From the IMG/VR virus record IMGVR_UViG_3300025418_000694, positions 31,818-95,817 of that record: a stretch of 64,000 bases of DNA. The stretch is one strand, 5' to 3'. This DNA comes from a virus. The notes below the pieces were generated by a model. The model was not told where the DNA came from. It saw only the letters and a program-made list of their open reading frames with translations, and did not search any database. Of this stretch, positions 1-64,000 are shown in pieces. Position 1 is the first letter of the stretch; every line of letters begins with the position of its first letter. The translations under genes and the position numbers were made by a program.

Positions 1-43
1 AGGCTAGGAATAGCTTTAGGAAATTGTGTCTCATCAGTATTCA

Positions 44-220
44 CTACATACCTCCTAGGTATTTTTTACGTCGTTCAGAAAAAGCTGCTTGGTTCTTAAC
101 CGCTTCTACAATATCAGGCGCTGCAGTCTTTAACGCTTCTGGAGATTGCTTAGCAGTCTGCACTTGCCAGTCAAACTCTTCTTGGCGCTTAGATTGAGCA
201 TCTTGTTGGCGGTTAATCAC
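44..220 (-). CDS. hypothetical protein (58 aa)
   Basis: Read by hand: GTG at 220 overlaps the stop of the HNH gene (GTGA); open frame MINRQQDAQSKRQEEF... ends at TAG 44-46. Confidence 0.5.
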   Translation of the reverse strand: MINRQQDAQSKRQEEFDWQVQTAKQSPEALKTAAPDIVEAVKNQAAFSERRKKYLGGM

Positions 221-507
221 TTCTCATTCTCTTTCTTACCTGCACGACGTTTATTTTCTTTAGCAGTATTCTTGCCGTGCTTTAGGGCTCTTAAGTTACC
301 TTTGCTGTCATTGCTGTGATTGTTGTCTTTATGATCAACGTCTACATTGCGAGGTAGCTTACCGTTCTTTCCCTCATAGTCAGCGCGAGCTTTATTTTTA
401 GAAGTAGTAACCCACTTATCGCCTACTTTTTTCTTGTAGACGTAAATAGGGCGTCCGCCATTAGCGGCAGAGCCTTTATAAGGCCCAAACTTCTTTGTCT
501 CAGCCAT
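217..507 (-). CDS. HNH endonuclease-like protein
   Basis: VDVDHKDNNHSNDSKGNL HNH motif; likely start MAETKK at 507, overlapping the upstream stop. Confidence 0.7.
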   Translation of the reverse strand: MAETKKFGPYKGSAANGGRPIYVYKKKVGDKWVTTSKNKARADYEGKNGKLPRNVDVDHKDNNHSNDSKGNLRALKHGKNTAKENKRRAGKKENEK

Positions 508-664
508 TTTTCTTTTTCTTCTTAGCCATAGCCATGTTGTCAATCAGGTTTGGATAAGGACGACCAGCAGCTTTAGCGCGTGCCTTTGCTGCAGCCTTCT
601 TCTTTGGCGTTAAAGCCTTAGACTTCTTCTTTGGATCTGGGGTGTCCCATACTTCTTTAGCCAT
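500..664 (-). CDS. small Lys/Ala-rich protein (54 aa, MAKEVWDTPDPKKKSK...AGRPYPNLIDN)
   Basis: Read by hand; coupled to the upstream gene by TAATG; absent from the ORF track. Confidence 0.65.
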   Translation of the reverse strand: MAKEVWDTPDPKKKSKALTPKKKAAAKARAKAAGRPYPNLIDNMAMAKKKKKNG

Positions 665-924
665 TAGCAATCCCACTTTCTTAATGCAAGCGCTTTACGA
701 GTTGGCTTGCCGTTGTCCCCAATCATAGGGCCTGGCATGCCTCCCATACGGGCGCAAAATGATTTACGGCGTGAAGCAGCCTTTGGAGACTTTCGTGCCT
801 CCTTAGCCGATACAGGGGGCTTTAAATGATGTCCCTCACGGGCAGCAGAAGCTCTACCTTTAGCGTTTAGTCCGCCTTTTGGGTTTTGTCCTTCTTTACG
901 AGTCCAAGCAGGTGATTTAGCCAT
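664..924 (-). CDS. small basic phage protein (DUF6321-like)
   Basis: SPAWTRKEGQNPKGGLNAKGRAS...RRKSFCARM...ALRKWDC signature. Confidence 0.65.
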   Translation of the reverse strand: MAKSPAWTRKEGQNPKGGLNAKGRASAAREGHHLKPPVSAKEARKSPKAASRRKSFCARMGGMPGPMIGDNGKPTRKALALRKWDC

Positions 925-1161
925 TTACTTATCTCCATGTTTATGTGATGCTTTACGGTGCCAGTCTTTAACTGCCTGCTCACCCTCTTCTACAGAGTGA
1001 ACGCCAGCCTTCTTAGTAAGGTCAATTTTGTCCCACTTAGGGTCATTCTTACCAGCGTGGTCAACAATAACGTCTCCACCCTTTTCATATACAGTGTGCA
1101 TTGTTCCGCCTGCAACTACTTTTGCAACACGGCGCTTATCGTGGGCTCTATCTTTAGCCAT
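925..1161 (-). CDS. small basic protein, MAKDRAxD N-terminus
   Basis: Tightly packed ORF; N-terminus shared with 22544..22765. Confidence 0.6.
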   Translation of the reverse strand: MAKDRAHDKRRVAKVVAGGTMHTVYEKGGDVIVDHAGKNDPKWDKIDLTKKAGVHSVEEGEQAVKDWHRKASHKHGDK

Positions 1162-1418
1162 TAGTACTCCTTGTTCATTGTACGTTTTGATCGATTAAGA
1201 ATGTCTGCAGATTGCTCTGATACGTTATAGCGTCCATATGAGGCGCGTGGGCCGTCATATTGACCGACATGTACTACGCGAAACTCATTTAGACGAGAGC
1301 GCTTTTGTTTCATCTCTTTATTCTTCTTATCGCCCTCTTTCTTAGGTCCAAATTCACCTAGAGCTCTTTGAGCGCGTGTACGACCTAGTGCTGGGTCTTT
1401 CATGCGCGCTTTCTCCAT
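1161..1418 (-). CDS. small basic hypothetical protein
   Basis: Packed in operon; start may be MKDPA near 1403. Confidence 0.55.
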   Translation of the reverse strand: MEKARMKDPALGRTRAQRALGEFGPKKEGDKKNKEMKQKRSRLNEFRVVHVGQYDGPRASYGRYNVSEQSADILNRSKRTMNKEY

Positions 1419-1786
1419 TCATCGTGTTCTACAGGAACAAGAATGTTAGGGTCAATATCAGCAGCGGCTGCAACACGATGGTGCCCTTCATTCAGCTGAT
1501 ACCCCTTTGGGTGAAATACGCTAGAATCAAAGTTACGAATAAGTTCTACTGGTTTTTTAACACCTTCTCGTTTAATAGAATCATATAAAGAAGCTCCCTT
1601 ACGTACGCGTGTAGGTTGGTAGCGTGCGTTACGAATTGCGCCTGTCTTTGCTTCTCGTAATTTGTAATTCCACAAATTCTCCATGTCACCACCGCCTGGG
1701 TCTGCAGAGGTATTTACTTTAGACTTAATCTCACCAGCCCTCATAAACATAGGAAGCTGCTCCCACTGACCTTCAGAGCGGTTCAT
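1400..1786 (-). CDS. ParB/sulfiredoxin-like N-terminal domain protein
   Basis: LYDSIKREGVKKPV...YQLNEGHHRVAAA matches the ParB-N GHHR motif. Confidence 0.7.
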   Translation of the reverse strand: MNRSEGQWEQLPMFMRAGEIKSKVNTSADPGGGDMENLWNYKLREAKTGAIRNARYQPTRVRKGASLYDSIKREGVKKPVELIRNFDSSVFHPKGYQLNEGHHRVAAAADIDPNILVPVEHDEWRKRA

Positions 1787-2007
1787 TTACCCATCTCCTC
1801 TAAGTACTCTAAATAAGCTAGCATAAGCATATTTATTAAGCGATCTTTCTTCTCTTTGTGCTTTTCATCAAAGTGGCGCACCCAGTCCTGGCCTGAGAAT
1901 CGCACGCTTGCACATCCATTGTTGACATCTGCCCAGCAAAGTTTGGCAATTTCAGATATGTTACTAGGAACGTCCATCTGTTCCCATAACCAAGTTGAGA
2001 AGTGCAT
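1783..2007 (-). CDS. YozE SAM-like small protein
   Basis: FSTWLWEQ...ISEIAK..WAD...AYLEY pattern. Confidence 0.45.
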   Translation of the reverse strand: MHFSTWLWEQMDVPSNISEIAKLCWADVNNGCASVRFSGQDWVRHFDEKHKEKKDRLINMLMLAYLEYLEEMGK

Positions 2008-2008
2008 A

Positions 2009-2518
2009 TTAACGCGGTGGAAGTCCGCGACGCTTTCTTACTGCTTCATTGCGCACATTTCTCATACTCTTCATATTCCAGATTGCGTCTTCTCCGCGCT
2101 CAATCATCTTATCTTCTGCGCGTTTTTTCTGAGCGTAACCTGTAGATAGATCAATTTGTACGCCCTTAGCTTTGCTCTTCTTACTGCTGCTATCAACCCA
2201 AGAGCCCATCATGGCTTTTTTATCTTTAGTCTCATGCTTAAGGCGATTAAAGTGCATAGAGAATTGACGAGGCGTAAGCGTAGTCTGTCCTGGGGCATAC
2301 TCAGTGTTAACAGGCATACCAGTTCTTTGGGACTTCTCTTTACCAACAATGTGCATCTTCTCGCCTGGTTGGGCTAGCTTCATTGAGTTAAGGTTGATGG
2401 AGGCGCCCCCAAAATCCCTTGTGCTATTAATAAAATCTTGCGCAGCCTGAGGTTGCTCAGCAAGGGTACGGACTTCGCGTTTAGAGCGCTCGTGGTCACT
2501 TAAGTCGCCATATAACAT
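2009..2518 (-). CDS. hypothetical protein (leaderless)
   Basis: 169-aa ORF; GAGAAT-N6-ATG. Confidence 0.6.
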   Translation of the reverse strand: MLYGDLSDHERSKREVRTLAEQPQAAQDFINSTRDFGGASINLNSMKLAQPGEKMHIVGKEKSQRTGMPVNTEYAPGQTTLTPRQFSMHFNRLKHETKDKKAMMGSWVDSSSKKSKAKGVQIDLSTGYAQKKRAEDKMIERGEDAIWNMKSMRNVRNEAVRKRRGLPPR

Positions 2519-2560
2519 GCTAGTATTCTCTCGTAAAAGGTCGAGAGAAAAAGGTTAAAG

Positions 2561-2737
2561 ATGGCCGTAGATATTGTGGCAGTAGATGTCGATCCTACCG
2601 TTTGGCAAGCTTATTGCGAAGAGTGCGATAAGTATGTCAGCGATTCGACCGCGGATATTCAGTACGCCGAAAAGAAAGGGTTAGTACACCTGGCCAGCAC
2701 TCATATAGACCACAGTAGTGTGGAGATACTCAAATAA
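2561..2737 (+). CDS. small CxxC/His putative Zn-binding protein (58 aa)
   Basis: Read by hand: MAVDIVAVDVDPTVWQAYCEECDK...HLASTH; fills the gap between minus-strand genes. Confidence 0.45.
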   Translation: MAVDIVAVDVDPTVWQAYCEECDKYVSDSTADIQYAEKKGLVHLASTHIDHSSVEILK

Positions 2738-2929
2738 CTATCTGCAGTCCATGCAGTAGTTCATAACTCTTAATTCGCTCTCAGGAAGTTCTATCTTCCG
2801 CGAGCAGTGTGCACACCTAGTGTTATCTCTTAGAGCTCTGAGGTTGCGCTCTCTATTAAAGGTCATTTCATGGGTATAGAACAATTTAGCTGCGTAGGCG
2901 CCTAATAGCGCGGTTATGATTGAGTTCAT
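2738..2929 (-). CDS. small protein with N-terminal hydrophobic helix and CxxC...CxxC
   Basis: CAHC...CMDC. Confidence 0.55.
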   Translation of the reverse strand: MNSIITALLGAYAAKLFYTHEMTFNRERNLRALRDNTRCAHCSRKIELPESELRVMNYCMDCR

Positions 2930-3174
2930 TTTCCACCTGTATCCATAAGGTAAGCATGACGTAGAGCTGATTGTGGGGTTAATTCCTTCTCAATGGCTTT
3001 GATGGTATGGCAAGGGTATTCAACTGGTTCCCATTCAGAACTATCATAAATGCAGTATTCACCCTTTTCATCTGGCTTATGTAATTCTACTACCGCACGA
3101 AGGGCTTTTCGTAAAGCGTATTCGTAGTCGTGTTTCCCTTCAATCAATCTTAACAGCAAGTTAACGTGTTTCAT
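2926..3174 (-). CDS. hypothetical phage protein
   Basis: ALRAVVELHKP...C...YPCHTIKAI motif seen in actinophage microproteins; ATGA overlaps. Confidence 0.6.
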   Translation of the reverse strand: MKHVNLLLRLIEGKHDYEYALRKALRAVVELHKPDEKGEYCIYDSSEWEPVEYPCHTIKAIEKELTPQSALRHAYLMDTGGK

Positions 3175-3359
3175 TTAATGCTCTCTTTCTCCCACTCTTC
3201 ATATGCTAAAGCAAAGTCCACTATATCTAACCCATCTTGGGCGTTATAGTTCTCTTCTTCTAGGTACTCAAAGAAGTCTTCATCTACAACTACTACTGGT
3301 AGATCCAACCCTTTTAGTCGATGGCCATCAAGTGAGGCCACCATCTCAAACTCTTTCAT
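3171..3359 (-). CDS. small acidic protein
   Basis: Overlap-coupled ORF, D/E rich. Confidence 0.55.
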   Translation of the reverse strand: MKEFEMVASLDGHRLKGLDLPVVVVDEDFFEYLEEENYNAQDGLDIVDFALAYEEWEKESIK

Positions 3360-3475
3360 TAGTTGACCTTACAGTATCTGCATTGGCAAAGTCCATTTAC
3401 GCACGGACACTCTTCATCTGATTGCAATAAACCCGTACCGTAGCACCAGTAACAGGCAGATATCTCTCTATCCAT
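3359..3475 (-). CDS. Cys-rich microprotein (38 aa, 7 Cys)
   Basis: Read by hand: MDREISACYWCYGTGLLQSDEECPCVNGLCQCRYCKVN; TAATG coupling on both sides. Confidence 0.55.
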   Translation of the reverse strand: MDREISACYWCYGTGLLQSDEECPCVNGLCQCRYCKVN

Positions 3476-3558
3476 TACTCGTCCCCGTTCTGATAACCGC
3501 ACTTAATGCAGACCCAGTTATCCTCATCCTCATCAAAGACAAAGTGATGCTCACACAT
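3475..3558 (-). CDS. Zn-ribbon microprotein (27 aa, leaderless)
   Basis: MCEHHFVFDEDEDNWVCIKCGYQNGDE; TGA-TAGGAT-N6-ATG. Confidence 0.5.
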   Translation of the reverse strand: MCEHHFVFDEDEDNWVCIKCGYQNGDE

Positions 3559-3682
3559 GGACCAATCCTATCATAAGCGCGATGATCCTCACCTTGGGCT
3601 ACTGCCTAACAAACTTAGGTCATACCTGTGGATTTCACCTGGCAGCCATGTCTATTTGTCGACAATTTAACCCTAGGGGGGT

Positions 3683-3721
3683 CTGAGAATAGTCTGAGAA
3701 TAGTCTGAGAATAGGCTGTGA
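3683..3721 (+). repeat. 11-bp-period CTGAGA/CTGTGA array (MprA/PhoP-like boxes)
   Basis: TG of the units at 3684, 3695, 3706, 3717. Confidence 0.85.
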
Positions 3722-3731
3722 ATAATGGGCG

Positions 3732-3757
3732 GGAATAAATAGGTGATAGGTTTGGTT
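3732..3757 (+). promoter_or_regulatory. SigR/SigH-type promoter P1 (sigma gene, autoregulatory)
   Basis: GGAAT 3732-3736, 18 bp, GTT 3755-3757. Confidence 0.8.
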
Positions 3758-3799
3758 CACTAAGCAAGTGAGCAAGGGGCTCACTGATAGGGGTACAAA

Positions 3800-4294
3800 A
3801 TGGACAAGGCACAACTAAGCAAGGACATACTAAACTATCAAGGGATGCTTTATGGTTACGCCATGAAACTAACTAATGGCAATTCACATGACTCTCTCGA
3901 TTTGGTACAGGATACTTTCGAGAAAGCGCTCGCTAATAGTGAGAAGTTTGACGGGGCTAATCTTCAAGCGTGGCTTCACACTATCCTCCGCAATCAATTC
4001 ATCAACGTTTACCGCAAGCAGTCTCGCATGGTAGTGGCTGATGAAACCGCGCTAGTGGAATTAGAAACAGAAACCGCGCCTAGCGCAGAGTACCGCGCAA
4101 TTTTCAATCACTTTTCGCCTAAAGTCTCTCAAGCCTTACAGGCTCTAGGGGATGACTTTCTAAAGGTTGTCTACCTAGTAGACATAGAGGGTTTCACTTA
4201 TGAGGAAACCGCTAATCAACTAGGCGTTAAAACCGCCACAGTAGGCACACGCCTAAACCGCGCACATAAGGTTCTAAGGGAGGCTCTAGCATGA
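3800..4294 (+). CDS. ECF sigma-70 factor, SigH/SigR-like
   Basis: Region 2 LYGYAMKLT..DLVQDTF..NLQAWLHTILRNQFINVYRK and region 4 VYLVDIEGFTYEETANQLG...TVGTRLNRA resemble actinobacterial SigH/SigR. Confidence 0.9.
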   Translation: MDKAQLSKDILNYQGMLYGYAMKLTNGNSHDSLDLVQDTFEKALANSEKFDGANLQAWLHTILRNQFINVYRKQSRMVVADETALVELETETAPSAEYRAIFNHFSPKVSQALQALGDDFLKVVYLVDIEGFTYEETANQLGVKTATVGTRLNRAHKVLREALA

Positions 4295-4383
4295 ACCCAC
4301 TCACAAGCGGACTCCCAATCACAATTCTGTGGTTGGGGGCGAGCATAAGTTTCTACCTACTGATTAGGGACTTAACGAAATAA
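4291..4383 (+). CDS. 30-aa single-pass membrane peptide coupled to the sigma gene
   Basis: ATGA overlap; MNPLTSGLPITILWLGASISFYLLIRDLTK; followed by a hairpin. Confidence 0.55.
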   Translation: MNPLTSGLPITILWLGASISFYLLIRDLTK

Positions 4384-4385
4384 GA

Positions 4386-4409
4386 AGGGGCGCGGGAAAC
4401 CGCGCCTCT
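4386..4409 (+). terminator. hairpin after the sigma operon
   Basis: AGGGGCGCGG-GAAA-CCGCGCCTCT. Confidence 0.6.
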
Positions 4410-4515
4410 CTCTCGATTCCCCGTAGGGGTATGGGGAGGGTGGGCCAACACAAACAATTGGCATTGGGAGCAAGGCATTAGGGAAGTGTTTACAATTCCC
4501 TAAAAGTGTTTATTC

Positions 4516-4579
4516 CTGAGAGATTCCTGAGAATTATCTGGAAATTACCTTAGGGAATAATAACCAACCCTAACCCGTT
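4516..4579 (+). promoter_or_regulatory. 11-bp array plus SigR/SigH-type promoter P2
   Basis: Units at 4517, 4528, 4539; GGAAT 4554-4558, N18, GTT 4577-4579. Confidence 0.8.
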
Positions 4580-4620
4580 ATACAGGTACAAGGTCGGAAA
4601 CGCCGACAAAAGGGGAAAAA

Positions 4621-4911
4621 ATGAACCACTTATACAAAAGCAATTATTCAAGCCTTACTGATGTAGATGTACAGATGGATGTACGCGACAGCACCAACGG
4701 GGATGTCATGTTCGAGATGAACATGTCTAGTTGGCATGATAATAATACCTATCATGTCATGGAGCAATTCATCCTTACAGAGGCGCAGGCGCGCTCACTA
4801 AAAGAAGCACTAGAGACTTATCTAGAGGCTAAGTATGATGAGCGTGAAGCAGTTGCCCTAGCGCAATTTGACGCAGTACGTGACGACCTATTTGAAGTGG
4901 AGGCAGAATAG
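4621..4911 (+). CDS. hypothetical early protein
   Basis: AAGGGG RBS; downstream of P2. Confidence 0.65.
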   Translation: MNHLYKSNYSSLTDVDVQMDVRDSTNGDVMFEMNMSSWHDNNTYHVMEQFILTEAQARSLKEALETYLEAKYDEREAVALAQFDAVRDDLFEVEAE

Positions 4912-5135
4912 TGGAAACACTATCAGCACTAGCAATTAAGAAAGATTCGGTGACTAGAGAAATGCTAGCCAGCGAGTTAGATGAAATGAACGCAGATTCA
5001 CGCGCCTATTGTCTAATGCAGGTAATCGGACACCTAGAGTTAGACAAGGCACAAGGTCAAGAGTTATTCCCACTCTGGACAGCGTGGGTTACTGCTCGCA
5101 GTATTAACAATGACGCTTACGGATTGAGGGACTAA
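4911..5135 (+). CDS. hypothetical early protein
   Basis: Overlap-coupled. Confidence 0.6.
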   Translation: METLSALAIKKDSVTREMLASELDEMNADSRAYCLMQVIGHLELDKAQGQELFPLWTAWVTARSINNDAYGLRD

Positions 5136-5410
5136 TGGGACATAATTTCGCACAAGAATTGGCTAGCGGGGAGTTAACACTCCCCCTAGAGGAGGCTATA
5201 GCGATTCACCTAAGAAGTAATCACTATCCACCCGTACCGCTTTCTATGGTAACCCCCTGTATAGAAGCCATAGATAAATGCAACGAGGGTGATTCTGGCG
5301 CGCTAATAGACTTACCCGATCCAATTAAATGGAAAGGCGCAAGCCAAGCACCAGCGTATGCAGTAATAGAAGGTCATCACTTAGAACCATGGGTTCAATG
5401 GGATGACTAA
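5135..5410 (+). CDS. conserved hypothetical phage protein
   Basis: HLRSNHYPPVP...CIEAI...HHLEPW motif; TAATG coupling. Confidence 0.65.
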   Translation: MGHNFAQELASGELTLPLEEAIAIHLRSNHYPPVPLSMVTPCIEAIDKCNEGDSGALIDLPDPIKWKGASQAPAYAVIEGHHLEPWVQWDD

Positions 5411-5417
5411 CCCCAGA

Positions 5418-5444
5418 TAGGGAGGCTACCCCCTAGCCTCCCTA
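5418..5444 (+). terminator. hairpin after the P2 cassette
   Basis: TAGGGAGGCTA-CCCCC-TAGCCTCCCTA. Confidence 0.6.
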
Positions 5445-5628
5445 ATTTGAAATGCTTGCCAAAAGCAAGGCGTGTTATGCCGCAGCCATAACCGAGGACT
5501 CACTCGAACTGGGATTAAAGCCACCAAATCGGTGGCTTTACTATTTAACTCCCTGACGGCATTGGGTTAGGCATTGACCAACACAAACATTAGGCTTTCG
5601 GGTATTGGCGCAAACTCCCCAAACAAAA

Positions 5629-5702
5629 CTGAGAGATTTCTGAGAATTGGCTGAGAATTGCCTGGAAATAGCGGCGGGAATAAATTGGGGTTATGAGCCG
5701 TT
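5629..5702 (+). promoter_or_regulatory. 11-bp array plus SigR/SigH-type promoter P3
   Basis: Units at 5630, 5641, 5652, 5663; GGAAT 5677-5681, N18, GTT 5700-5702. Confidence 0.8.
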
Positions 5703-5746
5703 ATACAGATGAATAGCCACACGGGTTATTCGGGAAAGGTAATCAA

Positions 5747-5941
5747 ATGCTAACTGATACACAATCTCGCGAGATTAACCATCTCGTATTGCAATTATCT
5801 GCTGATTTAACAGTAGCGCCCGACTTTATAGTTGAGGCTATCCGCGAGGATGAAAGCGTAAACGCGCTAGTCTATCGCTGGCTCACACGTGGGGGAGTGG
5901 AATACCGCTCAATCCTAGACCTACTCAATGGGATGTTCTAA
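5747..5941 (+). CDS. hypothetical early protein
   Basis: GAAAGG RBS after P3. Confidence 0.6.
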   Translation: MLTDTQSREINHLVLQLSADLTVAPDFIVEAIREDESVNALVYRWLTRGGVEYRSILDLLNGMF

Positions 5942-6147
5942 TGATTAAATTCCCACACACAATTAAATTGGTTGCTGAATTAGATGAAAATAATCCAAGC
6001 ACCAAGGCGCTCCAAGCGCTACCAGAATACCTACAGCATAAATTGCTTGAAGAAGCGTTTATTGGAGCACTAAATAGATTAAGCGTGTTTGATACCATAA
6101 ATGAGGGCTCAACATGGGGAATAGTTAAGGTGGATACCAATGGATGA
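5941..6147 (+). CDS. hypothetical early protein
   Basis: TAATG coupling. Confidence 0.6.
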   Translation: MIKFPHTIKLVAELDENNPSTKALQALPEYLQHKLLEEAFIGALNRLSVFDTINEGSTWGIVKVDTNG

Positions 6148-6265
6148 ACAAGCCGAGCGTATCAAGGAGCGCATGTCCGAGGAGTTAGATGACATCCTAG
6201 CCAATGGAGACCTGCAAGCGTTCGAGGAATTATTCGAGGATCGAGACCCGTTCGAATTCCTATAA
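6140..6265 (+). CDS. small acidic protein (41 aa)
   Basis: Read by hand: MDEQAERIKERMSEELDDILANGDLQAFEELFEDRDPFEFL; AAGGTGG RBS. Confidence 0.55.
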   Translation: MDEQAERIKERMSEELDDILANGDLQAFEELFEDRDPFEFL

Positions 6266-6271
6266 CAAAAG

Positions 6272-6304
6272 TGGGGCGGGAATAAAAAGCCCGCCCCAAT
6301 CGTT
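6272..6304 (+). promoter_or_regulatory. SigR/SigH-type promoter P4 embedded in a hairpin
   Basis: GGAAT 6279-6283, N18, GTT 6302-6304; TGGGGCGGG/CCCGCCCCA arms. Confidence 0.75.
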
Positions 6305-6326
6305 ACAGCAACAGAAGGGAGGAAAC

Positions 6327-6659
6327 ATGGAAAATGAAGTAGATGTGCTGCTTAAGCGCCTAAAAGAATTGGGCGTAGAGGCTAAGCCCGTTCGTGTCAA
6401 TGAGCGCCAAAAGGCTACGCTACAAAAAATTGTAGAGGCTGATGTCGCTATTAAAGAAGCGCGGGAAACTATCAAGCAGGCTACAGAAAATTGGCGCGTA
6501 TCTAGGGAAACACTAGACCGCCTATTAGTAGAAGCCCGTAAGATGAAAGTAACCCAAGCAGAAATTGGCAAAGCCCTTGGTATTAGCAATGGCTCTGTAT
6601 CAAGTAGGACAATTACGGCACGCCGTAGAGTCCGTAAAAGAAACCGCACCAAGAAATAA
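6327..6659 (+). CDS. coiled-coil protein with C-terminal HTH
   Basis: GGGAGG RBS before MENEVD; VTQAEIGKALGISNGSVSSR HTH. Confidence 0.7.
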   Translation: MENEVDVLLKRLKELGVEAKPVRVNERQKATLQKIVEADVAIKEARETIKQATENWRVSRETLDRLLVEARKMKVTQAEIGKALGISNGSVSSRTITARRRVRKRNRTKK

Positions 6660-6782
6660 CCGATAAATTTCTGAGGCTATCCGTCGCCAATCGAAGCCGT
6701 AATTGCCTCAGTTCCCCAAAGTAGGTGGTTGGTTCCCACCTGCTAGAGCGCGGGTATACCTTCCCCCCGCGCTCACCCCTAA

Positions 6783-6954
6783 AATGTTTGTGTTGAACCC
6801 GCCCGCCCACATGCCTGAAGGGAATAAGCCAATTGGACAATTGTTAAACAATTGTCCAACACAAACATTCCTAGCCCAAAGTGAACATTAGGTGAACATT
6901 ACCTGAGAGAAACCTGTGAATAGAGATGGGAATAATGAGAGGGTAGTATCCGTT
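6783..6954 (+). repeat. composite regulatory module A (inverted CAACACAAACA boxes, 27-bp palindrome, 11-bp array, promoter P5)
   Basis: Palindrome 6833-6859; units at 6882, 6893, 6904, 6915; GGAAT 6929-6933, N18, GTT 6952-6954. Confidence 0.8.
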
Positions 6955-7002
6955 CTACTATTGAAAGCGAAACCAACCAAGCGCTTTCAGAATAGGACAA
7001 AA

Positions 7003-7386
7003 ATGAACACAACTGACACTCTTACAGTATCAAACGAGTTTACTGTAGGCGAACTATGGGAAGCAGTCTGGGGCTGTGACGGAGCGGGCATGGTCTATTG
7101 GTGCTCTAAAATCCGCACTCCAGAAGGCAAGGACATCTATCTTTTCCTCAACAAAGGTGATGAATTTGTCCCCAACCCTCAACCTGTCAAAATTTATGAC
7201 ACGACAGGCGTTACTCCTAAAACCTACGTGGTAACTGTCGAGGATTTGCGCCGAGGCTACGAACTAGCACTCAAAGCAGGTCAGACACATTGCGGAGGTT
7301 ATCCTCTAGAAATTGACGACGCCGACTCCTGTTTCGGTGACATGGTTATACAGTACGCAATCTTTAACGAATTAGTCTACGGATAG
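7003..7386 (+). CDS. conserved hypothetical phage protein
   Basis: AGGA RBS before MNTTDT; C-terminal D.D..CFGDMVIQYAIFNELVYG signature. Confidence 0.7.
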   Translation: MNTTDTLTVSNEFTVGELWEAVWGCDGAGMVYWCSKIRTPEGKDIYLFLNKGDEFVPNPQPVKIYDTTGVTPKTYVVTVEDLRRGYELALKAGQTHCGGYPLEIDDADSCFGDMVIQYAIFNELVYG

Positions 7387-7397
7387 GAAGGGAAAAC

Positions 7398-7532
7398 ATG
7401 AGCGAAGTAGTATGGCAGAGCCAAATCACAGAGGACATGGTTCAAGATGTAAGCGCCCGTTCGTTCTTATTTGAGGAATTGGACGACGCGGTAATGCGAA
7501 TTTGTCAGGAATACGGGGTAAAATCCCTATGA
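7398..7532 (+). CDS. microprotein (44 aa)
   Basis: Read by hand; GGAAGGG RBS; MSEVVWQSQITED... Confidence 0.55.
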   Translation: MSEVVWQSQITEDMVQDVSARSFLFEELDDAVMRICQEYGVKSL

Positions 7533-7675
7533 GCCGTAGACACTTTCGCGCCCTAGCCGAAGCCCTAAAGGACTCAGGCGCTAGTTATCAGACTGTGGCT
7601 GCTATTGCTAGAGTCTGTGCCAATGAAAACCCAAGATTTGACTCCTCTAAGTTCTTTGAGGCGTGTGGCGTATGA
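7529..7675 (+). CDS. microprotein of the NPRFD..F..AC phage family (48 aa)
   Basis: MSRRHFRALAEAL...NENPRFDSSKFFEACGV; ATGA overlaps. Confidence 0.65.
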   Translation: MSRRHFRALAEALKDSGASYQTVAAIARVCANENPRFDSSKFFEACGV

Positions 7676-7839
7676 CTACCTATAACACAGTAGTGCGCTT
7701 ATACGCCTCAATAGAGGCAGAAACAGAGGAACAAGCAGAGTCAAGACTCCATGACTACATGAATAGCGTGGGTCTAGTTCCTAGTAATTGCGTTGTAGTC
7801 GCCGATTATGACGTAACAGACTTCGACAAGGAGGATTGA
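7672..7839 (+). CDS. microprotein (55 aa)
   Basis: ATGA overlap; MTTYNTVVRLYASIEAETEEQA. Confidence 0.55.
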   Translation: MTTYNTVVRLYASIEAETEEQAESRLHDYMNSVGLVPSNCVVVADYDVTDFDKED

Positions 7840-7939
7840 CGGAGACTAGCCGAGCCTGTCCTAGCCGTAATTGTATCCGTCAAGGGCGGTGGGAAGTAAA
7901 AAGCCCACCGCTATACAAAAAGCGCGGAAATGTCTAAAT

Positions 7940-8121
7940 TGTTTGTGTTGACCCACCCACCCACGTACCTAAATACGACATCTTATTCCGCAATAAGCGG
8001 AATAAGCATTTGGGCTAATTGTTTAACAATTAGCCCAACACAAACATTCCCGCCCCAAGATGAACATTAGATGAACATTAACTGAGAGATTGCTGAGAGA
8101 TTACTGAGAGAAGGCTGAGAG
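7940..8121 (+). repeat. composite regulatory module B (homologue of A)
   Basis: Palindrome 8010-8038; six units at 8061, 8072, 8083, 8094, 8105, 8116. Confidence 0.8.
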
Positions 8122-8272
8122 CCAATCTATAGTAGAGTGAGAGTCTGCTATAGATTAAAAATGGACACGCCTTCGGCTACTGTCTAAAGAACGAAGTGAG
8201 AGTGTAGCGATACGTCCAGATTATTGCTATATGTCCGATTTGTCTTATATGATAACAATCTCTGCGATTACT

Positions 8273-8335
8273 GTTCACCTTCCGTTCACCTTCCGTTCAT
8301 CTACTTAGGGGAATATATATCTACTCTATTCCGTT
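8273..8335 (+). promoter_or_regulatory. triple PHO-box-like repeat plus SigR/SigH-type promoter P6
   Basis: GTTCA(C/T)C at 8273, 8284, 8295; GGAAT 8310-8314, N18, GTT 8333-8335. Confidence 0.75.
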
Positions 8336-8394
8336 CTATCCATGTACGACAAACACTAACCGCGCCAATGGCGCACTATTAGAAGGAAGGCAGT

Positions 8395-9774
8395 ATGACA
8401 CTAGCAGTATTGGTGGAGACCTTAGAGGGCGAAGCGCGCTCACAGACTCTCCTATTCCCTCACAAGGGAGAAGTGCGGATTTATCACCGCCTCTCAACAG
8501 GTCAGGCAGGACGTGGACAGACATGGTCTCACCTATCTGATATAGAGGATTTGCCCGACACTCTCCTATCCAAGAAACCCGTAGCCGTTGTCCTCACCGA
8601 GCGCGATACTGCTCTCGTTGATACAGGACTCGTTACCAATATCGGTGCTAAGGCTCTCTATGCCTATGAAAGTGCCGACCCTGTTACCGCGCCAATCTCA
8701 CACAGAGATAGCGTTCTAGACCTTAAAACTCGATTCGAGTCAGGAGACAACTCTCTCTCTGATTTGATTACCGATAAACGTCGTAATCAGGGTGTAATTC
8801 TAACCCCGTTGAGCGCGACCCCGAACGTGACCTTTATTAAGCAAAGTGAGCCTATCAAGCAAGAAGTAACAATAGGCGCACACGAAAGCACACGTCTCGC
8901 CTATGAAAATATGATTACTGTTCCCGACCAAAAGTGGTCACGTGATTATATAAACCGCTACTTTGAGGACGGCAAGTCCGACTTCGAGATTTATGACTAC
9001 GCAGATTCTAACGATATAAACGTTCTAATCGAAGGTGGCGCTGGTTCAGGCAAGACCATGAGTGTAATCGCCTATGCCTCTGCTAGACAGAAGCGTTATT
9101 TCAACGTCTCCTCTAATGCTGGTATTGACCCTAGCCAACTATTCGGGCGCTGGATTCCTAGAGAGGACGGACATGGTTATCGCTGGCAGGACGGCGCAGT
9201 CACTCTCCTAGTTCGACATGGCGGAGTTCTACTCCTCAATGAAGTGAACTTCATGCCCGAACGTATTATGACAGTTCTCTATTCCTTACTAGATGACCGA
9301 CGTGAGATTCAATTATTGGATAACGGCGGTGAGGTTATTAAGGCTCACAAAGACCTGCTAATCGTGGCAGACATGAACGCTGGTTATCGTGGCACTCACG
9401 AACTATCACAGGCTAACAATGACAGGTGGAAAATTAAACTAGAGTTTCCTTACGATAAGAAAATCGAAAGCAAACTAATCAAGTCTAAGGCTCTGCTGGA
9501 ATTGGCTCAAAAGTTACGTGACCGATTCGACCTAGATGAACTCACAACTCCAATCTCGACACGTGGTCTAGTAGCACTACAAAATAACGTGACGGGTCTA
9601 GGCTTGAACTTCGCAATTACTTCTTACGTCAATGGATTCGACAAAGATGAACGCGTGGCAGTTCGTCAGGTAATCGAAACAATGAAGTGGAATATCGCAA
9701 CCGACTTCGGTGTAAAGGTTGAAGTCGAACCTACAGATTCAATCGTAACCGAGACAGTAAAGGTGGATAACTAA
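8395..9774 (+). CDS. MoxR/CbbQ/CobS-like AAA+ ATPase
   Basis: Walker A GGAGSGKT, variant Walker B LLLNEVN, LSQANNDR, ISTRGL. Confidence 0.9.
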   Translation: MTLAVLVETLEGEARSQTLLFPHKGEVRIYHRLSTGQAGRGQTWSHLSDIEDLPDTLLSKKPVAVVLTERDTALVDTGLVTNIGAKALYAYESADPVTAPISHRDSVLDLKTRFESGDNSLSDLITDKRRNQGVILTPLSATPNVTFIKQSEPIKQEVTIGAHESTRLAYENMITVPDQKWSRDYINRYFEDGKSDFEIYDYADSNDINVLIEGGAGSGKTMSVIAYASARQKRYFNVSSNAGIDPSQLFGRWIPREDGHGYRWQDGAVTLLVRHGGVLLLNEVNFMPERIMTVLYSLLDDRREIQLLDNGGEVIKAHKDLLIVADMNAGYRGTHELSQANNDRWKIKLEFPYDKKIESKLIKSKALLELAQKLRDRFDLDELTTPISTRGLVALQNNVTGLGLNFAITSYVNGFDKDERVAVRQVIETMKWNIATDFGVKVEVEPTDSIVTETVKVDN

Positions 9775-9775
9775 T

Positions 9776-11734
9776 ATGGGTCGCCGTCGCCGTCGCAATA
9801 ATGGACTAATCTCTGAATTGGATTCCCTATCCACAGGACGTGGACTCCATGAACGTATCAACGATAACAATGAGTGGGAACTCTATGATGAGGAAAGCGG
9901 TTTAGCAGTAACCCATGCCGAACTAGTCGCAAAATACACAGAGCGCGCTAACCGACTCAATGCGGTGGCACAGGTGTACGAACGTGTAGATAGGATTCTC
10001 ACCAATGAGGATATTACTGTTCGTGTAATCAACGATAAGAATATGGATACCAATGCCCGTTCCAATGGAAAGGATATTGAACTCAATGCCAATCTAATTG
10101 AGGATTTATCTGACGAAAGTATTATGAGCCTTCATGGTCTGAACTATCACGAACTAGCGCACGTGGAGTTCTCTCCCCGTCAGGGTTCAGACTTAGGAAT
10201 ATACGTTCGCGATAATAAACTGTTTAAGGCAATCGCAATTCTAGAGGAAGGTCGCGCTGAACAATTACTGCTCAAAAAGTATCCTTCAATTCGACCTTAC
10301 CTAGAAGCAAGTGTTTATACCTACGTGTTAGCAGACCAGCCTAGTGATTGGGGAACTAAGTTTCATCTAATCACAGGTCGCACCTACTTACCACTAGAAA
10401 TTAGGCAATCTATTCTAGACAAAGCAATCGTTCAATACGGATATGAAATTGTCTCCAACGTTCACTCGATTATCCATGCCTATCGTGACTTAGTGTTCCC
10501 TGCTGATTTCGATAAGGCTAAAGAACTCGCACACAGACTCGCCAATATACTCGGACATGATGAGGATTCTAATAATTCAGGTTCAAGTTCTAGTGAAGGT
10601 TCAGAGGAGTCTAAGGACTCAAAAGGTATCACAGGTGTAGGCGGTGGGTGCGGTCTGCCTAGTAAGGGCAGACCAGCAAGCGGAAAGGAGCAGGCTAAGT
10701 ATCAAAGCCAGCCCTCTAATGATAAATTAGAAAGCCTCAACACAAACAGGTCGCAAAGCGATAGCGGTTCAGGTAGCGAAATTGAAACTCAATCGGTCAA
10801 TGATTCAGATTCAGAAATTACTGCCAAAGATGTTGAAGTGGCTCATGCTCTCAATGAGCGCATGAACCAACTAAAGCAGGACTCTCGCGTTAAGCGCGAA
10901 GTCAAGGACACTCGAAATGCGATTCTCGGTTCAGGTGAGGCTAAGGCTGATATTCCAACAGGTGACACTATGGAAATCGCACCTTCTATGGGAGCAATCT
11001 CAATGGCAAAGCGATTCAGCACAGAGTTAGAACGCATAGTGCGAAACAATGACCCTGCTTGGGTAGGTCGCACTAGAAGTGGTCGCCTGAATATCTCTCG
11101 CACCATGAACCCTGATGTCAATGCTATCTCTGAAATGTTCGACCAATGGGATATTGGTAATGAAGCCACCGATATAGAAGCGGTTATCCTTACCGATAAT
11201 TCAGGTTCAATGGGCGGTTCAATGAAAGCAGTATGCGAGAACACTTGGATTCTAAAGCGCGCTATCGAAAGCATAGAAGGTTCAGTAACCGCCTTCTCCT
11301 TCGATTCTGATACTGAACTGCTCTACTCTAAAGATGATAAGGCTAAGTCTAGAGTAATGAAGTTCGTGGGTTCACGTGGAAGCACTAACCCACTACGCGG
11401 AATTATCGAAGCAGACCGCATATTGACCTCATCTAAAAAGTCAATCAAGATTCTATTTATAGTTACTGACGGGGATTGGGAGCGCCAAGAACAATGCGAC
11501 GACCTAATCAAGTCTATGAACAATAAGGGATTCCTGACGTGCGTAGTGTTCTTAGGTGATTTCAAGTCCTATCAGAACCTAATCGAGCAGTCTGCTAGAG
11601 GTGATGACCGCGCTACTAATTACTTAAAGGCAATACGTCACCACGCCAAAGTGTTCCACGCTGTTACCAACACCGCAGATATTCTCAAAGTGGCAAGTAT
11701 GCTAGTCAAATCAACTCTAAAGAAGGTGGCTTAG
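9776..11734 (+). CDS. vWA (MIDAS) partner of MoxR with N-terminal HExxH domain
   Basis: YHELAHV; Ser-rich linker; DNSGSMG, GSTNP, VTDG. Confidence 0.85.
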   Translation: MGRRRRRNNGLISELDSLSTGRGLHERINDNNEWELYDEESGLAVTHAELVAKYTERANRLNAVAQVYERVDRILTNEDITVRVINDKNMDTNARSNGKDIELNANLIEDLSDESIMSLHGLNYHELAHVEFSPRQGSDLGIYVRDNKLFKAIAILEEGRAEQLLLKKYPSIRPYLEASVYTYVLADQPSDWGTKFHLITGRTYLPLEIRQSILDKAIVQYGYEIVSNVHSIIHAYRDLVFPADFDKAKELAHRLANILGHDEDSNNSGSSSSEGSEESKDSKGITGVGGGCGLPSKGRPASGKEQAKYQSQPSNDKLESLNTNRSQSDSGSGSEIETQSVNDSDSEITAKDVEVAHALNERMNQLKQDSRVKREVKDTRNAILGSGEAKADIPTGDTMEIAPSMGAISMAKRFSTELERIVRNNDPAWVGRTRSGRLNISRTMNPDVNAISEMFDQWDIGNEATDIEAVILTDNSGSMGGSMKAVCENTWILKRAIESIEGSVTAFSFDSDTELLYSKDDKAKSRVMKFVGSRGSTNPLRGIIEADRILTSSKKSIKILFIVTDGDWERQEQCDDLIKSMNNKGFLTCVVFLGDFKSYQNLIEQSARGDDRATNYLKAIRHHAKVFHAVTNTADILKVASMLVKSTLKKVA

Positions 11735-11854
11735 GTGTTCTTTATAGTATCTATGGGGCTAATTCTAGTAATAGCGTTAGCCCTAATCATAACTGAAGTA
11801 GATGATTCACTGAAGGACGAGTGGGAAGCGTGGGAAAGGAAACAGAAATGGTAA
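11735..11854 (+). CDS. small membrane protein (39 aa)
   Basis: Read by hand: MFFIVSMGLILVIALALIITEVDDSLKDEWEAWERKQKW. Confidence 0.5.
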   Translation: MFFIVSMGLILVIALALIITEVDDSLKDEWEAWERKQKW

Positions 11855-12027
11855 TTCAATTCGGAACTAGCGCGGATAATCTAGATTATGCCGTACTACA
11901 GAAGGAAACGCTGAACCAATTAAAGGGCGCACTACTAGCAGAGCAGACTCGCAACGAGTATCTAATCAACTTAGTGGACACCGCTATTGACTACTCGTTC
12001 TATTTAACAGATGAAAGGATTAAATAA
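11848..12027 (+). CDS. hypothetical protein
   Basis: GAAAGGA RBS before MVIQFG. Confidence 0.55.
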   Translation: MVIQFGTSADNLDYAVLQKETLNQLKGALLAEQTRNEYLINLVDTAIDYSFYLTDERIK

Positions 12028-12267
12028 ATGAGCGAACACCACTTTGTAATCAAGTTCAACACAAACAATGGGCGGTTCGATTGGGATTCAGATACCGAGT
12101 CGGCTCGATTCCCCGAAGGCGCTATCTATCTTTCAGAGGTCAATAAATGGGTGGATTCCTCATATAACGATTCTCTGAACCAAATAGACACACAAGCAGG
12201 TGAGGCGCTTAGTCAAACCCTAAACGTATTAAACCTGATGTACGAACAAGCAGGAAACAAGGAATAA
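12028..12267 (+). CDS. hypothetical protein
   Basis: AAAGGA RBS; adjacent to the upstream stop. Confidence 0.6.
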   Translation: MSEHHFVIKFNTNNGRFDWDSDTESARFPEGAIYLSEVNKWVDSSYNDSLNQIDTQAGEALSQTLNVLNLMYEQAGNKE

Positions 12268-12286
12268 AAGTAAAGAGTCAAATGTT
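12261..12286 (+). promoter_or_regulatory. SigR/SigH-type promoter P7
   Basis: GGAAT 12261-12265, N18, GTT 12284-12286. Confidence 0.65.
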
Positions 12287-12315
12287 ATATAGAGATATAA
12301 AGAGAGGAATAAATA

Positions 12316-12621
12316 ATGCCACACCCACTAAGCGGTCTAACGCCCGACGAAAAGCGTAAGTTATTCAAGATGTTCGAGATTATGTCTGAACCTAGTGATA
12401 CTTCACATGAGGACATGATGTACGTCGTGAATAACGTTAGTCCTATGGTCGAGATACTAAAGAAAACTATCAGCAATCGCATGATAGATAGCGGTATCAG
12501 CGCAGAGGAAACAGACGCTCTATTAAGTACGTTGATAGGAGTATCTAATATGGCTGGCGGTGTTAGTTTCGCCGACTTCGCCCACACAGAAAGCATGGCA
12601 GAGGATTTATCAGATAACTAG
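12316..12621 (+). CDS. hypothetical protein
   Basis: GAGGA RBS. Confidence 0.65.
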   Translation: MPHPLSGLTPDEKRKLFKMFEIMSEPSDTSHEDMMYVVNNVSPMVEILKKTISNRMIDSGISAEETDALLSTLIGVSNMAGGVSFADFAHTESMAEDLSDN

Positions 12622-12622
12622 A

Positions 12623-12803
12623 GTTGGATAGACACTTGGATAAGATAGACCTAATCTAACTACCAACAGACTTCAAGTTAGTCACATGAACAGTTTAATT
12701 ACTTAGTAATAAGACTCCGAGTAAGTTGAGGTATCAGGGTCGCAAAGACGAAAGGACTTGCGAAGGAGTTAGTTCCTAAACGTTGTACCTAGTGTCTATC
12801 TAC
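12623..12803 (+). ncRNA. candidate structured non-coding RNA (~180 nt)
   Basis: Intergenic; closing helix GATAGACACT/AGTGTCTATC plus nested helices CTAACT/AGTTAG, ACTTCAA/TTGAGGT, TCGCAA/TTGCGA. Confidence 0.5.
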
Positions 12804-12830
12804 GCAATCTAATCGAAAGAAGGTAAGTAA

Positions 12831-13121
12831 ATGGGAATAGTAAGTCCCGAACTCGCTCACAGATACGAGCGTGAGTTAGTAGGCTCTACTCTAATTAACG
12901 AGTATGGCGACACTATCGTTAAGGCTAAACACCTTAAAGATAATACGTTTCTAGTCATAGCGGTAAGACCCGTAAAGACTAATCCGTACCAAGTATCAAA
13001 GGTAATCTATATTTCAGAGGACTTCTTAAACCCCTACAACGAAACAGGGGCAGAGACTTTGGAAGAAGCAGAAATTATATTTAATGAAAGGATTGAAAGT
13101 GGCAAAATACTCAATAGTTAA
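12831..13121 (+). CDS. hypothetical protein, paralogue of 13278..13595
   Basis: YERELVG...KAKHL...VIAVR...TLEEAE shared. Confidence 0.65.
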   Translation: MGIVSPELAHRYERELVGSTLINEYGDTIVKAKHLKDNTFLVIAVRPVKTNPYQVSKVIYISEDFLNPYNETGAETLEEAEIIFNERIESGKILNS

Positions 13122-13278
13122 AACTGTTACTTACGATTTGGAAGCCGTAATCTATTCTGATTTATCAGAGGACGAACTAAAGCAGAGTCTAAAGCATGAT
13201 GATTCAGATGTTGAGTACGAACAAATAGAGGGTAATGATGTTCAGTTCTATCTAGATTTATTAGAGGACGACGAGTAA
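13084..13278 (+). CDS. small acidic protein
   Basis: D/E-rich; start may be the GTG at 13099. Confidence 0.55.
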   Translation: MKGLKVAKYSIVKTVTYDLEAVIYSDLSEDELKQSLKHDDSDVEYEQIEGNDVQFYLDLLEDDE

Positions 13279-13595
13279 TGTCTAATAAACTTACAGACCT
13301 GTACGAAAAAGAAATGGTAGGCGCTGAACTTACGAATAAAGCGGTGGTAATCAAATCTAAACACCTAGAGGGCAGTAAGTATATTGTCCTTGCCGTTCGT
13401 AAAGTTCCAGCAGAACCTCTCTATGATGAGCGAGATGTTGAGAAAACAACTCCTATTTATCACCGCCCATATATTGTATGGCAGGTGGATAAAAAGACTA
13501 TGCGACCTATGAGTGGAGAGTATGCTCTGACACTAGAGGAAGCAGAGGAAGTCTATGAAATATATGGGAATAAAAAGAAGTTCTTAATCGTTTAA
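13278..13595 (+). CDS. hypothetical protein, paralogue of 12831..13121
   Basis: YEKEMVG...KSKHL...VLAVR...TLEEAE. Confidence 0.65.
   Translation: MSNKLTDLYEKEMVGAELTNKAVVIKSKHLEGSKYIVLAVRKVPAEPLYDERDVEKTTPIYHRPYIVWQVDKKTMRPMSGEYALTLEEAEEVYEIYGNKKKFLIV
13567..13592 (+). promoter_or_regulatory. SigR/SigH-type promoter P8
   Basis: GGAAT 13567-13571, N18, GTT 13590-13592, at the 3' end of the upstream gene. Confidence 0.7.
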
Positions 13596-13621
13596 TAACT
13601 AATCGAAGGGAGTTGCCTACA

Positions 13622-14104
13622 ATGGGCATGGACGTATATGGAAAGAACGCTACGGACGAACGTGGCGAGTACTTTAGAAACAATGTATGGTGGTGGAGAC
13701 CACTATGGGACTACTGCGAGCAGGTCTATCCACCTTGTCGTGAGATAGACGGACACTCAAATAGCGGTGCTGGCTTTGATGTAGAAGGCGCACACGCACT
13801 ACGCGACGCACTTATTAAAGAGATTAGTAGTGGTCGCACCTATGAATATGAGAAAGAACGCCAAGAGTTCTTAGATTCTATTCCTGATGAGACTTGTACC
13901 TTATGTGAAGGCATGGGAATAGTTCAAGTTAAAGAGGGCTGGTTCGATTACGTAGAGGGAGAAGTTACCTTCCGCGACCCATGTAATGCCTGTAATGGAA
14001 CTAAGGTCAAGAGACCTTTCGAGTGTAATTATGGATTCAGCGTAGAGAACGTAAAAGAGTTCTGCCAATTCCTAACTACCTGCGGTGGATTCGAGATTTG
14101 CTAA
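13622..14104 (+). CDS. conserved phage protein with DnaJ-type CxxCxGxG zinc finger
   Basis: MGMDVYG...GEYFRNNVWWWRPLW; CTLCEGMG, CNACNGTK. Confidence 0.75.
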   Translation: MGMDVYGKNATDERGEYFRNNVWWWRPLWDYCEQVYPPCREIDGHSNSGAGFDVEGAHALRDALIKEISSGRTYEYEKERQEFLDSIPDETCTLCEGMGIVQVKEGWFDYVEGEVTFRDPCNACNGTKVKRPFECNYGFSVENVKEFCQFLTTCGGFEIC

Positions 14105-14334
14105 TGAATAACGAGACCTTATCAGAGAGCGTTTCTACGCATGGCAATCTTTCAAGGGGATTAGCCGACACACTTTCAGAAATTATGGGCAGACCTGTCA
14201 CACACTTAGCAGTTATCTCTGCCTTATCTATTGAAGGAATAAAGTTAGATATAGATACAGAAGGAATATCCTCTATTGCTATGGAATACGGAACTCATCT
14301 CCTTCACAAAAGTAGAAGTGAGGAAGATGAATAA
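14098..14334 (+). CDS. hypothetical protein
   Basis: Packed ORF. Confidence 0.5.
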   Translation: MLMNNETLSESVSTHGNLSRGLADTLSEIMGRPVTHLAVISALSIEGIKLDIDTEGISSIAMEYGTHLLHKSRSEEDE

Positions 14335-14550
14335 TGAGCCTGTGTAATTGGTGCGGAGATGAAATGAAAGAAGGATTATGGGAATCCCATATCTGTATAG
14401 ACTCTGAAAGTGAAAGTAAATAATGGATAGATGTATAAATTGTGGTTATGAAATAGATGAAGCAGTAAGCGACCCAACAGGTATGTGTCAGACCTGTTGG
14501 TGGGCTTATGACAAGGGCTATCAAAAAGCAAAACAGGAAGCGAGCGAATA

Positions 14551-14913
14551 ATGATTAAAGAATTAGATACAGACGAAGTTCTGTTGGCTATGAAGCACTA
14601 CAAGCCTGTGAACTATATGGAAGCCCTTAGAAAACAAGCGCCCAATGGCACTAGCCTATTAACGGGAGAGAACAACGCTATATTCGTTCAGTTCCCTGCC
14701 TTCATGGAGTTGCCTGACCTAATGATTAGTTTATTAGAACAAGACACTCACACTTGGAAATGGATTAGTTTGGGCAATAATCAAGAGTATGAAGGCGTAA
14801 TAAAGTTTAAGGGCGGTAGTGAGAAGCCTAGTGATGAGGAGTTCTACGAGATGTCCGAGTATCTAGCCCTAAACTTTTGGAAGCAAGCAAGGAAGCAAAT
14901 GAGGTTCAAGTAA
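14551..14913 (+). CDS. hypothetical protein
   Basis: 120-aa ORF on the coding strand of the island. Confidence 0.6.
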   Translation: MIKELDTDEVLLAMKHYKPVNYMEALRKQAPNGTSLLTGENNAIFVQFPAFMELPDLMISLLEQDTHTWKWISLGNNQEYEGVIKFKGGSEKPSDEEFYEMSEYLALNFWKQARKQMRFK

Positions 14914-15113
14914 TGTCTAATATAAAGAGAGCAATCGAATCTATTATAGAGTGCGAGTCCTGTAGTGGTCAGGGCTGGCATTTCTACGGAGACGACGAAA
15001 TGTGGGACGTGGAGTCCTGTGATTGTAACCCTCACTCTATTGACATAGAGGAGATTGAGGACTATAAATTACGTATGGGCATGGACGCGTACCGCAATTT
15101 AATGGAAGAATAA
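14913..15113 (+). CDS. small Zn-finger-like protein
   Basis: TAATG start MSNIK; CESCSGQG...CDCNP. Confidence 0.55.
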   Translation: MSNIKRAIESIIECESCSGQGWHFYGDDEMWDVESCDCNPHSIDIEEIEDYKLRMGMDAYRNLMEE

Positions 15114-15189
15114 ACCTTCGCTATGGGTTGATGAAACCTTAGGGATTAAGTAGTCAGCACCATAGCGAAATCTATTAAGGAGTAATTTA

Positions 15190-15597
15190 ATTCAGACTTT
15201 CTTGCCCGCTCCTGATTTCAAGGAGTGCGCCCGTATTCTTGATTACCGCAGGTTAGGTAAGCAGAGAGTTGAGGCATATCAAATACTAAATACCCTACGT
15301 GGGGAGAGTCTTGGCTGGCGCAATCATCCTGCCGTAAAGATGTGGGCTGGTTACGAGCCAGCACTTAAACAATACGGGAGAGAGATGTGCCTAGAGTGGA
15401 GAGCGCGTGGGTACAAGGACAATATGCTCGAAAGGTTTGTGTTGGACGCGCCCGTCGTGTTGCCAACATGGTTAGGGGATAGTAGGCTTCATATATCCCA
15501 CCAATCAAATCTAATAAGGAAAGACCCCGAATACTACAAAGACAAGTTTCCAAATGTACCCGCAGACCTGCCGTACTTTTGGATTACGAAAGGATAA
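15190..15597 (+). CDS. pyrimidine-dimer DNA glycosylase / MSMEG_6728-family protein (probable ATT start)
   Basis: QTFLP...LDYRRLGKQRVEAYQIL...WRNHPAVKMW...SHQSNLIRKDP. Confidence 0.85.
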   Translation: MQTFLPAPDFKECARILDYRRLGKQRVEAYQILNTLRGESLGWRNHPAVKMWAGYEPALKQYGREMCLEWRARGYKDNMLERFVLDAPVVLPTWLGDSRLHISHQSNLIRKDPEYYKDKFPNVPADLPYFWITKG

Positions 15598-15600
15598 TAA

Positions 15601-15876
15601 ATGGCTAAACCAATGGAAACAATGAAAGCAACTCTAATCAAGAATACGAGTAAAGGTGGAGCATGGCTTCTCAATTACCAGTTTATTCTTGATGGAACTG
15701 TGCGCCACGATACTACGCAGGCTTGGGCTAACCCTTCCGCAGCAAAGCGCGCTCTAAAAGAAATCGTATTGAGAGAAACACCTCGCAAGTCGATTAAAAT
15801 GATTGCTAACAGGCAAGATGAGAACGACAAGCCAATCTCCTTTATTGGAGAGATTAACTATCGACCACTAAATTAG
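15601..15876 (+). CDS. hypothetical protein
   Basis: AAAGGA RBS. Confidence 0.6.
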   Translation: MAKPMETMKATLIKNTSKGGAWLLNYQFILDGTVRHDTTQAWANPSAAKRALKEIVLRETPRKSIKMIANRQDENDKPISFIGEINYRPLN

Positions 15877-16312
15877 GGAGAGAGAGAAAGAGAGAAATGG
15901 TTGATGACGACCCTTTTGATGAAGATATAGATATTGAAGAAGATTGGATTGAGGAAGATGACGAAGAAGAAGTCGAGTGGGAAGATGAAGAAGATTTCGG
16001 AGAGTATATTGGAGAGTAATCCCAATTACGTTACAGTAGAGGAGTTTACTCAAAGATACGCCAATGCTCTTGGCGGTTATCTAGCAGGGTCTTTTCCTAA
16101 TGGAGAGACTCACGTAGTAGATTTAATGGTAAGCGCTTCCTGTTTTGCTGAAGCGTCGTTCTATTTGTTTGATAACTTCTTTTAGTAGAAACCACAGAAG
16201 GGCGTTAAAGCGCTTTCCTGCCTTTCCACGCTAAGGGCGGTCATGACCTTGTAATTGTTTTTTATCATATTTTGGGCAATTACAGGCGAGCCGTACCTGC
16301 GCCTTATGTGAG

Positions 16313-16343
16313 AAACCCCCCGATTCGTTCACGGGGGGTTTTA
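16313..16343. terminator. bidirectional terminator at the convergent junction
   Basis: AAACCCCCC-N11-GGGGGGTTT between the plus island and nrdJ. Confidence 0.7.
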
Positions 16344-16347
16344 CTAT

Positions 16348-18384
16348 TTACTGATTGTCTTTAATCAGTTTAACTTCACACGCGTCTGTCGTACAGTAAG
16401 CCTCTCCAACTGCGTCATAAGCCATGCCAGCGTACACGCCAGCAAAGTCTATTGGAAAGAGAGTCATACGATAATTCTCATAATCATCTTCAGTAATTTG
16501 AGTGTAAGGCATTTGGTTATAGACCATGTTTCCTGAAGGTAAGAAAGAGATAGTCTTTAATTGACCGTCATACAAATGTAGAACAGTTCCAACATCTTTA
16601 GATTCCGACTCTGGATTAAAAGAGACAGTTACAGAGACAGAATTGTCACTCCAATAACGTTGAGCTGTGGCAGCTAGAGCTACCTTTTCATAGATAGAGA
16701 CATCTTTCTCAGAGCGTTTAGCATTAGATTTGACTGGAAAGTAGACTACAGAGGTAGTATCAGGAGATTCCATAGCAGGTTCTACTTTATATTGAGCCAT
16801 CTTAAAGAGAGGAAGCATTGGATCATTGTTTCCAAAGCGGATGGCACGTAGGAAGTATTCTCCACCAACAGACCAATGAACTCCTGGACTCTCACCTGCC
16901 AAGATAGAGACAGTTCCCGAAGGCTTTACAGTTGTAGTCTTAATTGACTCACGGATACCAAGCCACTCTGAATAGCCCTTGTCATAACTTTGGATAGTGC
17001 CGTAGCCCTCATCCATCCATTGACGCAAGGCTGGTAGCCCTTTGTTATCTGCGAAGTTAGCCACACCTGACATGGAAGTTCCAATACGGCGATTGCGTTG
17101 CATGATTGCGTTAGTCTCTTCCCAGTGAGTAGGCAGGAGAGTGACTGTCTTGGCATAGAGATAGGCAAACTTAAGAGTTCGCTTAAAGTCATCTAAAGAG
17201 TCATGGCGGTTGAGATAAGTCTCAACGAGCGTACAACACTCATAGGATTCAAGAGACTGTTCGGCACATGGGTTATATCCAGAAGCGCGCCAGTCTTTAT
17301 TGTTGATTGGGTCAGCCAAGCGACCATACTTACGAGTGACATCCATCCAGATAACCCCAGGCTCACCATTGAGGGCAATGCCATCAATAATAGAATCCAA
17401 GTTATCGCCAACATTTACCTCTACGGAGTTGTTAGACATCCAAGCCCAGCCAGGCTTATCAGCATCGTAGGAGTTTCTTTTTGGGAATACTTTAGGGTTC
17501 TTTAGATTTAAGAAGGTTTGATCATCCAGTCTACCCATTAGAAGCTCAGCTGAGCGGCGGACGTTACCAGAGACCACGCATACTCCGATTAGGTTACCCA
17601 AATCAGCAATGTCTACTCTAGAAAGCTTCTCTCCAGCCTTATTCTTGAATATAGAACGGATGTGCTTGTGTAATCTTTCAAGAGGCTCTGGGCCTGCAGC
17701 TGTGCCGCCAAATGTTTTGATTGGAACGCCTGCTGGACGTACTAAACTGTAATCAAACTTATACTTAGGCTGGTCTGGCTTTAGATACGAGTTGATTAGC
17801 AAAGCAACAGACTCAACCCATCCCTCACGGGTATCAGCTACCTGGTATACCGCCTCCTCATCAGTTGGCTGGTAAATAGTAAAGTCTTTATCAGCACCCT
17901 TGTCATCAAAGCCAACACCCACACCTAGCATTGAGGCTTCCATTAGGAAGGCAAATGGCTTGGCTGGATCGTTCTTTGTCATAGACGCAGTTGATACAAA
18001 AGAACAGTTTTGGAGAGCTGCTGAATTGCGCTGCTCATTTACAAGGGGAGTTCCCATTACCCATAGACCGCGTCCTGGTGGAGTCCACTTTAGAGTAAAC
18101 AAGCGGTCAAAGGCTTCTTTAGCAGAAGCTTGAGCTTTAGAATCATTCCAAGGAAGACGGTTGGTTTTGCAATGGTCTTTCTGTAGAGAATACATACCGT
18201 TGATGACTCTCTCACAGACATCTACCCAAGTCTCTTTTGTGCCGTCCTCTTTAAGTCTAGAGTAGGTTCTAAGGAAGGTAATCTCACCGACTGAGTTTCC
18301 AGCGGCATCTTGATAGCCCCAAGGGACTTTCTTAGACCGATAACCTGAGACGAATTCCTCTGCTAGACGAAAGGACAATGCCAT
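16348..18384 (-). CDS. nrdJ: class II (adenosylcobalamin) ribonucleotide reductase, monomeric RTPR type
   Basis: PPGRGLW, LQNC, GNVRRSA, NPCAEQ, TTVKPSGT, C-terminal YCTTDAC. Confidence 0.92.
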   Translation of the reverse strand: MALSFRLAEEFVSGYRSKKVPWGYQDAAGNSVGEITFLRTYSRLKEDGTKETWVDVCERVINGMYSLQKDHCKTNRLPWNDSKAQASAKEAFDRLFTLKWTPPGRGLWVMGTPLVNEQRNSAALQNCSFVSTASMTKNDPAKPFAFLMEASMLGVGVGFDDKGADKDFTIYQPTDEEAVYQVADTREGWVESVALLINSYLKPDQPKYKFDYSLVRPAGVPIKTFGGTAAGPEPLERLHKHIRSIFKNKAGEKLSRVDIADLGNLIGVCVVSGNVRRSAELLMGRLDDQTFLNLKNPKVFPKRNSYDADKPGWAWMSNNSVEVNVGDNLDSIIDGIALNGEPGVIWMDVTRKYGRLADPINNKDWRASGYNPCAEQSLESYECCTLVETYLNRHDSLDDFKRTLKFAYLYAKTVTLLPTHWEETNAIMQRNRRIGTSMSGVANFADNKGLPALRQWMDEGYGTIQSYDKGYSEWLGIRESIKTTTVKPSGTVSILAGESPGVHWSVGGEYFLRAIRFGNNDPMLPLFKMAQYKVEPAMESPDTTSVVYFPVKSNAKRSEKDVSIYEKVALAATAQRYWSDNSVSVTVSFNPESESKDVGTVLHLYDGQLKTISFLPSGNMVYNQMPYTQITEDDYENYRMTLFPIDFAGVYAGMAYDAVGEAYCTTDACEVKLIKDNQ

Positions 18385-18490
18385 CGAAACACCCCGTATT
18401 CTGTAGTAAGTTTTATAGTTTAAGTGGAAAATTTCTGTAGTTCAGCGGGAAGGTACTTTCCAACTCTGGTAGTACCAAGTTATATGATAA

Positions 18491-19945
18491 CTAGCCGTCC
18501 GTCAGACCTTTGATTACTTCGTCAGTTTCGGCCTGATTGAGACCCTGATTAGGTAATTCTTTAAGGACATTTGCCCTATCTCCGAAGATAGAACTGAGCA
18601 CTCCTGCCCCGCCTTGGCGCTCTACTGTCATGCGGATAAACTCTCTTGAGTCATCTAATTCTTTAGTCGTTTTAATCAATTTGAATAGGCGGTCAATCTC
18701 TTTAGAAACATTGGGATCGGCGTATCCACCGTTCATTTCTTCAGAAAAACGCATAAAAGCAACCCTTTGCCCCTGCATTTCAATGATTGCATTGATGAGT
18801 GATTTGAGTTGTTCTTTGGTCTTTACCTCTACTGGAAGCTTGAAAGCACATACTGATTGAGGCTTAAAAGCAGGGCAGTTAGAGGCTACAAAGCAGGTAT
18901 CACATACACGTAAACTCGATTGTTGTGAGTGTACGGTGGACACTTCTTTAATAGTTCCATCTGGGTCAATTACCTGTTCTGAAGCGTATCCAAAGACGGG
19001 TAAATTGCCCATTTCTTCTGGATTACGTGGCAAAAGTTTTCCTACTTCTAAGGGCTTCTTATCAATAGTTGAGGGGGTAGTTTCTCCATTTTCTGGAGTC
19101 GCTGGTATGTCCTTATTATCATATAACTTCTCTGGTTCTTCTGGTGACATACCGTTTAACCTCGCTTCAAATTGAAGGTAAGACCATACCGCTAAACGGC
19201 AGACTTCCTTATCGTCGTCTTCTAAAATCTTCTCTACGTCCAACCCAGCCTTGTTATAGGCGTTCCTATACCTAGGGCGAGCTTGGTCTTTCATACGGGC
19301 TGGGTAGCGGTTTAACTTAGTTCCGTCCCAGACAATGGTCTCTCCATTACGCATAGGGCTGAGCCATGACATAGTGCTGGCAGTCTCACAGGTGATCTGG
19401 CGCAGTATCTCGGGCTTGGCTGAGCCTAGCACATGAAACCTTGTACCTTGAGTACGAACAAGTGTTCTGGTCACTGTTAACAGCTGTGAGCTGTTCTCTA
19501 GGGATTCTCCAGGAATTGCTATGTCTAAGTACCTATCTCCGAGTAGATTAAGCTCAGCAAATCCAGAATCGAAGTGCCAAGTAGGCAGGAACTTACCTGG
19601 TGGCACCTGAGCCCACACAGTGCGGCGCTGTTCCTCTACAAAGTCGGGGTTATCTACAGTTATCTCGCTGAACATATTGATACGGTCAATGTTGTTAGCA
19701 ATAAAATCCTCATACTCAGCTGCAAAGATCTCTAGCTCAAGCTGGTCTAACTCCGTATCCTTGGGTACTCCTGGGTATACATAAATGTAGAAATGGTCTT
19801 TGAAGTAATTCTTCAATAGATATGTTTTTTGAGGCAGCCCCCGCTTCTGAAGGCCCCAGAAGCTAACGCCAACGTGGGTAGCTGAGGTACTTTCTAGTAA
19901 AGTGCGGTTGCTAGGAATCTCTGCTCCTAAGTAAACGAACTTCAT
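18491..19945 (-). CDS. TGT/DpdA-like TIM-barrel protein (degenerate) with C-terminal Cys4 domain
   Basis: EYEDFI, FLPTWH, YLDIAIPG, FHVLG, STMSW pattern; CDTC-x5-C-x8-C. Confidence 0.5.
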   Translation of the reverse strand: MKFVYLGAEIPSNRTLLESTSATHVGVSFWGLQKRGLPQKTYLLKNYFKDHFYIYVYPGVPKDTELDQLELEIFAAEYEDFIANNIDRINMFSEITVDNPDFVEEQRRTVWAQVPPGKFLPTWHFDSGFAELNLLGDRYLDIAIPGESLENSSQLLTVTRTLVRTQGTRFHVLGSAKPEILRQITCETASTMSWLSPMRNGETIVWDGTKLNRYPARMKDQARPRYRNAYNKAGLDVEKILEDDDKEVCRLAVWSYLQFEARLNGMSPEEPEKLYDNKDIPATPENGETTPSTIDKKPLEVGKLLPRNPEEMGNLPVFGYASEQVIDPDGTIKEVSTVHSQQSSLRVCDTCFVASNCPAFKPQSVCAFKLPVEVKTKEQLKSLINAIIEMQGQRVAFMRFSEEMNGGYADPNVSKEIDRLFKLIKTTKELDDSREFIRMTVERQGGAGVLSSIFGDRANVLKELPNQGLNQAETDEVIKGLTDG

Positions 19946-20403
19946 TGGACTCTAGTGTCTTCTAGGAAAGCTTCCTGTTGTTTAACAATCTCGCCTTTAA
20001 TTTTGTCCCAAGACTTAACGCCCTGACGGCCATCTGGACGGAACTTCTCTGTTAAATAGACTGGGTGTAGAAACATTAAAGTGGTGACCCCAATCTCTAG
20101 AAGTCGTGCTGCTAACTCAGGGTCCGATGTTATTACAAGATCGACCTGCCCTTGACCGCGGCAGTATTCCACTTGGCGTAACTCTAAGAAGTCAGCACCT
20201 ATGGCTACATCTGGCCCAACAATGTCATCAATAAAATTGGCTTTGTTCTCTCTTAACCAACGGTCTCCTAGCGCTTTATTAGGGCATAGAAGAAGCACAC
20301 GGCCTTTGTCTTTTAAGGTACGGAACAAGGACATGCCTTGAGGGATTGGGGCGTTAGTTACTGTGTTACGCAATACGCCGTCGATAAAAATAAGTGTTGC
20401 CAC
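19942..20403 (-). CDS. HAD-fold protein (first Asp missing)
   Basis: LIFIDGVL...PIPQG...DLVITSDP. Confidence 0.55.
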   Translation of the reverse strand: MATLIFIDGVLRNTVTNAPIPQGMSLFRTLKDKGRVLLLCPNKALGDRWLRENKANFIDDIVGPDVAIGADFLELRQVEYCRGQGQVDLVITSDPELAARLLEIGVTTLMFLHPVYLTEKFRPDGRQGVKSWDKIKGEIVKQQEAFLEDTRVQ

Positions 20404-20446
20404 GAGTTGTACCCTACTACTAATTACAGATTGTTGTTAAATTGTT

Positions 20447-21376
20447 TTATCTTCCACCGATTGCTCGGCGGATTAAGGTATCAACATTAGGCAGTTCCAT
20501 GCCGTATGTTTGCTCCTCAAATACTTTCTTTCCTTTTGCGGATATATCCTTAAGCTTCTTAAGTGCTTGAATCGTACCCGTTTCTTTACCTGCTTGCCAG
20601 CGATAGTTAGCTGGATCCATATATCCTAGCCCAGATTCACTGAAAGCATATCTGCGACCTTTGTGGATATCTTCAAAAAGGGCTACTCCCTGATCTATAG
20701 CTAACTTCAATGCGGCTTCAGCATTACGGCGAGCTGTATCTGTAGGGGCGCTTCCTATAGATGTTAAGGCTGCTGAGTACCGTGAAAGGATATCACTTGT
20801 TAATGATGTATCTTTCTGCACTTTCTGCTCTAGCATCTTATTTTTAGGAGCTGCTTTAGTTTCTGGCTGAACAGTCCAATCGTCATTAGTAAGTGAATAA
20901 GCGGCATAGGGCTTAATCTGTCTAATATCAGACTTTACATTTACATAGAAGGTAAGTTCAAATGCGCCCAAGAAATTAGAAGTTAATGGATGCAGGTCAT
21001 TTCTGAAGTCTTCATTGAACATAGCTGCAATTTGCTTATCGCTCAAAGCTTTGTACTCTGGATTAGATTGGCGGAACATTAGGTAATTTATACCAATTAA
21101 ACAGTCTAAATCTGCTGGTGTTCTTGAAGCTGTCCATTGATAGCTTACTCCAGAGCCAGCTAACCAAACAGTTGTGTAAGCCTCTGGGTTGTAATAGTGC
21201 ATGCTTAGATGCTCAAATAGGACTCTAATAATGGCAGAGCGTACAGAGGGAACAATCTTCCCATCTCTGAATAAACGTGGATCTAGACCTGCGCCTGGAG
21301 CGCTGAAATATGAGGTCTCAGATGGCTGTAACGAAACAGGCTCTGCTTGTTGCGCTAATGTCTCGTACAAATCCAT
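20447..21376 (-). CDS. Pol-beta superfamily nucleotidyltransferase
   Basis: WLAGSGVSYQW...ADLDCLI...FELTFYV. Confidence 0.75.
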   Translation of the reverse strand: MDLYETLAQQAEPVSLQPSETSYFSAPGAGLDPRLFRDGKIVPSVRSAIIRVLFEHLSMHYYNPEAYTTVWLAGSGVSYQWTASRTPADLDCLIGINYLMFRQSNPEYKALSDKQIAAMFNEDFRNDLHPLTSNFLGAFELTFYVNVKSDIRQIKPYAAYSLTNDDWTVQPETKAAPKNKMLEQKVQKDTSLTSDILSRYSAALTSIGSAPTDTARRNAEAALKLAIDQGVALFEDIHKGRRYAFSESGLGYMDPANYRWQAGKETGTIQALKKLKDISAKGKKVFEEQTYGMELPNVDTLIRRAIGGR

Positions 21377-21383
21377 TTAGATA

Positions 21384-21593
21384 TTATAGTTCGTTTTTAC
21401 GTTGTTCTTTGTGGGTAATGTCGTAGCGCTTGGTTTTTTCTTCAACCTCTTCTTTAACTTTAGACACAAAACCGCAATCTTGGTGGGCATTGACAAATCG
21501 CTGACCCCAGACTAGGCCTATGGTTTCGTTTTCTAGCGAGTCTACTTGAAGCGTAGCTCCACAGTTACAAGACATTTCTACGAACATAGCCAA
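21384..21593 (-). CDS. small Cys/His protein
   Basis: CNCG...HQDC; AAAGGTGG RBS. Confidence 0.55.
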   Translation of the reverse strand: MAMFVEMSCNCGATLQVDSLENETIGLVWGQRFVNAHQDCGFVSKVKEEVEEKTKRYDITHKEQRKNEL

Positions 21594-21658
21594 CCACCTT
21601 TATCTATTAGTGTAAATACAGTATACCTGTTTTATACATCAGTAAAAAGGGTTAAAGG

Positions 21659-22204
21659 TTACTTGTACAAACCCTTTTCTTTGTAGGCTTTTTGTTGAAC
21701 CATCATCTTGTAAGGGCAGAAATCACAAAGAAATACTTTAATTGTAGACTTTCCTAAACCTTCTGCTTTACGCTCTTTATCGGTACCAGCGTTTAGTAGT
21801 TTTTTATCGGTTTTGTAATCAGAACAGTCTGTAGTTTTATTGTGCGCTTGCCAACATGCCATGGCGTCTTGGCTGTATGTATCTTTAGTCTCGTAAAAGT
21901 TAGTTCCAAATGCGTCTAAACCAGCAGTTAAAGGACTTCCTTTACCTGTGAATTGCTCTTTAATTTGGGAAATGATTGAGGCTTTTATCTTTGGAGTCAT
22001 CCAATAGACAAAATTAACATCAGTAAGCATGCCCATGTGACCGCCACGCTCATGTGGGGAAACGGCTGCTTCTAAAAAGGGATTTTCTGATTGATCGTAT
22101 TTGCCATCACCTAGATACTTACCATTCTTAGCGTAAGGTAGCTCTTCAATGGTTTTACAGGTCTTGCATACGAGTAGGTTGACGCGCTCTTCATCTAGTT
22201 CCAT
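21659..22204 (-). CDS. Cys-rich hypothetical protein (leaderless)
   Basis: CKTC, CWQAH...C, LCDFCP. Confidence 0.65.
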   Translation of the reverse strand: MELDEERVNLLVCKTCKTIEELPYAKNGKYLGDGKYDQSENPFLEAAVSPHERGGHMGMLTDVNFVYWMTPKIKASIISQIKEQFTGKGSPLTAGLDAFGTNFYETKDTYSQDAMACWQAHNKTTDCSDYKTDKKLLNAGTDKERKAEGLGKSTIKVFLCDFCPYKMMVQQKAYKEKGLYK

Positions 22205-22250
22205 GTGGTGATCCTATCATATGTTCCGATTAGCGCCTAAAGGCGCAGTA

Positions 22251-24686
22251 TTACTTCTTTCTAGCGGCTAATTTGGCTCTTGCTGCAGCCATAGCTTTTT
22301 CTTTAGCATACTTATTTGTAGCAGTATTGGCTGCTTGAACTTTTAACTTCTCTTTATGCTCTGCTTCTTCTGTGGTTACAGCTACTGCCCGAGCAACAGG
22401 CTCTTCACTCTTAATTTTTTGAGGGGCAGTTTCTTGTTGAACTGCTTGAATCTGACGTGTAGGTTCAATAGGTTTAGAGACAGGGGTAGTGCCGCCAAAA
22501 CGATCTATTACAGAAGGCCTAGTTCCTGTTGAAGGACGACCCATTAGTATTTATCATACTCGTTAGGTACGTGACGTACGTGGCCTTCTCCAGGAAGAAA
22601 ACTTTCTTGTTTACCTGTTAGGTCGTGGGAAACAGAATAATGTGGCATCCCATGTGAATCTTTTACGTTATTGCGTTCCCAACCAGAAGCTTTACCAAGT
22701 GCGCCCATCATTTTTTCATGTGAGCCTACAGAACGACGAGTATCTCTTGCACGGTCTTTAGCCATTAGTTACCCCAATTTTTTGAACGCATATTAGGCGT
22801 TGTTACAGATTTAAGATGGGAAGCTGCGGAATTAAATTTTTCAGTTGAATCTTCTCCAGGCAGTCTTTCTATACGCGTCATAGCTTTTAGCACATTGCTA
22901 TGTGCTTTTGCATATTTTTGCTGTTTAGCCATCTTTCCCATAATTAGTTACCTGCTGGGTTTACTTTGTTGGTCTCTTCTGAGTTTACAAAACCGTAGTT
23001 AAAATATGGATGTAGCCCTGAACGGTTTTTGACTACTAATTCATCGCCCATAGCAGGTGCGACCTCTGTGTTTGGACGGCGCTTACGATACTTGCCGTCA
23101 GTAGCACCCTCAGATAGGGATGCGTTCTCGGAACGTAGTTTACGTACGGTCATGCCATGCGGCCTTTCACTAATGAGCTCTGCTTCCGTCTATTGCAAGA
23201 TGGGCATAGCTCTTGGTTCATCAACGATTGTACAGGGTCAATACGCATGCCACAGGCTTTGCAGGGTCTATCGCCTACGTAATTGGTCTTGCTTAAATCT
23301 TTTTGGGTCTGAAGGCTAACATCTTCTGCCCCAGCCATGCCATCGCCAGTTGAATCCGTAAATAGTCCTGGGTCATTGCTCATTAGTAATCGCCTATTTC
23401 TGCATCAGCAGCTTGTGTATGTGCATGGTCTGCTGCTAAATCTCTACTATAAACACCGTGTGGGTCGTAATCATTGTTAGATTCGGTTTCTTTTTTCATA
23501 TTAGCTTTTGCCCCTGTAATTTTTTTATACCCATGAGCTTCTGCTATAAAATCTGCAATATTGCGTCCCATTAGATTGTTCCTCCTAGTGAGTTAGTGCT
23601 TGTGGATTCTTGAGTATTAGGGGTCTGGCTGAAGTCAGATTCTACACGCTGAGTTGTGGCAACTTTACGAGGCATTTGTGCAATATCTTCAATAGTAATT
23701 TCATCTTCAGTATAGCCAAAGCGAGGGGGGAATAATTTAATTTGTGGCATTGGGGGGCGTACGTATGTTTGCAATTCGTCACGTCCCATTGTCCATGAGG
23801 CTAATGATTGACTCAATAGACGCTCTTGATTGGATTGGAACGGCCCGACGTATTCTTGCGGAGGATATGCAGCCTCGGGTGGTGCTACCCACGGTCTACG
23901 TCCGTAGACTCCATCAGCAAATTTTGTCATTGGTTTCCCATATTTTTAATGTCGCTAAAAATGCCGACCATTGATCCAGCCTTACCTTTACCTGAAAGAC
24001 GATTTGCTCCAGGTAGGGTTACATGCTCTCCATCATGGTGCATAACATTTGTTTCTTTAGAGGCGCTTACTGTTGCATCTGGGCGAGTAAATTTAAGTAC
24101 ATCAGTCTTTTTAATTATTTGACTAGGCATTTGTGGCTTATCTATATTCATGCTATCTCCATGCTGGGCGCATACGCGCTACTTGGTCAACACGACGCTT
24201 GTCTAATGCCATAGGCGATGTGCTTCTGATATTAGCTTTACCATCATTTGGTAAGTGAGGTGCTGGAGCTGCATACGCATCTTCTACTCCACGCTTTACA
24301 CGAATAACATTACCGTCCCTAACGCCTTTCATTTGGCGCCGAATTCCTCGCATAGCATCGAGTCCTTCTGGGTAGTAATAATCTTGTACATCAATGCGTT
24401 CACCTCTGTGAACACCACGTTGGTATGAACGCTGTCCTACACGTACCTTAAGTGCGTTAAGAACATTGTCTGAGGTGTCACGGCCACGGTCATCTCTGCG
24501 TGTACGAATAGTTCCTAGATAACCATCTGGATATTCTGCTTGAGGGGCGCGACCAACACCGATACGAAGGTAATCCAACTCATTGCGAGCAACAGGAACA
24601 CCGCCACCACCATAGACAGTGTTAGTTCCATACATGCCACCTGCGCCCAGATTCTGGACGTTTTGATGCGGGGATGGATTAGCCAT
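22251..24686 (-). other. operon of nine small, low-complexity, mostly basic proteins (22251-22544, 22544-22765, 22765-22941, 22944-23153, 23150-23383, 23383-23571, 23571-23930, 23927-24151, 24153-24686)
   Basis: Near-contiguous overlap-coupled ORFs; 22765..22941 read by hand; leaderless start at 24686. Confidence 0.6.
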
Positions 24687-24709
24687 GTATTAAGAATACG
24701 CCTAATTAA

Positions 24710-25735
24710 CTACAGACTGGACTTAAACTCTTTACCCTCGTAAACAGCCCATTTGTCCATGATATGAATAGGTTGCAAGGTGAAATGACCATCGTCATGT
24801 ACCCAACCAATCATGATTCCCTGTTGCCAATCTTCCCAATGCTTAACAGGGCGCCCGTTATCATTAAGACCAGAACCATAAGATGGAACAGCTCCGTCTA
24901 CACGGCATAGGCATCCAGGACTAGCAGAAACAGACCTGATAGGACCATCACCATTAGCAACGGTTTTATATTGTAGTTCTTGTCTGTGTGCGTGCCCAAA
25001 TACTGTTGATACATGAGGGTTCTTATTTACGTATGCGCTGGCGGTAGAACCATTGCTACGTACAGTAGTTCCGTGAATAGCGCGAAGGTGTGGAGTAATC
25101 CAGTACTCACCAGCAGGATAGGCGCCTACATAATTAACACCTAGTTCTTCTAATCTTAATAGATATTGAACAGACATTACTGGCCACTCATCAGGGGTAG
25201 CGTTAGCGCGCTTAATTCCCTTAGATGCCATGGCATTCATGACTACATACTTTTGCATACGGCAGTCATGATTACCTTCTAATAGGGTGATCTTTGCACT
25301 AGGGCAGGTAGCACGTTGCTTAGCCAATAGTGCATGGCCGTAATCAAGAGCAGGTTGAACTGTGTGTGCAAACATTTCTTCTTGTGCATATTTACCCATG
25401 GTTGGTAGGTCTAGATAATCACCTAGGTGAACAATCTCATCTACGCCATAGCGCTCTTCTAGATAGGCTAACAATTGGAAATGAACATCAATTGCTGCTT
25501 CATCGTGGAAAGGGTCTAAGGTTCCGTCTTCATACTTGCGGTAACCAATTTGAGGATCAGGAACAAATACAAATAGTTTGAATCCATTTTTACTAGCTTG
25601 GCGTTCTTTATATTCTGCTGGCTTAATTACTGTTGGTTTAGCTTGTTGGATTGGAGGCCATGACCAATCTGTAGGACGGCTTTCAATAAGGTCTTCTAGT
25701 GTTTCTAGCAGTGTTTCTTTTACCGACATGTGCAA
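24710..25735 (-). CDS. calcineurin-like metallophosphoesterase
   Basis: PDPQ, LGDYLD, GNHD, HG, GHAH. Confidence 0.88.
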   Translation of the reverse strand: MHMSVKETLLETLEDLIESRPTDWSWPPIQQAKPTVIKPAEYKERQASKNGFKLFVFVPDPQIGYRKYEDGTLDPFHDEAAIDVHFQLLAYLEERYGVDEIVHLGDYLDLPTMGKYAQEEMFAHTVQPALDYGHALLAKQRATCPSAKITLLEGNHDCRMQKYVVMNAMASKGIKRANATPDEWPVMSVQYLLRLEELGVNYVGAYPAGEYWITPHLRAIHGTTVRSNGSTASAYVNKNPHVSTVFGHAHRQELQYKTVANGDGPIRSVSASPGCLCRVDGAVPSYGSGLNDNGRPVKHWEDWQQGIMIGWVHDDGHFTLQPIHIMDKWAVYEGKEFKSSL

Positions 25736-25950
25736 TATCCCCTTAGGTGTGAGCGGAAGGCAGTTAGTTTAAATGGAAGGTCTAGATTTTTACTCAGATC
25801 TGCATATAGCTGGGCTACTTTTATAGTTGAGCTTTTTTCTTTGATTAGTTCGAATACTTTTTGTTCATCTTTACTTAGAGTATTTATCCAGCGGGCTGCG
25901 GCGCATCCTGTTGGGGCGTTTTCTAAGTGCTTGTTTAACACATCTAGCAT
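25720..25950 (-). CDS. small protein coupled to the phosphoesterase
   Basis: C...W...HLRGYCTC. Confidence 0.6.
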   Translation of the reverse strand: MLDVLNKHLENAPTGCAAARWINTLSKDEQKVFELIKEKSSTIKVAQLYADLSKNLDLPFKLTAFRSHLRGYCTCR

Positions 25951-26007
25951 GACTCTCCCTCGTGTTCGTCAAGTTACGACGTGATAAGACTAGCACATTG
26001 TTACCCT

Positions 26008-26042
26008 AAAAAAAGCAAAACCCCGCCTAACGGCGGGGCTTT
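26008..26042 (-). terminator. intrinsic terminator after hsp20
   Basis: CCCCGCC hairpin followed by a T-rich tract on the minus strand. Confidence 0.7.
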
Positions 26043-26059
26043 GGACGGTAGCGAACCTG

Positions 26060-26503
26060 TCACTTAATTTTAATGGTTCGCGGCTTCATTTCCTCGGGCA
26101 ACTCACGGTCTAATTTAATGGTAAGTATTCCGTCTTCCATCTCAGCCGAAGTCACATTAACGTAGTCAGCTAATGGGAAGGTTTGAGTGAAGTTACGAGT
26201 GGCGATACCTTTGTGGAAGTAGGCATCGGTAGACTCTTCTTCTTTGTCTCCTGTAACAGTTAGTACTCCGTTTGAGTAGGTCACACGAATGTCGGATTTC
26301 TTAAACCCAGCTACCGCAAATCTAATCTCATACTTGTTTTCTTCAATAGAAAGTATGTCATAGGGTGGGTATTTAGCGGGGGAACCAGCGTTTAGAATTT
26401 CTTCAAAGAACTTGAACTGGTTATGAAACCCAACTCCCCGATTAATAAGGGAATTTGTTAGGGTTGAGTGATCGAATGTTGCAATATAGGCGTTAGCCAT
26501 CAT
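26060..26503 (-). CDS. small heat-shock protein Hsp20/IbpA-like
   Basis: YPPYDI...AVAGF...HKGIATRNF...A.MEDGILTI.L...PEEMKPR. Confidence 0.92.
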   Translation of the reverse strand: MMANAYIATFDHSTLTNSLINRGVGFHNQFKFFEEILNAGSPAKYPPYDILSIEENKYEIRFAVAGFKKSDIRVTYSNGVLTVTGDKEEESTDAYFHKGIATRNFTQTFPLADYVNVTSAEMEDGILTIKLDRELPEEMKPRTIKIK

Positions 26504-26570
26504 TTTATATCTCCTTAGACGATATATGTTTAGTAGGTCCCGTTTGGCGACCTGTATTAATTATAGCAAT

Positions 26571-26603
26571 AAAAAACCCCCCAGGGAAGGGGATCCTGGG
26601 GGG
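26571..26603 (-). terminator. intrinsic terminator
   Basis: CCCCCCAGG-N9-CCTGGGGGG-TTTTTT on the minus strand. Confidence 0.75.
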
Positions 26604-26630
26604 CCGTATTCCTTTGGTGGAAAGGAATCT

Positions 26631-26963
26631 TTATGCGTGATCTTCCATGCCTGCACCAAAGTTCTGAGACTGGCGCTTGATTGCTGAAGGAAGTAGACGT
26701 CCGTTAGCTAGTGTAGAACCAGCTTCTGGAGCCTCTGACTTTTGAAACTTAACGCGAACACCATAACGTGCTCCGCCTGTTGCTTTTACATGTGAGCGTG
26801 ATGGCTTAGCCATCTTGGTTGGGTCGCCAGCTTGTGCACCCTTCTTCTTCATTAACTTAGTGTTAGCTGAAGGTGCTGCAGAAGCATTTTCTACTTTCAT
26901 GCTTGAAACTGCTGCACTTGTTGGTGCAAGTGGTGCTGGGTTCTTCTTAGATGATTCTTTCAT
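26631..26963 (-). CDS. basic low-complexity protein
   Basis: K/A/S-rich; AAAGGA RBS. Confidence 0.6.
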   Translation of the reverse strand: MKESSKKNPAPLAPTSAAVSSMKVENASAAPSANTKLMKKKGAQAGDPTKMAKPSRSHVKATGGARYGVRVKFQKSEAPEAGSTLANGRLLPSAIKRQSQNFGAGMEDHA

Positions 26964-27022
26964 GTTTATCCTTTGGCCGAAGGTTTTAATAACTGTACGG
27001 TATTTACCATTTAAATACAGGC

Positions 27023-27298
27023 TTAATTAGCAATTACTTGAAATACGATGGCGCTGATATCCCCGTCATGGCTCTTGATGCTGGCAAAGCCTGGGATACA
27101 GACTAGGTTCAAGCCTCTTGGAGCCGTGTATCCACGGGCAATAGCGATGGCTTTAACGGCTTGATTGACTGCCCCTGCGCCTACAGCGCGAATATGTACC
27201 TGACGCTTCTCGTAGATAGCGTGGGCTACAGCCGAGGCTACAGACTGTGGGTTAGACCCTGCAGAAACGCGCAGGATGTTCTCTTCTTGTTCTGACAA
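27023..27298 (-). CDS. spoVS: SpoVS-family protein
   Basis: LRVSAGSNPQSVASAVA...AVGAGAVNQAVKAIAIARGY...PGF signature. Confidence 0.9.
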   Translation of the reverse strand: MSEQEENILRVSAGSNPQSVASAVAHAIYEKRQVHIRAVGAGAVNQAVKAIAIARGYTAPRGLNLVCIPGFASIKSHDGDISAIVFQVIAN

Positions 27299-27371
27299 TT
27301 TATGCTCCTTGGGTTACGAATTATTTTTCCCCGTGGCATAAAGTATGAGGCCTAACTTAGACAAAATAAGG

Positions 27372-27581
27372 TTAAAAGTCTCGTTTCCAATGCAGATAAG
27401 AACGAACATAGGTGGCTGCGTAGGCTAAAGATGCAAATATAAAACCGTATTGGTGGGTTGTTATTGCATAGGTCATCCAGAGGCACTCATTAAAACCAAG
27501 TACAAACCAGCCCCACATTGATTTTTGACCTACAAAGTAAATACCAGTAACGCCAATTATGGCTAGCACCCATGACCACAT
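27372..27581 (-). CDS. small PnuC-like membrane protein
   Basis: Three short TM segments; W.GW...NECLW..YA....QYG. Confidence 0.5.
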   Translation of the reverse strand: MWSWVLAIIGVTGIYFVGQKSMWGWFVLGFNECLWMTYAITTHQYGFIFASLAYAATYVRSYLHWKRDF

Positions 27582-27793
27582 TAGGGTCTATCCAATGGTG
27601 TAGGAGCCTTTGCATAAGTCCCACAGGAGGCGCACTCCATGTCTAAGAAATATGTTGACATTTCATAATCATCAAAGCAGGCTTTTATATTCCATACAAA
27701 TGATTTACAAACTGGGCAAATGTGGTGGACCTCATTGGCATGGTCCATCGTGCCTGTGTAATCAGGCTTTAGCTGTCGGATAGGCCTGCTCAT
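27581..27793 (-). CDS. zinc-ribbon protein
   Basis: CPVC...CASCG. Confidence 0.6.
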   Translation of the reverse strand: MSRPIRQLKPDYTGTMDHANEVHHICPVCKSFVWNIKACFDDYEMSTYFLDMECASCGTYAKAPTPLDRP

Positions 27794-28004
27794 GAAGCTT
27801 GTCCAATGCTGCTCGTTGTTCGGCCATCATCTTTTCAATTTGTTCTATTTCATCTGGAGCCAGAGTATCTTTTTGATCTTGATACATCTTTACGCCGATC
27901 TCAAAGTTCTGCTCTAAAATTTGTAGCTGAACTCTACGGCGCTCTGCTACAAAGTTTTCTGCTTCTGCTAAACGTTCAGCTCTTTTATCCTGTGTCTTAC
28001 TCAT
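27762..28004 (-). CDS. coiled-coil hypothetical protein
   Basis: E/Q-rich ORF in operon. Confidence 0.55.
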   Translation of the reverse strand: MSKTQDKRAERLAEAENFVAERRRVQLQILEQNFEIGVKMYQDQKDTLAPDEIEQIEKMMAEQRAALDKLHEQAYPTAKA

Positions 28005-28082
28005 GTTAACCCCAAATACTTAGTACAGCAGATAATAAATCAGCAAGACTTCCGTATAACAGTGCTAAGAATTTTAACGCAT

Positions 28083-28250
28083 TCATTGTCCACCCCATCC
28101 ACCGCCCTTAAAATGAGCTGGTATGGCAGACCATACACGAGACATAGTAGATTGGCAAGGCGAGCATGTAGGACTGCTTTCTTCATCAAAGGATCTTGTT
28201 ACCTCTATAGTAGAACCGCACTTGTCGCATTTATAATCGTAAGTAGGCAT
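28083..28250 (-). CDS. FmdB-family zinc-ribbon protein (55 aa)
   Basis: Read by hand: MPTYDYKCDKCG...PTCSPCQSTMSRVWS...FKGGGW. Confidence 0.8.
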   Translation of the reverse strand: MPTYDYKCDKCGSTIEVTRSFDEESSPTCSPCQSTMSRVWSAIPAHFKGGGWGGQ

Positions 28251-28799
28251 TTAGTATTTGTGCTGCTCTATCTCAATAAACGGGCCTGAGGTATAAACGT
28301 CTAGTGAAGCTGCAATCTCTAGGGCTTCTCCAATAGAAGCGCCAGCGTGAAGGGCGCCTAGCGCATAGGATGAACCATTCCCTACCCCATAAAAACCTGT
28401 GTCTGTTCTACATACAGATAGGTCGTCTGCAACATCAAATACTTCTCCGTTGACTGCTATAAGGAAATGAAACCTAGGACCGTCATCTCCTTCTTTGCGC
28501 TCTTCGTCAAAGTTGTAGCCGTTAGACTTCAAGCATTCTCTAAGTGAGGGCATGGCTTTTGCAATCATAAAGTGGTAAATGTCTTTTTTGTCCGATGCTG
28601 TAAGTGAGGGTGGCTTCCAAAGGTGCTGGGCAATGTCACATGGCTGCACCTCACCACTACCACCAATTAAGAAAGATCCTCGCTCACTAATCTTTTCCAT
28701 GTTGGGGTGCCTAAAGATACGGCCTGAGCCGTCTGTGACTTGGTTATCTGCCCCTAAGACGCATCGATCGGGGTACTGAACAGCTACTATGGTTGTCAA
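28251..28799 (-). CDS. Ntn-hydrolase, proteasome-beta/HslV-like peptidase
   Basis: N-terminal TTIVAV, GADNQVT, K, GNGSSYALGAL, DVYTSG. Confidence 0.8.
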   Translation of the reverse strand: MTTIVAVQYPDRCVLGADNQVTDGSGRIFRHPNMEKISERGSFLIGGSGEVQPCDIAQHLWKPPSLTASDKKDIYHFMIAKAMPSLRECLKSNGYNFDEERKEGDDGPRFHFLIAVNGEVFDVADDLSVCRTDTGFYGVGNGSSYALGALHAGASIGEALEIAASLDVYTSGPFIEIEQHKY

Positions 28800-28807
28800 A
28801 GGGTGCC

Positions 28808-29347
28808 CTATCGCTCTCTGAACTTCGGATCTTGAAGTTTAACATAGACATCCCTCTCGTATGTACGTGAATGCGACCCTGAGACAAGGTGAGCTAGTAC
28901 GTAGGAGTCAGCAGCGTTGTCATCTGAGAATTCCGCCCCAAAGTTTTTGTACACACTGAGCATTATCTGGCTCTTAGAGACCCCTGAGGCCTTGCCACAG
29001 GCATATTTCTTGAGATTGGTAGGGGGGACAATAAGGGGATAGATTCCAAAGTCGTATAGGGTCAATTTAACCATGCCCCCAAGCTCCCCTAGCATGTTAG
29101 CCATCTGGGAACCAAAGGCGTAGCCCTCCATAGCCACGTCCTCAATCTTGTCAAACTTGTGCAGCCAGTTCATTACGTGGGCTTGGATGTCAGACAGCCT
29201 GGCTATACCTCTTTGGTCAGACTTGTAGACCTCCGTATAATAACTGCCCTGTTGATAGGCTGTTACGGCAAACCCGCTGTAAGACTGGTCTATACCTAGA
29301 TACACGGGGTTCTCTGGGATTACCAGACCTCCGTGGAATACTTTCAT
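28808..29347 (-). CDS. ruvC: RuvC-like Holliday junction resolvase
   Basis: LGIDQS, VAMEGY, LKKYACGK, DDNAADS. Confidence 0.85.
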   Translation of the reverse strand: MKVFHGGLVIPENPVYLGIDQSYSGFAVTAYQQGSYYTEVYKSDQRGIARLSDIQAHVMNWLHKFDKIEDVAMEGYAFGSQMANMLGELGGMVKLTLYDFGIYPLIVPPTNLKKYACGKASGVSKSQIMLSVYKNFGAEFSDDNAADSYVLAHLVSGSHSRTYERDVYVKLQDPKFRER

Positions 29348-29823
29348 TAGTAACCGCGTGCCTTTAGAACAGATGTTCGACGGGTAAGTTCACGGCTAGT
29401 TAGTTGATAGTACCGCTCTAGGTTGTCCATAGTGGTCTTCAGTAACTTGTGATAAGCCTGTGCCCTGAGCAAATTGTTAGCTAGGTCTTTCATAATTGGA
29501 TCAGTAATAATCATGGCTTTTACTGTGGTGGCTTTGACCTTTGGGTCAGAAGACTTGGATAAAAGCATCTCTGCCTCAGTAGTGTCGTAAAGGTTATCGG
29601 CTTCTGTCACAGCCAGTTCGGCGCAAGCAACCTGAGTTAACATGAAGTTATAGTTTTCCATATAACAACGGGCTAGCTCCATTAGCTCTTGGTCATCTAC
29701 CGACGTGATGTCATTAGGGAAAGGAATGATATCAAGGTTGAGATTGCGCCTTACTGGAAGGCCTTGTGCTTCTAAAACACCGATAATGTCTTCACTGATA
29801 CCAGTGGTAACTATGCTAATCAT
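29347..29823 (-). CDS. coiled-coil protein, possible UvsY-like recombination mediator
   Basis: Helical, C-terminal SRELTRR; lies among recombination genes; likely start MISIV. Confidence 0.45.
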   Translation of the reverse strand: MISIVTTGISEDIIGVLEAQGLPVRRNLNLDIIPFPNDITSVDDQELMELARCYMENYNFMLTQVACAELAVTEADNLYDTTEAEMLLSKSSDPKVKATTVKAMIITDPIMKDLANNLLRAQAYHKLLKTTMDNLERYYQLTSRELTRRTSVLKARGY

Positions 29824-30652
29824 TGTACCCCTTACATTTAGCGCACCCGTCTGACGATATATTACAGGCAGGTGGAGTATTGTTTTTAACCGACTCAACA
29901 ATCATAGCAGCAGCTTCAAAGATATGGGTAATCCCGAAGTCACTCTTAGGAACTACAAACTCTTTAGCCTCTTGATTAGACTTGTTCTCATAAATAATGA
30001 CTGCCTCTTTTGGATAGTCTTCGTAGTTAAGAAGTTCAGCCAACTTCATGTAAATCTGCACTTGCATTATGTGCTTCATAAAGGGCGCGCTAATAGCCTT
30101 CCAAGTTTTATCAAAGTCATTGTTATTCTCAGCCAGTAACTCTGGGCACTCAAAGCGCAGTGTTCCCATGCCAACAGATTTAATCTCTAGCATTAGGGCA
30201 TCTCCCAAGCCGACTAACCAACCATCTGCATGACCAGAAATGCGCAATGGTTCGTAAAATAGAGGGACTTCACAGTATTCAAGAGGACCGTTATGGCAGT
30301 CTGCACCGCCCCAAAAGAACTCTTCACATTCTATGCAATACCACTTGCCGTATAGAACACCCATCTGATGTAACCAACTTTGCCACTTGGCGTGGATAGC
30401 GTGTCCTTCAGCAAAAACTGAAGCGAGGCGTAAAGTGTTAGTACGATTACTTATAGGCTCTTCGCCTTGTAATTGAAAGTAAGAAGCTCTGTGGCACCAG
30501 TCTGCGGCAACCATCTCAGAGGGATGTAGAACATCTGTTCGACGTGATTTATCTTTAGGTTTGGACATTAGATAACGTTCTAATGAACCGAGTACGCGGG
30601 TCTCTTTTTTACCCACGTCTACAAATTTCTTTAACTGACTTCCCATTTTCAT
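29816..30652 (-). CDS. Cas4-like PD-(D/E)XK exonuclease
   Basis: HPSE...WCHR, GHAIH, GHADG, LEIKS, QVQIY, C-terminal C..C..C. Confidence 0.8.
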   Translation of the reverse strand: MKMGSQLKKFVDVGKKETRVLGSLERYLMSKPKDKSRRTDVLHPSEMVAADWCHRASYFQLQGEEPISNRTNTLRLASVFAEGHAIHAKWQSWLHQMGVLYGKWYCIECEEFFWGGADCHNGPLEYCEVPLFYEPLRISGHADGWLVGLGDALMLEIKSVGMGTLRFECPELLAENNNDFDKTWKAISAPFMKHIMQVQIYMKLAELLNYEDYPKEAVIIYENKSNQEAKEFVVPKSDFGITHIFEAAAMIVESVKNNTPPACNISSDGCAKCKGYND

Positions 30653-30664
30653 GGGAGTAACCTA

Positions 30665-30982
30665 TCACGACTCTTTGGTTAATACCCACTCCTTTAGTGT
30701 CATACCTGCGCGTGTCGCCTTACGCTTAAGGGCATTACGCTCACGGTGACTCATGCCACCCCAAATTCCGTGCGTGTCTTCCATCTCCTCCGCATACAGT
30801 AAGCACTGCTTACGTACGGGGCATTCAGGAAGACCGTCTTTACCGTAGCAAATAGCTTTTGCTCGGTCAGCAATATCTTTATATTGGTCTTTATCTCTTG
30901 GCGGGTACCAAGTATTAGTGTCTATTCCTCGACACTTGGCTTTGTATCTCCAAGGTTCTGGTCCGAGATCTTCGTCGTACAA
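30665..30982 (-). CDS. whiB: WhiB-family Fe-S transcription regulator
   Basis: WRYKAKC...AKAIC...CPVRKQC...GIWGGMSHRER. Confidence 0.92.
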   Translation of the reverse strand: MYDEDLGPEPWRYKAKCRGIDTNTWYPPRDKDQYKDIADRAKAICYGKDGLPECPVRKQCLLYAEEMEDTHGIWGGMSHRERNALKRKATRAGMTLKEWVLTKES

Positions 30983-31302
30983 GTTTTATGCTCCTGGAAG
31001 CTCAGGCGCAATTCTAGATAATCATCTTCTGTTAACAATACGTAGTTCTCATCGTTAAGACTTATGCCTAATGCAGGCATCCGACTTTCAAGTATTGCTT
31101 CTTTAATGATCTTCTCCAGAACCGCGGCTTTAACGGTAAAGGAGGCTTTGCCCGTCCACTTATGTTCTATTAGAACATCCTTAGCGCGAACATCACCTTT
31201 ACGACTCCAGAAAGCTCCGCTTCCAGCGTTACGTTTCCCGTTAAGAGCTTTTGCAAGTCGTGCCTCGTGCTTCTGAGATTCTCTTTGACCCTTACTCTTC
31301 AT
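30922..31302 (-). CDS. PD-(D/E)XK nuclease, Hjc-like resolvase
   Basis: HEARLA...GSGA...KGDV...IEHK. Confidence 0.65.
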   Translation of the reverse strand: MKSKGQRESQKHEARLAKALNGKRNAGSGAFWSRKGDVRAKDVLIEHKWTGKASFTVKAAVLEKIIKEAILESRMPALGISLNDENYVLLTEDDYLELRLSFQEHKTCTTKISDQNLGDTKPSVEE

Positions 31303-32344
31303 GAGCGTGTTTAGAGCCTGCTTTAATAGAATCTAACACGTCACGTTCAAGGGTCTCTTGAAGATCAATTTCTTCCCGTATGGACGCTAGCATAGCATCA
31401 CTACCTTGCCATTGTCTATCCGCGTATCTGTAATAGGCACCTGCACGTGTGATGACTTTATTCAGCATTCCAATAGACAAAATCTCTTTAGCAAAGTCAA
31501 ACTGACCTGCAGGGATATCACCACCATCTGCAAAGTAGAAATCAACTATTGCTACTTGTCCAGGGGCAGCTGACTTGTTCTTTATGATTCTAATCTTGAT
31601 TGACTGGCCTACCTTGCGCTTTTCCTGCCCTGTGCCAGCCTCAATCCACTCATCACGACGGACTTCCATGCGAGTAAAGAAGGCGTAATCCTTGCCCAAC
31701 CCTCCTGGGGTAGTGCGTGGGTCTCCGTACATAACACCAATCTTTGATCTCCACTGGTTAATGATTAGTCCAATGAATGGACGCTCTGGGCGGATAAGTG
31801 AGCGCTTAGACGCCTTACCAACCTTGCGGAAGAACTTATTTGTTAGAAGAGCTCCTCGTCCAACTGTTGATTCTTCCATTTCTTTGTCGTCTTCTGCGCT
31901 AGGAACCAGAGCAGGAAGACTGTCAATAACAATGCAATCGATAGCTTTGCTTTCGACAATTTGAATGACGGCTTCATATGCCTCCTCCATTATATTAGTT
32001 GCTACTACATATACGCGTGAAGTATCCACGCCACACATCTCTGCATAACCTGCTACCCACTCTTCAGCAGCTACCCACACAGTTGTAAACTCTGGGTCAC
32101 GCTTTTGATTTGCAGCGATAGTTTTAAGGGCTAGTGCAGTTTTTCCATTGCTGGCTTCACCAACGAGTTCATGCCATTGATTAGAGGGCCAACCACCACC
32201 AAGAGCAACGTCTAATGCAACTGACCCTGTAGTAGTTCTCTTACCTGTCTCAGTAATATCTGAGCCAAGAACGATTGTGTCATCGCCCATCTTTTTATTG
32301 ATGGCGCTAAATACTTTTGCTAGATCTCCTGTTAGGGTGCTCAT
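31292..32344 (-). CDS. recA: RecA recombinase
   Basis: TTGSVALDVALGGG, GEASNGKT, VIDSLPALVP, INQWR, TTPGG, KNK. Confidence 0.93.
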   Translation of the reverse strand: MSTLTGDLAKVFSAINKKMGDDTIVLGSDITETGKRTTTGSVALDVALGGGWPSNQWHELVGEASNGKTALALKTIAANQKRDPEFTTVWVAAEEWVAGYAEMCGVDTSRVYVVATNIMEEAYEAVIQIVESKAIDCIVIDSLPALVPSAEDDKEMEESTVGRGALLTNKFFRKVGKASKRSLIRPERPFIGLIINQWRSKIGVMYGDPRTTPGGLGKDYAFFTRMEVRRDEWIEAGTGQEKRKVGQSIKIRIIKNKSAAPGQVAIVDFYFADGGDIPAGQFDFAKEILSIGMLNKVITRAGAYYRYADRQWQGSDAMLASIREEIDLQETLERDVLDSIKAGSKHAHEE

Positions 32345-32721
32345 CCTAAGAATCCTCCGTCTGCTCCGATTGCTGGCTTACTGCCATTGAATGTACCTGT
32401 TGGAACTTGTATTGCTGGTGTAGCAGGACCAGATGTTGATTGACCTGGAGTAATAATTCCCTTGCCTACCCCACTACCAGATTGTTGTATTGGGTATCCG
32501 CAGTCATAACAACGTGGCGTAGCACCTTGAATACTTCCATAGTTACCGCTGTTACATCCTGGGCAACGTGGTGCTTGTGGAGTTGCTTGTTGTGAAGGCG
32601 GATATTGAGGTTGAGAAGGCTGTACATAAGTGGCTGGTTGAGGCGCTGCATATGTAGGTGCGGGTGTCTGTGTCTCAACAGGATGCCCTAATTTTTTAGA
32701 GAACCAGTCTGAACTAGTCAT
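32341..32721 (-). CDS. Pro/Gln-rich zinc-ribbon protein
   Basis: CPGC...CYDCG. Confidence 0.6.
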   Translation of the reverse strand: MTSSDWFSKKLGHPVETQTPAPTYAAPQPATYVQPSQPQYPPSQQATPQAPRCPGCNSGNYGSIQGATPRCYDCGYPIQQSGSGVGKGIITPGQSTSGPATPAIQVPTGTFNGSKPAIGADGGFLG

Positions 32722-33190
32722 TTATTTCTCCAATGTCTATAACATTTGAACGTATCATATTGTTCTGAATCATACCTAATTCTATACCTATAGAAAAGGC
32801 ACCTATTAACGTGGACAAGGAGACCGCCTTGTAAACATTAAACATTCCCTCTTTGTGGTCTTCTATATCTTCCATAGACTCTATGTCTCCAGCAAGCATA
32901 GCCTCCTCTAAATGAAGGGCGGTTAAAGAACTTGCGCTTATGTCTGAGACTGTATCGAGAAAACTGTAGAGGGGCTCAAGCTTTTTAATACGGCTATCGC
33001 TGTCCTCTTCTTCTTTAGACTCTCCCTCTTCACTGATAGGTGATAGCCCAACAAGTTCGGCTAGCTTACTTGTGTCTTCAGATAGACCCGTGTCATACAG
33101 GTACCAACGAAAGATTGTGCTCATAGGAACTTCATTGATAATGACTTCAGTATCGTCTGAGTCTTTCTTTCTAAAGAACTTTGGTCTCAT
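32714..33190 (-). CDS. hypothetical protein
   Basis: TAATG-coupled to the polymerase gene (MRPKFF). Confidence 0.6.
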   Translation of the reverse strand: MRPKFFRKKDSDDTEVIINEVPMSTIFRWYLYDTGLSEDTSKLAELVGLSPISEEGESKEEEDSDSRIKKLEPLYSFLDTVSDISASSLTALHLEEAMLAGDIESMEDIEDHKEGMFNVYKAVSLSTLIGAFSIGIELGMIQNNMIRSNVIDIGEIND

Positions 33191-35172
33191 TACTTGGCTT
33201 CTCCCCACCTTTGGACAACTTTGATGTCAGCAATAAGTGGGACTTGTAGGTAATTAATACCTTCCATAGCCTCGCGTATAGCTTCTCTTGTTTCATCTAC
33301 TAGCGCGTCTGGTGTGACGGTAACTATTTCATCGTGAACAGTTAGTATCATTTTTGCCTCAGATGGTATGCGCTCGTAGGCCCTAATCATAGCAAGTTTA
33401 ATTATGTCCGCTGCCGACCCTTGGATACGGGTATTGAAGGCTTGGCGCTCAGCGCTGGCACGAAAGCCAATGATCTTGGACTTGATATCGGGAAGGTAAC
33501 GCCTGCGCTTTAAGATAGTGGAGACGTAGCCAGTATTACGAGCAGCCCCAATAACCTTGGCGCGGTACAAATCTACAGAGGAGAACTTATCTGAGAAGTC
33601 AGTCAGAAGTTTCTTAGCTTCTTGTACAGAGCAACCAATCTGACGTGAAATCTTATCTGGTCCTACTCCATAGGCAATGGCTAGAACTAAGACCTTACCC
33701 GCCTTACGGCTAACCCCCATAGTGTTACCAATGGTTGTATAGATATCCTCACCATCTAAATAGTTCTGAATCATAATTGGGTCGCCTGACATAGAGGCAA
33801 TGATTCTAGGTTCAATCTGTGAGTAGTCGGCTACTACTAACTTGTGTCCTTCAGGAGCAGCAAACATATTACGGATCATCTTTCCGTAGTCCTTATCTAC
33901 AGGTACCTTGTCATTAGGCGCAGGAAGATTTTGCAAATTAGGGTTGGAACTAGAGAAACGACCTGTATCTGTGCCCCAAGGTTTGAAGTCCCCGTAGATT
34001 TTGCCGTTAATTAAAAGGCTTTCTTTCTCTTCAACCTTAGACTTACCGTTAACTGACTTAATTACATCGCCACCAACATAAGGGATTATGTACGTGGTAA
34101 GTAGCTTATTAATGCTTGCATACTCAAGTAGGGACGCAACTAATTCATCATCAGGATAGGCCTCTAAAGCATCAGCAGAAACAGACCAATCAGATACTTC
34201 TCTTTGTTCTGGTGGCTTCTTCTCGCCTTTAGTTGTAGGAATCTTGGGCTTTAAACCTCTATTGCCCTCTTCTATAGGACCATAAAGTAGCATCTGCTTC
34301 TCTGGGTTAGAGTTAATATTAAATACCTTGCCAGCAATGCGATAGATATCTGAGCGAACTCTTTCAATCTCTGCCTCAAACTTAACATGTAAAGCTTTTA
34401 AGTGTTCTGTATCAATATTGGCGCCAGTAAGTTTCATTTGGCAAAGTACTTTAAGAACGTCCATCTCTAGAGTCATTACTTTATCTACCTCTGACTCAAC
34501 CAGCTTTGGCGCAACCTCTTGCCAGAGAAGGTACGTGTACTTTGAATCTAGATAAGAGTATTTAGCTACCTCAGAGAAGGAATAGTCCTCTACTTTGTGG
34601 CCAATACCTTTCTGCATGCTGTAACCAAGTTCGCGTTCAAGGCAATCGTCTAGACCTAGCTTTCCGCTATTACGGCTATCGTATAGAAAGGAACCAATTA
34701 AAGTATCAAAATATGGGCCTGAAGGTATAACGTTGTCGTAGTACTTAGCCACGGACGATAAATCAAATACTAAGTTGTGACCAATAGTAAGTATGTTCTC
34801 ATTAAACATAAGAGGCTTTAAAGCCTCAAAGACTTCTGCTGGGAATAACTGCTTAGGTGCAGGGGTAAAATTCTTATCGTACTTTTTCTTATTACGTGAG
34901 TAGTCATACTCACGTGCAGGTAGACCAGCGTCTACACGTGCCTGTCCTTGTCCTGTAAGTGGCTTTACGTAATTAATGAATTCTCCGTTGGGATGTCCCA
35001 TAGGAATAACATCTCCGCGACCGCGAGTTGCAAAAGAAATCCAAACAACTTCATTGACTGCAGGAACTTCTCTGCGCTTGCCAACGGTCTCTACGTCAAA
35101 GGCAAAAGAATCTTGCTTAAGGTAGTACTTGACCATCTCGTCAAGTTGTTTCTTTGTTGTAATTATATTCAA
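33190..35172 (-). CDS. polA: family A DNA polymerase with 3'-5' exonuclease
   Basis: FDVET, GHNLVFD, TGRFSSSNPNLQN, DYSQIEPR, K...LAIAYG, QGSAADI, VHDE. Confidence 0.95.
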   Translation of the reverse strand: MNIITTKKQLDEMVKYYLKQDSFAFDVETVGKRREVPAVNEVVWISFATRGRGDVIPMGHPNGEFINYVKPLTGQGQARVDAGLPAREYDYSRNKKKYDKNFTPAPKQLFPAEVFEALKPLMFNENILTIGHNLVFDLSSVAKYYDNVIPSGPYFDTLIGSFLYDSRNSGKLGLDDCLERELGYSMQKGIGHKVEDYSFSEVAKYSYLDSKYTYLLWQEVAPKLVESEVDKVMTLEMDVLKVLCQMKLTGANIDTEHLKALHVKFEAEIERVRSDIYRIAGKVFNINSNPEKQMLLYGPIEEGNRGLKPKIPTTKGEKKPPEQREVSDWSVSADALEAYPDDELVASLLEYASINKLLTTYIIPYVGGDVIKSVNGKSKVEEKESLLINGKIYGDFKPWGTDTGRFSSSNPNLQNLPAPNDKVPVDKDYGKMIRNMFAAPEGHKLVVADYSQIEPRIIASMSGDPIMIQNYLDGEDIYTTIGNTMGVSRKAGKVLVLAIAYGVGPDKISRQIGCSVQEAKKLLTDFSDKFSSVDLYRAKVIGAARNTGYVSTILKRRRYLPDIKSKIIGFRASAERQAFNTRIQGSAADIIKLAMIRAYERIPSEAKMILTVHDEIVTVTPDALVDETREAIREAMEGINYLQVPLIADIKVVQRWGEAK

Positions 35173-35237
35173 GTTATCCCCTATAAGTTAGAAGCCAGTG
35201 GAAGGGGTTTCACTGGCTTCCAACATCTATTTATTTA

Positions 35238-35906
35238 TTAAAGTAATGAATCCGCAATGGCATCAAGTTCTTCCCATGTAGGAGTCTTGAGGTCAGCGCG
35301 GGTGAATGGCTCGAATGAAGCAACTGCAGCCTCTGCTGCTGCCTCATCAATTTGCCAATCTTCCATTAGGTCGCGTCCCTTAACAGGATTAACATGATAA
35401 GCAGTTGTCTGTTGCTTACCTGTACGACTTAGTGCCCAATAGTTTTTGGTCAATGGGCCTTGTGGGGAAAAGTGTGCTGCATGTAAAGACTTCCACAAGC
35501 GTGGTGTAGCAATAAGCATCTGGCGCTGAGGACCGCCTTCTGCAGATAGGTTCACAATAGAGAAAGCACGCTTCTCTTCTGGCTTGCTATTAAGCTTTAC
35601 AATTAAAGGATCGTTAGGTCCTAGAGACATGTAAGACTTTTGGCCTTCCTTATTATTTAGGAAGTGTTGCTTGTATACAGCAAATGGACCGTCTTGGTCT
35701 AGGAACTTAATTACCTGGAAACCACCTTCGGTAAACTTAAATTCTTTATTAAAGTTACCTGCTGGGGATGTTAGTTTTTCTCCAGCATCCCATCCTGATT
35801 GGATGAAATTACCTGAAGCAGTTGATTGAGCTGGTCGTGCGTTGATTGCCTCGTTACTGAATTCATCAGTCTCTGGCAGATATGCGTCTGTGCGATTAAT
35901 TGACAT
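35238..35906 (-). CDS. single-stranded DNA-binding protein (gp32-like), putative
   Basis: IKFLD..PFAVYKQHF pattern; acidic C-terminus; directly upstream of the polymerase. Confidence 0.55.
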   Translation of the reverse strand: MSINRTDAYLPETDEFSNEAINARPAQSTASGNFIQSGWDAGEKLTSPAGNFNKEFKFTEGGFQVIKFLDQDGPFAVYKQHFLNNKEGQKSYMSLGPNDPLIVKLNSKPEEKRAFSIVNLSAEGGPQRQMLIATPRLWKSLHAAHFSPQGPLTKNYWALSRTGKQQTTAYHVNPVKGRDLMEDWQIDEAAAEAAVASFEPFTRADLKTPTWEELDAIADSLL

Positions 35907-35918
35907 TATTTTCCTTTG

Positions 35919-36380
35919 TTAGTTAGTTTCTTGTGCGCGGATTTTATTCCACGCCTCGGCAATCTCATTACTGAGCTGTCGGTGTAAAGACCAGTCTATA
36001 CGCTTTATCTCAAGAATGCCAGCTTTGGAGAACAATTCTATTGTCTCCTCAATCATGGCTCTGGAATACAAGCGGTTGCCTAGTCTATTTTCTCCATGCT
36101 TATTTTTAGTAGCAGGAAGTCTGTAGGGTGCTGAGGGCAAGTAGCCCTCTTTTATCCATGTTCGTATAGTAATGATGGGTCTACCTAGCGCCATTGCAAG
36201 CGATCCTATACCAAACATCTCAACGTCAATTCCGTTAGGTAGCGTTCTAATCTTTGGATTGGTATCCCAATTAGGGGATATTTTTATCTCTGGTTCTTTA
36301 ATTACCTCGGGTTTACGTTTGCGTTTACTTCCTGGGTAGTACAAATCTCCAAAAGTAGATTCAATAAAATCGTCTGTCAT
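35919..36380 (-). CDS. MerR-like HTH DNA-binding protein
   Basis: FGIGSLAMALGRPIITIRTWIKEGYLP...RLYS. Confidence 0.75.
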   Translation of the reverse strand: MTDDFIESTFGDLYYPGSKRKRKPEVIKEPEIKISPNWDTNPKIRTLPNGIDVEMFGIGSLAMALGRPIITIRTWIKEGYLPSAPYRLPATKNKHGENRLGNRLYSRAMIEETIELFSKAGILEIKRIDWSLHRQLSNEIAEAWNKIRAQETN

Positions 36381-36778
36381 TTACTATCCACAATAAAAGC
36401 AAAGATTTCTTTGGCAGGAAACATGGCATCAATATCTTCTTCAGTAAGGTAGCCCTCATAGAAAGCGGACATAATCGCTGCCTCATCTAGGGTAGGAACC
36501 ATTTTAACGCAGGTGTCTTTGATTCCCTTTTGAGTAAGAATTGTTTCAGCAACATTCATGTCTAATGTCTTAGACACTTTGCGCTGTTTAGTAACTTTAA
36601 CTTGGCCGATAGTATCTTCAAACTCTAATACTCTGTGGCCTTTATCATCTGCCTCTACAACATCGATCTCTTGTAGCAATCTGTTTTTAAGATCGGCCTG
36701 TCGGTTAGTTAATAAACTAATCTCGCCCTTAATAGACAGGAATTGACGAGCGCTTCTCTTGAAGTCTTCTAGATCCAT
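36377..36778 (-). CDS. hypothetical protein
   Basis: AAGGGGG RBS before MDLEDF; TTGACA-N17-TAATGT promoter upstream. Confidence 0.65.
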   Translation of the reverse strand: MDLEDFKRSARQFLSIKGEISLLTNRQADLKNRLLQEIDVVEADDKGHRVLEFEDTIGQVKVTKQRKVSKTLDMNVAETILTQKGIKDTCVKMVPTLDEAAIMSAFYEGYLTEEDIDAMFPAKEIFAFIVDSK

Positions 36779-36812
36779 AGCTACCCCCTTATAGGGCGCT
36801 ACATTAATAGGC

Positions 36813-36968
36813 TTAGGAGGCCTTGTCAACCTTAATATAATTTTCTAGCGCTTCGATAATAACGCTAGTTACTGTGACCTTCTCTTTGGCTGCTTTCTTC
36901 TGGACAGCAAGCCAGAGCTCATCAGATACACGGATAGTGCGTGTAGGAGTCTTAGGTGCGTTAGGCAT
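36813..36968 (-). CDS. ribbon-helix-helix DNA-binding protein (51 aa, leaderless)
   Basis: Read by hand: MPNAPKTPTRTIRVSDELWLAVQKKAAKEKVTVTSVIIEALENY; TATAAT-N6-ATG. Confidence 0.8.
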   Translation of the reverse strand: MPNAPKTPTRTIRVSDELWLAVQKKAAKEKVTVTSVIIEALENYIKVDKAS

Positions 36969-36975
36969 CCCTCAA

Positions 36976-38565
36976 TTATACAGTAGATGAGAGTAAGAAC
37001 TGCTTTAAGCTACCAGCAGTCATCTCTATACCACCCTCTTTAGTAATGCCTTCGCCGTCAATTACCGCGTTGGCCAGAGCGTTTTTCTGTTGGAGGAGTT
37101 CCCATTGTCTGACCTCAACGCTACCTTGTACGAGTAGGTCAGTAATAACGATTGATGGCCAAGTTGAAGACGCTCTTTTAATACGTCCGTTTCTTTGAAC
37201 TGCTGTTCCAGATGACCAAGGGAGATCATAGTTGATGAGGAGATTAGCCGCAGGTAAATCCACGCCATAGCCACCAGCGTCAGAGCTGATGAGAACCCGA
37301 ATACTAGGATCAGTGTTAAAAGCAATCTTGTTATTCTCTTTAGTCTTGGCGTCTAACCTACCTGAATAAAGCTTACATCTTTCAGGGCCTAGCTGCTCGG
37401 CAATCATGCCCAGCATGTCTACATAAGTTGCAAATATAACTACTTTGTTCTCTTCATTTTGTTCGAGAAAATCTTCCACATATTGCACAAGGTAATCCAG
37501 TTTAGGTGAACTGTGAATCCCATCAAGAGCGCCAGTATCAACAAGGTCGCAAGCATAAGCTGATCCTTCTCCATTCATTAACTTGAACTTATCGGCGCTA
37601 GTTTTTAGAAGTTGCGGATGAGAGCAGAGCATCTTAAGCGCGCCAATCTTTGACATGATCTTACCCCTCATTTCATCCTCAGGTCCACCACGCTGTGCTT
37701 CTACTCCATAGTGGGCAAAGATGTTAAATGAAGAGCCAAATAAAGACTGAGCTTCCTCCAAATCAAACATAAGGTCATTGACTATTTTGGAATAGAGTTT
37801 GCTGGTCTTACGATCAAATGTAATCTGGACAGGGTCTTGGTGGATAGTCTCAGGTAAGAATGGAGCTACGTCTGGGTCTTTCTGCGCTTTACGCACAGAT
37901 GCCTCTTTCATTTTGGTGTGAAGTGTAGGCAAGTTTCTATAGTAGTTAACCCCACCCCAGCTATTACGAACAATAAAAGCTGAGTCAAAGATGTCAAAGC
38001 GCCCAAGAACAGTAGGGTCTACAAATTGCATAATGCTATAAAGTTCTTCTGGTTTTCCGTTTTCAATAGGAGTACCTGTAAGAGCAAATCTGTAAGGTGT
38101 TTGAATTAGCTTCTTTACATGCTTAGAGCGTTTAGACTTGAAAGACTTTATTGCTGTGGCTTCGTCAAGGACAACAAATCCTCTTGGCAGTTTCTCGATA
38201 AATTTCCAGTCATTAACGACCTGCTCATAGTTAAGAATGATGTAATCGACTCCTGAGGTACGCCAGTTAAATGCTTCTTCGTACTGCTCTGCTCGTTTCT
38301 TTGGGCTTCCGTCAATGACCAAAGCGCGTGAAGTACCATCTGTAAATTTCTCAATCTGATTAGCCCACTGATATTTCAGGGAAGATAAACAAATTATAAG
38401 TCCTGGCTCATCTATTTTCTGCTCATCCATTAGGCGCTCTATAGCCGCTATGGTGATAACAGTTTTACCTAACCCTAAGTCGTAAGCTACTAACATTTTA
38501 GTTCGCTCACACATGCGGTCTACAGCCTCAGGCTGATAAGGCAACAAAGTTCCTTTAAAAGTCAT
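36976..38565 (-). CDS. SNF2-family helicase
   Basis: DLGLGKT, LDEAT, LTGTPIEN, AGGYGVDL, QRNGRIKR. Confidence 0.92.
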   Translation of the reverse strand: MTFKGTLLPYQPEAVDRMCERTKMLVAYDLGLGKTVITIAAIERLMDEQKIDEPGLIICLSSLKYQWANQIEKFTDGTSRALVIDGSPKKRAEQYEEAFNWRTSGVDYIILNYEQVVNDWKFIEKLPRGFVVLDEATAIKSFKSKRSKHVKKLIQTPYRFALTGTPIENGKPEELYSIMQFVDPTVLGRFDIFDSAFIVRNSWGGVNYYRNLPTLHTKMKEASVRKAQKDPDVAPFLPETIHQDPVQITFDRKTSKLYSKIVNDLMFDLEEAQSLFGSSFNIFAHYGVEAQRGGPEDEMRGKIMSKIGALKMLCSHPQLLKTSADKFKLMNGEGSAYACDLVDTGALDGIHSSPKLDYLVQYVEDFLEQNEENKVVIFATYVDMLGMIAEQLGPERCKLYSGRLDAKTKENNKIAFNTDPSIRVLISSDAGGYGVDLPAANLLINYDLPWSSGTAVQRNGRIKRASSTWPSIVITDLLVQGSVEVRQWELLQQKNALANAVIDGEGITKEGGIEMTAGSLKQFLLSSTV

Positions 38566-38839
38566 CTGCGTAATCCTTTAGCTTTTTCCTTCTAAGACTT
38601 GCGTTATGCTCAGAAGGGCACCGATACATATGCAATCGTCTGCAAGAATTTTTAGACTGTTCAATCATAAGGTCATGTTGACCAGGCGCATACTTTGCTA
38701 TTACTTGCCCCAATTTATAGCAGTGATAGCACTGCTTATGAAGGTGGTCTCCTTTAAATATAGTTCCATCTTCTGCTTGAAAGTCTAAATTACCATGAGT
38801 CCACACCCAACAATGGTTGCAGGACGAGTAACGGCTCAT
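38555..38839 (-). CDS. Cys/His-rich hypothetical protein
   Basis: CNHC, CYHC; overlap-coupled. Confidence 0.5.
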   Translation of the reverse strand: MSRYSSCNHCWVWTHGNLDFQAEDGTIFKGDHLHKQCYHCYKLGQVIAKYAPGQHDLMIEQSKNSCRRLHMYRCPSEHNASLRRKKLKDYADDF

Positions 38840-39369
38840 TACAGAAGCATAGCCATTCTGGTTTTAACCGCAAGTTCGAGGCTAGCTACCGTGCTGTTAT
38901 TGTGTATGACGCGGTCAAACTCCCAGTTATCTAATTCAGACTCAGAGATATGGTCATTAACAGGGCCTACAAACTCTCGTTGAATTCTCCAAACCTGACC
39001 GCCTAATTGTTTAATCATTACGGCCTCATTCTCAAACCTAACGTCAGTTACTACATATCTATTGTTTACCTCTTCCATTTTTCGCAAAGCGGCAATTACC
39101 CAGATGTCTTGATCTAACACGGTTCTAGCAGATAGGCCTAGGCTCTGAAGAAGCCTTCTTACTTCTTCTTTTTTCTTGGTCATCTCCCAGCCATATTCAT
39201 TTACTACTGAGTTTAGGTGTAAACCGTTTTCTAAAATGGGGTTTAGGTCAATCAGTATGTCACGAATAGGGTCAGCAAAGGCCACCCGTTCAAACCCATA
39301 GTGCTCTATAAGAAACTTAGCCACTGTATCTTTACCGCTTTGAGCATATCCAGATAGTCCAATAATCAT
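38839..39369 (-). CDS. deoxynucleoside monophosphate kinase
   Basis: IIGLSGYAQSGKDT, FADPIR, RRLLQSLG, TDVRFENE, HISE. Confidence 0.9.
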   Translation of the reverse strand: MIIGLSGYAQSGKDTVAKFLIEHYGFERVAFADPIRDILIDLNPILENGLHLNSVVNEYGWEMTKKKEEVRRLLQSLGLSARTVLDQDIWVIAALRKMEEVNNRYVVTDVRFENEAVMIKQLGGQVWRIQREFVGPVNDHISESELDNWEFDRVIHNNSTVASLELAVKTRMAMLL

Positions 39370-40292
39370 CTTAAAGTTCCTTCCAAACGTAGCATGTGTT
39401 TTGCCGTATCTAGTCCCGATATTACTTCTGGTCTACTCATCGCCCCTACATCTTTTACATCTATGTTGCCGTAGTTAAAGAACCAAGCTTCGGTTTTAAG
39501 CTCTCTACAACGTTGAAATAAATCTCTAGAGGCAGCTCTACCCGCTTCGTCATTATCCATAGCAAATATTATTCTATCCGCACCTCTGATAGCGCTTAGC
39601 TGGTCTATTGATATAGAACAGCCGTAGGTGGCAACTCCGCCAGGAATACCTATAGAAGCAAGGCGCACAACGTCTAGAGGAGACTCTACAACAACCATGT
39701 CCCCAGAGGAATACTGGTCGTAGCCAAATAGTGAGTGGCCTTTTTTCATGCCCTTAGGATGATTGTTGAAGTAACGATTTGTAAAACCTTTTTCCTGCCA
39801 ACCAAGTAAATGACCATAGACATGTCGTACAGGAATAATCCAGTTGTTTTTATGTCTATCCCATCTAATGCGATAGGTGTTTGCAGCCTCTCTGGTTAAT
39901 CCCCTAGCTTTTAAAGCTTCATCAGGAACATCCACAAAAGCGCTTAACATAGACTCAGTAACAATTACTTTCTCTTCTTCTTTAGCCTCTACTGGATTTA
40001 GTAATCGCAACATACGGTCTGTTAAATTCAATCTTGTAGAGGCAAACTCTGTAGCTTGATCTAGAGGGATACCCTTCATATAAGAAATTAATGAATGGAT
40101 GTTTCCTTTGAACCCGCAAGAGAAACAAATATGGGCGCCTGACTCTGAGTTGATGTACCAAGAAGGATTTCTATCGGCATGGCCTGTGCGCTCTTCATGA
40201 GCAGGGCAAGCAGCCTGCACTTCAACTCCACGAGTTCCAATCACTTGGATTCCTAAAGTGTTTAGAGTAGCTTCCATATCCTCTAATGTCAT
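39366..40292 (-). CDS. DNA primase (Zn finger + TOPRIM)
   Basis: CPAH...CFSCG; VVESPLD; MDNDEAG; KDVG. Confidence 0.88.
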   Translation of the reverse strand: MTLEDMEATLNTLGIQVIGTRGVEVQAACPAHEERTGHADRNPSWYINSESGAHICFSCGFKGNIHSLISYMKGIPLDQATEFASTRLNLTDRMLRLLNPVEAKEEEKVIVTESMLSAFVDVPDEALKARGLTREAANTYRIRWDRHKNNWIIPVRHVYGHLLGWQEKGFTNRYFNNHPKGMKKGHSLFGYDQYSSGDMVVVESPLDVVRLASIGIPGGVATYGCSISIDQLSAIRGADRIIFAMDNDEAGRAASRDLFQRCRELKTEAWFFNYGNIDVKDVGAMSRPEVISGLDTAKHMLRLEGTLR

Positions 40293-41515
40293 AGGTCGTC
40301 GTTATCCATTTCACGAAACGCGCCTGTGTTCCAATCCCACATTAGGGAGACTTCACTAAGGCCAGAGTTACGACTAGCAATAACACGTAATAAACGTGTG
40401 TCATCTACATTCTCATCCTCACGCTGTAAGCCAAAGATAACGTCAGCGTCTTGGTGGAAAGATGAGGAGTAACCGATAGAGTCTGCGCTTACTTGCCCCT
40501 TCTTCATCTTCCAAGAAAGAGCCTGAGTAGATATAACTACTGGCTTATTAATCTTCATAGCCAATCTCTTAAGGCTACGAGTAATTTGAGTAATGGCTTG
40601 TGGAGTATTTGACTCCCCTGTTACCTCATCAAACATAAGATAAGTACCGTCAATAAAAACAATGTCGGGGGTCTTGCCCTGAATTTTGCTAGCAACGGCG
40701 CTTACAGTTAAACCATTAGAGGAGTCTGTAAACCAAAAGTCATCGTTCATATTTTGGATGCTAGTAACAATACGCTCATACCGCTGCTCTTCTTCATCGG
40801 TAAGAGTACCTGTCATCAAACGCTTATGGGATATACGAGCGCGCATAGCGTAGTAACGGGTCTTCTGTTCGTTGTTACTCATCTCAAAAGACATGAACAT
40901 AGGCTTGTGGCCATTTAAATGGCAGTTAATAGCAATCTGCAAAGCAAGCGTGGACTTACCTGTTTTAGGCGGAGCAACAATAACCACTAACTGTCCTGGT
41001 TGTAGACCTGAGGTAGAAGCATCCATTGTAGGAAACCCTGTAGGCAATCCAAGTAACCCTGGGTTGTTCTTGCGATTTGTGTACTCTTCTATAGCAGACT
41101 TAGCGGCGTGTCTAATTTCTAAATCAGTTGTGCTACCTAAACCAGTCTGCTCAAGTAAAGCCATACCTTTTTGTAAAGTAAGAAGAGCGGCTTCATGGTC
41201 TTTCTTAACCTCTAACTGCTGACTAGCTTCTAGCATAGAGTTAATGATTAAAGATTTACGGCGAGAGTCAATAAGTTTATCTATGAAGTAATCAATGCTA
41301 TCGGTAACTTCGTGGACCATATAGTTACGAAAGTTAGATTGGATTACATCTAAACTAGGTGCCTCTTGGTACTCTGAATAGTGATGCTGTAAGAACTTGT
41401 AGACATTTTTATCGGTAGTATCGGCAAACCATTCATCAGTTACACCGCGCTCTAACGCATAGCCAATACTTTTATCGGCGATGATCTTGCTAAGTAGATA
41501 CGATTCGTTGTTCAT
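40289..41515 (-). CDS. dnaB: DnaB-like replicative helicase
   Basis: LPTGF, APPKTGKS, SFEMS, FIDGTYLM, QDAD. Confidence 0.9.
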   Translation of the reverse strand: MNNESYLLSKIIADKSIGYALERGVTDEWFADTTDKNVYKFLQHHYSEYQEAPSLDVIQSNFRNYMVHEVTDSIDYFIDKLIDSRRKSLIINSMLEASQQLEVKKDHEAALLTLQKGMALLEQTGLGSTTDLEIRHAAKSAIEEYTNRKNNPGLLGLPTGFPTMDASTSGLQPGQLVVIVAPPKTGKSTLALQIAINCHLNGHKPMFMSFEMSNNEQKTRYYAMRARISHKRLMTGTLTDEEEQRYERIVTSIQNMNDDFWFTDSSNGLTVSAVASKIQGKTPDIVFIDGTYLMFDEVTGESNTPQAITQITRSLKRLAMKINKPVVISTQALSWKMKKGQVSADSIGYSSSFHQDADVIFGLQREDENVDDTRLLRVIASRNSGLSEVSLMWDWNTGAFREMDNDDL

Positions 41516-41919
41516 AGATAAGTGAAGTCCATTCCCCAGTGACCGTACCGTAGCAGATTTTTAGGTAGGTCTATAACACCGACAACCTCTGGTCTGTAAG
41601 GAAGGTCTTTAACTACTTCTTCGATAGATTCATAAGCGCGCGAATAACGAAAGGGATTAGTTCCCATAGCGTCCAAAGTCAGCATTAACTCAGACAGGTC
41701 GTTATCGTTAATGTCGTAAGAAATTACCTCTAAGGTAACTCCTTGACGAGTTGTGAACACGTAAAAGCGACTGAGGATATCTTTACGTATCTTCAGGTCT
41801 TTATGTATTACTGGTATTACTTTAAACCGTTTTTTGATGCTAGGTTCCACAATTGAAAACACGTCTGTTGTAACGAGTATTCTTTTGGGGAGCTCATTGC
41901 TGATGTCCCCGTTCCGCAT
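41512..41919 (-). CDS. hypothetical protein, possible degenerate HAD fold
   Basis: MRNGDISN...RILVTTD; in the replication operon. Confidence 0.5.
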   Translation of the reverse strand: MRNGDISNELPKRILVTTDVFSIVEPSIKKRFKVIPVIHKDLKIRKDILSRFYVFTTRQGVTLEVISYDINDNDLSELMLTLDAMGTNPFRYSRAYESIEEVVKDLPYRPEVVGVIDLPKNLLRYGHWGMDFTYL

Positions 41920-42227
41920 TAGTAGACCTCAATCCTTCCGTATTTAATTACAAACTCTCTAAAGTTCTCTGCAGACTTCTTTGCTTTGTCTGCTTCTTCT
42001 TCTGTAGCTCTGCTTGAAATCTCTAACGGGTAGTTCCCATCATTGTTATCCATGCGGGACTTAACAAAGCGCGCATGCTTACAAGTACTGCGACCTTTAA
42101 AACCAGGGCAGGTGCAGAATAAGTTGCCTTGCTCATCGCCAGATACCTCATAGATACCTGGGCCAGGAGTTTGAGACTGGCTCAAGAACACCTGTATGAG
42201 CTTTGTAGATGACATCTTATTACTCAT
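41919..42227 (-). CDS. SWIM zinc-finger protein
   Basis: YEV...CTCPGF....CKH. Confidence 0.8.
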   Translation of the reverse strand: MSNKMSSTKLIQVFLSQSQTPGPGIYEVSGDEQGNLFCTCPGFKGRSTCKHARFVKSRMDNNDGNYPLEISSRATEEEADKAKKSAENFREFVIKYGRIEVY

Positions 42228-42913
42228 TTCTTCCTCAAATCTGAGGTCTCAATAGGGATGTAGATAAAGGACTCGTGAGCAAAACTGGCTGTTGCGTCTC
42301 CGTACATACCAACCCAATTATCTCTATCTACATTGCTAGTAACAATGGTAGGCAATCCGTTGTTAAATCGTGTGCGCAACACATGATGAAACATACTACG
42401 TTGCCAACCAGATAGCGAAGCATGTTCTTTACCTAAATCATCAATTATCAGTACACGAACATTGTAAGAATCATTTGGGCAGTCACCCAAGAGGCCTTGA
42501 TATAAAATCTGTGCTTCGTCATCCTCTGACTCATCCATCAATTGACCTTTAAGATTTAATATGTCGTTAAAGGTAATGAAGTAGCAAGGGCGTATAAGTA
42601 CCCGTCCCTCTTTAACATCAAATGCTTCAATAGGAAACCTTGTCATCATCTCTTGGATAATAGACAGAGCAATAGTAGTTTTACCATGACCAGGTTCTCC
42701 TATTAGAAGTAGGCCTTTACCGCAACGGTCATTACCTACAGCGCGAATGACCTCTCCTTGTTCTACCGCATCCATCCACTTATTAATCTGTTTACGGTCT
42801 TCGTTAGATAGAACAGTGCAGTCTTCAAGAAGCCAACCTAGGCGGTTAGGATTTATATGTGCTGCCTGCACCCAAGCTTTGCGTCGTATCTTTAAGGCAT
42901 CTAGTTTGTACAT
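42224..42913 (-). CDS. DnaC/IstB-like helicase-loader ATPase
   Basis: GEPGHGKT, LIIDDLGKE, RFNNGLPTIVTSN. Confidence 0.88.
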   Translation of the reverse strand: MYKLDALKIRRKAWVQAAHINPNRLGWLLEDCTVLSNEDRKQINKWMDAVEQGEVIRAVGNDRCGKGLLLIGEPGHGKTTIALSIIQEMMTRFPIEAFDVKEGRVLIRPCYFITFNDILNLKGQLMDESEDDEAQILYQGLLGDCPNDSYNVRVLIIDDLGKEHASLSGWQRSMFHHVLRTRFNNGLPTIVTSNVDRDNWVGMYGDATASFAHESFIYIPIETSDLRKK

Positions 42914-43737
42914 TAAAACTTATCCCATTCTTTACGCGCTTTATCTTTTTGGGTTTCCATGTCAATGTTGGCCAACTCTACATCATGAAGAAGAGTGCCC
43001 CAACGACTGATGAACACTTTCCAAATCTTCTCTGGATCGCGCAAACCTTTTTCGTGGTCCAATCCCATAAAGAACCGATCAATCATCTTAATCTCAAGAG
43101 TGCCGTTAGTGTTGAACTCTTTACGAGCTTTGGCATACGCAGCCAAGAAACGGGTACGTGCTGTCTCCCAAGGTGGAATGTCCCAGCGAATCATACGTTG
43201 CGCAAAGTAGTACACACCGTTATCAACTGTCCAGTTAAATGGCTCTAGTGAACGAAGGTCGGTGAGTTTAGCTTCTGTTTTGGCGGCACGTAGCTCTTCA
43301 TATTCTTTTTGGCGACGAGCCTTCTCTTTACGCTTTATCTCCGCAATCTCATCGGGGTCTTGCTCATAGGCACCTAAGCCCCACCAATCTCTATCCACTT
43401 GCGCACTCTTTTCCTCATTGGCTTCGCCAATGACTATTTTTTTACTTATAAATGTATTATTATTTAGTATTAAATTGCTATACTGCTGACTCTGCTGTAT
43501 CAGATGACCAATTCCTGGTCGCCAGAGATTGGGCTCCACAAGACGGTTTACAGTCATGATTCGGTTTCCCACCCGCTCTTTAGTAGAGGAGATCATGTTG
43601 TAGTCCTTCAGCTCTTTTAACGCCAGCCTCATGGAGTTTCTACCTTCAGCAAAAACCTTGGAAAGGCTCTCAGCGCTTATAGAGGCGCCTGAAGCCTTCA
43701 GGTATACATACACTCCTAGGGCGCGGGCTGTAATCAC
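42913..43737 (-). CDS. replication initiator-like protein with N-terminal wHTH
   Basis: ARALGVYVYL...EGRNSMRLALKELKDYNMI; coupled to the DnaC-like gene. Confidence 0.65.
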   Translation of the reverse strand: MITARALGVYVYLKASGASISAESLSKVFAEGRNSMRLALKELKDYNMISSTKERVGNRIMTVNRLVEPNLWRPGIGHLIQQSQQYSNLILNNNTFISKKIVIGEANEEKSAQVDRDWWGLGAYEQDPDEIAEIKRKEKARRQKEYEELRAAKTEAKLTDLRSLEPFNWTVDNGVYYFAQRMIRWDIPPWETARTRFLAAYAKARKEFNTNGTLEIKMIDRFFMGLDHEKGLRDPEKIWKVFISRWGTLLHDVELANIDMETQKDKARKEWDKF

Positions 43738-44396
43738 CCTGTAGGGCCATTCTCGCCCGTTTCTGAGGTAACTACGAGCTGGGCTACAACCTCTTTTGCT
43801 ATGAGTCTTGCCAAGGCTTGGATTCCTATGTAGACGTCGTCCACTAGGTCAGCCTCCTCGACCATATCCTCTATATCAGAGAGTAGGTCTTCAAACTCCT
43901 CTTCGTCCTCTGGCTCATCTGCCTCTTCAAGCATCTCCGCCTCTGGCATCTCTACCTTAGTCTCTTCTACAGATTTAGGGTTGAAGGCGATTGGCATTAG
44001 GCCTTCGGTTAGGTCAAAGGTAGGCACGTCGTTTTTAGCAAAGACGCTAAGAACTTTATTAGTGCTCTCGTCCTCATCATCCACTAGAACAAATGCAACA
44101 TGGTCTGTCTTTTTTAACTTAGAGCATGCAGCCTCTAGAGGTGTATCTGAGTGGCTTACTGATGATGCAGGCAAACCGTCATAACTAGCGCTTTCTGGAC
44201 AAAAGATTAAAACCTCTTTGCTCTTGTCTTTGGCTAATTGGGCAACAAATGTTTGGCCCTGACTTGGTTTTTTATCGTAGATTAGAACGAAGATAACGTC
44301 TTGTCCGTGACCGTAAACATAATCTTCTACAAGCGCCTCTACGTTAGCGCGGCTGGTCTGTCCTGACCCAGCGATCATTACATAGTATTTGTCCAT
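43734..44396 (-). CDS. Rossmannoid protein with acidic C-terminus
   Basis: VMIAGSG start; alternating beta/alpha; D/E-rich tail. Confidence 0.5.
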   Translation of the reverse strand: MDKYYVMIAGSGQTSRANVEALVEDYVYGHGQDVIFVLIYDKKPSQGQTFVAQLAKDKSKEVLIFCPESASYDGLPASSVSHSDTPLEAACSKLKKTDHVAFVLVDDEDESTNKVLSVFAKNDVPTFDLTEGLMPIAFNPKSVEETKVEMPEAEMLEEADEPEDEEEFEDLLSDIEDMVEEADLVDDVYIGIQALARLIAKEVVAQLVVTSETGENGPTG

Positions 44397-44431
44397 TGGA
44401 CCTCCTGTTAGGGGAGGCCAACACTAGCACA

Positions 44432-46960
44432 TCAAGTCTGGGGCTGAGCCACGTAGACTGCTGCGGTTGATCCCATAGGCAATTCAGCGGTTAGAGTTGC
44501 CCCAAATAAGCGGGTTTGCACTACAAAACTATTCTTGTAGTAGTGGCTGCGTGCAGCGTTTGCCACCCCACCTTCCCAGATAAAGTTACGATAGTCACCC
44601 AGACCTGTAGAGCCATCAAAGTATGTTAGAAGTTGTCCGCTATTTTCAAACAAAGCGTGGTCTAGTAATAGAACGTGTGTAGATGTTGTAGACCAATCTA
44701 CCTCAACACTTGCATAGGCTGCTGTTGCTGGCGCAGTTCCAGTTACATACGGTCTAGTCCAAGACCCAATTGGTATAGAGGTTGCAGTTCCTGTTGATGA
44801 ACTGATTAAAGAGTAAGAAGTGTCGTACCAGTTAATCTTTAATGTAATTGATTCTGTTGCGGTTACTGCTTGAGCATATGTGCTAAATGTGTAAGAGGTA
44901 TTAGGGTAGAAAATTCCCATAAGTTGAGAGGTAGTTGAACCGTCCCAAGACTTAGTTACTACAGAGCTGCCAGAAGCAGTTACTTGTAGTTGATGTCCTG
45001 TAGCGTAAACAGAGCCTGTTGTAACAGTTGAATTAGACGCCGTTACCGCATAGCTAAATGTGCTCAAGGTTACTGCTGTAATTGTTCTAGCCCCGTTGTA
45101 ATTAGACGCCCCTGTACCAGTAACTCCAGTAATAGTTACTGAAGAGCCTACTTGATATGAATGAGGGTGATTAAGGGTAACTGTGGCTACGTTAGAAACA
45201 ATGCTTGCTGTAGTAATTGAGAACGTATCTGCTCCTGGCTCTGGATACGTAGTTATAACTGATTGAGATGCGCCAGTAGAAGTCCAAGGAGTAGTTGCTG
45301 TAGAGAAATTAGGGTTGATTAATTCATTGATTCTGTTAGCGCGCAAAGTGATGTGTAGTTGGCGGGCTTCATCAAATGATGTAGGCGTGCTAGCAACTTC
45401 AAATTGAGCCGCATCAAAGAAGTGATGCTCGTTAGTAGCAGAGCCTCCTACAGATGCAACAGAGATTCCTGGAGCAGCATAATAAGCGCCAGTAGGAGCA
45501 GCGGCTGATACATAAGGGCGGTATGAACCAGAGAATGTGGCTGTATTATCAGATACTCCAGTGCCACTAGATGTGGATAGATAAACACCAAAACGGTTGT
45601 ACCACTTAATTTTTGCTGTAACTGTTCGTGCAGTCGAGCCCGCTCCTTTAGAAGCGTAAATACTAAAGCAGTATGTTGTTGCAGCGGTTACTGGTATTCC
45701 GTTTGTTATTGGAGCGTCGTCCCCACAGTAGACGTTAAGAGTTTGAGCGCTTGCTGAAGCATTATAGATAGAGAGGATGCTGTTTGCTTTATTTGGAAAT
45801 AGTGTAGGCGCTGTTGGTTCTACCCATGGTGCTGGGTATGGGGTAATTAATCCGTAAGCTCCAGTTGCGGCGTTGTAACCAGTAGTTGTGGCTAGGTTAG
45901 AAGTTGTTATAGCAAAGCTTAAAGAGGTTGAGGTAACCGCGGTAATTGTGTATGGAGTTGCTGAGTTAAATAAAGGGTAAGGCAATCCACTGATTGTTAT
46001 GTAATCTCCAACATCGTATTGTTGGTTGTAACTTGCGCTAAAGGTTAAAGTAGCAACATTTGAAGTAACAGATATTGTGAGGATATTCATTATTGGCATA
46101 TAATCAATGTCTGCTGTGCCATCTCCAGATACCCAGTGACCAGTTCCTTCTTCAAATGAAGAGTCGTTATAGTCCAGCATAATGTTGTGACCAATAGTGA
46201 TTCCATTAGTGCTTGGGTTAGGCGTGCCAGATATAGGTACTGGAACCCCCCACCCACTAAAGTCTTTAATAAAACCTAGTAATCCTTCTTTAGAACCTTT
46301 TTGCTTTGTAAGGGTAACTCCATCACGCAACAAAATGCGGTTTTGTTGAAGACCAATAGCTGGTTCATACGTCTGACCAAATTGGTTCATAAGGGTTGGG
46401 ACTAGCGCTCCATTTACTTTTTCAGGGTTATAGCGCTCTAGTAATAGCTCTGTCATTGTGTGCTCATAGTCCAACTCAAAACCAAAGTTACTTAGGAATG
46501 AATAGAGGGCTGGATTATCCCAATCAGATGAGGGGGAGTAAGGCGAAGTAATCTTGTAAATATCAGGAAGTGAGTTATAAAGATTTGTAGTGCTTCCTTG
46601 GTCTTTAACTGAAACCGCAAACGCGCTACCCGCATTAGACCAAGCATATTGAACAAGGTTATAGACAAAAATTGTGTAGTAATAAAACTGGCTTGGTGCC
46701 AATCCAGTATCTTGATAGATAACAGGGTCTGCTCCGTTGTAGGCAGTTAGTATGATGGTTCCGTCAGATACATCTACAGGAAATCCGTAAGTGTTTCTTA
46801 CGACAACTAACTTAGACCAGTTACCTGTTGGGTCTGTCCAGTTTAAAAGTATTTGGCCTTGTTTAGATGGAATTGCTGTAAAAGGGGTGGCGTCAAACTT
46901 AATAGGGTTATCAGTGCCGTAATAGGCTTCACCATAGTAATCAATTCCGTAGCGTGACAT
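44432..46960 (-). CDS. baseplate wedge / tail protein (gpI-like) with FN3 and carbohydrate-binding-like repeats
   Basis: KQKGSKEGL gpI-type motif; two NPNF/SSFE...WY beta-sandwich modules. Confidence 0.75.
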   Translation of the reverse strand: MSRYGIDYYGEAYYGTDNPIKFDATPFTAIPSKQGQILLNWTDPTGNWSKLVVVRNTYGFPVDVSDGTIILTAYNGADPVIYQDTGLAPSQFYYYTIFVYNLVQYAWSNAGSAFAVSVKDQGSTTNLYNSLPDIYKITSPYSPSSDWDNPALYSFLSNFGFELDYEHTMTELLLERYNPEKVNGALVPTLMNQFGQTYEPAIGLQQNRILLRDGVTLTKQKGSKEGLLGFIKDFSGWGVPVPISGTPNPSTNGITIGHNIMLDYNDSSFEEGTGHWVSGDGTADIDYMPIMNILTISVTSNVATLTFSASYNQQYDVGDYITISGLPYPLFNSATPYTITAVTSTSLSFAITTSNLATTTGYNAATGAYGLITPYPAPWVEPTAPTLFPNKANSILSIYNASASAQTLNVYCGDDAPITNGIPVTAATTYCFSIYASKGAGSTARTVTAKIKWYNRFGVYLSTSSGTGVSDNTATFSGSYRPYVSAAAPTGAYYAAPGISVASVGGSATNEHHFFDAAQFEVASTPTSFDEARQLHITLRANRINELINPNFSTATTPWTSTGASQSVITTYPEPGADTFSITTASIVSNVATVTLNHPHSYQVGSSVTITGVTGTGASNYNGARTITAVTLSTFSYAVTASNSTVTTGSVYATGHQLQVTASGSSVVTKSWDGSTTSQLMGIFYPNTSYTFSTYAQAVTATESITLKINWYDTSYSLISSSTGTATSIPIGSWTRPYVTGTAPATAAYASVEVDWSTTSTHVLLLDHALFENSGQLLTYFDGSTGLGDYRNFIWEGGVANAARSHYYKNSFVVQTRLFGATLTAELPMGSTAAVYVAQPQT

Positions 46961-46962
46961 GG

Positions 46963-48732
46963 TTAGCTAAGAATTCCGCCCGTTACGTTTACTGTAAGAC
47001 TTCCAATACCAGTTGCAGATGAGCTAGCTGTAGTTCCTAGTTCATATAAAGTAGGTATTTCGCTAGAGGCGCAAACAATATTCCCAACAGTCAAGGCTGT
47101 AACTGAACCAGAAGCCGACGCAGAAGATACGTTAGTCGCTACCAGAGCATACGAAAATGTATTGGTTGTAACTCCAGTGACAACAAAGGTACCGTTAAAT
47201 GTTGAGTCTACTCCTGTAACAGACACTGTTTGACCTACAGTTAGCGTGTGGGTAGCAGAGGTTGTTAAGGTAGCCACATTAGATGTTAGTGCTTTATTGT
47301 TAATTGTATAGGTTTGGTCTTGGTCCGCTCTAACCATTTTAGTTATGCTTTGGTACCCAACCCCATCTACTGAAGCAATTGCTGAATAAACGTCAGATAC
47401 AGCCAGTGTGTCTCCAAAAACTACGTTGTCTATATATAGAAGGGCGTTTAGGGCCGCTGTAACGTTTGTTAAAACAGAGGATTGCTTATACTGTGGCAAA
47501 ACGGTTACATTTACTATTAAGTAGACCCCAACATATTTAGGAGGTTGAAAGGTAATGGTTGTATTAGCTGGCGCTCTATCAGTTAAAGCGGTAAGGATTT
47601 TTGTAGATAGAGTATTAAATACTGTAGTAGGGGTTACATTATCTGTAGCTACTCCTGGGTCTCCAGAAGGAGCAAAGTAAAGGGTCACAGATGTGTAAAC
47701 ACTTGCTGTTGCTATTGCTTTAGATACTCCAGATACCTGCACAGCAAGAGCTGCATAATCTGTTAAAGATACAGCTCTGTTAATTGCACGAATACTTAAT
47801 GGAGCATTAATTCTAATAGAGTCTGTTGATTCCGCATCAGCTCCTCCTGTAGCGGCTCCGTCACCAGATATTGAAATGTCCTGGTTTGCAACTGTTAACC
47901 CAACAGGTATAATAGAACTAGGAACATTTATAATGTAATTAATTGTATTGGAGGCTACATTTCCTAACGAACCTGCTCCAATTCTATAAGTTGCATATAT
48001 AGCAATTCCATTTGGAGGAATACGTCCACTGACGCTATCACCAAATTTTATGTATGTATAGCCGTCTGCATTAGTAAACGTTGTAAAAACTGGATCATAA
48101 CTATTTGAATCAATTAGATAATTAACTTTTTGATACGACACGCCATTGATTGTAATTTGAACTGATGAATTAATAACTGAGTTATTTGATAATTGGTATG
48201 TTTGATTTGCACTGCCGTCTGAAGTACCGATTACTTCATTATAAACAGTTTCACCTTGAGTGGCGGTTACTGTAGCTGACCCATTAACAGCACCAGAAGC
48301 AGCAGGTATGGATAGAGCTGAGTCTGTTTCAAATACAATCTGAGTTGTAGTTGCGTTTTGAACTAGTGAGGTAGCTACCTGAGTAAGTGCTGGAATTGTA
48401 ATAATAGAGCCAGTTGAATTTTGAAAAGTTAACGTTACAGTTGCTGCTGTTATATCTGTAGGTGTATACCCAAGAAGATTGGCTATTTGAAGAACGCTTG
48501 AGCGTTGAGTGGCTGTGGCAATAAAAGCTTCGTTAGCAGCGCGGTCAATGTAATAGTTGAGGATATCTCCCATGTAGGAGAACAGCTCCAACAGGGTCAT
48601 ACCAAAGTCTGCAGGGTCGCGGTTTGTCCAATTAGGGGAGAAGTTAGGTATCAAGGTTGTCATATCAGACAAAATTGATGCGTAGTCTCTAGATGTGTAG
48701 TCTATAGACGGTACATAGTTACTTGTTGCCAT
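46963..48732 (-). CDS. baseplate J-like wedge protein
   Basis: DYTSRDY, DFGMTLLELF, GGADAES, RAVSLTDY. Confidence 0.9.
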   Translation of the reverse strand: MATSNYVPSIDYTSRDYASILSDMTTLIPNFSPNWTNRDPADFGMTLLELFSYMGDILNYYIDRAANEAFIATATQRSSVLQIANLLGYTPTDITAATVTLTFQNSTGSIITIPALTQVATSLVQNATTTQIVFETDSALSIPAASGAVNGSATVTATQGETVYNEVIGTSDGSANQTYQLSNNSVINSSVQITINGVSYQKVNYLIDSNSYDPVFTTFTNADGYTYIKFGDSVSGRIPPNGIAIYATYRIGAGSLGNVASNTINYIINVPSSIIPVGLTVANQDISISGDGAATGGADAESTDSIRINAPLSIRAINRAVSLTDYAALAVQVSGVSKAIATASVYTSVTLYFAPSGDPGVATDNVTPTTVFNTLSTKILTALTDRAPANTTITFQPPKYVGVYLIVNVTVLPQYKQSSVLTNVTAALNALLYIDNVVFGDTLAVSDVYSAIASVDGVGYQSITKMVRADQDQTYTINNKALTSNVATLTTSATHTLTVGQTVSVTGVDSTFNGTFVVTGVTTNTFSYALVATNVSSASASGSVTALTVGNIVCASSEIPTLYELGTTASSSATGIGSLTVNVTGGILS

Positions 48733-49132
48733 ATGGAACCTCCGTGATTACATCCCCAGCTTGGCTAAGAATATCAGTTTTAATCGTTACAGTCTCAGGG
48801 TTCTGAGAACTACCGTACTTATAGGTAATTGATACATCTAAATGACCATCATCTTGACTTATAGAGGGGTCTACAGAAATAAGAGTTAAGTAAGGAAGCA
48901 TTTGAGAGAAGCCTTGTGAGATTTCTTTTTTAATCATAGCAACTGCCGCATTATTATTTTCAAAAGATGAAGCACGAACTCTTGTTCCATAACCAGGACG
49001 CATGACCCTTTCACTAACTAAAGTCATAATTGCAAGAACTACTCGGTCTTGCATTATTTTTTTCTGATCGCTAGTGTTGTAGATAGCCCCATTATCATCA
49101 AAAGAAAAAGGCAAAGCTATTGCTTTACTCAT
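48719..49132 (-). CDS. gp25/gpW-like baseplate protein
   Basis: IALPF...ERVMRPGYGT. Confidence 0.85.
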   Translation of the reverse strand: MSKAIALPFSFDDNGAIYNTSDQKKIMQDRVVLAIMTLVSERVMRPGYGTRVRASSFENNNAAVAMIKKEISQGFSQMLPYLTLISVDPSISQDDGHLDVSITYKYGSSQNPETVTIKTDILSQAGDVITEVPYGNK

Positions 49133-49644
49133 AGTTCAACTCCCATCCATACTGGAAAATTAGGGTCTCCTGCAATAAACATGACCCATACTTTTTGTTT
49201 AACATCTGGGACCAGTCTATGAGGTGTGTGCTCTAAAGTGCTGGTTAGATCATTATATGCTCCAGAAGAAGCATTCCATTTATTTGTTTTACTTACTGTT
49301 GTAACATGAGGGTGCTTTAGAGTTCCTGAGTTACCACTATGCGCAGCATTAAGAGTTACGGTGTGGGAATGTGAGCTAGACCCTGTTCCACCATCATTTA
49401 CCGAACTTGTTGTAATTGTGTCCGTGTGGTTTACAAGTAAGGCGGCTACTTGAGCAGCCGTATGCGCTATGTGGTCAGGATGATTGGAGTTGTCTGTTAC
49501 AGGAAGGCAAGGTTTTGCCCAGTCTGTTTCAGCGTCCCCCAATACTTGAGGAACTTTTAATTTAATCATAGACTTCTTAGTAGGGTCTTGATTATTGGTG
49601 CAAATGCCCTCGTATATTCCGTAAAAGCGCTTATCTTCATTCAT
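49129..49644 (-). CDS. baseplate spike gpV/gp5 OB-fold protein
   Basis: YGIYEGIC...DP...KVPQV...WA.PC; VWVMFIAGDPNFPVWMG. Confidence 0.85.
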   Translation of the reverse strand: MNEDKRFYGIYEGICTNNQDPTKKSMIKLKVPQVLGDAETDWAKPCLPVTDNSNHPDHIAHTAAQVAALLVNHTDTITTSSVNDGGTGSSSHSHTVTLNAAHSGNSGTLKHPHVTTVSKTNKWNASSGAYNDLTSTLEHTPHRLVPDVKQKVWVMFIAGDPNFPVWMGVEL

Positions 49645-50972
49645 AATATGCTCGGTATCTTTGTCAATAGTCTGTTAGCAGTTTGAGCTTTGCTTCCGTT
49701 TGCTTGAGAAACTGGGTTAAGTGTAGCGGTTGAAGAAACCCAGACTGGACCATTGGTTGTAGTTTTAGCTCTGTTGTTTAAAGTTCCAAATGAACCAACT
49801 GATTGAGGTCCCAGGTTAGGAGATGTTTTTAGTATCTTAGAGGTCGGTACAACCGCAGTTTGACGAACATTAGGGATAACAGTTCTTGCTGGAGTAGCTG
49901 ATGGTTTTGTAATTAATTTTCCATCTGTCCAGGTAGCAGCTGTTCCTAAAGAATCAGTTCCTACAGTAAGGATAGTTGTATAAATTTGGCTATTTCTTTC
50001 TTTTTCTATAACTTTATGCTCTGCGCTAAGAATGGTCCAATAACCAGTGTAGTAATTGCCTAAGCCATCTAAGTAAATAGGCAAATCTGGTCTTAAAGTA
50101 GGGTTGCCTAACACCTCTACTGTGGCTCTGTAAGGAAATGCGTTTCTATCATCCGCAGCTTTTGACTCGTGTTTAGCAATTGCTGGGTTATTGGCTACAA
50201 CATGGGTATGAAATTTATCAAAAAATTCAGCAGAACTTTTAGTTTTAGTTGTTTTTGCTTTATTTTTAGTTGTTAAAGCTATAGGTGTAGTGGTTGCTGT
50301 GTCTAAACCAGACACCGCCACAGCAGATTTCATATCTCCGTCATAGGTTATAGACTCACCAATTATTGGTTCAAAAGAGTATATGGTAGAGCCATTAGGG
50401 TCATTTGAATCACGCATTACAAAATAAGATGCTTCTGACCGTTTACTTGTGTATTCATAAAGCATTGGCTGAAAGTAAATTTCTGTGTTTTCGGCTCTCA
50501 GGCTATATCCTGATTGTTTAGCCAACCTAACCATTAACTCCCAATCTGTATGACCAGCTTGGGATACTTGAGGATATATACGGGGGTGACCAATGGTAAA
50601 GGCAACAAATTTATATTTTTTAGCAATTTTTTGAATAATTGCATCGGCAGAAAGACCTTTATACACGTATTGTGATTCATTTTTCATAACCATAGAGGCC
50701 CCGAGGACAACTATTTCTGTTAAAAATGAACCAGGAGTTCTATTTACATTTACATGGTGAACATACCCTTTAAAAGTTTTTGAAGTTTTAGAGTTGCCAA
50801 TAGTAAACTGTACAGGAGAACCGCTTTCCACAACATCATACCTAACAGCCCAGTCTCTAAATTGAATTACGGCTATCTCATGCTCGTATTTAGTTTGGTA
50901 AAATTGCATGGAGTAAACGTATGAAGGACCCACGGTTGTATTTGGAAAAGTTACTGTAACGTAATTAAACAT
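49641..50972 (-). CDS. baseplate hub (gpD/gp27-like)
   Basis: QAGHTDWELMVRLAKQSGY; GNPTLRP; position in operon. Confidence 0.8.
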   Translation of the reverse strand: MFNYVTVTFPNTTVGPSYVYSMQFYQTKYEHEIAVIQFRDWAVRYDVVESGSPVQFTIGNSKTSKTFKGYVHHVNVNRTPGSFLTEIVVLGASMVMKNESQYVYKGLSADAIIQKIAKKYKFVAFTIGHPRIYPQVSQAGHTDWELMVRLAKQSGYSLRAENTEIYFQPMLYEYTSKRSEASYFVMRDSNDPNGSTIYSFEPIIGESITYDGDMKSAVAVSGLDTATTTPIALTTKNKAKTTKTKSSAEFFDKFHTHVVANNPAIAKHESKAADDRNAFPYRATVEVLGNPTLRPDLPIYLDGLGNYYTGYWTILSAEHKVIEKERNSQIYTTILTVGTDSLGTAATWTDGKLITKPSATPARTVIPNVRQTAVVPTSKILKTSPNLGPQSVGSFGTLNNRAKTTTNGPVWVSSTATLNPVSQANGSKAQTANRLLTKIPSIL

Positions 50973-51246
50973 TTGGTATCTTTAAAACCGTCCCTACTGG
51001 AATAGCTGTAAAGTCAGTAACTTGAGGATTAAATTCAGGAATAATCCACCAAAAAGCAGGATCTCTATAATATTTAAACGCTATTTGGTCTAAGCGTTCT
51101 CCTTCAACATATTCATGCTCAATGTATGTTAATCCACCCAAAGTTGTAAAGTCATAAAAAACAATTGGGTTAGCTTGTCCATTTACAGTTTTAGATACAA
51201 AATCAATTGTAGAGTACTCGTATCTAGATCCTTTATAAATTGTCAT
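50965..51246 (-). CDS. LysM/tail-X baseplate protein
   Basis: EGERLDQIAFKYY....WWII...NP...GTVLKIP. Confidence 0.85.
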   Translation of the reverse strand: MTIYKGSRYEYSTIDFVSKTVNGQANPIVFYDFTTLGGLTYIEHEYVEGERLDQIAFKYYRDPAFWWIIPEFNPQVTDFTAIPVGTVLKIPNV

Positions 51247-51248
51247 TA

Positions 51249-52376
51249 TTACCCTTTACTTAGCAATGAGACTCGAGAGAATGCGTTGAAGTTTAACGTA
51301 ATCTCTGAATGAATTGGGATCATGTCTTCTGTAAACATAGTGTGGTTTATATTTAAACTCTCTATCCAACCTACATAGGAAAGGCTGTCTGGATTTGGAC
51401 CTAATTGAAGTGCGATTGCGGTAGGGGACAAAAATGATAAGTCTGCAGTTTTTCTGTTTAATGCGTTTACCCAAACAAGGTCTGCCCCAGAGCTGTCCAT
51501 TCGTCCAGATCCGTTAATCATTTTATATATAAACTCAATGTCTGCCATAGTACCCTTTTTCATTAAATCATCAATAAGGGTTGGGATATCTTGTAGTTTA
51601 CCTGCAGTACCGCCCGCATTGTAATAATCAGCAAAAGTTGAAGCTGGAGAAGCAGCATATGGGGAGTATGAGCTTTTAAAACAAGCAAAGTCATTAACTC
51701 TATCGATTACAATAGTTAGTTGAATAGCTTCCATAGCTGTAAAAAGACCGCTCAAAGCAGCATGAGCGTCTAAAGCACTAGGTACCACATTAGCGTTTCT
51801 TGTTAATACACTGCTAAATTGCTGTGGATTCCACAAGAATTGAAAGCCCCAATGCGTATTTGTATCAGAAGATGTTGTGGTTCCAGTTGTTGTGCTTTTT
51901 GACGTGGTATTGCTTGGGGTCAAAATACCATTGGTACTAACGCCTGTTGCGTCTGCGTAATACCACATGATAGCTCTACGTGTTGAGTTATCTACAACAT
52001 TACCCCTATAAATAGAGGTATCTGTTTTAGATGGATTTAAAGGCAAACTCCAAGCATGTGGAGGTAAGTTAAACTGCATTGTTGTTGGGGCCGCGTAGGT
52101 AGCAGGGGTAAACGGTATTGGTCCTGGTTTTGATTGCTGTCCTGAAGATCCTTTTTGAACAACTTTTCCATTAAAATCGTATAGGTTAGTGAATCCAGAG
52201 ATTTGAACTGGGGCTTTTTTTGTATTAATTCCCAGTGTTTTGTTTACAGCAATAGCTTCTTTAACCACACGAGCAACTTGTGGATCCAATTTAGCCGTAT
52301 TTACTGGGGAAAACGCCCCTTTACCAGAGCCCATAGGTGAATTAGGTACTGGAATTCCTCCAAAAGTTGTTGCCAT
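51249..52376 (-). CDS. tail tube initiator / baseplate protein
   Basis: FQFLWNPQ...GWIESLNINHTMF...P; between tape measure and LysM genes. Confidence 0.65.
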   Translation of the reverse strand: MATTFGGIPVPNSPMGSGKGAFSPVNTAKLDPQVARVVKEAIAVNKTLGINTKKAPVQISGFTNLYDFNGKVVQKGSSGQQSKPGPIPFTPATYAAPTTMQFNLPPHAWSLPLNPSKTDTSIYRGNVVDNSTRRAIMWYYADATGVSTNGILTPSNTTSKSTTTGTTTSSDTNTHWGFQFLWNPQQFSSVLTRNANVVPSALDAHAALSGLFTAMEAIQLTIVIDRVNDFACFKSSYSPYAASPASTFADYYNAGGTAGKLQDIPTLIDDLMKKGTMADIEFIYKMINGSGRMDSSGADLVWVNALNRKTADLSFLSPTAIALQLGPNPDSLSYVGWIESLNINHTMFTEDMIPIHSEITLNFNAFSRVSLLSKG

Positions 52377-54335
52377 TTATTTCTTTCCTATCGTTTGAGT
52401 AGGATTTTGTAAAATCTTTTTAACTTCTGAGGCAACTTTATTTGGGTCTGTTATTCCGTTTACATTGATAGTAAACCCACCATAATTAATGTTTCCACCG
52501 CCACCAGCTCCTCCTCCAAAAGCAGCAGCTTGAGCAGCAGCAAATCTTGATGCAGCGGTTGGGTCGCCCGATTGAGCCACGCTATTTATTGACGCCACTC
52601 CTCCGCCCATAGAAGAGCCACCAGCGTCAATTATTCCAAGTTTTCTAGCGGTATTAGTCCAAGCGTTGCTCCACGTAGTTCCGCCATGAGAAATATCATA
52701 AGCAATTTTTGCATTAATTGCTGGATTGTAAAGGCTTTGAGGACCAGTATAACCAATAGAAGCATAGTCTTTTAAATACTGTGCATTTCTTTTTCTACCT
52801 AAATCACCAATCATATTAATTTGAAAAAGACCTTCAGAGTAATCTCCAGTACTAGAATTTGGGTTAAGCGCGCCTGGTCTTCCACCAGATTCCATACGTG
52901 CTACATTAAATGCTGTATCTAAAGAGGCGCCTTTAAAACCAGCTGCTTTAAGAACATTCTTTAATTGACTATCTGTTAATGCTGTTTTAGGTCCAGCCGC
53001 TCCATATGAGGATACTCCACCACCACTTTCTTTAAACATATTGTTAGGTATAACTGTTCCGTCAGTCTTAGGGATAAATAGCTCTGGGCCTTTTTCACCA
53101 ACAACGTACGGCATATTTCCTTGGGCAGGGCCGCCAGTTTCTAAAGCAAGTCCTAGTAAAGGTAAAAGCTTTAGTAGCATTTCTGGTGCATCTTTAAATA
53201 AACTTTTAACAGCAAATCCAATTCCAACTTTTCCTAAGCTGCCCATTGCGCCTCCACCAAGGCCTAAAACTCCAGTTCCTAATCCTTTTCCTCCACCAAG
53301 CACTGCAGTTAAATTGCTCATAGAGGCTGCAAGATTGTTCATACCTGTTCCTATATCAGCAGCACCAGCATAGCCTCCAGCAGTAGCAGAGGCGGTTGCT
53401 GTAAGTAAACTTGTTTGAGCAGCTGTTTGACTAGCCATATTACGCACAGTTGCGGATTGAATTCCAGCATTGACCATTTGTTCTCTGCTAATTGTTCCTA
53501 CTGCTTGTCCATTAAAAGTTGCTTTTACAAGAAGAGCATCTGAAACCATTTTAATCATTGTTGGGTCGCCATTAAAAAGACCACTTAGCATGTTGTATAC
53601 GCCGTAACCTGGTTGCATAGAATATTGAAGAGACTTTTTATCCATGCCACGTCCACCGCTATTTTGGCTAATAAACGCCCAAATTTTATCTACTAGTTGT
53701 GGGAAAGGCATCATGCTTCCATCAGCACCGCGAATGTTAATTCCAATTGTTCTGGCAAGGTTTACGGTTGTAGGAGCGTTCATTGTTCCAGCAATTGCCG
53801 TTGCTGCCCCAGTAATACCAATACCAGGAGTTATATTAGAGGCTTGAGCTGCCCCAGCCATAACTTTATTAAAGTTGCTTACGCCTCCAAGGCCAGCATT
53901 TTGAGCGGCAATAATTGCATTTGTTGTGTCCATGCTATTAAGAGCTGTTCCGCCATAGGCTAAACTCTTTTGTAAAGAACGAACTCCGCCAGCACCATTT
54001 GCTCCACCAAGCCCATAAAATGATGCACGCTGTGTTAATAGGTCTTGCATAACAGCGGTGGGCACACTAGGCATAGCGCCAAAGGCAGCGCTTGCAGCAG
54101 ACACTCCCATAGCTATTCTATTAGCGTTTCCTCCACCAGGACCTGACATTACTTGGTTAACGCCACCTCCACCGCCACCCATCCCCATACCTTTAAAGGC
54201 TGATGAAAGGGCTTGGACTTTAGGTAGGAGTGTGTTTTCAATGGTTGAAGCTAATTGCAAAATATCTTTGTTAATACTAGTAACAGTATTTGATATTCCG
54301 CCAATGCCCATAGCGGTTTTACTATCGTCAGCCAT
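52377..54335 (-). CDS. tape measure protein with lytic transglycosylase domain
   Basis: A/G-rich; GGP...VVGEKGPELF; MESGG...GLFQIN...NPAINAKIA. Confidence 0.85.
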   Translation of the reverse strand: MADDSKTAMGIGGISNTVTSINKDILQLASTIENTLLPKVQALSSAFKGMGMGGGGGGVNQVMSGPGGGNANRIAMGVSAASAAFGAMPSVPTAVMQDLLTQRASFYGLGGANGAGGVRSLQKSLAYGGTALNSMDTTNAIIAAQNAGLGGVSNFNKVMAGAAQASNITPGIGITGAATAIAGTMNAPTTVNLARTIGINIRGADGSMMPFPQLVDKIWAFISQNSGGRGMDKKSLQYSMQPGYGVYNMLSGLFNGDPTMIKMVSDALLVKATFNGQAVGTISREQMVNAGIQSATVRNMASQTAAQTSLLTATASATAGGYAGAADIGTGMNNLAASMSNLTAVLGGGKGLGTGVLGLGGGAMGSLGKVGIGFAVKSLFKDAPEMLLKLLPLLGLALETGGPAQGNMPYVVGEKGPELFIPKTDGTVIPNNMFKESGGGVSSYGAAGPKTALTDSQLKNVLKAAGFKGASLDTAFNVARMESGGRPGALNPNSSTGDYSEGLFQINMIGDLGRKRNAQYLKDYASIGYTGPQSLYNPAINAKIAYDISHGGTTWSNAWTNTARKLGIIDAGGSSMGGGVASINSVAQSGDPTAASRFAAAQAAAFGGGAGGGGNINYGGFTINVNGITDPNKVASEVKKILQNPTQTIGKK

Positions 54336-54337
54336 TT

Positions 54338-54490
54338 TTACCTCCTACCTCGCATAGCGCGCTCAATCCAGTTAATTCTTTCTCTAGCAGATAAACTTCT
54401 TATATCTGCTAGTGTCCAACCAGTAAAAGTTCTTGTTATAGATTCGTACTGGTCAAGCAATTTTTCATAATCTGCTTCGCTATAGGCGAA
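54338..54490 (-). CDS. tail assembly chaperone C-terminal extension (frameshift product)
   Basis: GWTLADIRSLSARER..W motif; no own ATG/RBS; +1 frame relative to the upstream gene. Confidence 0.65.
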   Translation of the reverse strand, partial: FAYSEADYEKLLDQYESITRTFTGWTLADIRSLSARERINWIERAMRGRR

Positions 54491-55271
54491 ACAAATCGAC
54501 AAGACTAAGTGGGAGAGCGATAGCTTCACCACATGCCTTGCAGGTCTTCTTCACCTCCCCAAGGCGTGGGCCTGGGTTACGGTCAAGAATAGATTCAATA
54601 ATCTTTGTGCGGTCAGACATGCTTAGATTTAATACTGTGCTTGCTCCCATAGAAGGCACATCATTTACTGATAAAACACATCCAGATAGAAGTAAAGTAT
54701 TAATTTCTGCAGAAGTTTTTTCTGCATTTTCTAATAGTTTCTTTTGAGTAAGACCTGTAGGAAGGGTTACTGTTACGTAACCTTTCTTTGTCTCTACTCT
54801 CCAAGTTCTATCTGCTGCAGGGTCATTGAGAGTCTTAGTTGGCACATCAACCTCAAGGTCAATAGAAACGTCTTGAGACTCTGCACAATTACCGCAAACA
54901 ATAGATAAGTCAAGAGTGTCTCCAAAAGTAATACGGCGCACACCTATTAAGATAGCGTCGCGATCACCAGATAGGAGCTTGTCTAAATCCTCAATGGTTG
55001 CATCCCTTGAGCCAATCTTGACAAGACCTCTTTGCAAAAGAACGTTAAGGGCTTTACCAGTAGTTGACGCTTTGGCAATAGCCTCTTCATCAATACCAGT
55101 TAGCTCTCGAACTTCTGCTGTCTTAATGACTTCACCATTTTCTATAAAGCCGCCAGGTAATCTGACTTCTGGCCCTAGAGGAGCCTTGGTCTCAATTACT
55201 TGAGCGGGCTCCTCCATTGCCTGTTGCGCAAACTTATTTACTAAGTCTGCATCTGTAATAACTTGTGTCAC
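54480..55271 (-). CDS. tail assembly chaperone
   Basis: VRELTGIDEE, LLSGDRDAIL, CGNC/CKAC; between tube and tape measure genes. Confidence 0.8.
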   Translation of the reverse strand: MTQVITDADLVNKFAQQAMEEPAQVIETKAPLGPEVRLPGGFIENGEVIKTAEVRELTGIDEEAIAKASTTGKALNVLLQRGLVKIGSRDATIEDLDKLLSGDRDAILIGVRRITFGDTLDLSIVCGNCAESQDVSIDLEVDVPTKTLNDPAADRTWRVETKKGYVTVTLPTGLTQKKLLENAEKTSAEINTLLLSGCVLSVNDVPSMGASTVLNLSMSDRTKIIESILDRNPGPRLGEVKKTCKACGEAIALPLSLVDLFRL

Positions 55272-55296
55272 GTGTAGTTCTCCTAATTAATTAGTC

Positions 55297-55953
55297 TTAG
55301 AGTGTTGCTAGAGGTGTATCTGGGTCTGCTGGGCTTCCGTCTGCCTTGGTGTAGTAAACAGATAGTCCTTCGTGAACCAATTGCATTGTTTCAAAAAGGA
55401 TTGCTCCATTTGTTGCATCCAAGTCGGTATAGTTTAGCCCAGTAATCCACGCATTGTGAATTTTAAAAGCCATTTTGGCTCTATCAGCTGTTGCATTTGT
55501 ATTTGGGTGGTCATTGACTGTCAATGTGATATCTACACGGAAGTTTCCTGGTGTAGATGAGCCATTAAGGCCAGAACCCTGAGCAGCTGAAAACATACCG
55601 CGCATCCACGCGATTGCTTGGTCATTTCCATATAGAACACCACGTGAGAATGTCACTGGTGAGAATGTGGTCATGCCAGGAATCTGGTGAACGGTGGTGT
55701 TGTATCCGCCTTCACGGTACTGGATAGCCTGTGTGTTGATAGACAACCCACTGACGTTTGTAAATCCTCCGACCCAGCCAGTTGAAACTCCACTTGTAGG
55801 TGGTGTTACTGTTCCAGCAGCGTCTTGGATGCGCTTATCAAATGGAGCAGTAGCATCTCCAGCTGATTGCTTAAAGCTAGCAGTAAACCTAAACCCGCGA
55901 AGTGGGTCAGTTGCTAGACTTGAGTTATAGGTAGCTAGTGTTGAACTTGCCAT
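55297..55953 (-). CDS. tail tube protein (gp19-like)
   Basis: DPLRGFRF, GFTNVSGL, YREGG, PG...FSPVTFSRG, LVHEG. Confidence 0.9.
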   Translation of the reverse strand: MASSTLATYNSSLATDPLRGFRFTASFKQSAGDATAPFDKRIQDAAGTVTPPTSGVSTGWVGGFTNVSGLSINTQAIQYREGGYNTTVHQIPGMTTFSPVTFSRGVLYGNDQAIAWMRGMFSAAQGSGLNGSSTPGNFRVDITLTVNDHPNTNATADRAKMAFKIHNAWITGLNYTDLDATNGAILFETMQLVHEGLSVYYTKADGSPADPDTPLATL

Positions 55954-55968
55954 TTTTATTTATCTCCT

Positions 55969-57483
55969 TTACGCCACAGTAACGGTGGTTCCACCGTTGT
56001 ACTGACCGATGTTGATTACTACGAATTCAGCTGGGCGTTGTAGAGCAACTCCAACTTGAATATTTACAATTCCATTATCAATGGAACTTTGTGGGTTGTT
56101 ATCTGCGTCGCACTTAACGAAGTAAGCGTTAGCAGGACTTGTACCTGATAGCCCACCTTGAGACCAGAATGATGTCAAGAATGCGCTGCAGGTTGCGTTA
56201 AGACGAGCCCATAGAAGAGCATCGTTTGGCTCAAATACTGCAAAGCGTGTGATATCACGAAGAACCTTCTCAATGTAGATAAGGCTACGACGGACTGGTA
56301 CGTAACGGTCTACGTATCCACCCTTAAGTGTACGAGCGCCAAATACTACGATTCCAGAACCTGAGATATAACGAATTGCGTTAACTGGTGGGTTGGTGCT
56401 GTTTAGGCTATCCAAATCCGCCATTGATAGTGAAGGAACTGATACAACGCCTGCAAGACGAGCTTGTAGACCAGCTGGTGCCTTAAAGACTCCACGAGAT
56501 GTATCTGTTGCTGCATATAGACCTACTACAGCGGGACCTGCTCCAACAGTCTTAACTGCGCCTGTTGTAGCACCTACAGAAGCTGTTGGGTCAGCAATTG
56601 TAAGTTGTGGGTAGTAAACAGCAGCATATGAAGTTGCTGTATAGGTAGCTGCAAGTGATAGTTGGTTGGCTGCAGTGTCGTTAATTCCATCAATGACTAC
56701 AAAGACATCGTTTGGACGAGTTGCTCCAGTTGCATATGAGATAGCTCCATTGACTGTTGTAGCATCTGTGTATCCTGGGATGTTAAGTACCAAAGATTGT
56801 GGGATGGTGTCATATAGGCTAAGTGAGTTTAGGATATTTGTGCTTGTAACAGCTGAGCCGTCTGAGCCTGTGCTTAGAGCAGAGTTTGTAACTGTTGATG
56901 GGTTACGGGTTGCTCCAGTAGCGGTTGAGCCCATATCTGTTGCTACAAGATATGTTGAGTTGTTATTAATAACTGTTACAGCATATCGAGAATCTGTAGC
57001 TGTCATTGATACGTCGTTCCATTGCTCAACAATGTTTCCAGCAGCAGAGCCAGCATAATAAACTACAACGTTAAAGTAACCAGTAGTTGTAGAGGCAGCA
57101 ATGCTGATATTGATGCTGTTGCCCCAAGCGCCTACGTTTGCTGCTGTTAGCCTCAAAGTAGCGGCAGGGGTACCTGCTCCATCATTAAATGTGCGGGTAG
57201 CGGCTGATGCGCTAGAGCCAGCAACACGAGTTACATAGGCTGTGTTTCCGCCATTAGCAAAGTACATGTACAGAGCAAGTGGAAGGTTGTTAGATTGAGT
57301 TGTGTTCCAAGAACCAAATGCGTTTACATATTGGCTCCAAGAAGTTACCAAAGTAGGTGTTGTTGGTCCGCGGTCATTCGCGCCAACAAAGGCAGCAACA
57401 GTATTTGATGCCGCTCCTGCTAGTGGTTGAATAGGGTTTAGCGTCTCTTGAACGTATACCCCAGGGCGTAGGTAGGTTGCCAT
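55969..57483 (-). CDS. tail sheath protein
   Basis: RPGVYVQE, YFANGG, GVFKAPAG, GARTL, YVPVRR, FEPND, PAEFV. Confidence 0.95.
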   Translation of the reverse strand: MATYLRPGVYVQETLNPIQPLAGAASNTVAAFVGANDRGPTTPTLVTSWSQYVNAFGSWNTTQSNNLPLALYMYFANGGNTAYVTRVAGSSASAATRTFNDGAGTPAATLRLTAANVGAWGNSINISIAASTTTGYFNVVVYYAGSAAGNIVEQWNDVSMTATDSRYAVTVINNNSTYLVATDMGSTATGATRNPSTVTNSALSTGSDGSAVTSTNILNSLSLYDTIPQSLVLNIPGYTDATTVNGAISYATGATRPNDVFVVIDGINDTAANQLSLAATYTATSYAAVYYPQLTIADPTASVGATTGAVKTVGAGPAVVGLYAATDTSRGVFKAPAGLQARLAGVVSVPSLSMADLDSLNSTNPPVNAIRYISGSGIVVFGARTLKGGYVDRYVPVRRSLIYIEKVLRDITRFAVFEPNDALLWARLNATCSAFLTSFWSQGGLSGTSPANAYFVKCDADNNPQSSIDNGIVNIQVGVALQRPAEFVVINIGQYNGGTTVTVA

Positions 57484-57506
57484 TAGATTATCTCCTTATT
57501 ATTTAC

Positions 57507-58148
57507 TTAGTTAACGGATGGTGGTAGAGGTATCATGCCAGACGGGATATACGATGTAGTAGCGTTGATATCGACATACTGAACATTCTTTGTAGCAGTG
57601 GCTGCCTGTGCAGGAGTCATTTCACTGAGTACTCGAATGGACAATACATTTCTCAAAAGACGACGGTTTCCAGTTTCACCTTCAACTGCGTCTCTCTTTA
57701 CAAATCCATCAAGAAACATTGAACGGCTACTGTTCTCAGTACCTAGTTGATTAGGCACGATTAGGTATCCGTATTTTGATGGAAACTTATTTAGTAGTTG
57801 GTACATAAGCGCACGGTCATGGCGCGGATGGCGAGAGTAAGAAGTCACTTGGTAGATAAGGTCATAGGCAACAGGTGTGATGTATGTATATGAGTATCCA
57901 GATACTGGTGTCTGTGTGCCGCGGTTATCGTTATCTACCATGTAACCGTATGTCTGACGTTCATTACCAGGCATGATGTCAATAAGGTCAATTGTGATAA
58001 ATGGAAATGTTTGGTCACGAACTTCCACGTCAGGGTAGCCAAACCAAGCCTTAACTGGTCGACTAGCATTAACGTCATCAGATACTGTGATGCCTGAGAG
58101 CAAATTCTTAAGGGCTAGGTCCTCAGCAATAATAAATGGATTACCCAT
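57507..58148 (-). CDS. tail completion / terminator protein
   Basis: Directly upstream of sheath; FPFITI, YDLIYQV. Confidence 0.65.
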   Translation of the reverse strand: MGNPFIIAEDLALKNLLSGITVSDDVNASRPVKAWFGYPDVEVRDQTFPFITIDLIDIMPGNERQTYGYMVDNDNRGTQTPVSGYSYTYITPVAYDLIYQVTSYSRHPRHDRALMYQLLNKFPSKYGYLIVPNQLGTENSSRSMFLDGFVKRDAVEGETGNRRLLRNVLSIRVLSEMTPAQAATATKNVQYVDINATTSYIPSGMIPLPPSVN

Positions 58149-58486
58149 TACATAATCCCCAATGAGTAAAAGAGCTCTGGAATTATTTGTTCTTCTAAAA
58201 TCTGTTTGATAATAGAAGGGGCTCTATAGATGAATGGGCGGATAACAGCGTTAGGGAGCCCTTGAAAGGCGCCGTATTCCAAGTCTTCAATCTCTTGGCG
58301 CATGCTGTCTGGGTAATTAACAAAGATCTCAAAGTCTTCGTTGAGCTCTACAGATAAACTCAAAATAATGTCTTCAGGCCAGCCAGATTTTTCAGCTAGG
58401 GAGTGAAGTAGATTTGTTAGCGGCTCAATAAGCTCTTTGGCAGCCGAGTCAGAAAGATGCTCTAGGTTATCGTTTTTTAATAACAC
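58148..58486 (-). CDS. neck/structural protein, putative
   Basis: LEYG...P.AVIRP motif. Confidence 0.5.
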   Translation of the reverse strand: MLLKNDNLEHLSDSAAKELIEPLTNLLHSLAEKSGWPEDIILSLSVELNEDFEIFVNYPDSMRQEIEDLEYGAFQGLPNAVIRPFIYRAPSIIKQILEEQIIPELFYSLGIM

Positions 58487-58619
58487 GCTTAACCGCTTTG
58501 CTTATTAGATATCCTGCAGCCACTCCTTGGAGTAACTCTGTTTTGCCAGGGTGAGGGATATTATCGACAATTGCTTGAGCAAATTCGATATCCGACGGTT
58601 TGTCTAGTTTTTCAGACAC
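58467..58619 (-). CDS. small protein (50 aa)
   Basis: Read by hand; AAGGAG RBS; MSEKLDKPSDIEFAQAIV. Confidence 0.55.
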   Translation of the reverse strand: MSEKLDKPSDIEFAQAIVDNIPHPGKTELLQGVAAGYLISKAVKRVIKKR

Positions 58620-58696
58620 GGCAAATCTCCTTTAGGAGGCAAGATACTTCGCAAGGGTGGTGCTTAGTTCCCCGCACGGGAAACTACTATAAGGAT

Positions 58697-58723
58697 AAAC
58701 GAAAGGGCGCCCGTAGGCGCCCT
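58697..58723 (-). terminator. intrinsic terminator
   Basis: AGGGCGCC-TACG-GGCGCCCT-TTCGTTT. Confidence 0.65.
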
Positions 58724-58742
58724 CAAGTCATTTCTATTTTAA

Positions 58743-59353
58743 TTACTTAGACTTCTTCACCTTAGCGGCTAGAGCCTTGTCCATCTTTGCATCAGCCTTG
58801 GCAGATGGCTTCTTAGCATCCATCTTCTTATCAGCCTTTGCGAATGCTGACTTTTGCTTAGGGGTCATGCCCTTCATAACTTTGGCGTCTTGCTTCTTAT
58901 CGGCTTTCTTACCCTTGCCGTATCCGACTTCGCCCTTTTTCTTACCGCAACCACATGACATGCACATTATTTCTTCTCATCTCTCTTGCCCTTAACGGCA
59001 AGTTTAGTCATTTTCTTTTTACCATACTTTTTAATGCCTGCTGCAGCGGCTACCGCGGCAGGATCCTTAGCGCCTGACTTCTTAGCTTCAGATTCAATCT
59101 TCTTGAAACGAGCTCCTGAGCCTAACTTAGCTTTTGCCATCTTTTTTCTCCTTCTTAACTTTCTTAGGTAATTTACCTTTTGGTGTTTCTTTCTGCCATT
59201 GGCGCGCCATCTCTGGGTGGGTAGCGTACATCCACTTTTCTTGGGCTTCAGATTTAAATGGCATTACTTACCTTTTACTTTAATTGAAGCTTTCTTTGTT
59301 GAAGAGGCTGAGACTTTAATGCTCTCGCCTTTTTTAGTTATGCGGATACTCAC
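58743..59353 (-). other. four coupled Lys-rich microproteins (58743-58967, 58967-59140, 59127-59264, 59264-59353)
   Basis: MCMSCGCGKKK..., MAKAKLGSGARFKK..., MPFKSEAQEKW..., MSIRITKKG...; last three read by hand. Confidence 0.6.
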
Positions 59354-59658
59354 GCAGTTGTCACCATTAATGTAGCAACTTTAGGTGAACCTGAAGCAGC
59401 AATTGCGTAGATCTTCTCTGAAGGGCTTAAGCTGTCAAGAGTAATCGAAGCTCCAGCGGCAAGTGAAGCGCCATATGAAGTAGATGTTACGCTTGAAGAT
59501 CCAATATAGACAATGATAGAAGCGTCTGTGTTTTGGATAGAGATAGAGCCGTACTGCCAAGTGTTGCGGGTTTCTGGTCCCACGGTAACTGCAGGATCAT
59601 TGTTAAGTAGTGTAGCTGTTGACGAGTTTAACGTAACAACTGAGTGTGTTAGTGCCAT
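59350..59658 (-). CDS. small beta-rich virion protein, putative
   Basis: SIQNTD...VYIG......YG..L..G...YAIA motif; AAGGAG RBS. Confidence 0.55.
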   Translation of the reverse strand: MALTHSVVTLNSSTATLLNNDPAVTVGPETRNTWQYGSISIQNTDASIIVYIGSSSVTSTSYGASLAAGASITLDSLSPSEKIYAIAASGSPKVATLMVTTA

Positions 59659-59666
59659 GGGTCTCC

Positions 59667-60197
59667 TTAGTTGGCGTACTGAGCAAATTGAGGGTCATTG
59701 ACAAGTTCTTCAGGCATGACCTGAATACAGTCAATGGCTAGCAAAGTATAGCGTTCAGCAACTATACCGCGTTGCTGGGTCAAATATGGGCGATACACTT
59801 CGCCTTTCCATACTACGCGGCTCTTATCTTGCTGGCCGATAGAGTAAATCTGAGATTCAAGAGTTGGGTCAATTTTATTAAGGTCTTCAATGTTAATTGT
59901 AAGGTGGAGCTCATCGGCTTTATAGAAACCAGCCTGAGAAGTCTTAGCGCTACCTTGAGAGATAACGGCGCGCACAATAGGAATGCTATAAGGGCCATAC
60001 CATTTACGGCCACCACCAGAGGCAGATACCCCATCGCCCACATCATAGATAGGGTCAATGTTTGTGTCGGTGATATCAAAGAACCACCATTGAGCAACTG
60101 TGCCTACGGGATTGCGCAACTCAGAGTTAACACCAGATAAGATGTCATTGGTTTCAAAGTCGGAGTTAAACCGACCGCCTTGAGTGTATCCGCGCAT
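59667..60197 (-). CDS. head-tail connector/closure protein, putative
   Basis: DPIYDVG...W...IP; position before tail genes. Confidence 0.5.
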   Translation of the reverse strand: MRGYTQGGRFNSDFETNDILSGVNSELRNPVGTVAQWWFFDITDTNIDPIYDVGDGVSASGGGRKWYGPYSIPIVRAVISQGSAKTSQAGFYKADELHLTINIEDLNKIDPTLESQIYSIGQQDKSRVVWKGEVYRPYLTQQRGIVAERYTLLAIDCIQVMPEELVNDPQFAQYAN

Positions 60198-60211
60198 ACT
60201 TTTATTATCCC

Positions 60212-60652
60212 CTATTTATCTGAATTTGTAAGGTGCTGCGCAGCAGCTTCTGTGCCCGCTTTTCTATATCTAAAAGTCTCCCACAAAGGGGCTGGAATTG
60301 AATGTATACCGTAGAGAGTTCTGTGATGAGCGGTGCAGAGAACCTCTAGATTGCCTGGACTTTCAATCCAATTTTGAAACTCTTCATCGTTCTCAAAGTG
60401 GACTCCAAAAGCGCGCTCAACCTTTGTTGGGTCCATAGAGTTAACCTGTGAAAACTCAATATGGCTGTGGTGAAGCTCAGGGCCTCCAGAGCACAGGTCA
60501 TCATTAATAATGCACTTCCATAGTCCAGCTTTTTTAATTCTAGCTTTAGCCTGATTAAAGAGATGATAATGGGGGTCTGACTCTCTAGGTTCATGCTCAG
60601 GAGTAGATACAACTAAATGTAAGTTTAATTGTTCTTTATGGGCATCGGTCAT
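60212..60652 (-). CDS. HNH-fold protein
   Basis: C.....C...ELHH...NLEVLCTAHH....GIH. Confidence 0.6.
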   Translation of the reverse strand: MTDAHKEQLNLHLVVSTPEHEPRESDPHYHLFNQAKARIKKAGLWKCIINDDLCSGGPELHHSHIEFSQVNSMDPTKVERAFGVHFENDEEFQNWIESPGNLEVLCTAHHRTLYGIHSIPAPLWETFRYRKAGTEAAAQHLTNSDK

Positions 60653-60693
60653 CTACCCATTATCTCTTACTTATATTCTTTTAAAGCCCAAAA

Positions 60694-61392
60694 CTACTTG
60701 TACTCTTTTTTATTCCACCAGAACTTCTTATAGCGGTCAAAGAAGACACGTCCAAATTTACGCATATCAACGTCATATTTTTTTCTTTCTTTCTCCCCAC
60801 CAATTGATGATGTCCAGTCTTCACGCTTGAAAGGAATAATCTGTAGGAATGGAGTACCAGCAGGAATCATGCCCTCAAACTTAGGGTCCCGTAACTTAAG
60901 GAACATATTAAATGGGATTGAGAAGTCATCGCTATCTACAATTCCACTGGCGCAACTAATAGGCGCAGGCTCATGGTGTTGTGGTTCCATAACCATAATT
61001 GACCAACCCTTAGGAGTCTTAATGGACCAAGGTATAACAATTCTTACTGCGTAGTTAATATCGCGTGAGTACGGATGATTTTGAAACTGCTCCATAGATT
61101 GAAAAGCAATAGCCTCATTTGCTCCCCATTGAAAATACGGACCTTCAGGAGTCTGACGAATATAAATATCGTACGGGGTCTCCATAATGTAACCAGCAGT
61201 CATCATGTCCCATAGAGGCATACAGCGCTTAATAGTTGCCATAGGTGAGCCATCTAGAGTTGGCGCCTTCTTACCATCTGGACTTGTATATGCCTTGGCA
61301 TCTTTATACCATTGAGGAATGTACTCAGTAGCAGGTTTTGGCTTTTCTAATACACCCTCTGGATTGTGGATGTCTGTAAAAATAATCTCCAT
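60694..61392 (-). CDS. conserved hypothetical protein
   Basis: P.WYK, TIKRCMP..D.MT.GY, WSIKTPKG, GIVDSD, GTPFLQIIPF. Confidence 0.65.
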   Translation of the reverse strand: MEIIFTDIHNPEGVLEKPKPATEYIPQWYKDAKAYTSPDGKKAPTLDGSPMATIKRCMPLWDMMTAGYIMETPYDIYIRQTPEGPYFQWGANEAIAFQSMEQFQNHPYSRDINYAVRIVIPWSIKTPKGWSIMVMEPQHHEPAPISCASGIVDSDDFSIPFNMFLKLRDPKFEGMIPAGTPFLQIIPFKREDWTSSIGGEKERKKYDVDMRKFGRVFFDRYKKFWWNKKEYK

Positions 61393-61441
61393 CTATCGCT
61401 CCCTTGTTAGGGTGCTAGGCTACCACAGGTTTAAGAAAAGA

Positions 61442-61828
61442 CTATACGTTTTTAGGGACTTCAATCCAAGACACGCTTGGCTCATCCCATTTCCAACGTG
61501 TTGTTTCAGTAGCCTTTGGGCGTGGGGTTGGTGCTTCCCATAGGCAAGTATCCTCATTTAATAACCAAGATGGGTATGGGCTAGGTGGAATAAAAGCATC
61601 ACGAGTTGCATCATAGGTAAAACCAATACCCGCATAATTTTTACGAAACGGTGTGCCTTTATCATTTACTCCACCATACGTATTATATGAAGTTCTTAGA
61701 CATCTTTGTCCTTGAAAATTACCGTACCAAGTTTCAGGGTCAAGCCCATCAATAAGTTCAGTCTCATCTTTGCCTACAATAACTTGTGTAACAATATTGT
61801 TTTCATCAAGAAAAGCATAATGTGCCAT
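61442..61828 (-). CDS. fibre-associated small protein, paralogue of 63288..63704
   Basis: MAHYAFLDENNIV...RKNYAGIG..YD..RDAFIPPSPYPSW. Confidence 0.7.
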   Translation of the reverse strand: MAHYAFLDENNIVTQVIVGKDETELIDGLDPETWYGNFQGQRCLRTSYNTYGGVNDKGTPFRKNYAGIGFTYDATRDAFIPPSPYPSWLLNEDTCLWEAPTPRPKATETTRWKWDEPSVSWIEVPKNV

Positions 61829-63288
61829 TAAAATGTCACCGTACCTGTTCCCGCTGTAAATGTATAAACCTTATTACTGCCAATTGTTGTTGGACCTGAG
61901 TAAGTCAAGCCACCGCTAATGGTTGTAATATTTGCGTAACTGCTTGGGTAGGCAATAATAACAACACCAGAACCGCCCGTGCCGCCTGGGGAAATATTAC
62001 CGCAACCACATTGATCAATCATTCCCCCGCCGCCGCCTCCACCAGTATTAACAGTTCCTGGTTTTCCAAAAGAGCTACCGTAGCCTCCACCAGCACCACC
62101 GCCACCGCTTCCGCCAGTACCGCCAGACACAACTTGCTGGTTTCCGTTTCCAGCACCACCGCCACCGCCGCCAGCATAAGTAGTACTATTTATTGTAAAT
62201 ACTGAGCCGCTTCCGCCAGCACCACCATTTCCACTACCAATAACGCCAACTTTAACGTTATTACCTCCAACGGCTCCTGCGCCGCCTCCACCTGCCCCGC
62301 CATACCAAGTCGTTACACCGTTTCCGCCGTTGTTTCCTTGTCCAGCAGTTCCAGCACCACCACTGTTTGTAGTTCCAGACCCACTACCGCCACCTGAACC
62401 ACCTGAACTACCACCAATGTTTCGTCCACCACCACCACCACCAATAGATGTTATTGATGAAAATACAGATGAACTACCACAACTTTGTCCCATAGGTCCG
62501 CCAGCACCAACAGTTACTGTGTAAGCCGTACCAGGGGTAACGGATAGCGTTGATGTTCTATAACCTCCAGCACCACCACCGCCTTGACCGTGGTAATAAC
62601 CACATACAGGAGTTGAAGAATTGTAAGGGGCACCGCCACCACCTGCAACAACTAGGTAGGTAACAGAAGAGGTTGTAAATGTTGATGTAACAGCGTTAGA
62701 TGCAGAAGATGCAGCAGATGTTCCATTAGCATTTGTAGCGGTAATTGTGTAGGTGTAAGTTCCAGCGACTGTTTCATTAACTGTAATTGGGCTTGAGGAG
62801 CCAGTACCAGTTACTCCAGAAGAAGAAGTTGCCGTGTAAGATGTAATAGTTTTTCCACCAGATGATGCTGGCGCGGTAAAAGGCACAGATACAACTCCAC
62901 TAGTTCCACCAGAAGCAGTTCCAATAGTAGGCGCGCCTGGCACTGTAGTTGCGGTAATAGCGCCTGAAGAAGATGAGTTACTAGAGCTTCCAGTAGCATT
63001 AGTTGCCTTTACTTGGAAGGTATAAGAAGAGGTGCTTGTTAGACCAGTAACAGTTACAGGAGAAGAAGTTCCAGTACCAGTGATTGAGCCAGGGGTAGAT
63101 GTAGCTGTATAAGATGTAGGAGTTCCACCAGTAGCCGCTGGAGTAAATGAGACTGTAGCCGCGCCATTGTTTAAAGCGCGCCCAGTACCAACATCTGTAG
63201 CAGTACCAATAGTAGGAGCATCAGGTACATCTGGAATAACGACGTTAGTTAAATCTACATCTTCTTCACTAGCGTGTCTTACGCTCAT
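61828..63288 (-). CDS. glycine-rich fibre/virion protein with two FN3 domains
   Basis: PDAPTIGTAT...YTFQVKATN x2; LVVAGGGG...GGSGVVIIAY. Confidence 0.8.
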   Translation of the reverse strand: MSVRHASEEDVDLTNVVIPDVPDAPTIGTATDVGTGRALNNGAATVSFTPAATGGTPTSYTATSTPGSITGTGTSSPVTVTGLTSTSSYTFQVKATNATGSSSNSSSSGAITATTVPGAPTIGTASGGTSGVVSVPFTAPASSGGKTITSYTATSSSGVTGTGSSSPITVNETVAGTYTYTITATNANGTSAASSASNAVTSTFTTSSVTYLVVAGGGGAPYNSSTPVCGYYHGQGGGGAGGYRTSTLSVTPGTAYTVTVGAGGPMGQSCGSSSVFSSITSIGGGGGGRNIGGSSGGSGGGSGSGTTNSGGAGTAGQGNNGGNGVTTWYGGAGGGGAGAVGGNNVKVGVIGSGNGGAGGSGSVFTINSTTYAGGGGGGAGNGNQQVVSGGTGGSGGGGAGGGYGSSFGKPGTVNTGGGGGGGMIDQCGCGNISPGGTGGSGVVIIAYPSSYANITTISGGLTYSGPTTIGSNKVYTFTAGTGTVTF

Positions 63289-63704
63289 TATTTACTCACC
63301 TCTGTTTTTGTAAAAGAATCCCAAAACTTAGTATCTTCGTTCCACCTATAGCCAGTAGTTTGTGTTGGCGTAGGGCGGTCTATAGGGGCTTCCCATAGGC
63401 ATGTATCTTCGTCTATAACCCAAGATGGGTATGGGCTAGGAGGAATAAAAGCATCACGTTCGCTATCGTAAGTATGTCCAATACAGGCATAATTTTTACG
63501 TAAAGCAACACCATTATCAGGCTGACCATCTGCTCCATAATGAACACCCCCACGAGTGTTATATGAAGTCTGCTTCCAGTTACCTTCAAAACCTATAGAA
63601 TGAAGAAAAGCAATACCAGTAGCCTCATCAGGAACTTCGTTATTGTGTACAACGTTTATTTCTGTAACAATATTGTTTTCATCAAGTTTAGCAAAATGAG
63701 CCAT
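63288..63704 (-). CDS. fibre-associated small protein
   Basis: MAHFAKLDENNIV...RKNYACIG...RDAFIPPSPYPSW. Confidence 0.7.
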   Translation of the reverse strand: MAHFAKLDENNIVTEINVVHNNEVPDEATGIAFLHSIGFEGNWKQTSYNTRGGVHYGADGQPDNGVALRKNYACIGHTYDSERDAFIPPSPYPSWVIDEDTCLWEAPIDRPTPTQTTGYRWNEDTKFWDSFTKTEVSK

Positions 63705-64000
63705 TAGAAAGTTATGCTCCCATTTCCAGTAAAGGTATAAATTCTATTACCGTTAAGATTTTGAACTGTTGGTGAACCTGATGTTGAAGATGCAAGAGCA
63801 TAAGTGTTTGAGTAGTAAATAACAGCAATACCTCCACCACCGTTACCTCCATTACCTCCAGCGCAACTACCGCCACACCAACCACCGCCACCACCACCAC
63901 TACCATACGAAGTTGCATTACCGCCTTGAACAGCAGAGGAATTTTGTGGGCCACCATTACCGCCACCACCAGTTCCACCATTACCACCACCACCGCCACC
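63704..64000 (-). CDS. glycine-rich fibre protein (C-terminal part, truncated by the window)
   Basis: Poly-Gly frame ending ...IYTFTGNGSITF at TAA 63704-63706. Confidence 0.7.
   Translation of the reverse strand, partial: GGGGGGNGGTGGGGNGGPQNSSAVQGGNATSYGSGGGGGGWCGGSCAGGNGGNGGGGIAVIYYSNTYALASSTSGSPTVQNLNGNRIYTFTGNGSITF

Follow-up and report, generated by a model that had tools for sequence, protein, structure and literature searches.

Phased CTGAGA arrays before ECF-type promoters of an uncultured phage as candidate operators for a host MprA-type regulator

Results

Five arrays share an exact 11-bp period

The window (the whole 64,000-nt stretch analysed, part of a 95,817-bp phage genome) encodes an ECF sigma factor, a small HTH protein, a WhiB-like protein and an AAA_5/VWA operon (8395-11734), and it carries five arrays of short direct repeats (Table 1). 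Each array consists of two to four CTGAGA-type boxes (CTGAGA itself, CTGTGA or CTGGAA), all of them on the plus strand and with a period of exactly 11 bp in five of five, giving 17 boxes per phage genome. A first-pass annotation had reported CTGAGA arrays with this exact period, and we found the same five sites again, although its coordinates are each 1 too high. Array 1 occupies a divergent region, with leftward genes on one side and the sigma gene on the other.

The two-box pattern CTGWGA-N5-CTGWGA gave 10 exact matches, all on the plus strand and all inside the five arrays, against about one in shuffled sequences, and a chance origin of the arrays was rejected on this basis. Across the whole genome the same pattern was found 10 times forward, 0 times in reverse and 0 times in a backwards control. 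Furthermore, hexamers repeated at least three times at a period of 11 were confined to these arrays, and no arrays were found at a period of 10 or 13. Coding tandem repeats were likewise rejected as an explanation. The consensus of the phage unit is CTGAGAGTTTC, which is conserved over all 11 positions, T-rich spacers included. Arrays 4 and 5 are each preceded, in phase, by two TGAACATTA units, and those before array 4 read TCTCAG-g-TAATGT on the minus strand. A second kind of 11-bp array places its last unit 15 nt before a GGAAT element.

Table 1. Positions of arrays, promoters and genes in the window
Feature	Position	Strand	Description
Array 1	3683..3726	+	four 11-bp units: CTGAGA x3, then CTGTGA; starts 3683/3694/3705/3716
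ECF-type promoter of sigma gene	3732..3761	+	GGAATAA ... GGTTCAC; last box starts 16 nt upstream
Phage ECF sigma factor	3800..4294	+	164 aa; best profile actinobacterial SigH, score below cut-off
Array 2	4516..4548	+	three units: CTGAGA x2, then CTGGAA; starts 4516/4527/4538
ECF-type promoter	4554..4583	+	GGAATAA-N15-CCGTTATAC; last box 16 nt upstream
Array 3	5629..5672	+	four units: CTGAGA x3, then CTGGAA; starts 5629/5640/5651/5662
ECF-type promoter	5677..5706	+	last box 15 nt upstream
Array-less ECF-type promoter	6279..6308	+	within hairpin, 5′ of HTH gene; array-less in relatives too
HTH protein	6327..6659	+	110 aa, sigma region-4-like HTH alone; candidate phage-coded DNA binder
Two TGAACATTA units	6882..6902	+	11-bp period, in phase with array 4
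Array 4	6903..6924	+	two units: CTGAGA, then CTGTGA; starts 6903/6914
ECF-type promoter	6929..6958	+	last box 15 nt upstream
Two TGAACATTA units	8061..8081	+	in phase with array 5
Array 5	8082..8125	+	four CTGAGAG units; starts 8082/8093/8104/8115
Second kind of 11-bp array	8273..8305	+	GTTCACC x2, then GTTCATC; PHO-box-like (consensus PMC2275107)
ECF-type promoter	8310..8339	+	GGAATAT-N15-CGTTCTA; 5′ of AAA_5/VWA operon
WhiB-like protein	30665..30982	-	marker of actinobacterial host

The arrays keep a fixed register with ECF-type promoters

The promoters of arrays 1 to 4 have the form GGAAT-N18-GTT, of the SigH/SigR ECF type. From the start of the last box to GGAAT (at 3732, 4554, 5677 and 6929) the distance is 16, 16, 15 and 15 nt, respectively. 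A fixed register between array and -35 element, claimed earlier for the first, second, third and fifth promoters of the series, is thus confirmed at a measured 15-16 nt, provided that the array-less promoter at 6279 is taken as the fourth. No GGAAT lies near array 5, behind which TATAGT is present at 8128-8133.

The GGAAT-N18-GTT form is invariant across seven promoters aligned from two phages, and the nearby ECF sigma gene encodes a candidate reader of these promoters. In the relative G406, arrays precede the three equivalent promoters and are missing at the promoter of the HTH gene; the existence of array-less ECF promoters means that the array is not obligatory for promoters of this kind. 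The columns that are invariant in the alignment with G406 are the penultimate CTGAGA, CTG..A of the last box, GGAATAA and GTT. An invariant penultimate box combined with a promoter-proximal box that is always degenerate is a trait expected of an operator of the OmpR/PhoB family, and so is the 11-nt direct-repeat period for response regulators of that family.

Arrays are widespread among uncultured WhiB-bearing phages

With the sigma protein or a two-sequence alignment as the query, the viral collection yielded one relative only, and a DNA pattern combining the array with the -35 element was the more effective query. Phasing in related phages had been proposed beforehand as a check, and we found that the register is kept across the relatives' contigs: related metagenome contigs supplied 65 promoter instances, and in these 67 of the 86 exact CTGAGA boxes start at 15/16, 26/27, 37/38, 48/49 or 59 nt before GGAAT.

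Arrays of the CTGAGAGTTTC type were found in more than 100 uncultured viral contigs, the majority belonging to WhiB-bearing phages without a sigma factor. The other array-bearing WhiB phages are very different from this phage and have few genes in common with it. Given this spread, the arrays look like a general control element of actinophages, which is a new observation here, and their presence in distant WhiB phages that have no sigma factor speaks for a factor which the host clade provides. One group of 40-kb phages has an array that begins 6 nt 3′ of a consensus TTGACA-N17-TATAAT (sigma-A) promoter, and in a few other contigs DnaA-box-like sequences adjoin the arrays. Among cultured phages, megablast with the region gave no match and blastn with a typical array returned no array-carrying phage.

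The WhiB-like gene points to an actinobacterial host. Searches for Trans_reg_C and Response_reg domains found none in the whole phage genome, which upholds and extends the earlier statement that the window encodes no response regulator. Furthermore, 29 further phage records with arrays contained neither a Trans_reg_C nor a receiver domain.

The box pair occurs at mprA-like loci of actinobacteria

The first-pass annotation gave TCTCAG-N5-TCTCAG as the MprA box of M. tuberculosis and TCACAG as the core of its PhoP site. The reverse complement of the phage box pair is TCTCAG-N5-TCTCAG, and in genomes of actinobacteria we found this pair directly 5′ of genes resembling mprA, pepD and sigB. Two Actinomycetota genomes contain 8 and 9 copies of the pair, against 0 for the control. 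The operon behind the pair encodes a regulator, a kinase, an HtrA-PepD protease and MoaB, in the order mprA-mprB-pepD-moaB2. In three orthologues the pair is separated from the regulator's start codon by 36-37 nt, with different spacers in each. It is also present 5′ of the protease gene and 5′ of the sigB-like gene. MprAB is known to regulate mprA, pepD and moaB2 positively and sigE and sigB directly (PMC3544749). YTCTCAGG is the core of phage and host sites alike, and both repeat at 11 bp. With the pair at these host-type genes, the identification of the phage boxes as MprA-type sites is supported in silico.

Among 27 small Actinomycetota genomes (six loci from which have 37-43% G+C) exact box pairs are rare, and no close regulator orthologue was found, the best having 45% identity. 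A lone box pair in one small genome lies 5′ of uvrC and carries no information on the regulator. In one Streptomyces genome the boxes are missing at the closest regulator homologues, and the genes that follow the three-box arrays of Streptomyces do not encode response regulators. A survey of 401 Actinomycetota genomes provided counts, without taxonomy.

In orientation and distance, phage and host sites do not agree. At host sites TCTCAG points toward the gene and lies over the -35/spacer region, with a gap of 1 or about 9-12 nt to a -10-like hexamer, whereas in the phage arrays CTGAGA points toward the gene, 5′ of the -35 element, which is the opposite arrangement. Arrays 4 and 5 alone read like host sites, on their minus strand, where TCTCAG-n-TAATGT resembles the host TCTCAG-n-TANNNT, and this motif is followed by a strong, U-tailed hairpin. 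The T-rich spacers conserved in the phage units are missing from the host sites, a difference that could mean another protein or DNA bending. Collectively, the MprA-like interpretation of the first-pass annotation gains partial support from the box match, the WhiB signature, the absence of an OmpR protein from the phage and the conserved register, whereas the opposite orientation and the presence of such arrays in many phages without a sigma factor complicate it.

Discussion

Candidate readers of the arrays

We propose, giving the idea roughly even weight, that a host regulator of the OmpR/PhoB family and the MprA type, which the phage itself does not encode, uses the arrays as its operators. 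Predicted regulator boxes in phage genomes are unreliable unless binding is tested (PMC10976474), and several other readings have to be weighed. It is rather unlikely, in our judgement, that the binder is encoded by the phage or is a host protein not of the OmpR family, the likeness of the arrays to MprA boxes being convergence or mimicry. Such a binder could be the region-4-only HTH protein (6327-6659), WhiB or one of the small shared zinc-ribbon proteins. Its appeal lies in the conservation of the phage units over 11 positions, which the host sites do not show, in the opposite orientation, in the operator position of the array behind a consensus promoter in some phages, and in the company that the arrays keep: 12 of 12 near-complete records with arrays contain WhiB, and 19-25 array-bearing loci encode two small zinc-ribbon proteins and an HslV-like peptidase. 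However, the HTH protein has a homologue in the close relative only, among the shared proteins there is no fold known for reading tandem direct repeats, the co-occurrence with WhiB is expected from a host phylum in common, and YTCTCAGG with the 11-bp period matches host sites at genes that had been predicted beforehand as MprA targets.

The regulator could also be a host one acting negatively at the arrays, by blocking transcription, through leftward antisense or small RNAs, or with the arrays as a sponge for the phosphorylated regulator that blunts the envelope-stress response; this we regard as unlikely. A titrating role would suit the 17 boxes of each genome, a number that grows as the phage replicates, and a repressor-like one the array 3′ of a consensus promoter in some phages, while leftward transcription would fit the host-like minus strands of arrays 4 and 5 with the strong U-tailed hairpin beyond. 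Yet a sponge has no need of a fixed register, and the register with GGAAT is conserved across diverged relatives; activators typically sit at positions of about -45 to -90, as the arrays do; and arrays 2 and 3 lack a leftward -10-like element. Quite improbable, finally, is a role without a sequence-specific regulator, either as replication-origin iterons or as bent DNA acting like an UP element. T-rich spacers in helical phase could bend DNA, array 1 sits at the switch of transcription direction, and the DnaA-box-like sequences next to arrays in a few other contigs would suit an origin. But the five arrays extend over 4.4 kb, each 5′ of a promoter, and do not cluster at one site, as iterons would, and iterons were rejected for this reason. 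The invariant part of the unit is CTGAGA and not an A/T tract, which argues against bent DNA, and the A/T content of the arrays is too low for an UP element, which was rejected on the conserved G/C-containing core CTGAGA.

A proposed model for activation by a host regulator

Under the hypothesis of a host MprA-type regulator, one protomer would occupy each 11-bp unit, head to tail. The distal conserved CTGAGA units would nucleate binding and the degenerate promoter-proximal unit (CTGTGA, CTGGAA or CTGATA) would be filled cooperatively. With the array ending 9-10 bp 5′ of the GGAAT -35 element, the protomers would lie on one helix face, beside RNA polymerase, and the outcome would be activation rather than repression. 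The promoters would be read by the phage's own ECF sigma factor, possibly by a host ECF sigma factor at first, and the regulator would co-activate four early operons, the sigma gene among them. Early expression would thus be coupled to the envelope-stress two-component signal of the host, and the early genes of the phage probably respond to a stress signal of its host.

Known systems offer parts of this picture. PhoP operators of Streptomyces consist of up to six 11-nt direct repeat units, the weak ones being filled cooperatively from core units (PMC2275107). The phage arrays resemble the PHO boxes of Streptomyces coelicolor in their exact 11-nt tandem repeats near the -35 element (two to six per operator there) and in the conserved core units next to poorly conserved ones, and the array at 8273-8305 fits the GTTCAYYY core; in contrast, the main phage core is CTGAGA, the promoters are of the ECF type and not principal-sigma promoters, and the phage sites are predicted. 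With the mycobacterial MprAB-SigE/SigB circuit (PMC3544749) the phage shares the box core and period found at mprA-, pepD- and sigB-like genes and the placing of boxes before the gene for a stress-type sigma factor, but its boxes differ in orientation and promoter position, number two to four per array as against two, and precede a sigma gene that is phage-encoded and nearest to the SigH profile.

Lytic cyanophages likewise carry sites for a host OmpR/PhoB-family system, the Pho boxes of PhoBR, before their own genes and read host stress (PMC10976474). There, however, the signal is phosphate, and single or paired boxes serve auxiliary genes that the host polymerase transcribes, whereas here long phased arrays stand before early operons and a phage sigma gene; the cyanophage boxes have gel-shift evidence, and the arrays here are predicted sites. 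The activation complexes of M. tuberculosis GlnR and PhoP contain tandem head-to-tail protomers (PMC10235972, PMC11825685). Four protomers, as tandem dimers, occupy four sites by the promoter and touch RNA polymerase, which is the picture proposed for the four-box arrays. Those complexes use sigma-A, with its region 4 displaced from the -35 element, whereas the phage would keep its -35 element for an ECF sigma factor, with the array 5′ of it.

Implications for phages of uncultured actinobacteria

More tentatively, it is possible that uncultured actinophages share an undescribed type of control region built from host-regulator sites, namely MprA-/PhoP-type 11-bp arrays, often near CRP-like and LexA-like palindromes. 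In this lineage the arrays would be wired to a phage ECF sigma factor and placed before its gene, so forming the phage's own copy of the host MprAB-to-sigma feed-forward loop, with a programme starting on envelope damage that the phage itself causes. In the literature searched we found no description of phage control by a host two-component signal together with the phage's own sigma factor.

If the arrays do bind a host envelope-stress regulator, the timing of early genes in this lineage depends on a two-component signal of the host together with a sigma factor of the phage's own. The more than 100 contigs would then provide a testable handle on host-state sensing by phages of freshwater and other uncultured actinobacteria, and the array would be a cis-element that could help to assign such phages to their hosts.

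Boxes repeated at 11 bp in the early region

The viral record, rated complete, is 95,817 bp long, and the window covers its right-hand 64 kb. All five arrays of CTGAGA-type boxes are intergenic and lie within a rightward early region. Variants of the last unit are CTGTGA or CTGGAA. We found 10 exact matches to the two-box pattern in the window, every one on the + strand within arrays 1-5 (shuffles, about 1); the pattern is absent from the remainder of the 95,817-bp record, for which a backwards control also gave 0. Hexamers repeated three times at a period of 11 occur in arrays 1-5 only, and none was found at a period of 10 or 13. The arrays and the 11-bp period described in the first-pass annotation are confirmed, with coordinates that had been set 1 too high.

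Arrays, promoters and sigma gene of the early region (window coordinates)
Feature	Position	Strand	Description
Array 1	box starts 3683/3694/3705/3716	+	CTGAGA; variant allowed in last unit
ECF sigma factor	3800-4294		first operon; 164 aa; top profile actinobacterial SigH, under the curated cut-off
Array 2	box starts 4516/4527/4538	+	CTGAGA; variant allowed in last unit
Array 3	box starts 5629/5640/5651/5662	+	CTGAGA; variant allowed in last unit
Array-less GGAAT promoter	6279		inside G+C-rich hairpin; precedes HTH gene ending 6659; array-less in relatives too
Array 4	box starts 6903/6914	+	CTGAGA; variant allowed in last unit
Array 5	box starts 8082/8093/8104/8115	+	CTGAGA-type boxes
Second-kind 11-bp array	8273-8305		GTTCACC x2, then GTTCATC; PHO-box-like

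A fixed register to ECF-type promoters

The fixed spacing proposed earlier between arrays and the -35 element GGAAT holds at four promoters, at a measured 15-16 nt: the last box begins 16 nt upstream of GGAAT at 3732 and 4554, and 15 nt upstream at 5677 and 6929. The promoter motif is GGAATAA-N15-(C)GTT, equivalent to GGAAT-N18-GTT. Array 5 has no GGAAT and is followed by TATAGT at 8128. The array-less promoter precedes a 110-aa protein whose sole domain is a sigma region-4-like HTH. Furthermore, the last unit of the second-kind array starts 15 nt upstream of GGAAT in the ECF-type promoter of the AAA_5/VWA operon (array and promoter, 8273-8339), the register of the CTGAGA arrays, and its unit fits the Streptomyces PhoP repeat-unit core G(G/T)TCAYYYR(G/C)G (PMC2275107). 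GGAATAA-N15-GTT is also present at 6821 and 7999, with its -10 part inside palindromes of two repeated modules; these matches may be additional ECF-type promoters.

The same phasing is found in related phages. The related contig G406 (87.6 kb; proteins 30-90% identical to those of the window phage, operon order equal) has arrays in front of the three equivalent promoters, but its HTH promoter is array-less. Two of the three keep the last box 15-16 nt upstream of GGAATAA; the sigma-gene promoter has its last forward box 29 nt away, with an inverted pair directly adjoining GGAATAA. Seven aligned promoters are invariant in GGAATAA, in GTT, in the penultimate CTGAGA and in the CTG..A of the last box; the promoter-proximal box is degenerate in every case. 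A metagenome scan added at least 19 related contigs (72-79% identity where alignable). Together with the window and G406 they give 65 distinct promoter instances, 40 of them with CTGAGA upstream, and 67 of 86 exact box starts lie 15/16, 26/27, 37/38, 48/49 or 59 nt before GGAAT, a figure to be read as a footprint, not an independent count, because the instances share descent.

Arrays in other phages

Scanning 2.9 million viral contigs yielded 111 three-box stretches, most of the same array kind (unit consensus CTGAGA-G/A-T-T-T-C). WhiB, which our phage also encodes, is present in 33 of 50 array-bearing records and in 12/12 near-complete ones, while an OmpR-type domain was found in 0/29 and a sigma factor in 1/18, the close relative. 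As the arrays are spread mostly through contigs without a sigma factor, the element is general among array-bearing phages and does not depend on the ECF sigma. In complete 40-kb genomes every box falls within a single control region of 40-300 bp. Among viral loci, 44/115 arrays have a CRP-like TGTGA-N6-TCACA no more than 120 nt away, and 21/115 have a LexA-like GAAC-N4-GTTC nearby. In six loci the array follows a consensus sigma-A-type promoter; in five (L017, L034, L095, L113, L118) TTGACA-N17-TATAAT stops 6 nt short of the first box, read in the TCTCAG direction. The effect of an array may be positive or negative according to position.

At 27581-28799 of the window (minus strand) and 27723-28280 of the genome, the phage encodes an HslV-like peptidase, two small zinc-ribbon proteins and an SLT transglycosylase with homologues in 19-31 array-bearing viral loci from phages that are otherwise very different.

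Predicted MprA-type boxes in actinobacterial genomes

In a scan of one genome per species, three-box arrays were numerous in actinobacteria. Two uncultured Actinomycetota genomes contain 8 and 9 copies of the two-box pattern (control 0). In each, one pair lies shortly before the gene of an OmpR-family regulator and another separates the kinase gene from the gene after it. The operon (regulator, kinase, HtrA-type protease, MoaB) is ordered like mprA-mprB-pepD-moaB2, a set under positive regulation by MprAB, which also controls sigB and sigE directly (PMC3544749). TCTCAG-N5-TCTCAG lies 36-37 nt before the start codon in three regulator orthologues (84-100% identical) with differing spacers, and degenerate TCTCAG pairs occur at several more distant homologues. 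A further pair stands 48-64 nt before a 341-aa sigma that we call sigB-like, since it has regions 1.2 to 4 and adjoins a principal-sigma-like gene. With pairs at both the mprA-like operon and the sigB-like gene, the earlier reading of the repeats as MprA boxes passed, at the level of sequence, a test that it could have failed.

Three loci from small Actinomycetota genomes (L401, L403, L404; 38-43% G+C in the loci) have TTTCAG-N5-TTTCAG, 9 nt and GATAAT before an OmpR-family regulator gene, the architecture of the mprA-like sites with the box changed by one base. Several Streptomyces species (L135, L162, L163, L204 and other loci) carry three-box CTGAGA arrays at the same site beside a GDSL-lipase-like gene.

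Host sites and phage arrays differ in layout. At host sites TCTCAG points towards the gene, 1 or ~9-12 nt before a -10-like hexamer, whereas the phage arrays have the opposite orientation and lie upstream of the -35 element; a host-like look is restricted to arrays 4 and 5 when read on the minus strand (TCTCAG-n-TAATGT, then a strong hairpin). No close orthologue of the MprA-like regulator was found in the small Actinomycetota genomes sampled.

Modules 6775-6925 and 7928-8125 are 79% identical and contain a perfect palindrome whose changes compensate each other. On both minus strands TCTCAG-n-TAATGT is followed by GTTTGTGTTG, then a hairpin and U-rich tail; the modules could specify short leftward RNAs of ~60-70 nt (fold z-scores -4.5 and -3.2). 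Arrays 2-5 are preceded by a CAACACAAAC box (4446, 5579, 6857, 8036; inverse at 6786, 7941), which also adjoins 12/115 CTGAGA arrays in other viral contigs.

Possible control by a host regulator

The phage has a G+C content of 44%, and its closest cultured relatives are Streptomyces phages (36-40% protein identity). Its WhiB protein points to an actinobacterial host. The window had been said to encode no response regulator; this extends to the whole phage genome, where neither an OmpR-type output domain nor a receiver domain was found. Control of phage genes by a host two-component regulator is already established for cyanophages, in a study that also cautions that box predictions frequently do not survive binding assays (PMC10976474). 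In our model, one protomer of a host MprA-type regulator would occupy each 11-bp unit, head to tail, an arrangement that would resemble the multi-unit PhoP operators of Streptomyces (PMC2275107) and the complexes in which four protomers of GlnR or PhoP bind (PMC10235972, PMC11825685). Thus bound, the regulator would assist polymerase carrying the phage ECF sigma. We consider it the most likely reading, at about an even chance, that a host MprA-type regulator binds the arrays in this way and aids the phage-ECF-sigma polymerase at four early promoters.

What the first reader, a model, noticed from the sequence alone, without database searches (positions are those of the whole stretch)
3732..13592. 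Phage-encoded SigH/SigR-like sigma factor with its own eight-promoter regulon
Seen: eight exact GGAAT-N18-GTT elements on the plus strand, with GGAAT at 3732, 4554, 5677, 6279, 6929, 8310, 12261 and 13567. Each lies about 20-60 nt upstream of a start codon, and the first precedes the sigma gene itself. Known: GGAAT-N18-GTT is the Streptomyces SigR consensus and is close to the mycobacterial SigH/SigE consensus, and the 164-aa sigma resembles SigH/SigR in regions 2 and 4. Inference: the whole plus-strand island is transcribed from stress-sigma promoters. Host SigH/SigE could prime it, and the phage sigma would then lock it on by positive feedback and might also redirect the host SigH regulon.
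Basis: partly seen in the sequence, partly recalled or inferred. Interest (0 to 1): 0.9.

Follow-up and report, generated by a model that had tools for sequence, protein, structure and literature searches.

The report
Phage ECF sigma with SigH-type promoters
An uncultured freshwater phage of actinobacteria carries its own small sigma factor and eight copies of the promoter type normally read by the host's heat and oxidative-stress sigma (SigH/SigR), so it probably runs a 12-kb accessory gene block through a self-reinforcing, stress-like transcription switch; this is inferred from sequence only.

Summary
Eight exact GGAAT-N18-GTT sites sit at the stated coordinates, all on the + strand and all inside the genome's main + strand gene block (3800-16185). 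Each lies 22-59 nt before a Shine-Dalgarno sequence and ATG, and the first precedes the sigma gene. A weight matrix separates them (20.5-26.3 bits) from every other site in the 95.8-kb genome (16.4 or less). The motif matches the experimentally defined SigH consensus and the SigH promoters I found in 29 of 34 actinobacterial sigH loci. The phage has whiB, so its host is an actinobacterium. The sigma is a true ECF sigma but not a SigH orthologue: it scores 108.7 bits (cut-off 251.55), lies outside the SigH clade on a long branch, and has no ZAS anti-sigma. Two related phages add comparative evidence. One has a 38%-identical sigma with the same self-promoter and three more sites. The other is complete, has no sigma detected, and keeps similar promoter modules, which implies that a host sigma can read them. 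A conserved 30-aa membrane peptide is translationally coupled to the sigma. Nothing has been tested experimentally. This scan has already noted SigH-type promoter sets in other actinophages, so this is a variant of a recurring theme.

The parts
3683..3726 (+). Four 11-bp phased CTGAGAATAGT-type units ending 5 bp before the -35 of P1
   Evidence: Tandem repeat, period 11, 4 copies; sequence read; the same kind of array stands before promoters in G414 and G415
3732..3757 (+). P1, predicted ECF promoter of the sigma gene (GGAATAAA-N14-GGTT); the weakest of the eight
   Evidence: 20.5 bits; leave-one-out 14.5; G414 has an equivalent site about 55 nt before its sigma gene
3800..4294 (+). ECF sigma factor, 164 aa (regions 2 and 4 only)
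   Evidence: Pfam Sigma70_r2 57.1 bits and r4_2 32.8 bits; TIGR02937 88 bits against a 42.9 cut-off, TIGR02947 SigH 108.7 bits against 251.55; best PDB match is M. tuberculosis SigH; separate long-branch lineage together with the G414 sigma
4291..4383 (+). 30-aa single-pass membrane peptide, overlapping the sigma stop codon (ATGA)
   Evidence: Conserved with a 33-aa peptide in the same position in G414 (A3, 53% identity, core NPL.SGLPIT..WLGA); not found in any other fetched locus
4389..4406 (+). GC-rich hairpin ending the sigma transcription unit
   Evidence: GGCGCGG-GAAA-CCGCGCC; the fold of 4375-4425 gives -23.6 kcal/mol; one search lists the same palindrome at 4406-4389 as a terminator-like site on the - strand
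4516..4548 (+). CTGAGA array before P2
   Evidence: metagenome contigs share it up to 4540 and then diverge into other GGAATAAA promoters
4554..4579 (+). P2, promoter of the three small genes 4621-5410
   Evidence: 24.7 bits
5629..5672 (+). CTGAGA array before P3
5677..5702 (+). P3, promoter of the three small genes 5747-6265
   Evidence: 26.3 bits, the best site
6279..6304 (+). P4, promoter of the small HTH gene; its -35 lies in the loop of the hairpin GGGGCGGG/CCCGCCCC that ends the previous unit
   Evidence: 24.6 bits; fold (-21.2 kcal/mol)
6327..6659 (+). 110-aa protein with a sigma region 4-like helix-turn-helix, conserved in all three phages
   Evidence: Pfam Sigma70_r4 29.5 bits; homologues in G414 (49%) and G415 (24%) (A4)
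6903..6924 (+). Two CTGAGA-type units before P5, preceded in phase by two GTGAACATTA units
   Evidence: Sequence read
6929..6954 (+). P5, promoter of the genes 7003-7839
   Evidence: 24.6 bits
8273..8299 (+). GTTCACCTTCC array (2.5 copies, period 11) before P6
8310..8335 (+). P6, promoter of the MoxR-like ATPase / VWA operon (8395-12267)
   Evidence: 23.6 bits; AAA_5 and VWA domains
12261..12286 (+). P7, promoter of the genes 12316-13595; overlaps the end of the preceding ORF
   Evidence: 20.8 bits
13567..13592 (+). P8, promoter of the genes 13622-16185; lies inside the 3' end of ORF 13278-13595
   Evidence: 23.3 bits

Best explanation
The eight gGGAATA(A/T)-N14-(C)GTT elements are ECF-type promoters of the SigH/SigR class. 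They divide the 12.4-kb + strand accessory block into about eight short transcription units: sigma plus peptide; three sets of small genes; a small HTH protein; MoxR-VWA; and two further sets. Most units are separated by hairpins. The proposed mechanism has three steps. (1) On infection of an actinobacterial host, host RNA polymerase carrying the host's own SigH-type sigma gives a first low level of transcription, including from P1. (2) P1 drives the phage ECF sigma, which has no ZAS anti-sigma of its own and is therefore probably outside the host's redox control. (3) The phage sigma reads the same promoter class, raises its own synthesis through P1, and turns on P2-P8. The 11-bp phased arrays just upstream of four of the promoters probably bind a further regulator that modulates this. 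Shown from sequence: the motif, its strand and position specificity, its match to SigH promoters, the ECF nature of the sigma, the self-promoter, and its recurrence in a second phage. Inferred: who reads the promoters, the feedback loop, and escape from the anti-sigma.
For: The motif is enriched, confined to one strand and always upstream of genes. It matches the published SigH consensus, -35 gGGAAta / -10 (t/c)GTT, with T at -31 marking SigH-specific promoters (PMC10012870). Controls: 29 of 34 true sigH loci have a sense-strand GGAA(T/C)-N17-19-GTT (1 of 34 on the antisense strand), and three loci from 1.2-1.5 Mb genomes read GGAATAAAGG...GTGTT, the same extended -35 as the phage. The host is an actinobacterium: whiB is present (whiB is used as the marker in PMC6802176), and the DNA polymerase and tail sheath are nearest to Streptomyces phages. 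The sigma is an ECF sigma nearest to SigH, and its region 2 follows SigH. Phage G414 has a 38%-identical sigma with a self-promoter, three more sites on the same strand and the same peptide. Ten related contigs without a sigma lack the motif. G415 keeps the promoter modules with no sigma detected, which argues that a host sigma can read them. SigH is near-universal in the class (278 of 301 genomes). No second promoter-like dyad was found that the sigma could serve instead.
Against: There is no transcript or biochemical evidence. The host is not identified. The sigma is not a SigH orthologue, and its region 4.2 has Gly at the position said to read -31/-30, so its promoter specificity cannot be read off from SigH. 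The G415 sites differ somewhat (GGAATAG...GGTT), and their total count in that genome is not above its control pattern. The sigma's nearest cellular relatives show no consistent promoter of this type (3 of 75). P1 is the poorest match of the eight. The comparative set is small: three phages.
Confidence: 0.5

Rival explanations
1. Host SigH alone reads the promoters. The island is a set of stress-tied accessory genes borrowed onto the host stress regulon, and the phage sigma has another job, for example competing with host sigmas or reading host genes.
For: G415 has the promoter modules with no sigma detected. The motif is identical to host-type SigH promoters. The phage sigma lies outside the SigH clade and differs in the recognition helix. 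Earlier notes of this scan describe sigma-less actinophages with the same promoter type (unchecked).
Against: ECF sigmas commonly drive their own gene, and here a site stands directly before the sigma gene in two phages whose sigmas are only 38% identical. No other enriched promoter-like motif is available for the sigma. Sigma and motif occur together in two of the three array-bearing phages, and both are missing from ten other relatives.
Confidence: 0.2
2. Only the phage sigma reads the promoters, and the first sigma transcripts come from a housekeeping (SigA-type) promoter. One candidate is the extended -10-like TGATAGGTT that lies inside the P1 spacer, paired with a divergent TGATAGGAT at 3573 on the other strand.
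For: P1 alone contains a TGnTAnnnT element (3744-3752), and a near-identical one faces the leftward genes. P1 departs from the consensus exactly where this element lies. Phages normally start infection from housekeeping promoters (general knowledge).
Against: The word is only weakly over-represented (4 sites; 2 of 100 shuffles reach 4), and two of the four are ribosome-binding-site contexts. This reading does not explain how the sigma-less G415 uses its sites. The P1 of G414 has no such element.
Confidence: 0.2
3. The elements are not promoters. They are binding sites for a phage DNA-binding protein (such as the small HTH protein), or conserved junctions of mobile gene cassettes.
For: The small HTH protein with a sigma region 4-like fold is conserved in all three phages. 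Metagenome contigs break and rejoin at the array/-35 boundary, so the modules mark mosaic junctions.
Against: The two-block structure with a fixed 18-nt gap, the constant orientation, and the 22-59 nt distance to SD+ATG are what promoters show. The blocks match an experimentally defined promoter class base for base. Being a recombination junction and being a promoter do not exclude each other.
Confidence: 0.05

Closest known systems
SigH (Mycobacterium, Corynebacterium) / SigR (Streptomyces) regulons, ECF12-type, with the ZAS anti-sigmas RshA/RsrA
   Same: The promoter architecture is the same: GGAAT-N18-GTT with the extended gGGAATa and (c/t)GTT (PMC10012870; my controls). The sigma gene is autoregulated. 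The sigma is a two-domain ECF protein whose best family and best structural match is SigH.
   Different: The phage sigma is at most 41% identical to SigH, scores far below the family cut-off, and lies outside the SigH clade. There is no ZAS partner; a 30-aa membrane peptide takes that position. The regulon consists of phage accessory genes, not thiol and heat-stress genes.
Phage-encoded sigma factors with their own promoter sets, e.g. phiEco32 and Salmonella phage 7-11
   Same: The phage brings a divergent sigma-70-family protein, and a well-conserved, low-copy promoter stands before sets of phage genes (PMC4331800).
   Different: In those phages the promoters are phage-specific (tAATGTAtA) and drive middle and late genes, including structural genes, after host RNA polymerase is shut off by a phage anti-sigma. 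Here the promoter equals a host stress-sigma consensus, serves only a 12-kb accessory block, includes the sigma's own gene, and the structural and replication genes lack it.
Host-like sigma factor homologues in Bacillus phages (sigF/sigG-like)
   Same: The phage carries a sigma resembling a specific host alternative sigma, which could act on the host's matching regulon (PMC9429907).
   Different: Those are group 3 sporulation sigmas, shown to activate host sporulation genes and to be dispensable for phage growth. No phage-borne promoter set for them is described in the passages I read. Here the sigma is an ECF sigma with eight matching promoters on the phage itself.
SigH-type promoter sets in other actinophages noted earlier in this scan (unchecked AI notes)
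   Same: Multiple GGAAT-N18-GTT sites before small accessory or early genes of actinobacterial phages, some with and some without a phage sigma.
   Different: I did not examine those genomes. Here three related phages are compared, two with the sigma and one without, and there is a coupled peptide and phased upstream arrays.

Membership tests
ECF (group 4) sigma factors | Only regions 2 and 4 of sigma-70; score above the family threshold | tested here: met
   Pfam Sigma70_r2 57.1 bits, r4_2 32.8 bits and Sigma70_ECF 23.5 bits, with no region 1.1 or 3. TIGR02937 88.0 bits against a 42.9 cut-off.
SigH/SigR orthologues (ECF12-type; NCBIfam TIGR02947) | Score above the curated cut-off of the family model | tested here: not met
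   108.7 bits against a 251.55 cut-off. True orthologues score 299-383 bits, and non-SigH paralogues in the same genomes about 100-108 bits.
SigH/SigR orthologues (ECF12-type; NCBIfam TIGR02947) | Groups inside the SigH clade in a tree | tested here: not met
   The 36 SigH rows are monophyletic without the phage sigmas (SH-aLRT 94). The two phage sigmas pair with each other (89) on branches of 2.45 and 3.46. Their deeper placement is unresolved, and this was a quick tree with long branches.
SigH/SigR orthologues (ECF12-type; NCBIfam TIGR02947) | Co-transcribed zinc-binding (HxxxCxxC) anti-sigma factor | tested here: not met
   No zf-HC2 match anywhere in the 95.8-kb genome. The downstream gene is a 30-aa membrane peptide. 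All 34 true sigH loci have the motif downstream.
SigH/SigR orthologues (ECF12-type; NCBIfam TIGR02947) | Target promoters GGAA(T/C)-N17-19-GTT, often including one at its own operon | tested here: inconclusive
   The sequence pattern is met: eight sites, including one before the sigma gene, repeated in G414. That this sigma actually reads them is not shown.
SigH/SigR orthologues (ECF12-type; NCBIfam TIGR02947) | Activation by thiol-oxidative or heat stress through release from the anti-sigma | not testable with these tools
   Needs experiments. No RNA run holding this DNA was listed.
Phage sigma regulons of the phiEco32 / 7-11 kind | Phage sigma plus a conserved promoter before middle and late (structural) genes, with a phage inhibitor of host RNA polymerase | tested here: not met
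   The motif is absent from the 83 kb of replication and structural genes. No homologue of that system was sought or seen. The definition is taken from PMC4331800.

The most novel reading that the evidence does not exclude
The sigma and its translationally coupled 30-aa membrane peptide form a portable two-gene cassette. It lets a phage fire host-type SigH promoters without waiting for the host's redox-sensing anti-sigma to release SigH. The same cassette would also switch on the host's own SigH regulon (thioredoxins, chaperones, proteases) for the phage's benefit. The peptide would act as a new, minimal regulator or membrane tether of an ECF sigma. Sister phages without the cassette depend on host stress instead.
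Probability: 0.2. Interest if true: 0.75.

Novelty: new variant of a known kind. Interest (0 to 1): 0.55.

Why it matters
Phage-encoded sigma factors are classically divergent proteins with phage-specific promoters for late genes. Here an ECF sigma appears to work on a promoter class that the host already uses for its stress response, and it is wired to its own gene. If this holds, a phage is plugging into a host stress circuit and probably escaping its control. The natural comparison of two phages with the sigma and one without makes the question testable: which polymerase form reads these promoters, and what does the extra sigma buy? The hosts are probably abundant freshwater actinobacteria, whose phage biology is almost unexplored experimentally. 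The coupled 30-aa peptide could be a new kind of ECF partner. The compact promoter and sigma pair might also serve as an orthogonal expression part for actinobacteria.

Tried and rejected
2. Searching IMG/VR with the sigma protein found no relative. The one metagenome scan found nothing above 42% identity. The relatives were reached only through a DNA pattern for the upstream arrays.
3. The sigma's nearest cellular ECFs (36-41% identity) turned out to be a mixed set without a consistent promoter or ZAS partner. Nearest-neighbour transfer of specificity was therefore dropped.
4. No RNA holder was listed among the public runs, so transcript starts could not be examined.
5. Laying contigs of four DNA runs gave useful junctions, but the table of differences was cut (447 rows not shown). 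A test of whether substitutions avoid the -35/-10 boxes was therefore not possible.
6. The complex prediction of sigma with the 30-aa peptide gave no verdict (score 0.02). It counts neither way.
7. Host identification failed. WhiB gave only about 35% hits in Nocardia, Rhodococcus and Streptomyces. A class-wide search with the phage ribonucleotide reductase found nothing and gave no taxon names.
8. The first whole-genome dyad search was dominated by 9-nt collagen-like repeats in a tail-fibre-like gene. One script call gave no answer.
9. A housekeeping-type promoter for the sigma gene: simple consensus scans found none upstream of P1. The embedded TGATAGGTT is only weakly supported.
10. Rfam found no known RNA family in the window.
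11. My first pattern sent to the genome search had one N too many and is not used.

Full report
**What the window is**

The window is the last 64 kb of a 95,817-bp IMG/VR virus record rated 100% complete. The genome has 44% GC, a contractile-tail gene set, a family A DNA polymerase and a class II-type ribonucleotide reductase. The DNA polymerase and tail sheath are nearest, at 36-41% identity, to BRock-like Streptomyces myoviruses.

The genome carries a WhiB gene (62.2 bits; window 30665-30982, - strand). Published work uses whiB as the marker for actinobacterial hosts (PMC6802176). The DNA is held by about 20 freshwater metagenome runs. So this is an uncultured freshwater actinophage whose exact host is unknown.

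Almost all genes lie on the - strand. The main exception is a 12.4-kb + strand block at 3800-16185; the only other + strand genes are three at -27494..-25282 and a few isolated short ORFs.

**The observation**

The window holds ten matches, against a mean of 2.18 and a maximum of 6 in shuffles.

Over the whole genome there are nine + strand and two - strand matches. Eight of the nine + strand sites fall inside the + strand block. The remaining three matches are what chance predicts, and they depart from the extended consensus.

The eight sites share positions that the pattern did not require: gGGAATA(A/T) and (C)GTT-n-TA. A weight matrix scores them at 20.5-26.3 bits, and the best other site in 191 kb of two-strand sequence scores 16.4. 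Leave-one-out scores run from 14.5 to 25.5, with P1 the weakest.

Each site is followed after 22-59 nt by a Shine-Dalgarno sequence and an ATG. GC-rich hairpins lie after the first five gene sets, that is before P2-P6; P7 and P8 instead overlap the 3' ends of the preceding ORFs. The block therefore reads as about eight short transcription units. At P4 the -35 box sits in the loop of the hairpin that ends the unit before it.

**What kind of promoter it is**

The corynebacterial SigH consensus, defined by transcript mapping, in vivo reporters and in vitro transcription, is -35 gGGAAta and -10 (t/c)GTT with an 18-19 nt gap. SigE needs GGAAC, and GGAAT promoters are SigH-specific (PMC10012870).

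I checked this on fetched genomes:
- The Streptomyces sigR locus has GGAAT-N18-GTT upstream and an RsrA-type gene downstream.
- A Nocardia sigH locus and two SigE-like loci have GGAAC-N18-GTT plus a ZAS gene.
- Among 34 true sigH loci, 29 have the motif on the sense strand at or before sigH, against 1 on the antisense strand. All 34 have HxxxCxxC downstream.
- In three loci from 1.2-1.5 Mb genomes the site reads GGAATAAAGG...GTGTT, which is the phage's own extended -35.

The phage elements are therefore indistinguishable from genuine SigH promoters.

**The sigma**

The 164-aa protein has regions 2 and 4 only and passes the general ECF model. Its best specific family is SigH_actino. It scores 108.7 bits against a cut-off of 251.55. 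True orthologues score 299-383 bits, and the next-best, non-SigH ECFs in the same genomes score about 100-108 bits.

The best solved relative is M. tuberculosis SigH (81.7 bits), with SigE at 72.7 bits. Identity to 34 SigH orthologues has a median of 38% and a maximum of 41%.

Region 2 (NLxAWL..IL.N..IN.YRK) follows SigH rather than SigE. Region 4.2 is mixed and has Gly where SigH has Met and SigE has Arg. That is the residue modelled to read positions -31/-30.

In a quick maximum-likelihood tree, the phage sigma and its G414 relative pair together (support 89) on very long branches. They sit outside a monophyletic SigH clade (support 94) and outside the nearest metagenomic ECFs (support 98). 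Their deeper placement is open.

No ZAS anti-sigma is present anywhere in the genome, and there is only one sigma gene. The protein is thus SigH-like but not a SigH orthologue.

**Relatives**

Protein searches with the sigma found no phage relative. Ten related contigs were reached through the MoxR-like ATPase (about 50% identity) or the DNA polymerase (66-76%). None has a sigma or an enriched motif.

Contigs from four lake metagenomes share the CTGAGA array up to position 4540. They then continue into different DNA that again begins with GGAATAAA. A DNA pattern for the arrays then recovered two informative genomes.

G414 (87.6 kb, 92% complete):
- It has an ECF sigma 38% identical to this one.
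- GGAATAAATTGGGTGTAGTGTCCGTT stands about 55 nt before that sigma gene.
- Three more sites follow on the same strand, each with SD+ATG, before the contig ends. One of them precedes the small HTH gene.
- It also has the same arrays and boxes.

G415 (95.8 kb, terminal repeats, 100% complete):
- It has the same island type: DUF932, HTH, DUF3846, MoxR and VWA genes.
- It has the same arrays and boxes.
- Three sites read GGAATAG-N16-GGTT and each stands about 45 nt before SD+ATG. A fourth site, GGAATAAA...CGTT, is not followed by SD+ATG within 70 nt.
- No sigma was detected by protein, Pfam or TIGRFAM searches.

So sigma and self-promoter recur together across deep sequence divergence, and the promoter class also survives without the sigma. 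This is the main reason I favour dual reading by host SigH and the phage sigma.

SigH orthologues were found in 278 of 301 sampled genomes of the class, including about twenty of 1.2-1.5 Mb.

Those tallies include six unpublished genomes (G048, G044, G275, G055, G036, G019). One locus from G048 (L272) is among the 34 loci and in the tree. Removing it would change the counts by one and no conclusion.

**New parts**

The sigma stop codon overlaps (ATGA) the start of a 30-aa hydrophobic peptide. G414 has a 33-aa counterpart in the same arrangement, with the shared core NPL.SGLPIT..WLGA. The peptide occurs in no other fetched locus. It sits where ECF operons usually encode the anti-sigma. Its role is unknown.

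Four promoters (P1, P2, P3, P5) are preceded by 11-bp phased CTGAGA-type units that end 4-5 bp before GGAAT. P6 is preceded by GTTCACCTTCC units. The arrays also occur in G414 and in the sigma-less G415, so they do not depend on the sigma.

A 110-aa protein with a sigma region 4-like helix-turn-helix is conserved in all three phages. It is one candidate binder of the arrays.

**Verdict**

The sigma belongs to a separate, fast-evolving phage ECF lineage with a small membrane peptide in place of a ZAS partner. SigE is an unlikely primer.

I give 0.5 to the dual-reading, positive-feedback model, 0.2 to host-only reading, 0.2 to phage-sigma-only reading with housekeeping priming, and 0.05 to non-promoter readings.

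Published precedents are phage sigmas with phage-specific late promoters (PMC4331800) and host-like sporulation sigmas in Bacillus phages (PMC9429907). The freshwater actinophage papers I read do not mention sigma factors.

Earlier notes of this scan report SigH-type promoter sets in several other actinophages, so the theme recurs. This case adds a natural comparison of phages with and without the sigma, and the coupled peptide.

Noticed in passing
window 4291-4383 (+); L248:8990-9091 (+): A 30-33 aa single-pass membrane peptide overlaps the sigma stop codon (ATGA) in both sigma-bearing phages. It has a conserved core NPL.SGLPIT..WLGA and is absent from all other fetched loci. It sits in the slot where anti-sigma genes usually lie.
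   Followed up: partly
window 4446, 5579, 6785(-), 6857, 7940(-), 8036, 10738, 12057; also L015-L017, L024, L025, L027-L029, L248, L250: The box CAACACAAACA (11 sites in the window at up to one mismatch, against 1.7 expected) recurs in related phages that have neither the sigma nor the GGAAT motif. It often occurs as inverted pairs around a palindrome. It is probably an older operator of this phage group.
   Followed up: partly
window 6821-6846 and 7999-8024 (+): Two GGAAT-N17-GTT variants (weight-matrix scores 16.4 and 9.6) lie in twin modules. Each is overlapped by a perfect palindrome (ggacaattgttaaacaattgtcc and gggctaattgtttaacaattagccc). They may be repressible weak promoters.
   Followed up: no
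window 8082-8260: A CTGAGAGATTG array (3.6 copies) is not followed by an ECF promoter. After it come the inverted repeat TCTATAG...CTATAGA and a sigma-70-like TTGCTA-N18-TATGAT (8224-8253). No ORF of 40 aa or more lies between the array (from 8082) and 8223. This could be a separate regulatory unit or a small RNA. Rfam found nothing.
   Followed up: no
L250 (G415), reverse-complement positions about 3975-4030, 4970-5025 and 7270-7325; L015, L018, L024, L026 upstream of the MoxR gene: CGTTAT(C) repeats about 11 bp apart stand between the CTGAGA array and the -35 box in G415, and upstream of the MoxR homologues of sigma-less relatives. Some relatives also have GGTTGT repeats there. The upstream arrays appear to be swapped as modules between phages.
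   Followed up: no
window 4540 (also 5556 and 7937): Contigs from four lake metagenomes match up to the end of the CTGAGA array and then continue into unrelated sequence that starts with another GGAATAAA box. The promoter modules therefore mark mosaic junctions between co-occurring phages.
   Followed up: partly
window 3744-3752 (+) and 3565-3573 (-): Near-identical extended -10-like words lie back to back in the divergent region: TGATAGGTT inside the P1 spacer and TGATAGGAT facing the leftward genes. They may be housekeeping promoters, but the statistics are weak.
   Followed up: partly
genome positions before the window: window -20619..-16231 (-): A 1462-aa gene holds about 70 units with 9-nt periodicity (CAAGG-N15-AGG), that is collagen-like Gly-X-Y repeats. 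It is probably a tail fibre.
   Followed up: no
window 8395-11734 (+): A MoxR-like AAA+ ATPase (AAA_5) and a 652-aa protein with a weak VWA match form the largest operon of the island. Homologues at about 50% identity are widespread in related freshwater phages.
   Followed up: no
window 16186-16347: The convergent gap between the island and the ribonucleotide reductase gene folds into a long, stable structure (-59.7 kcal/mol over 171 nt) that ends in a GGGGGG/CCCCCC hairpin with a T-run. Another note of this scan proposes a non-coding RNA here.
   Followed up: no
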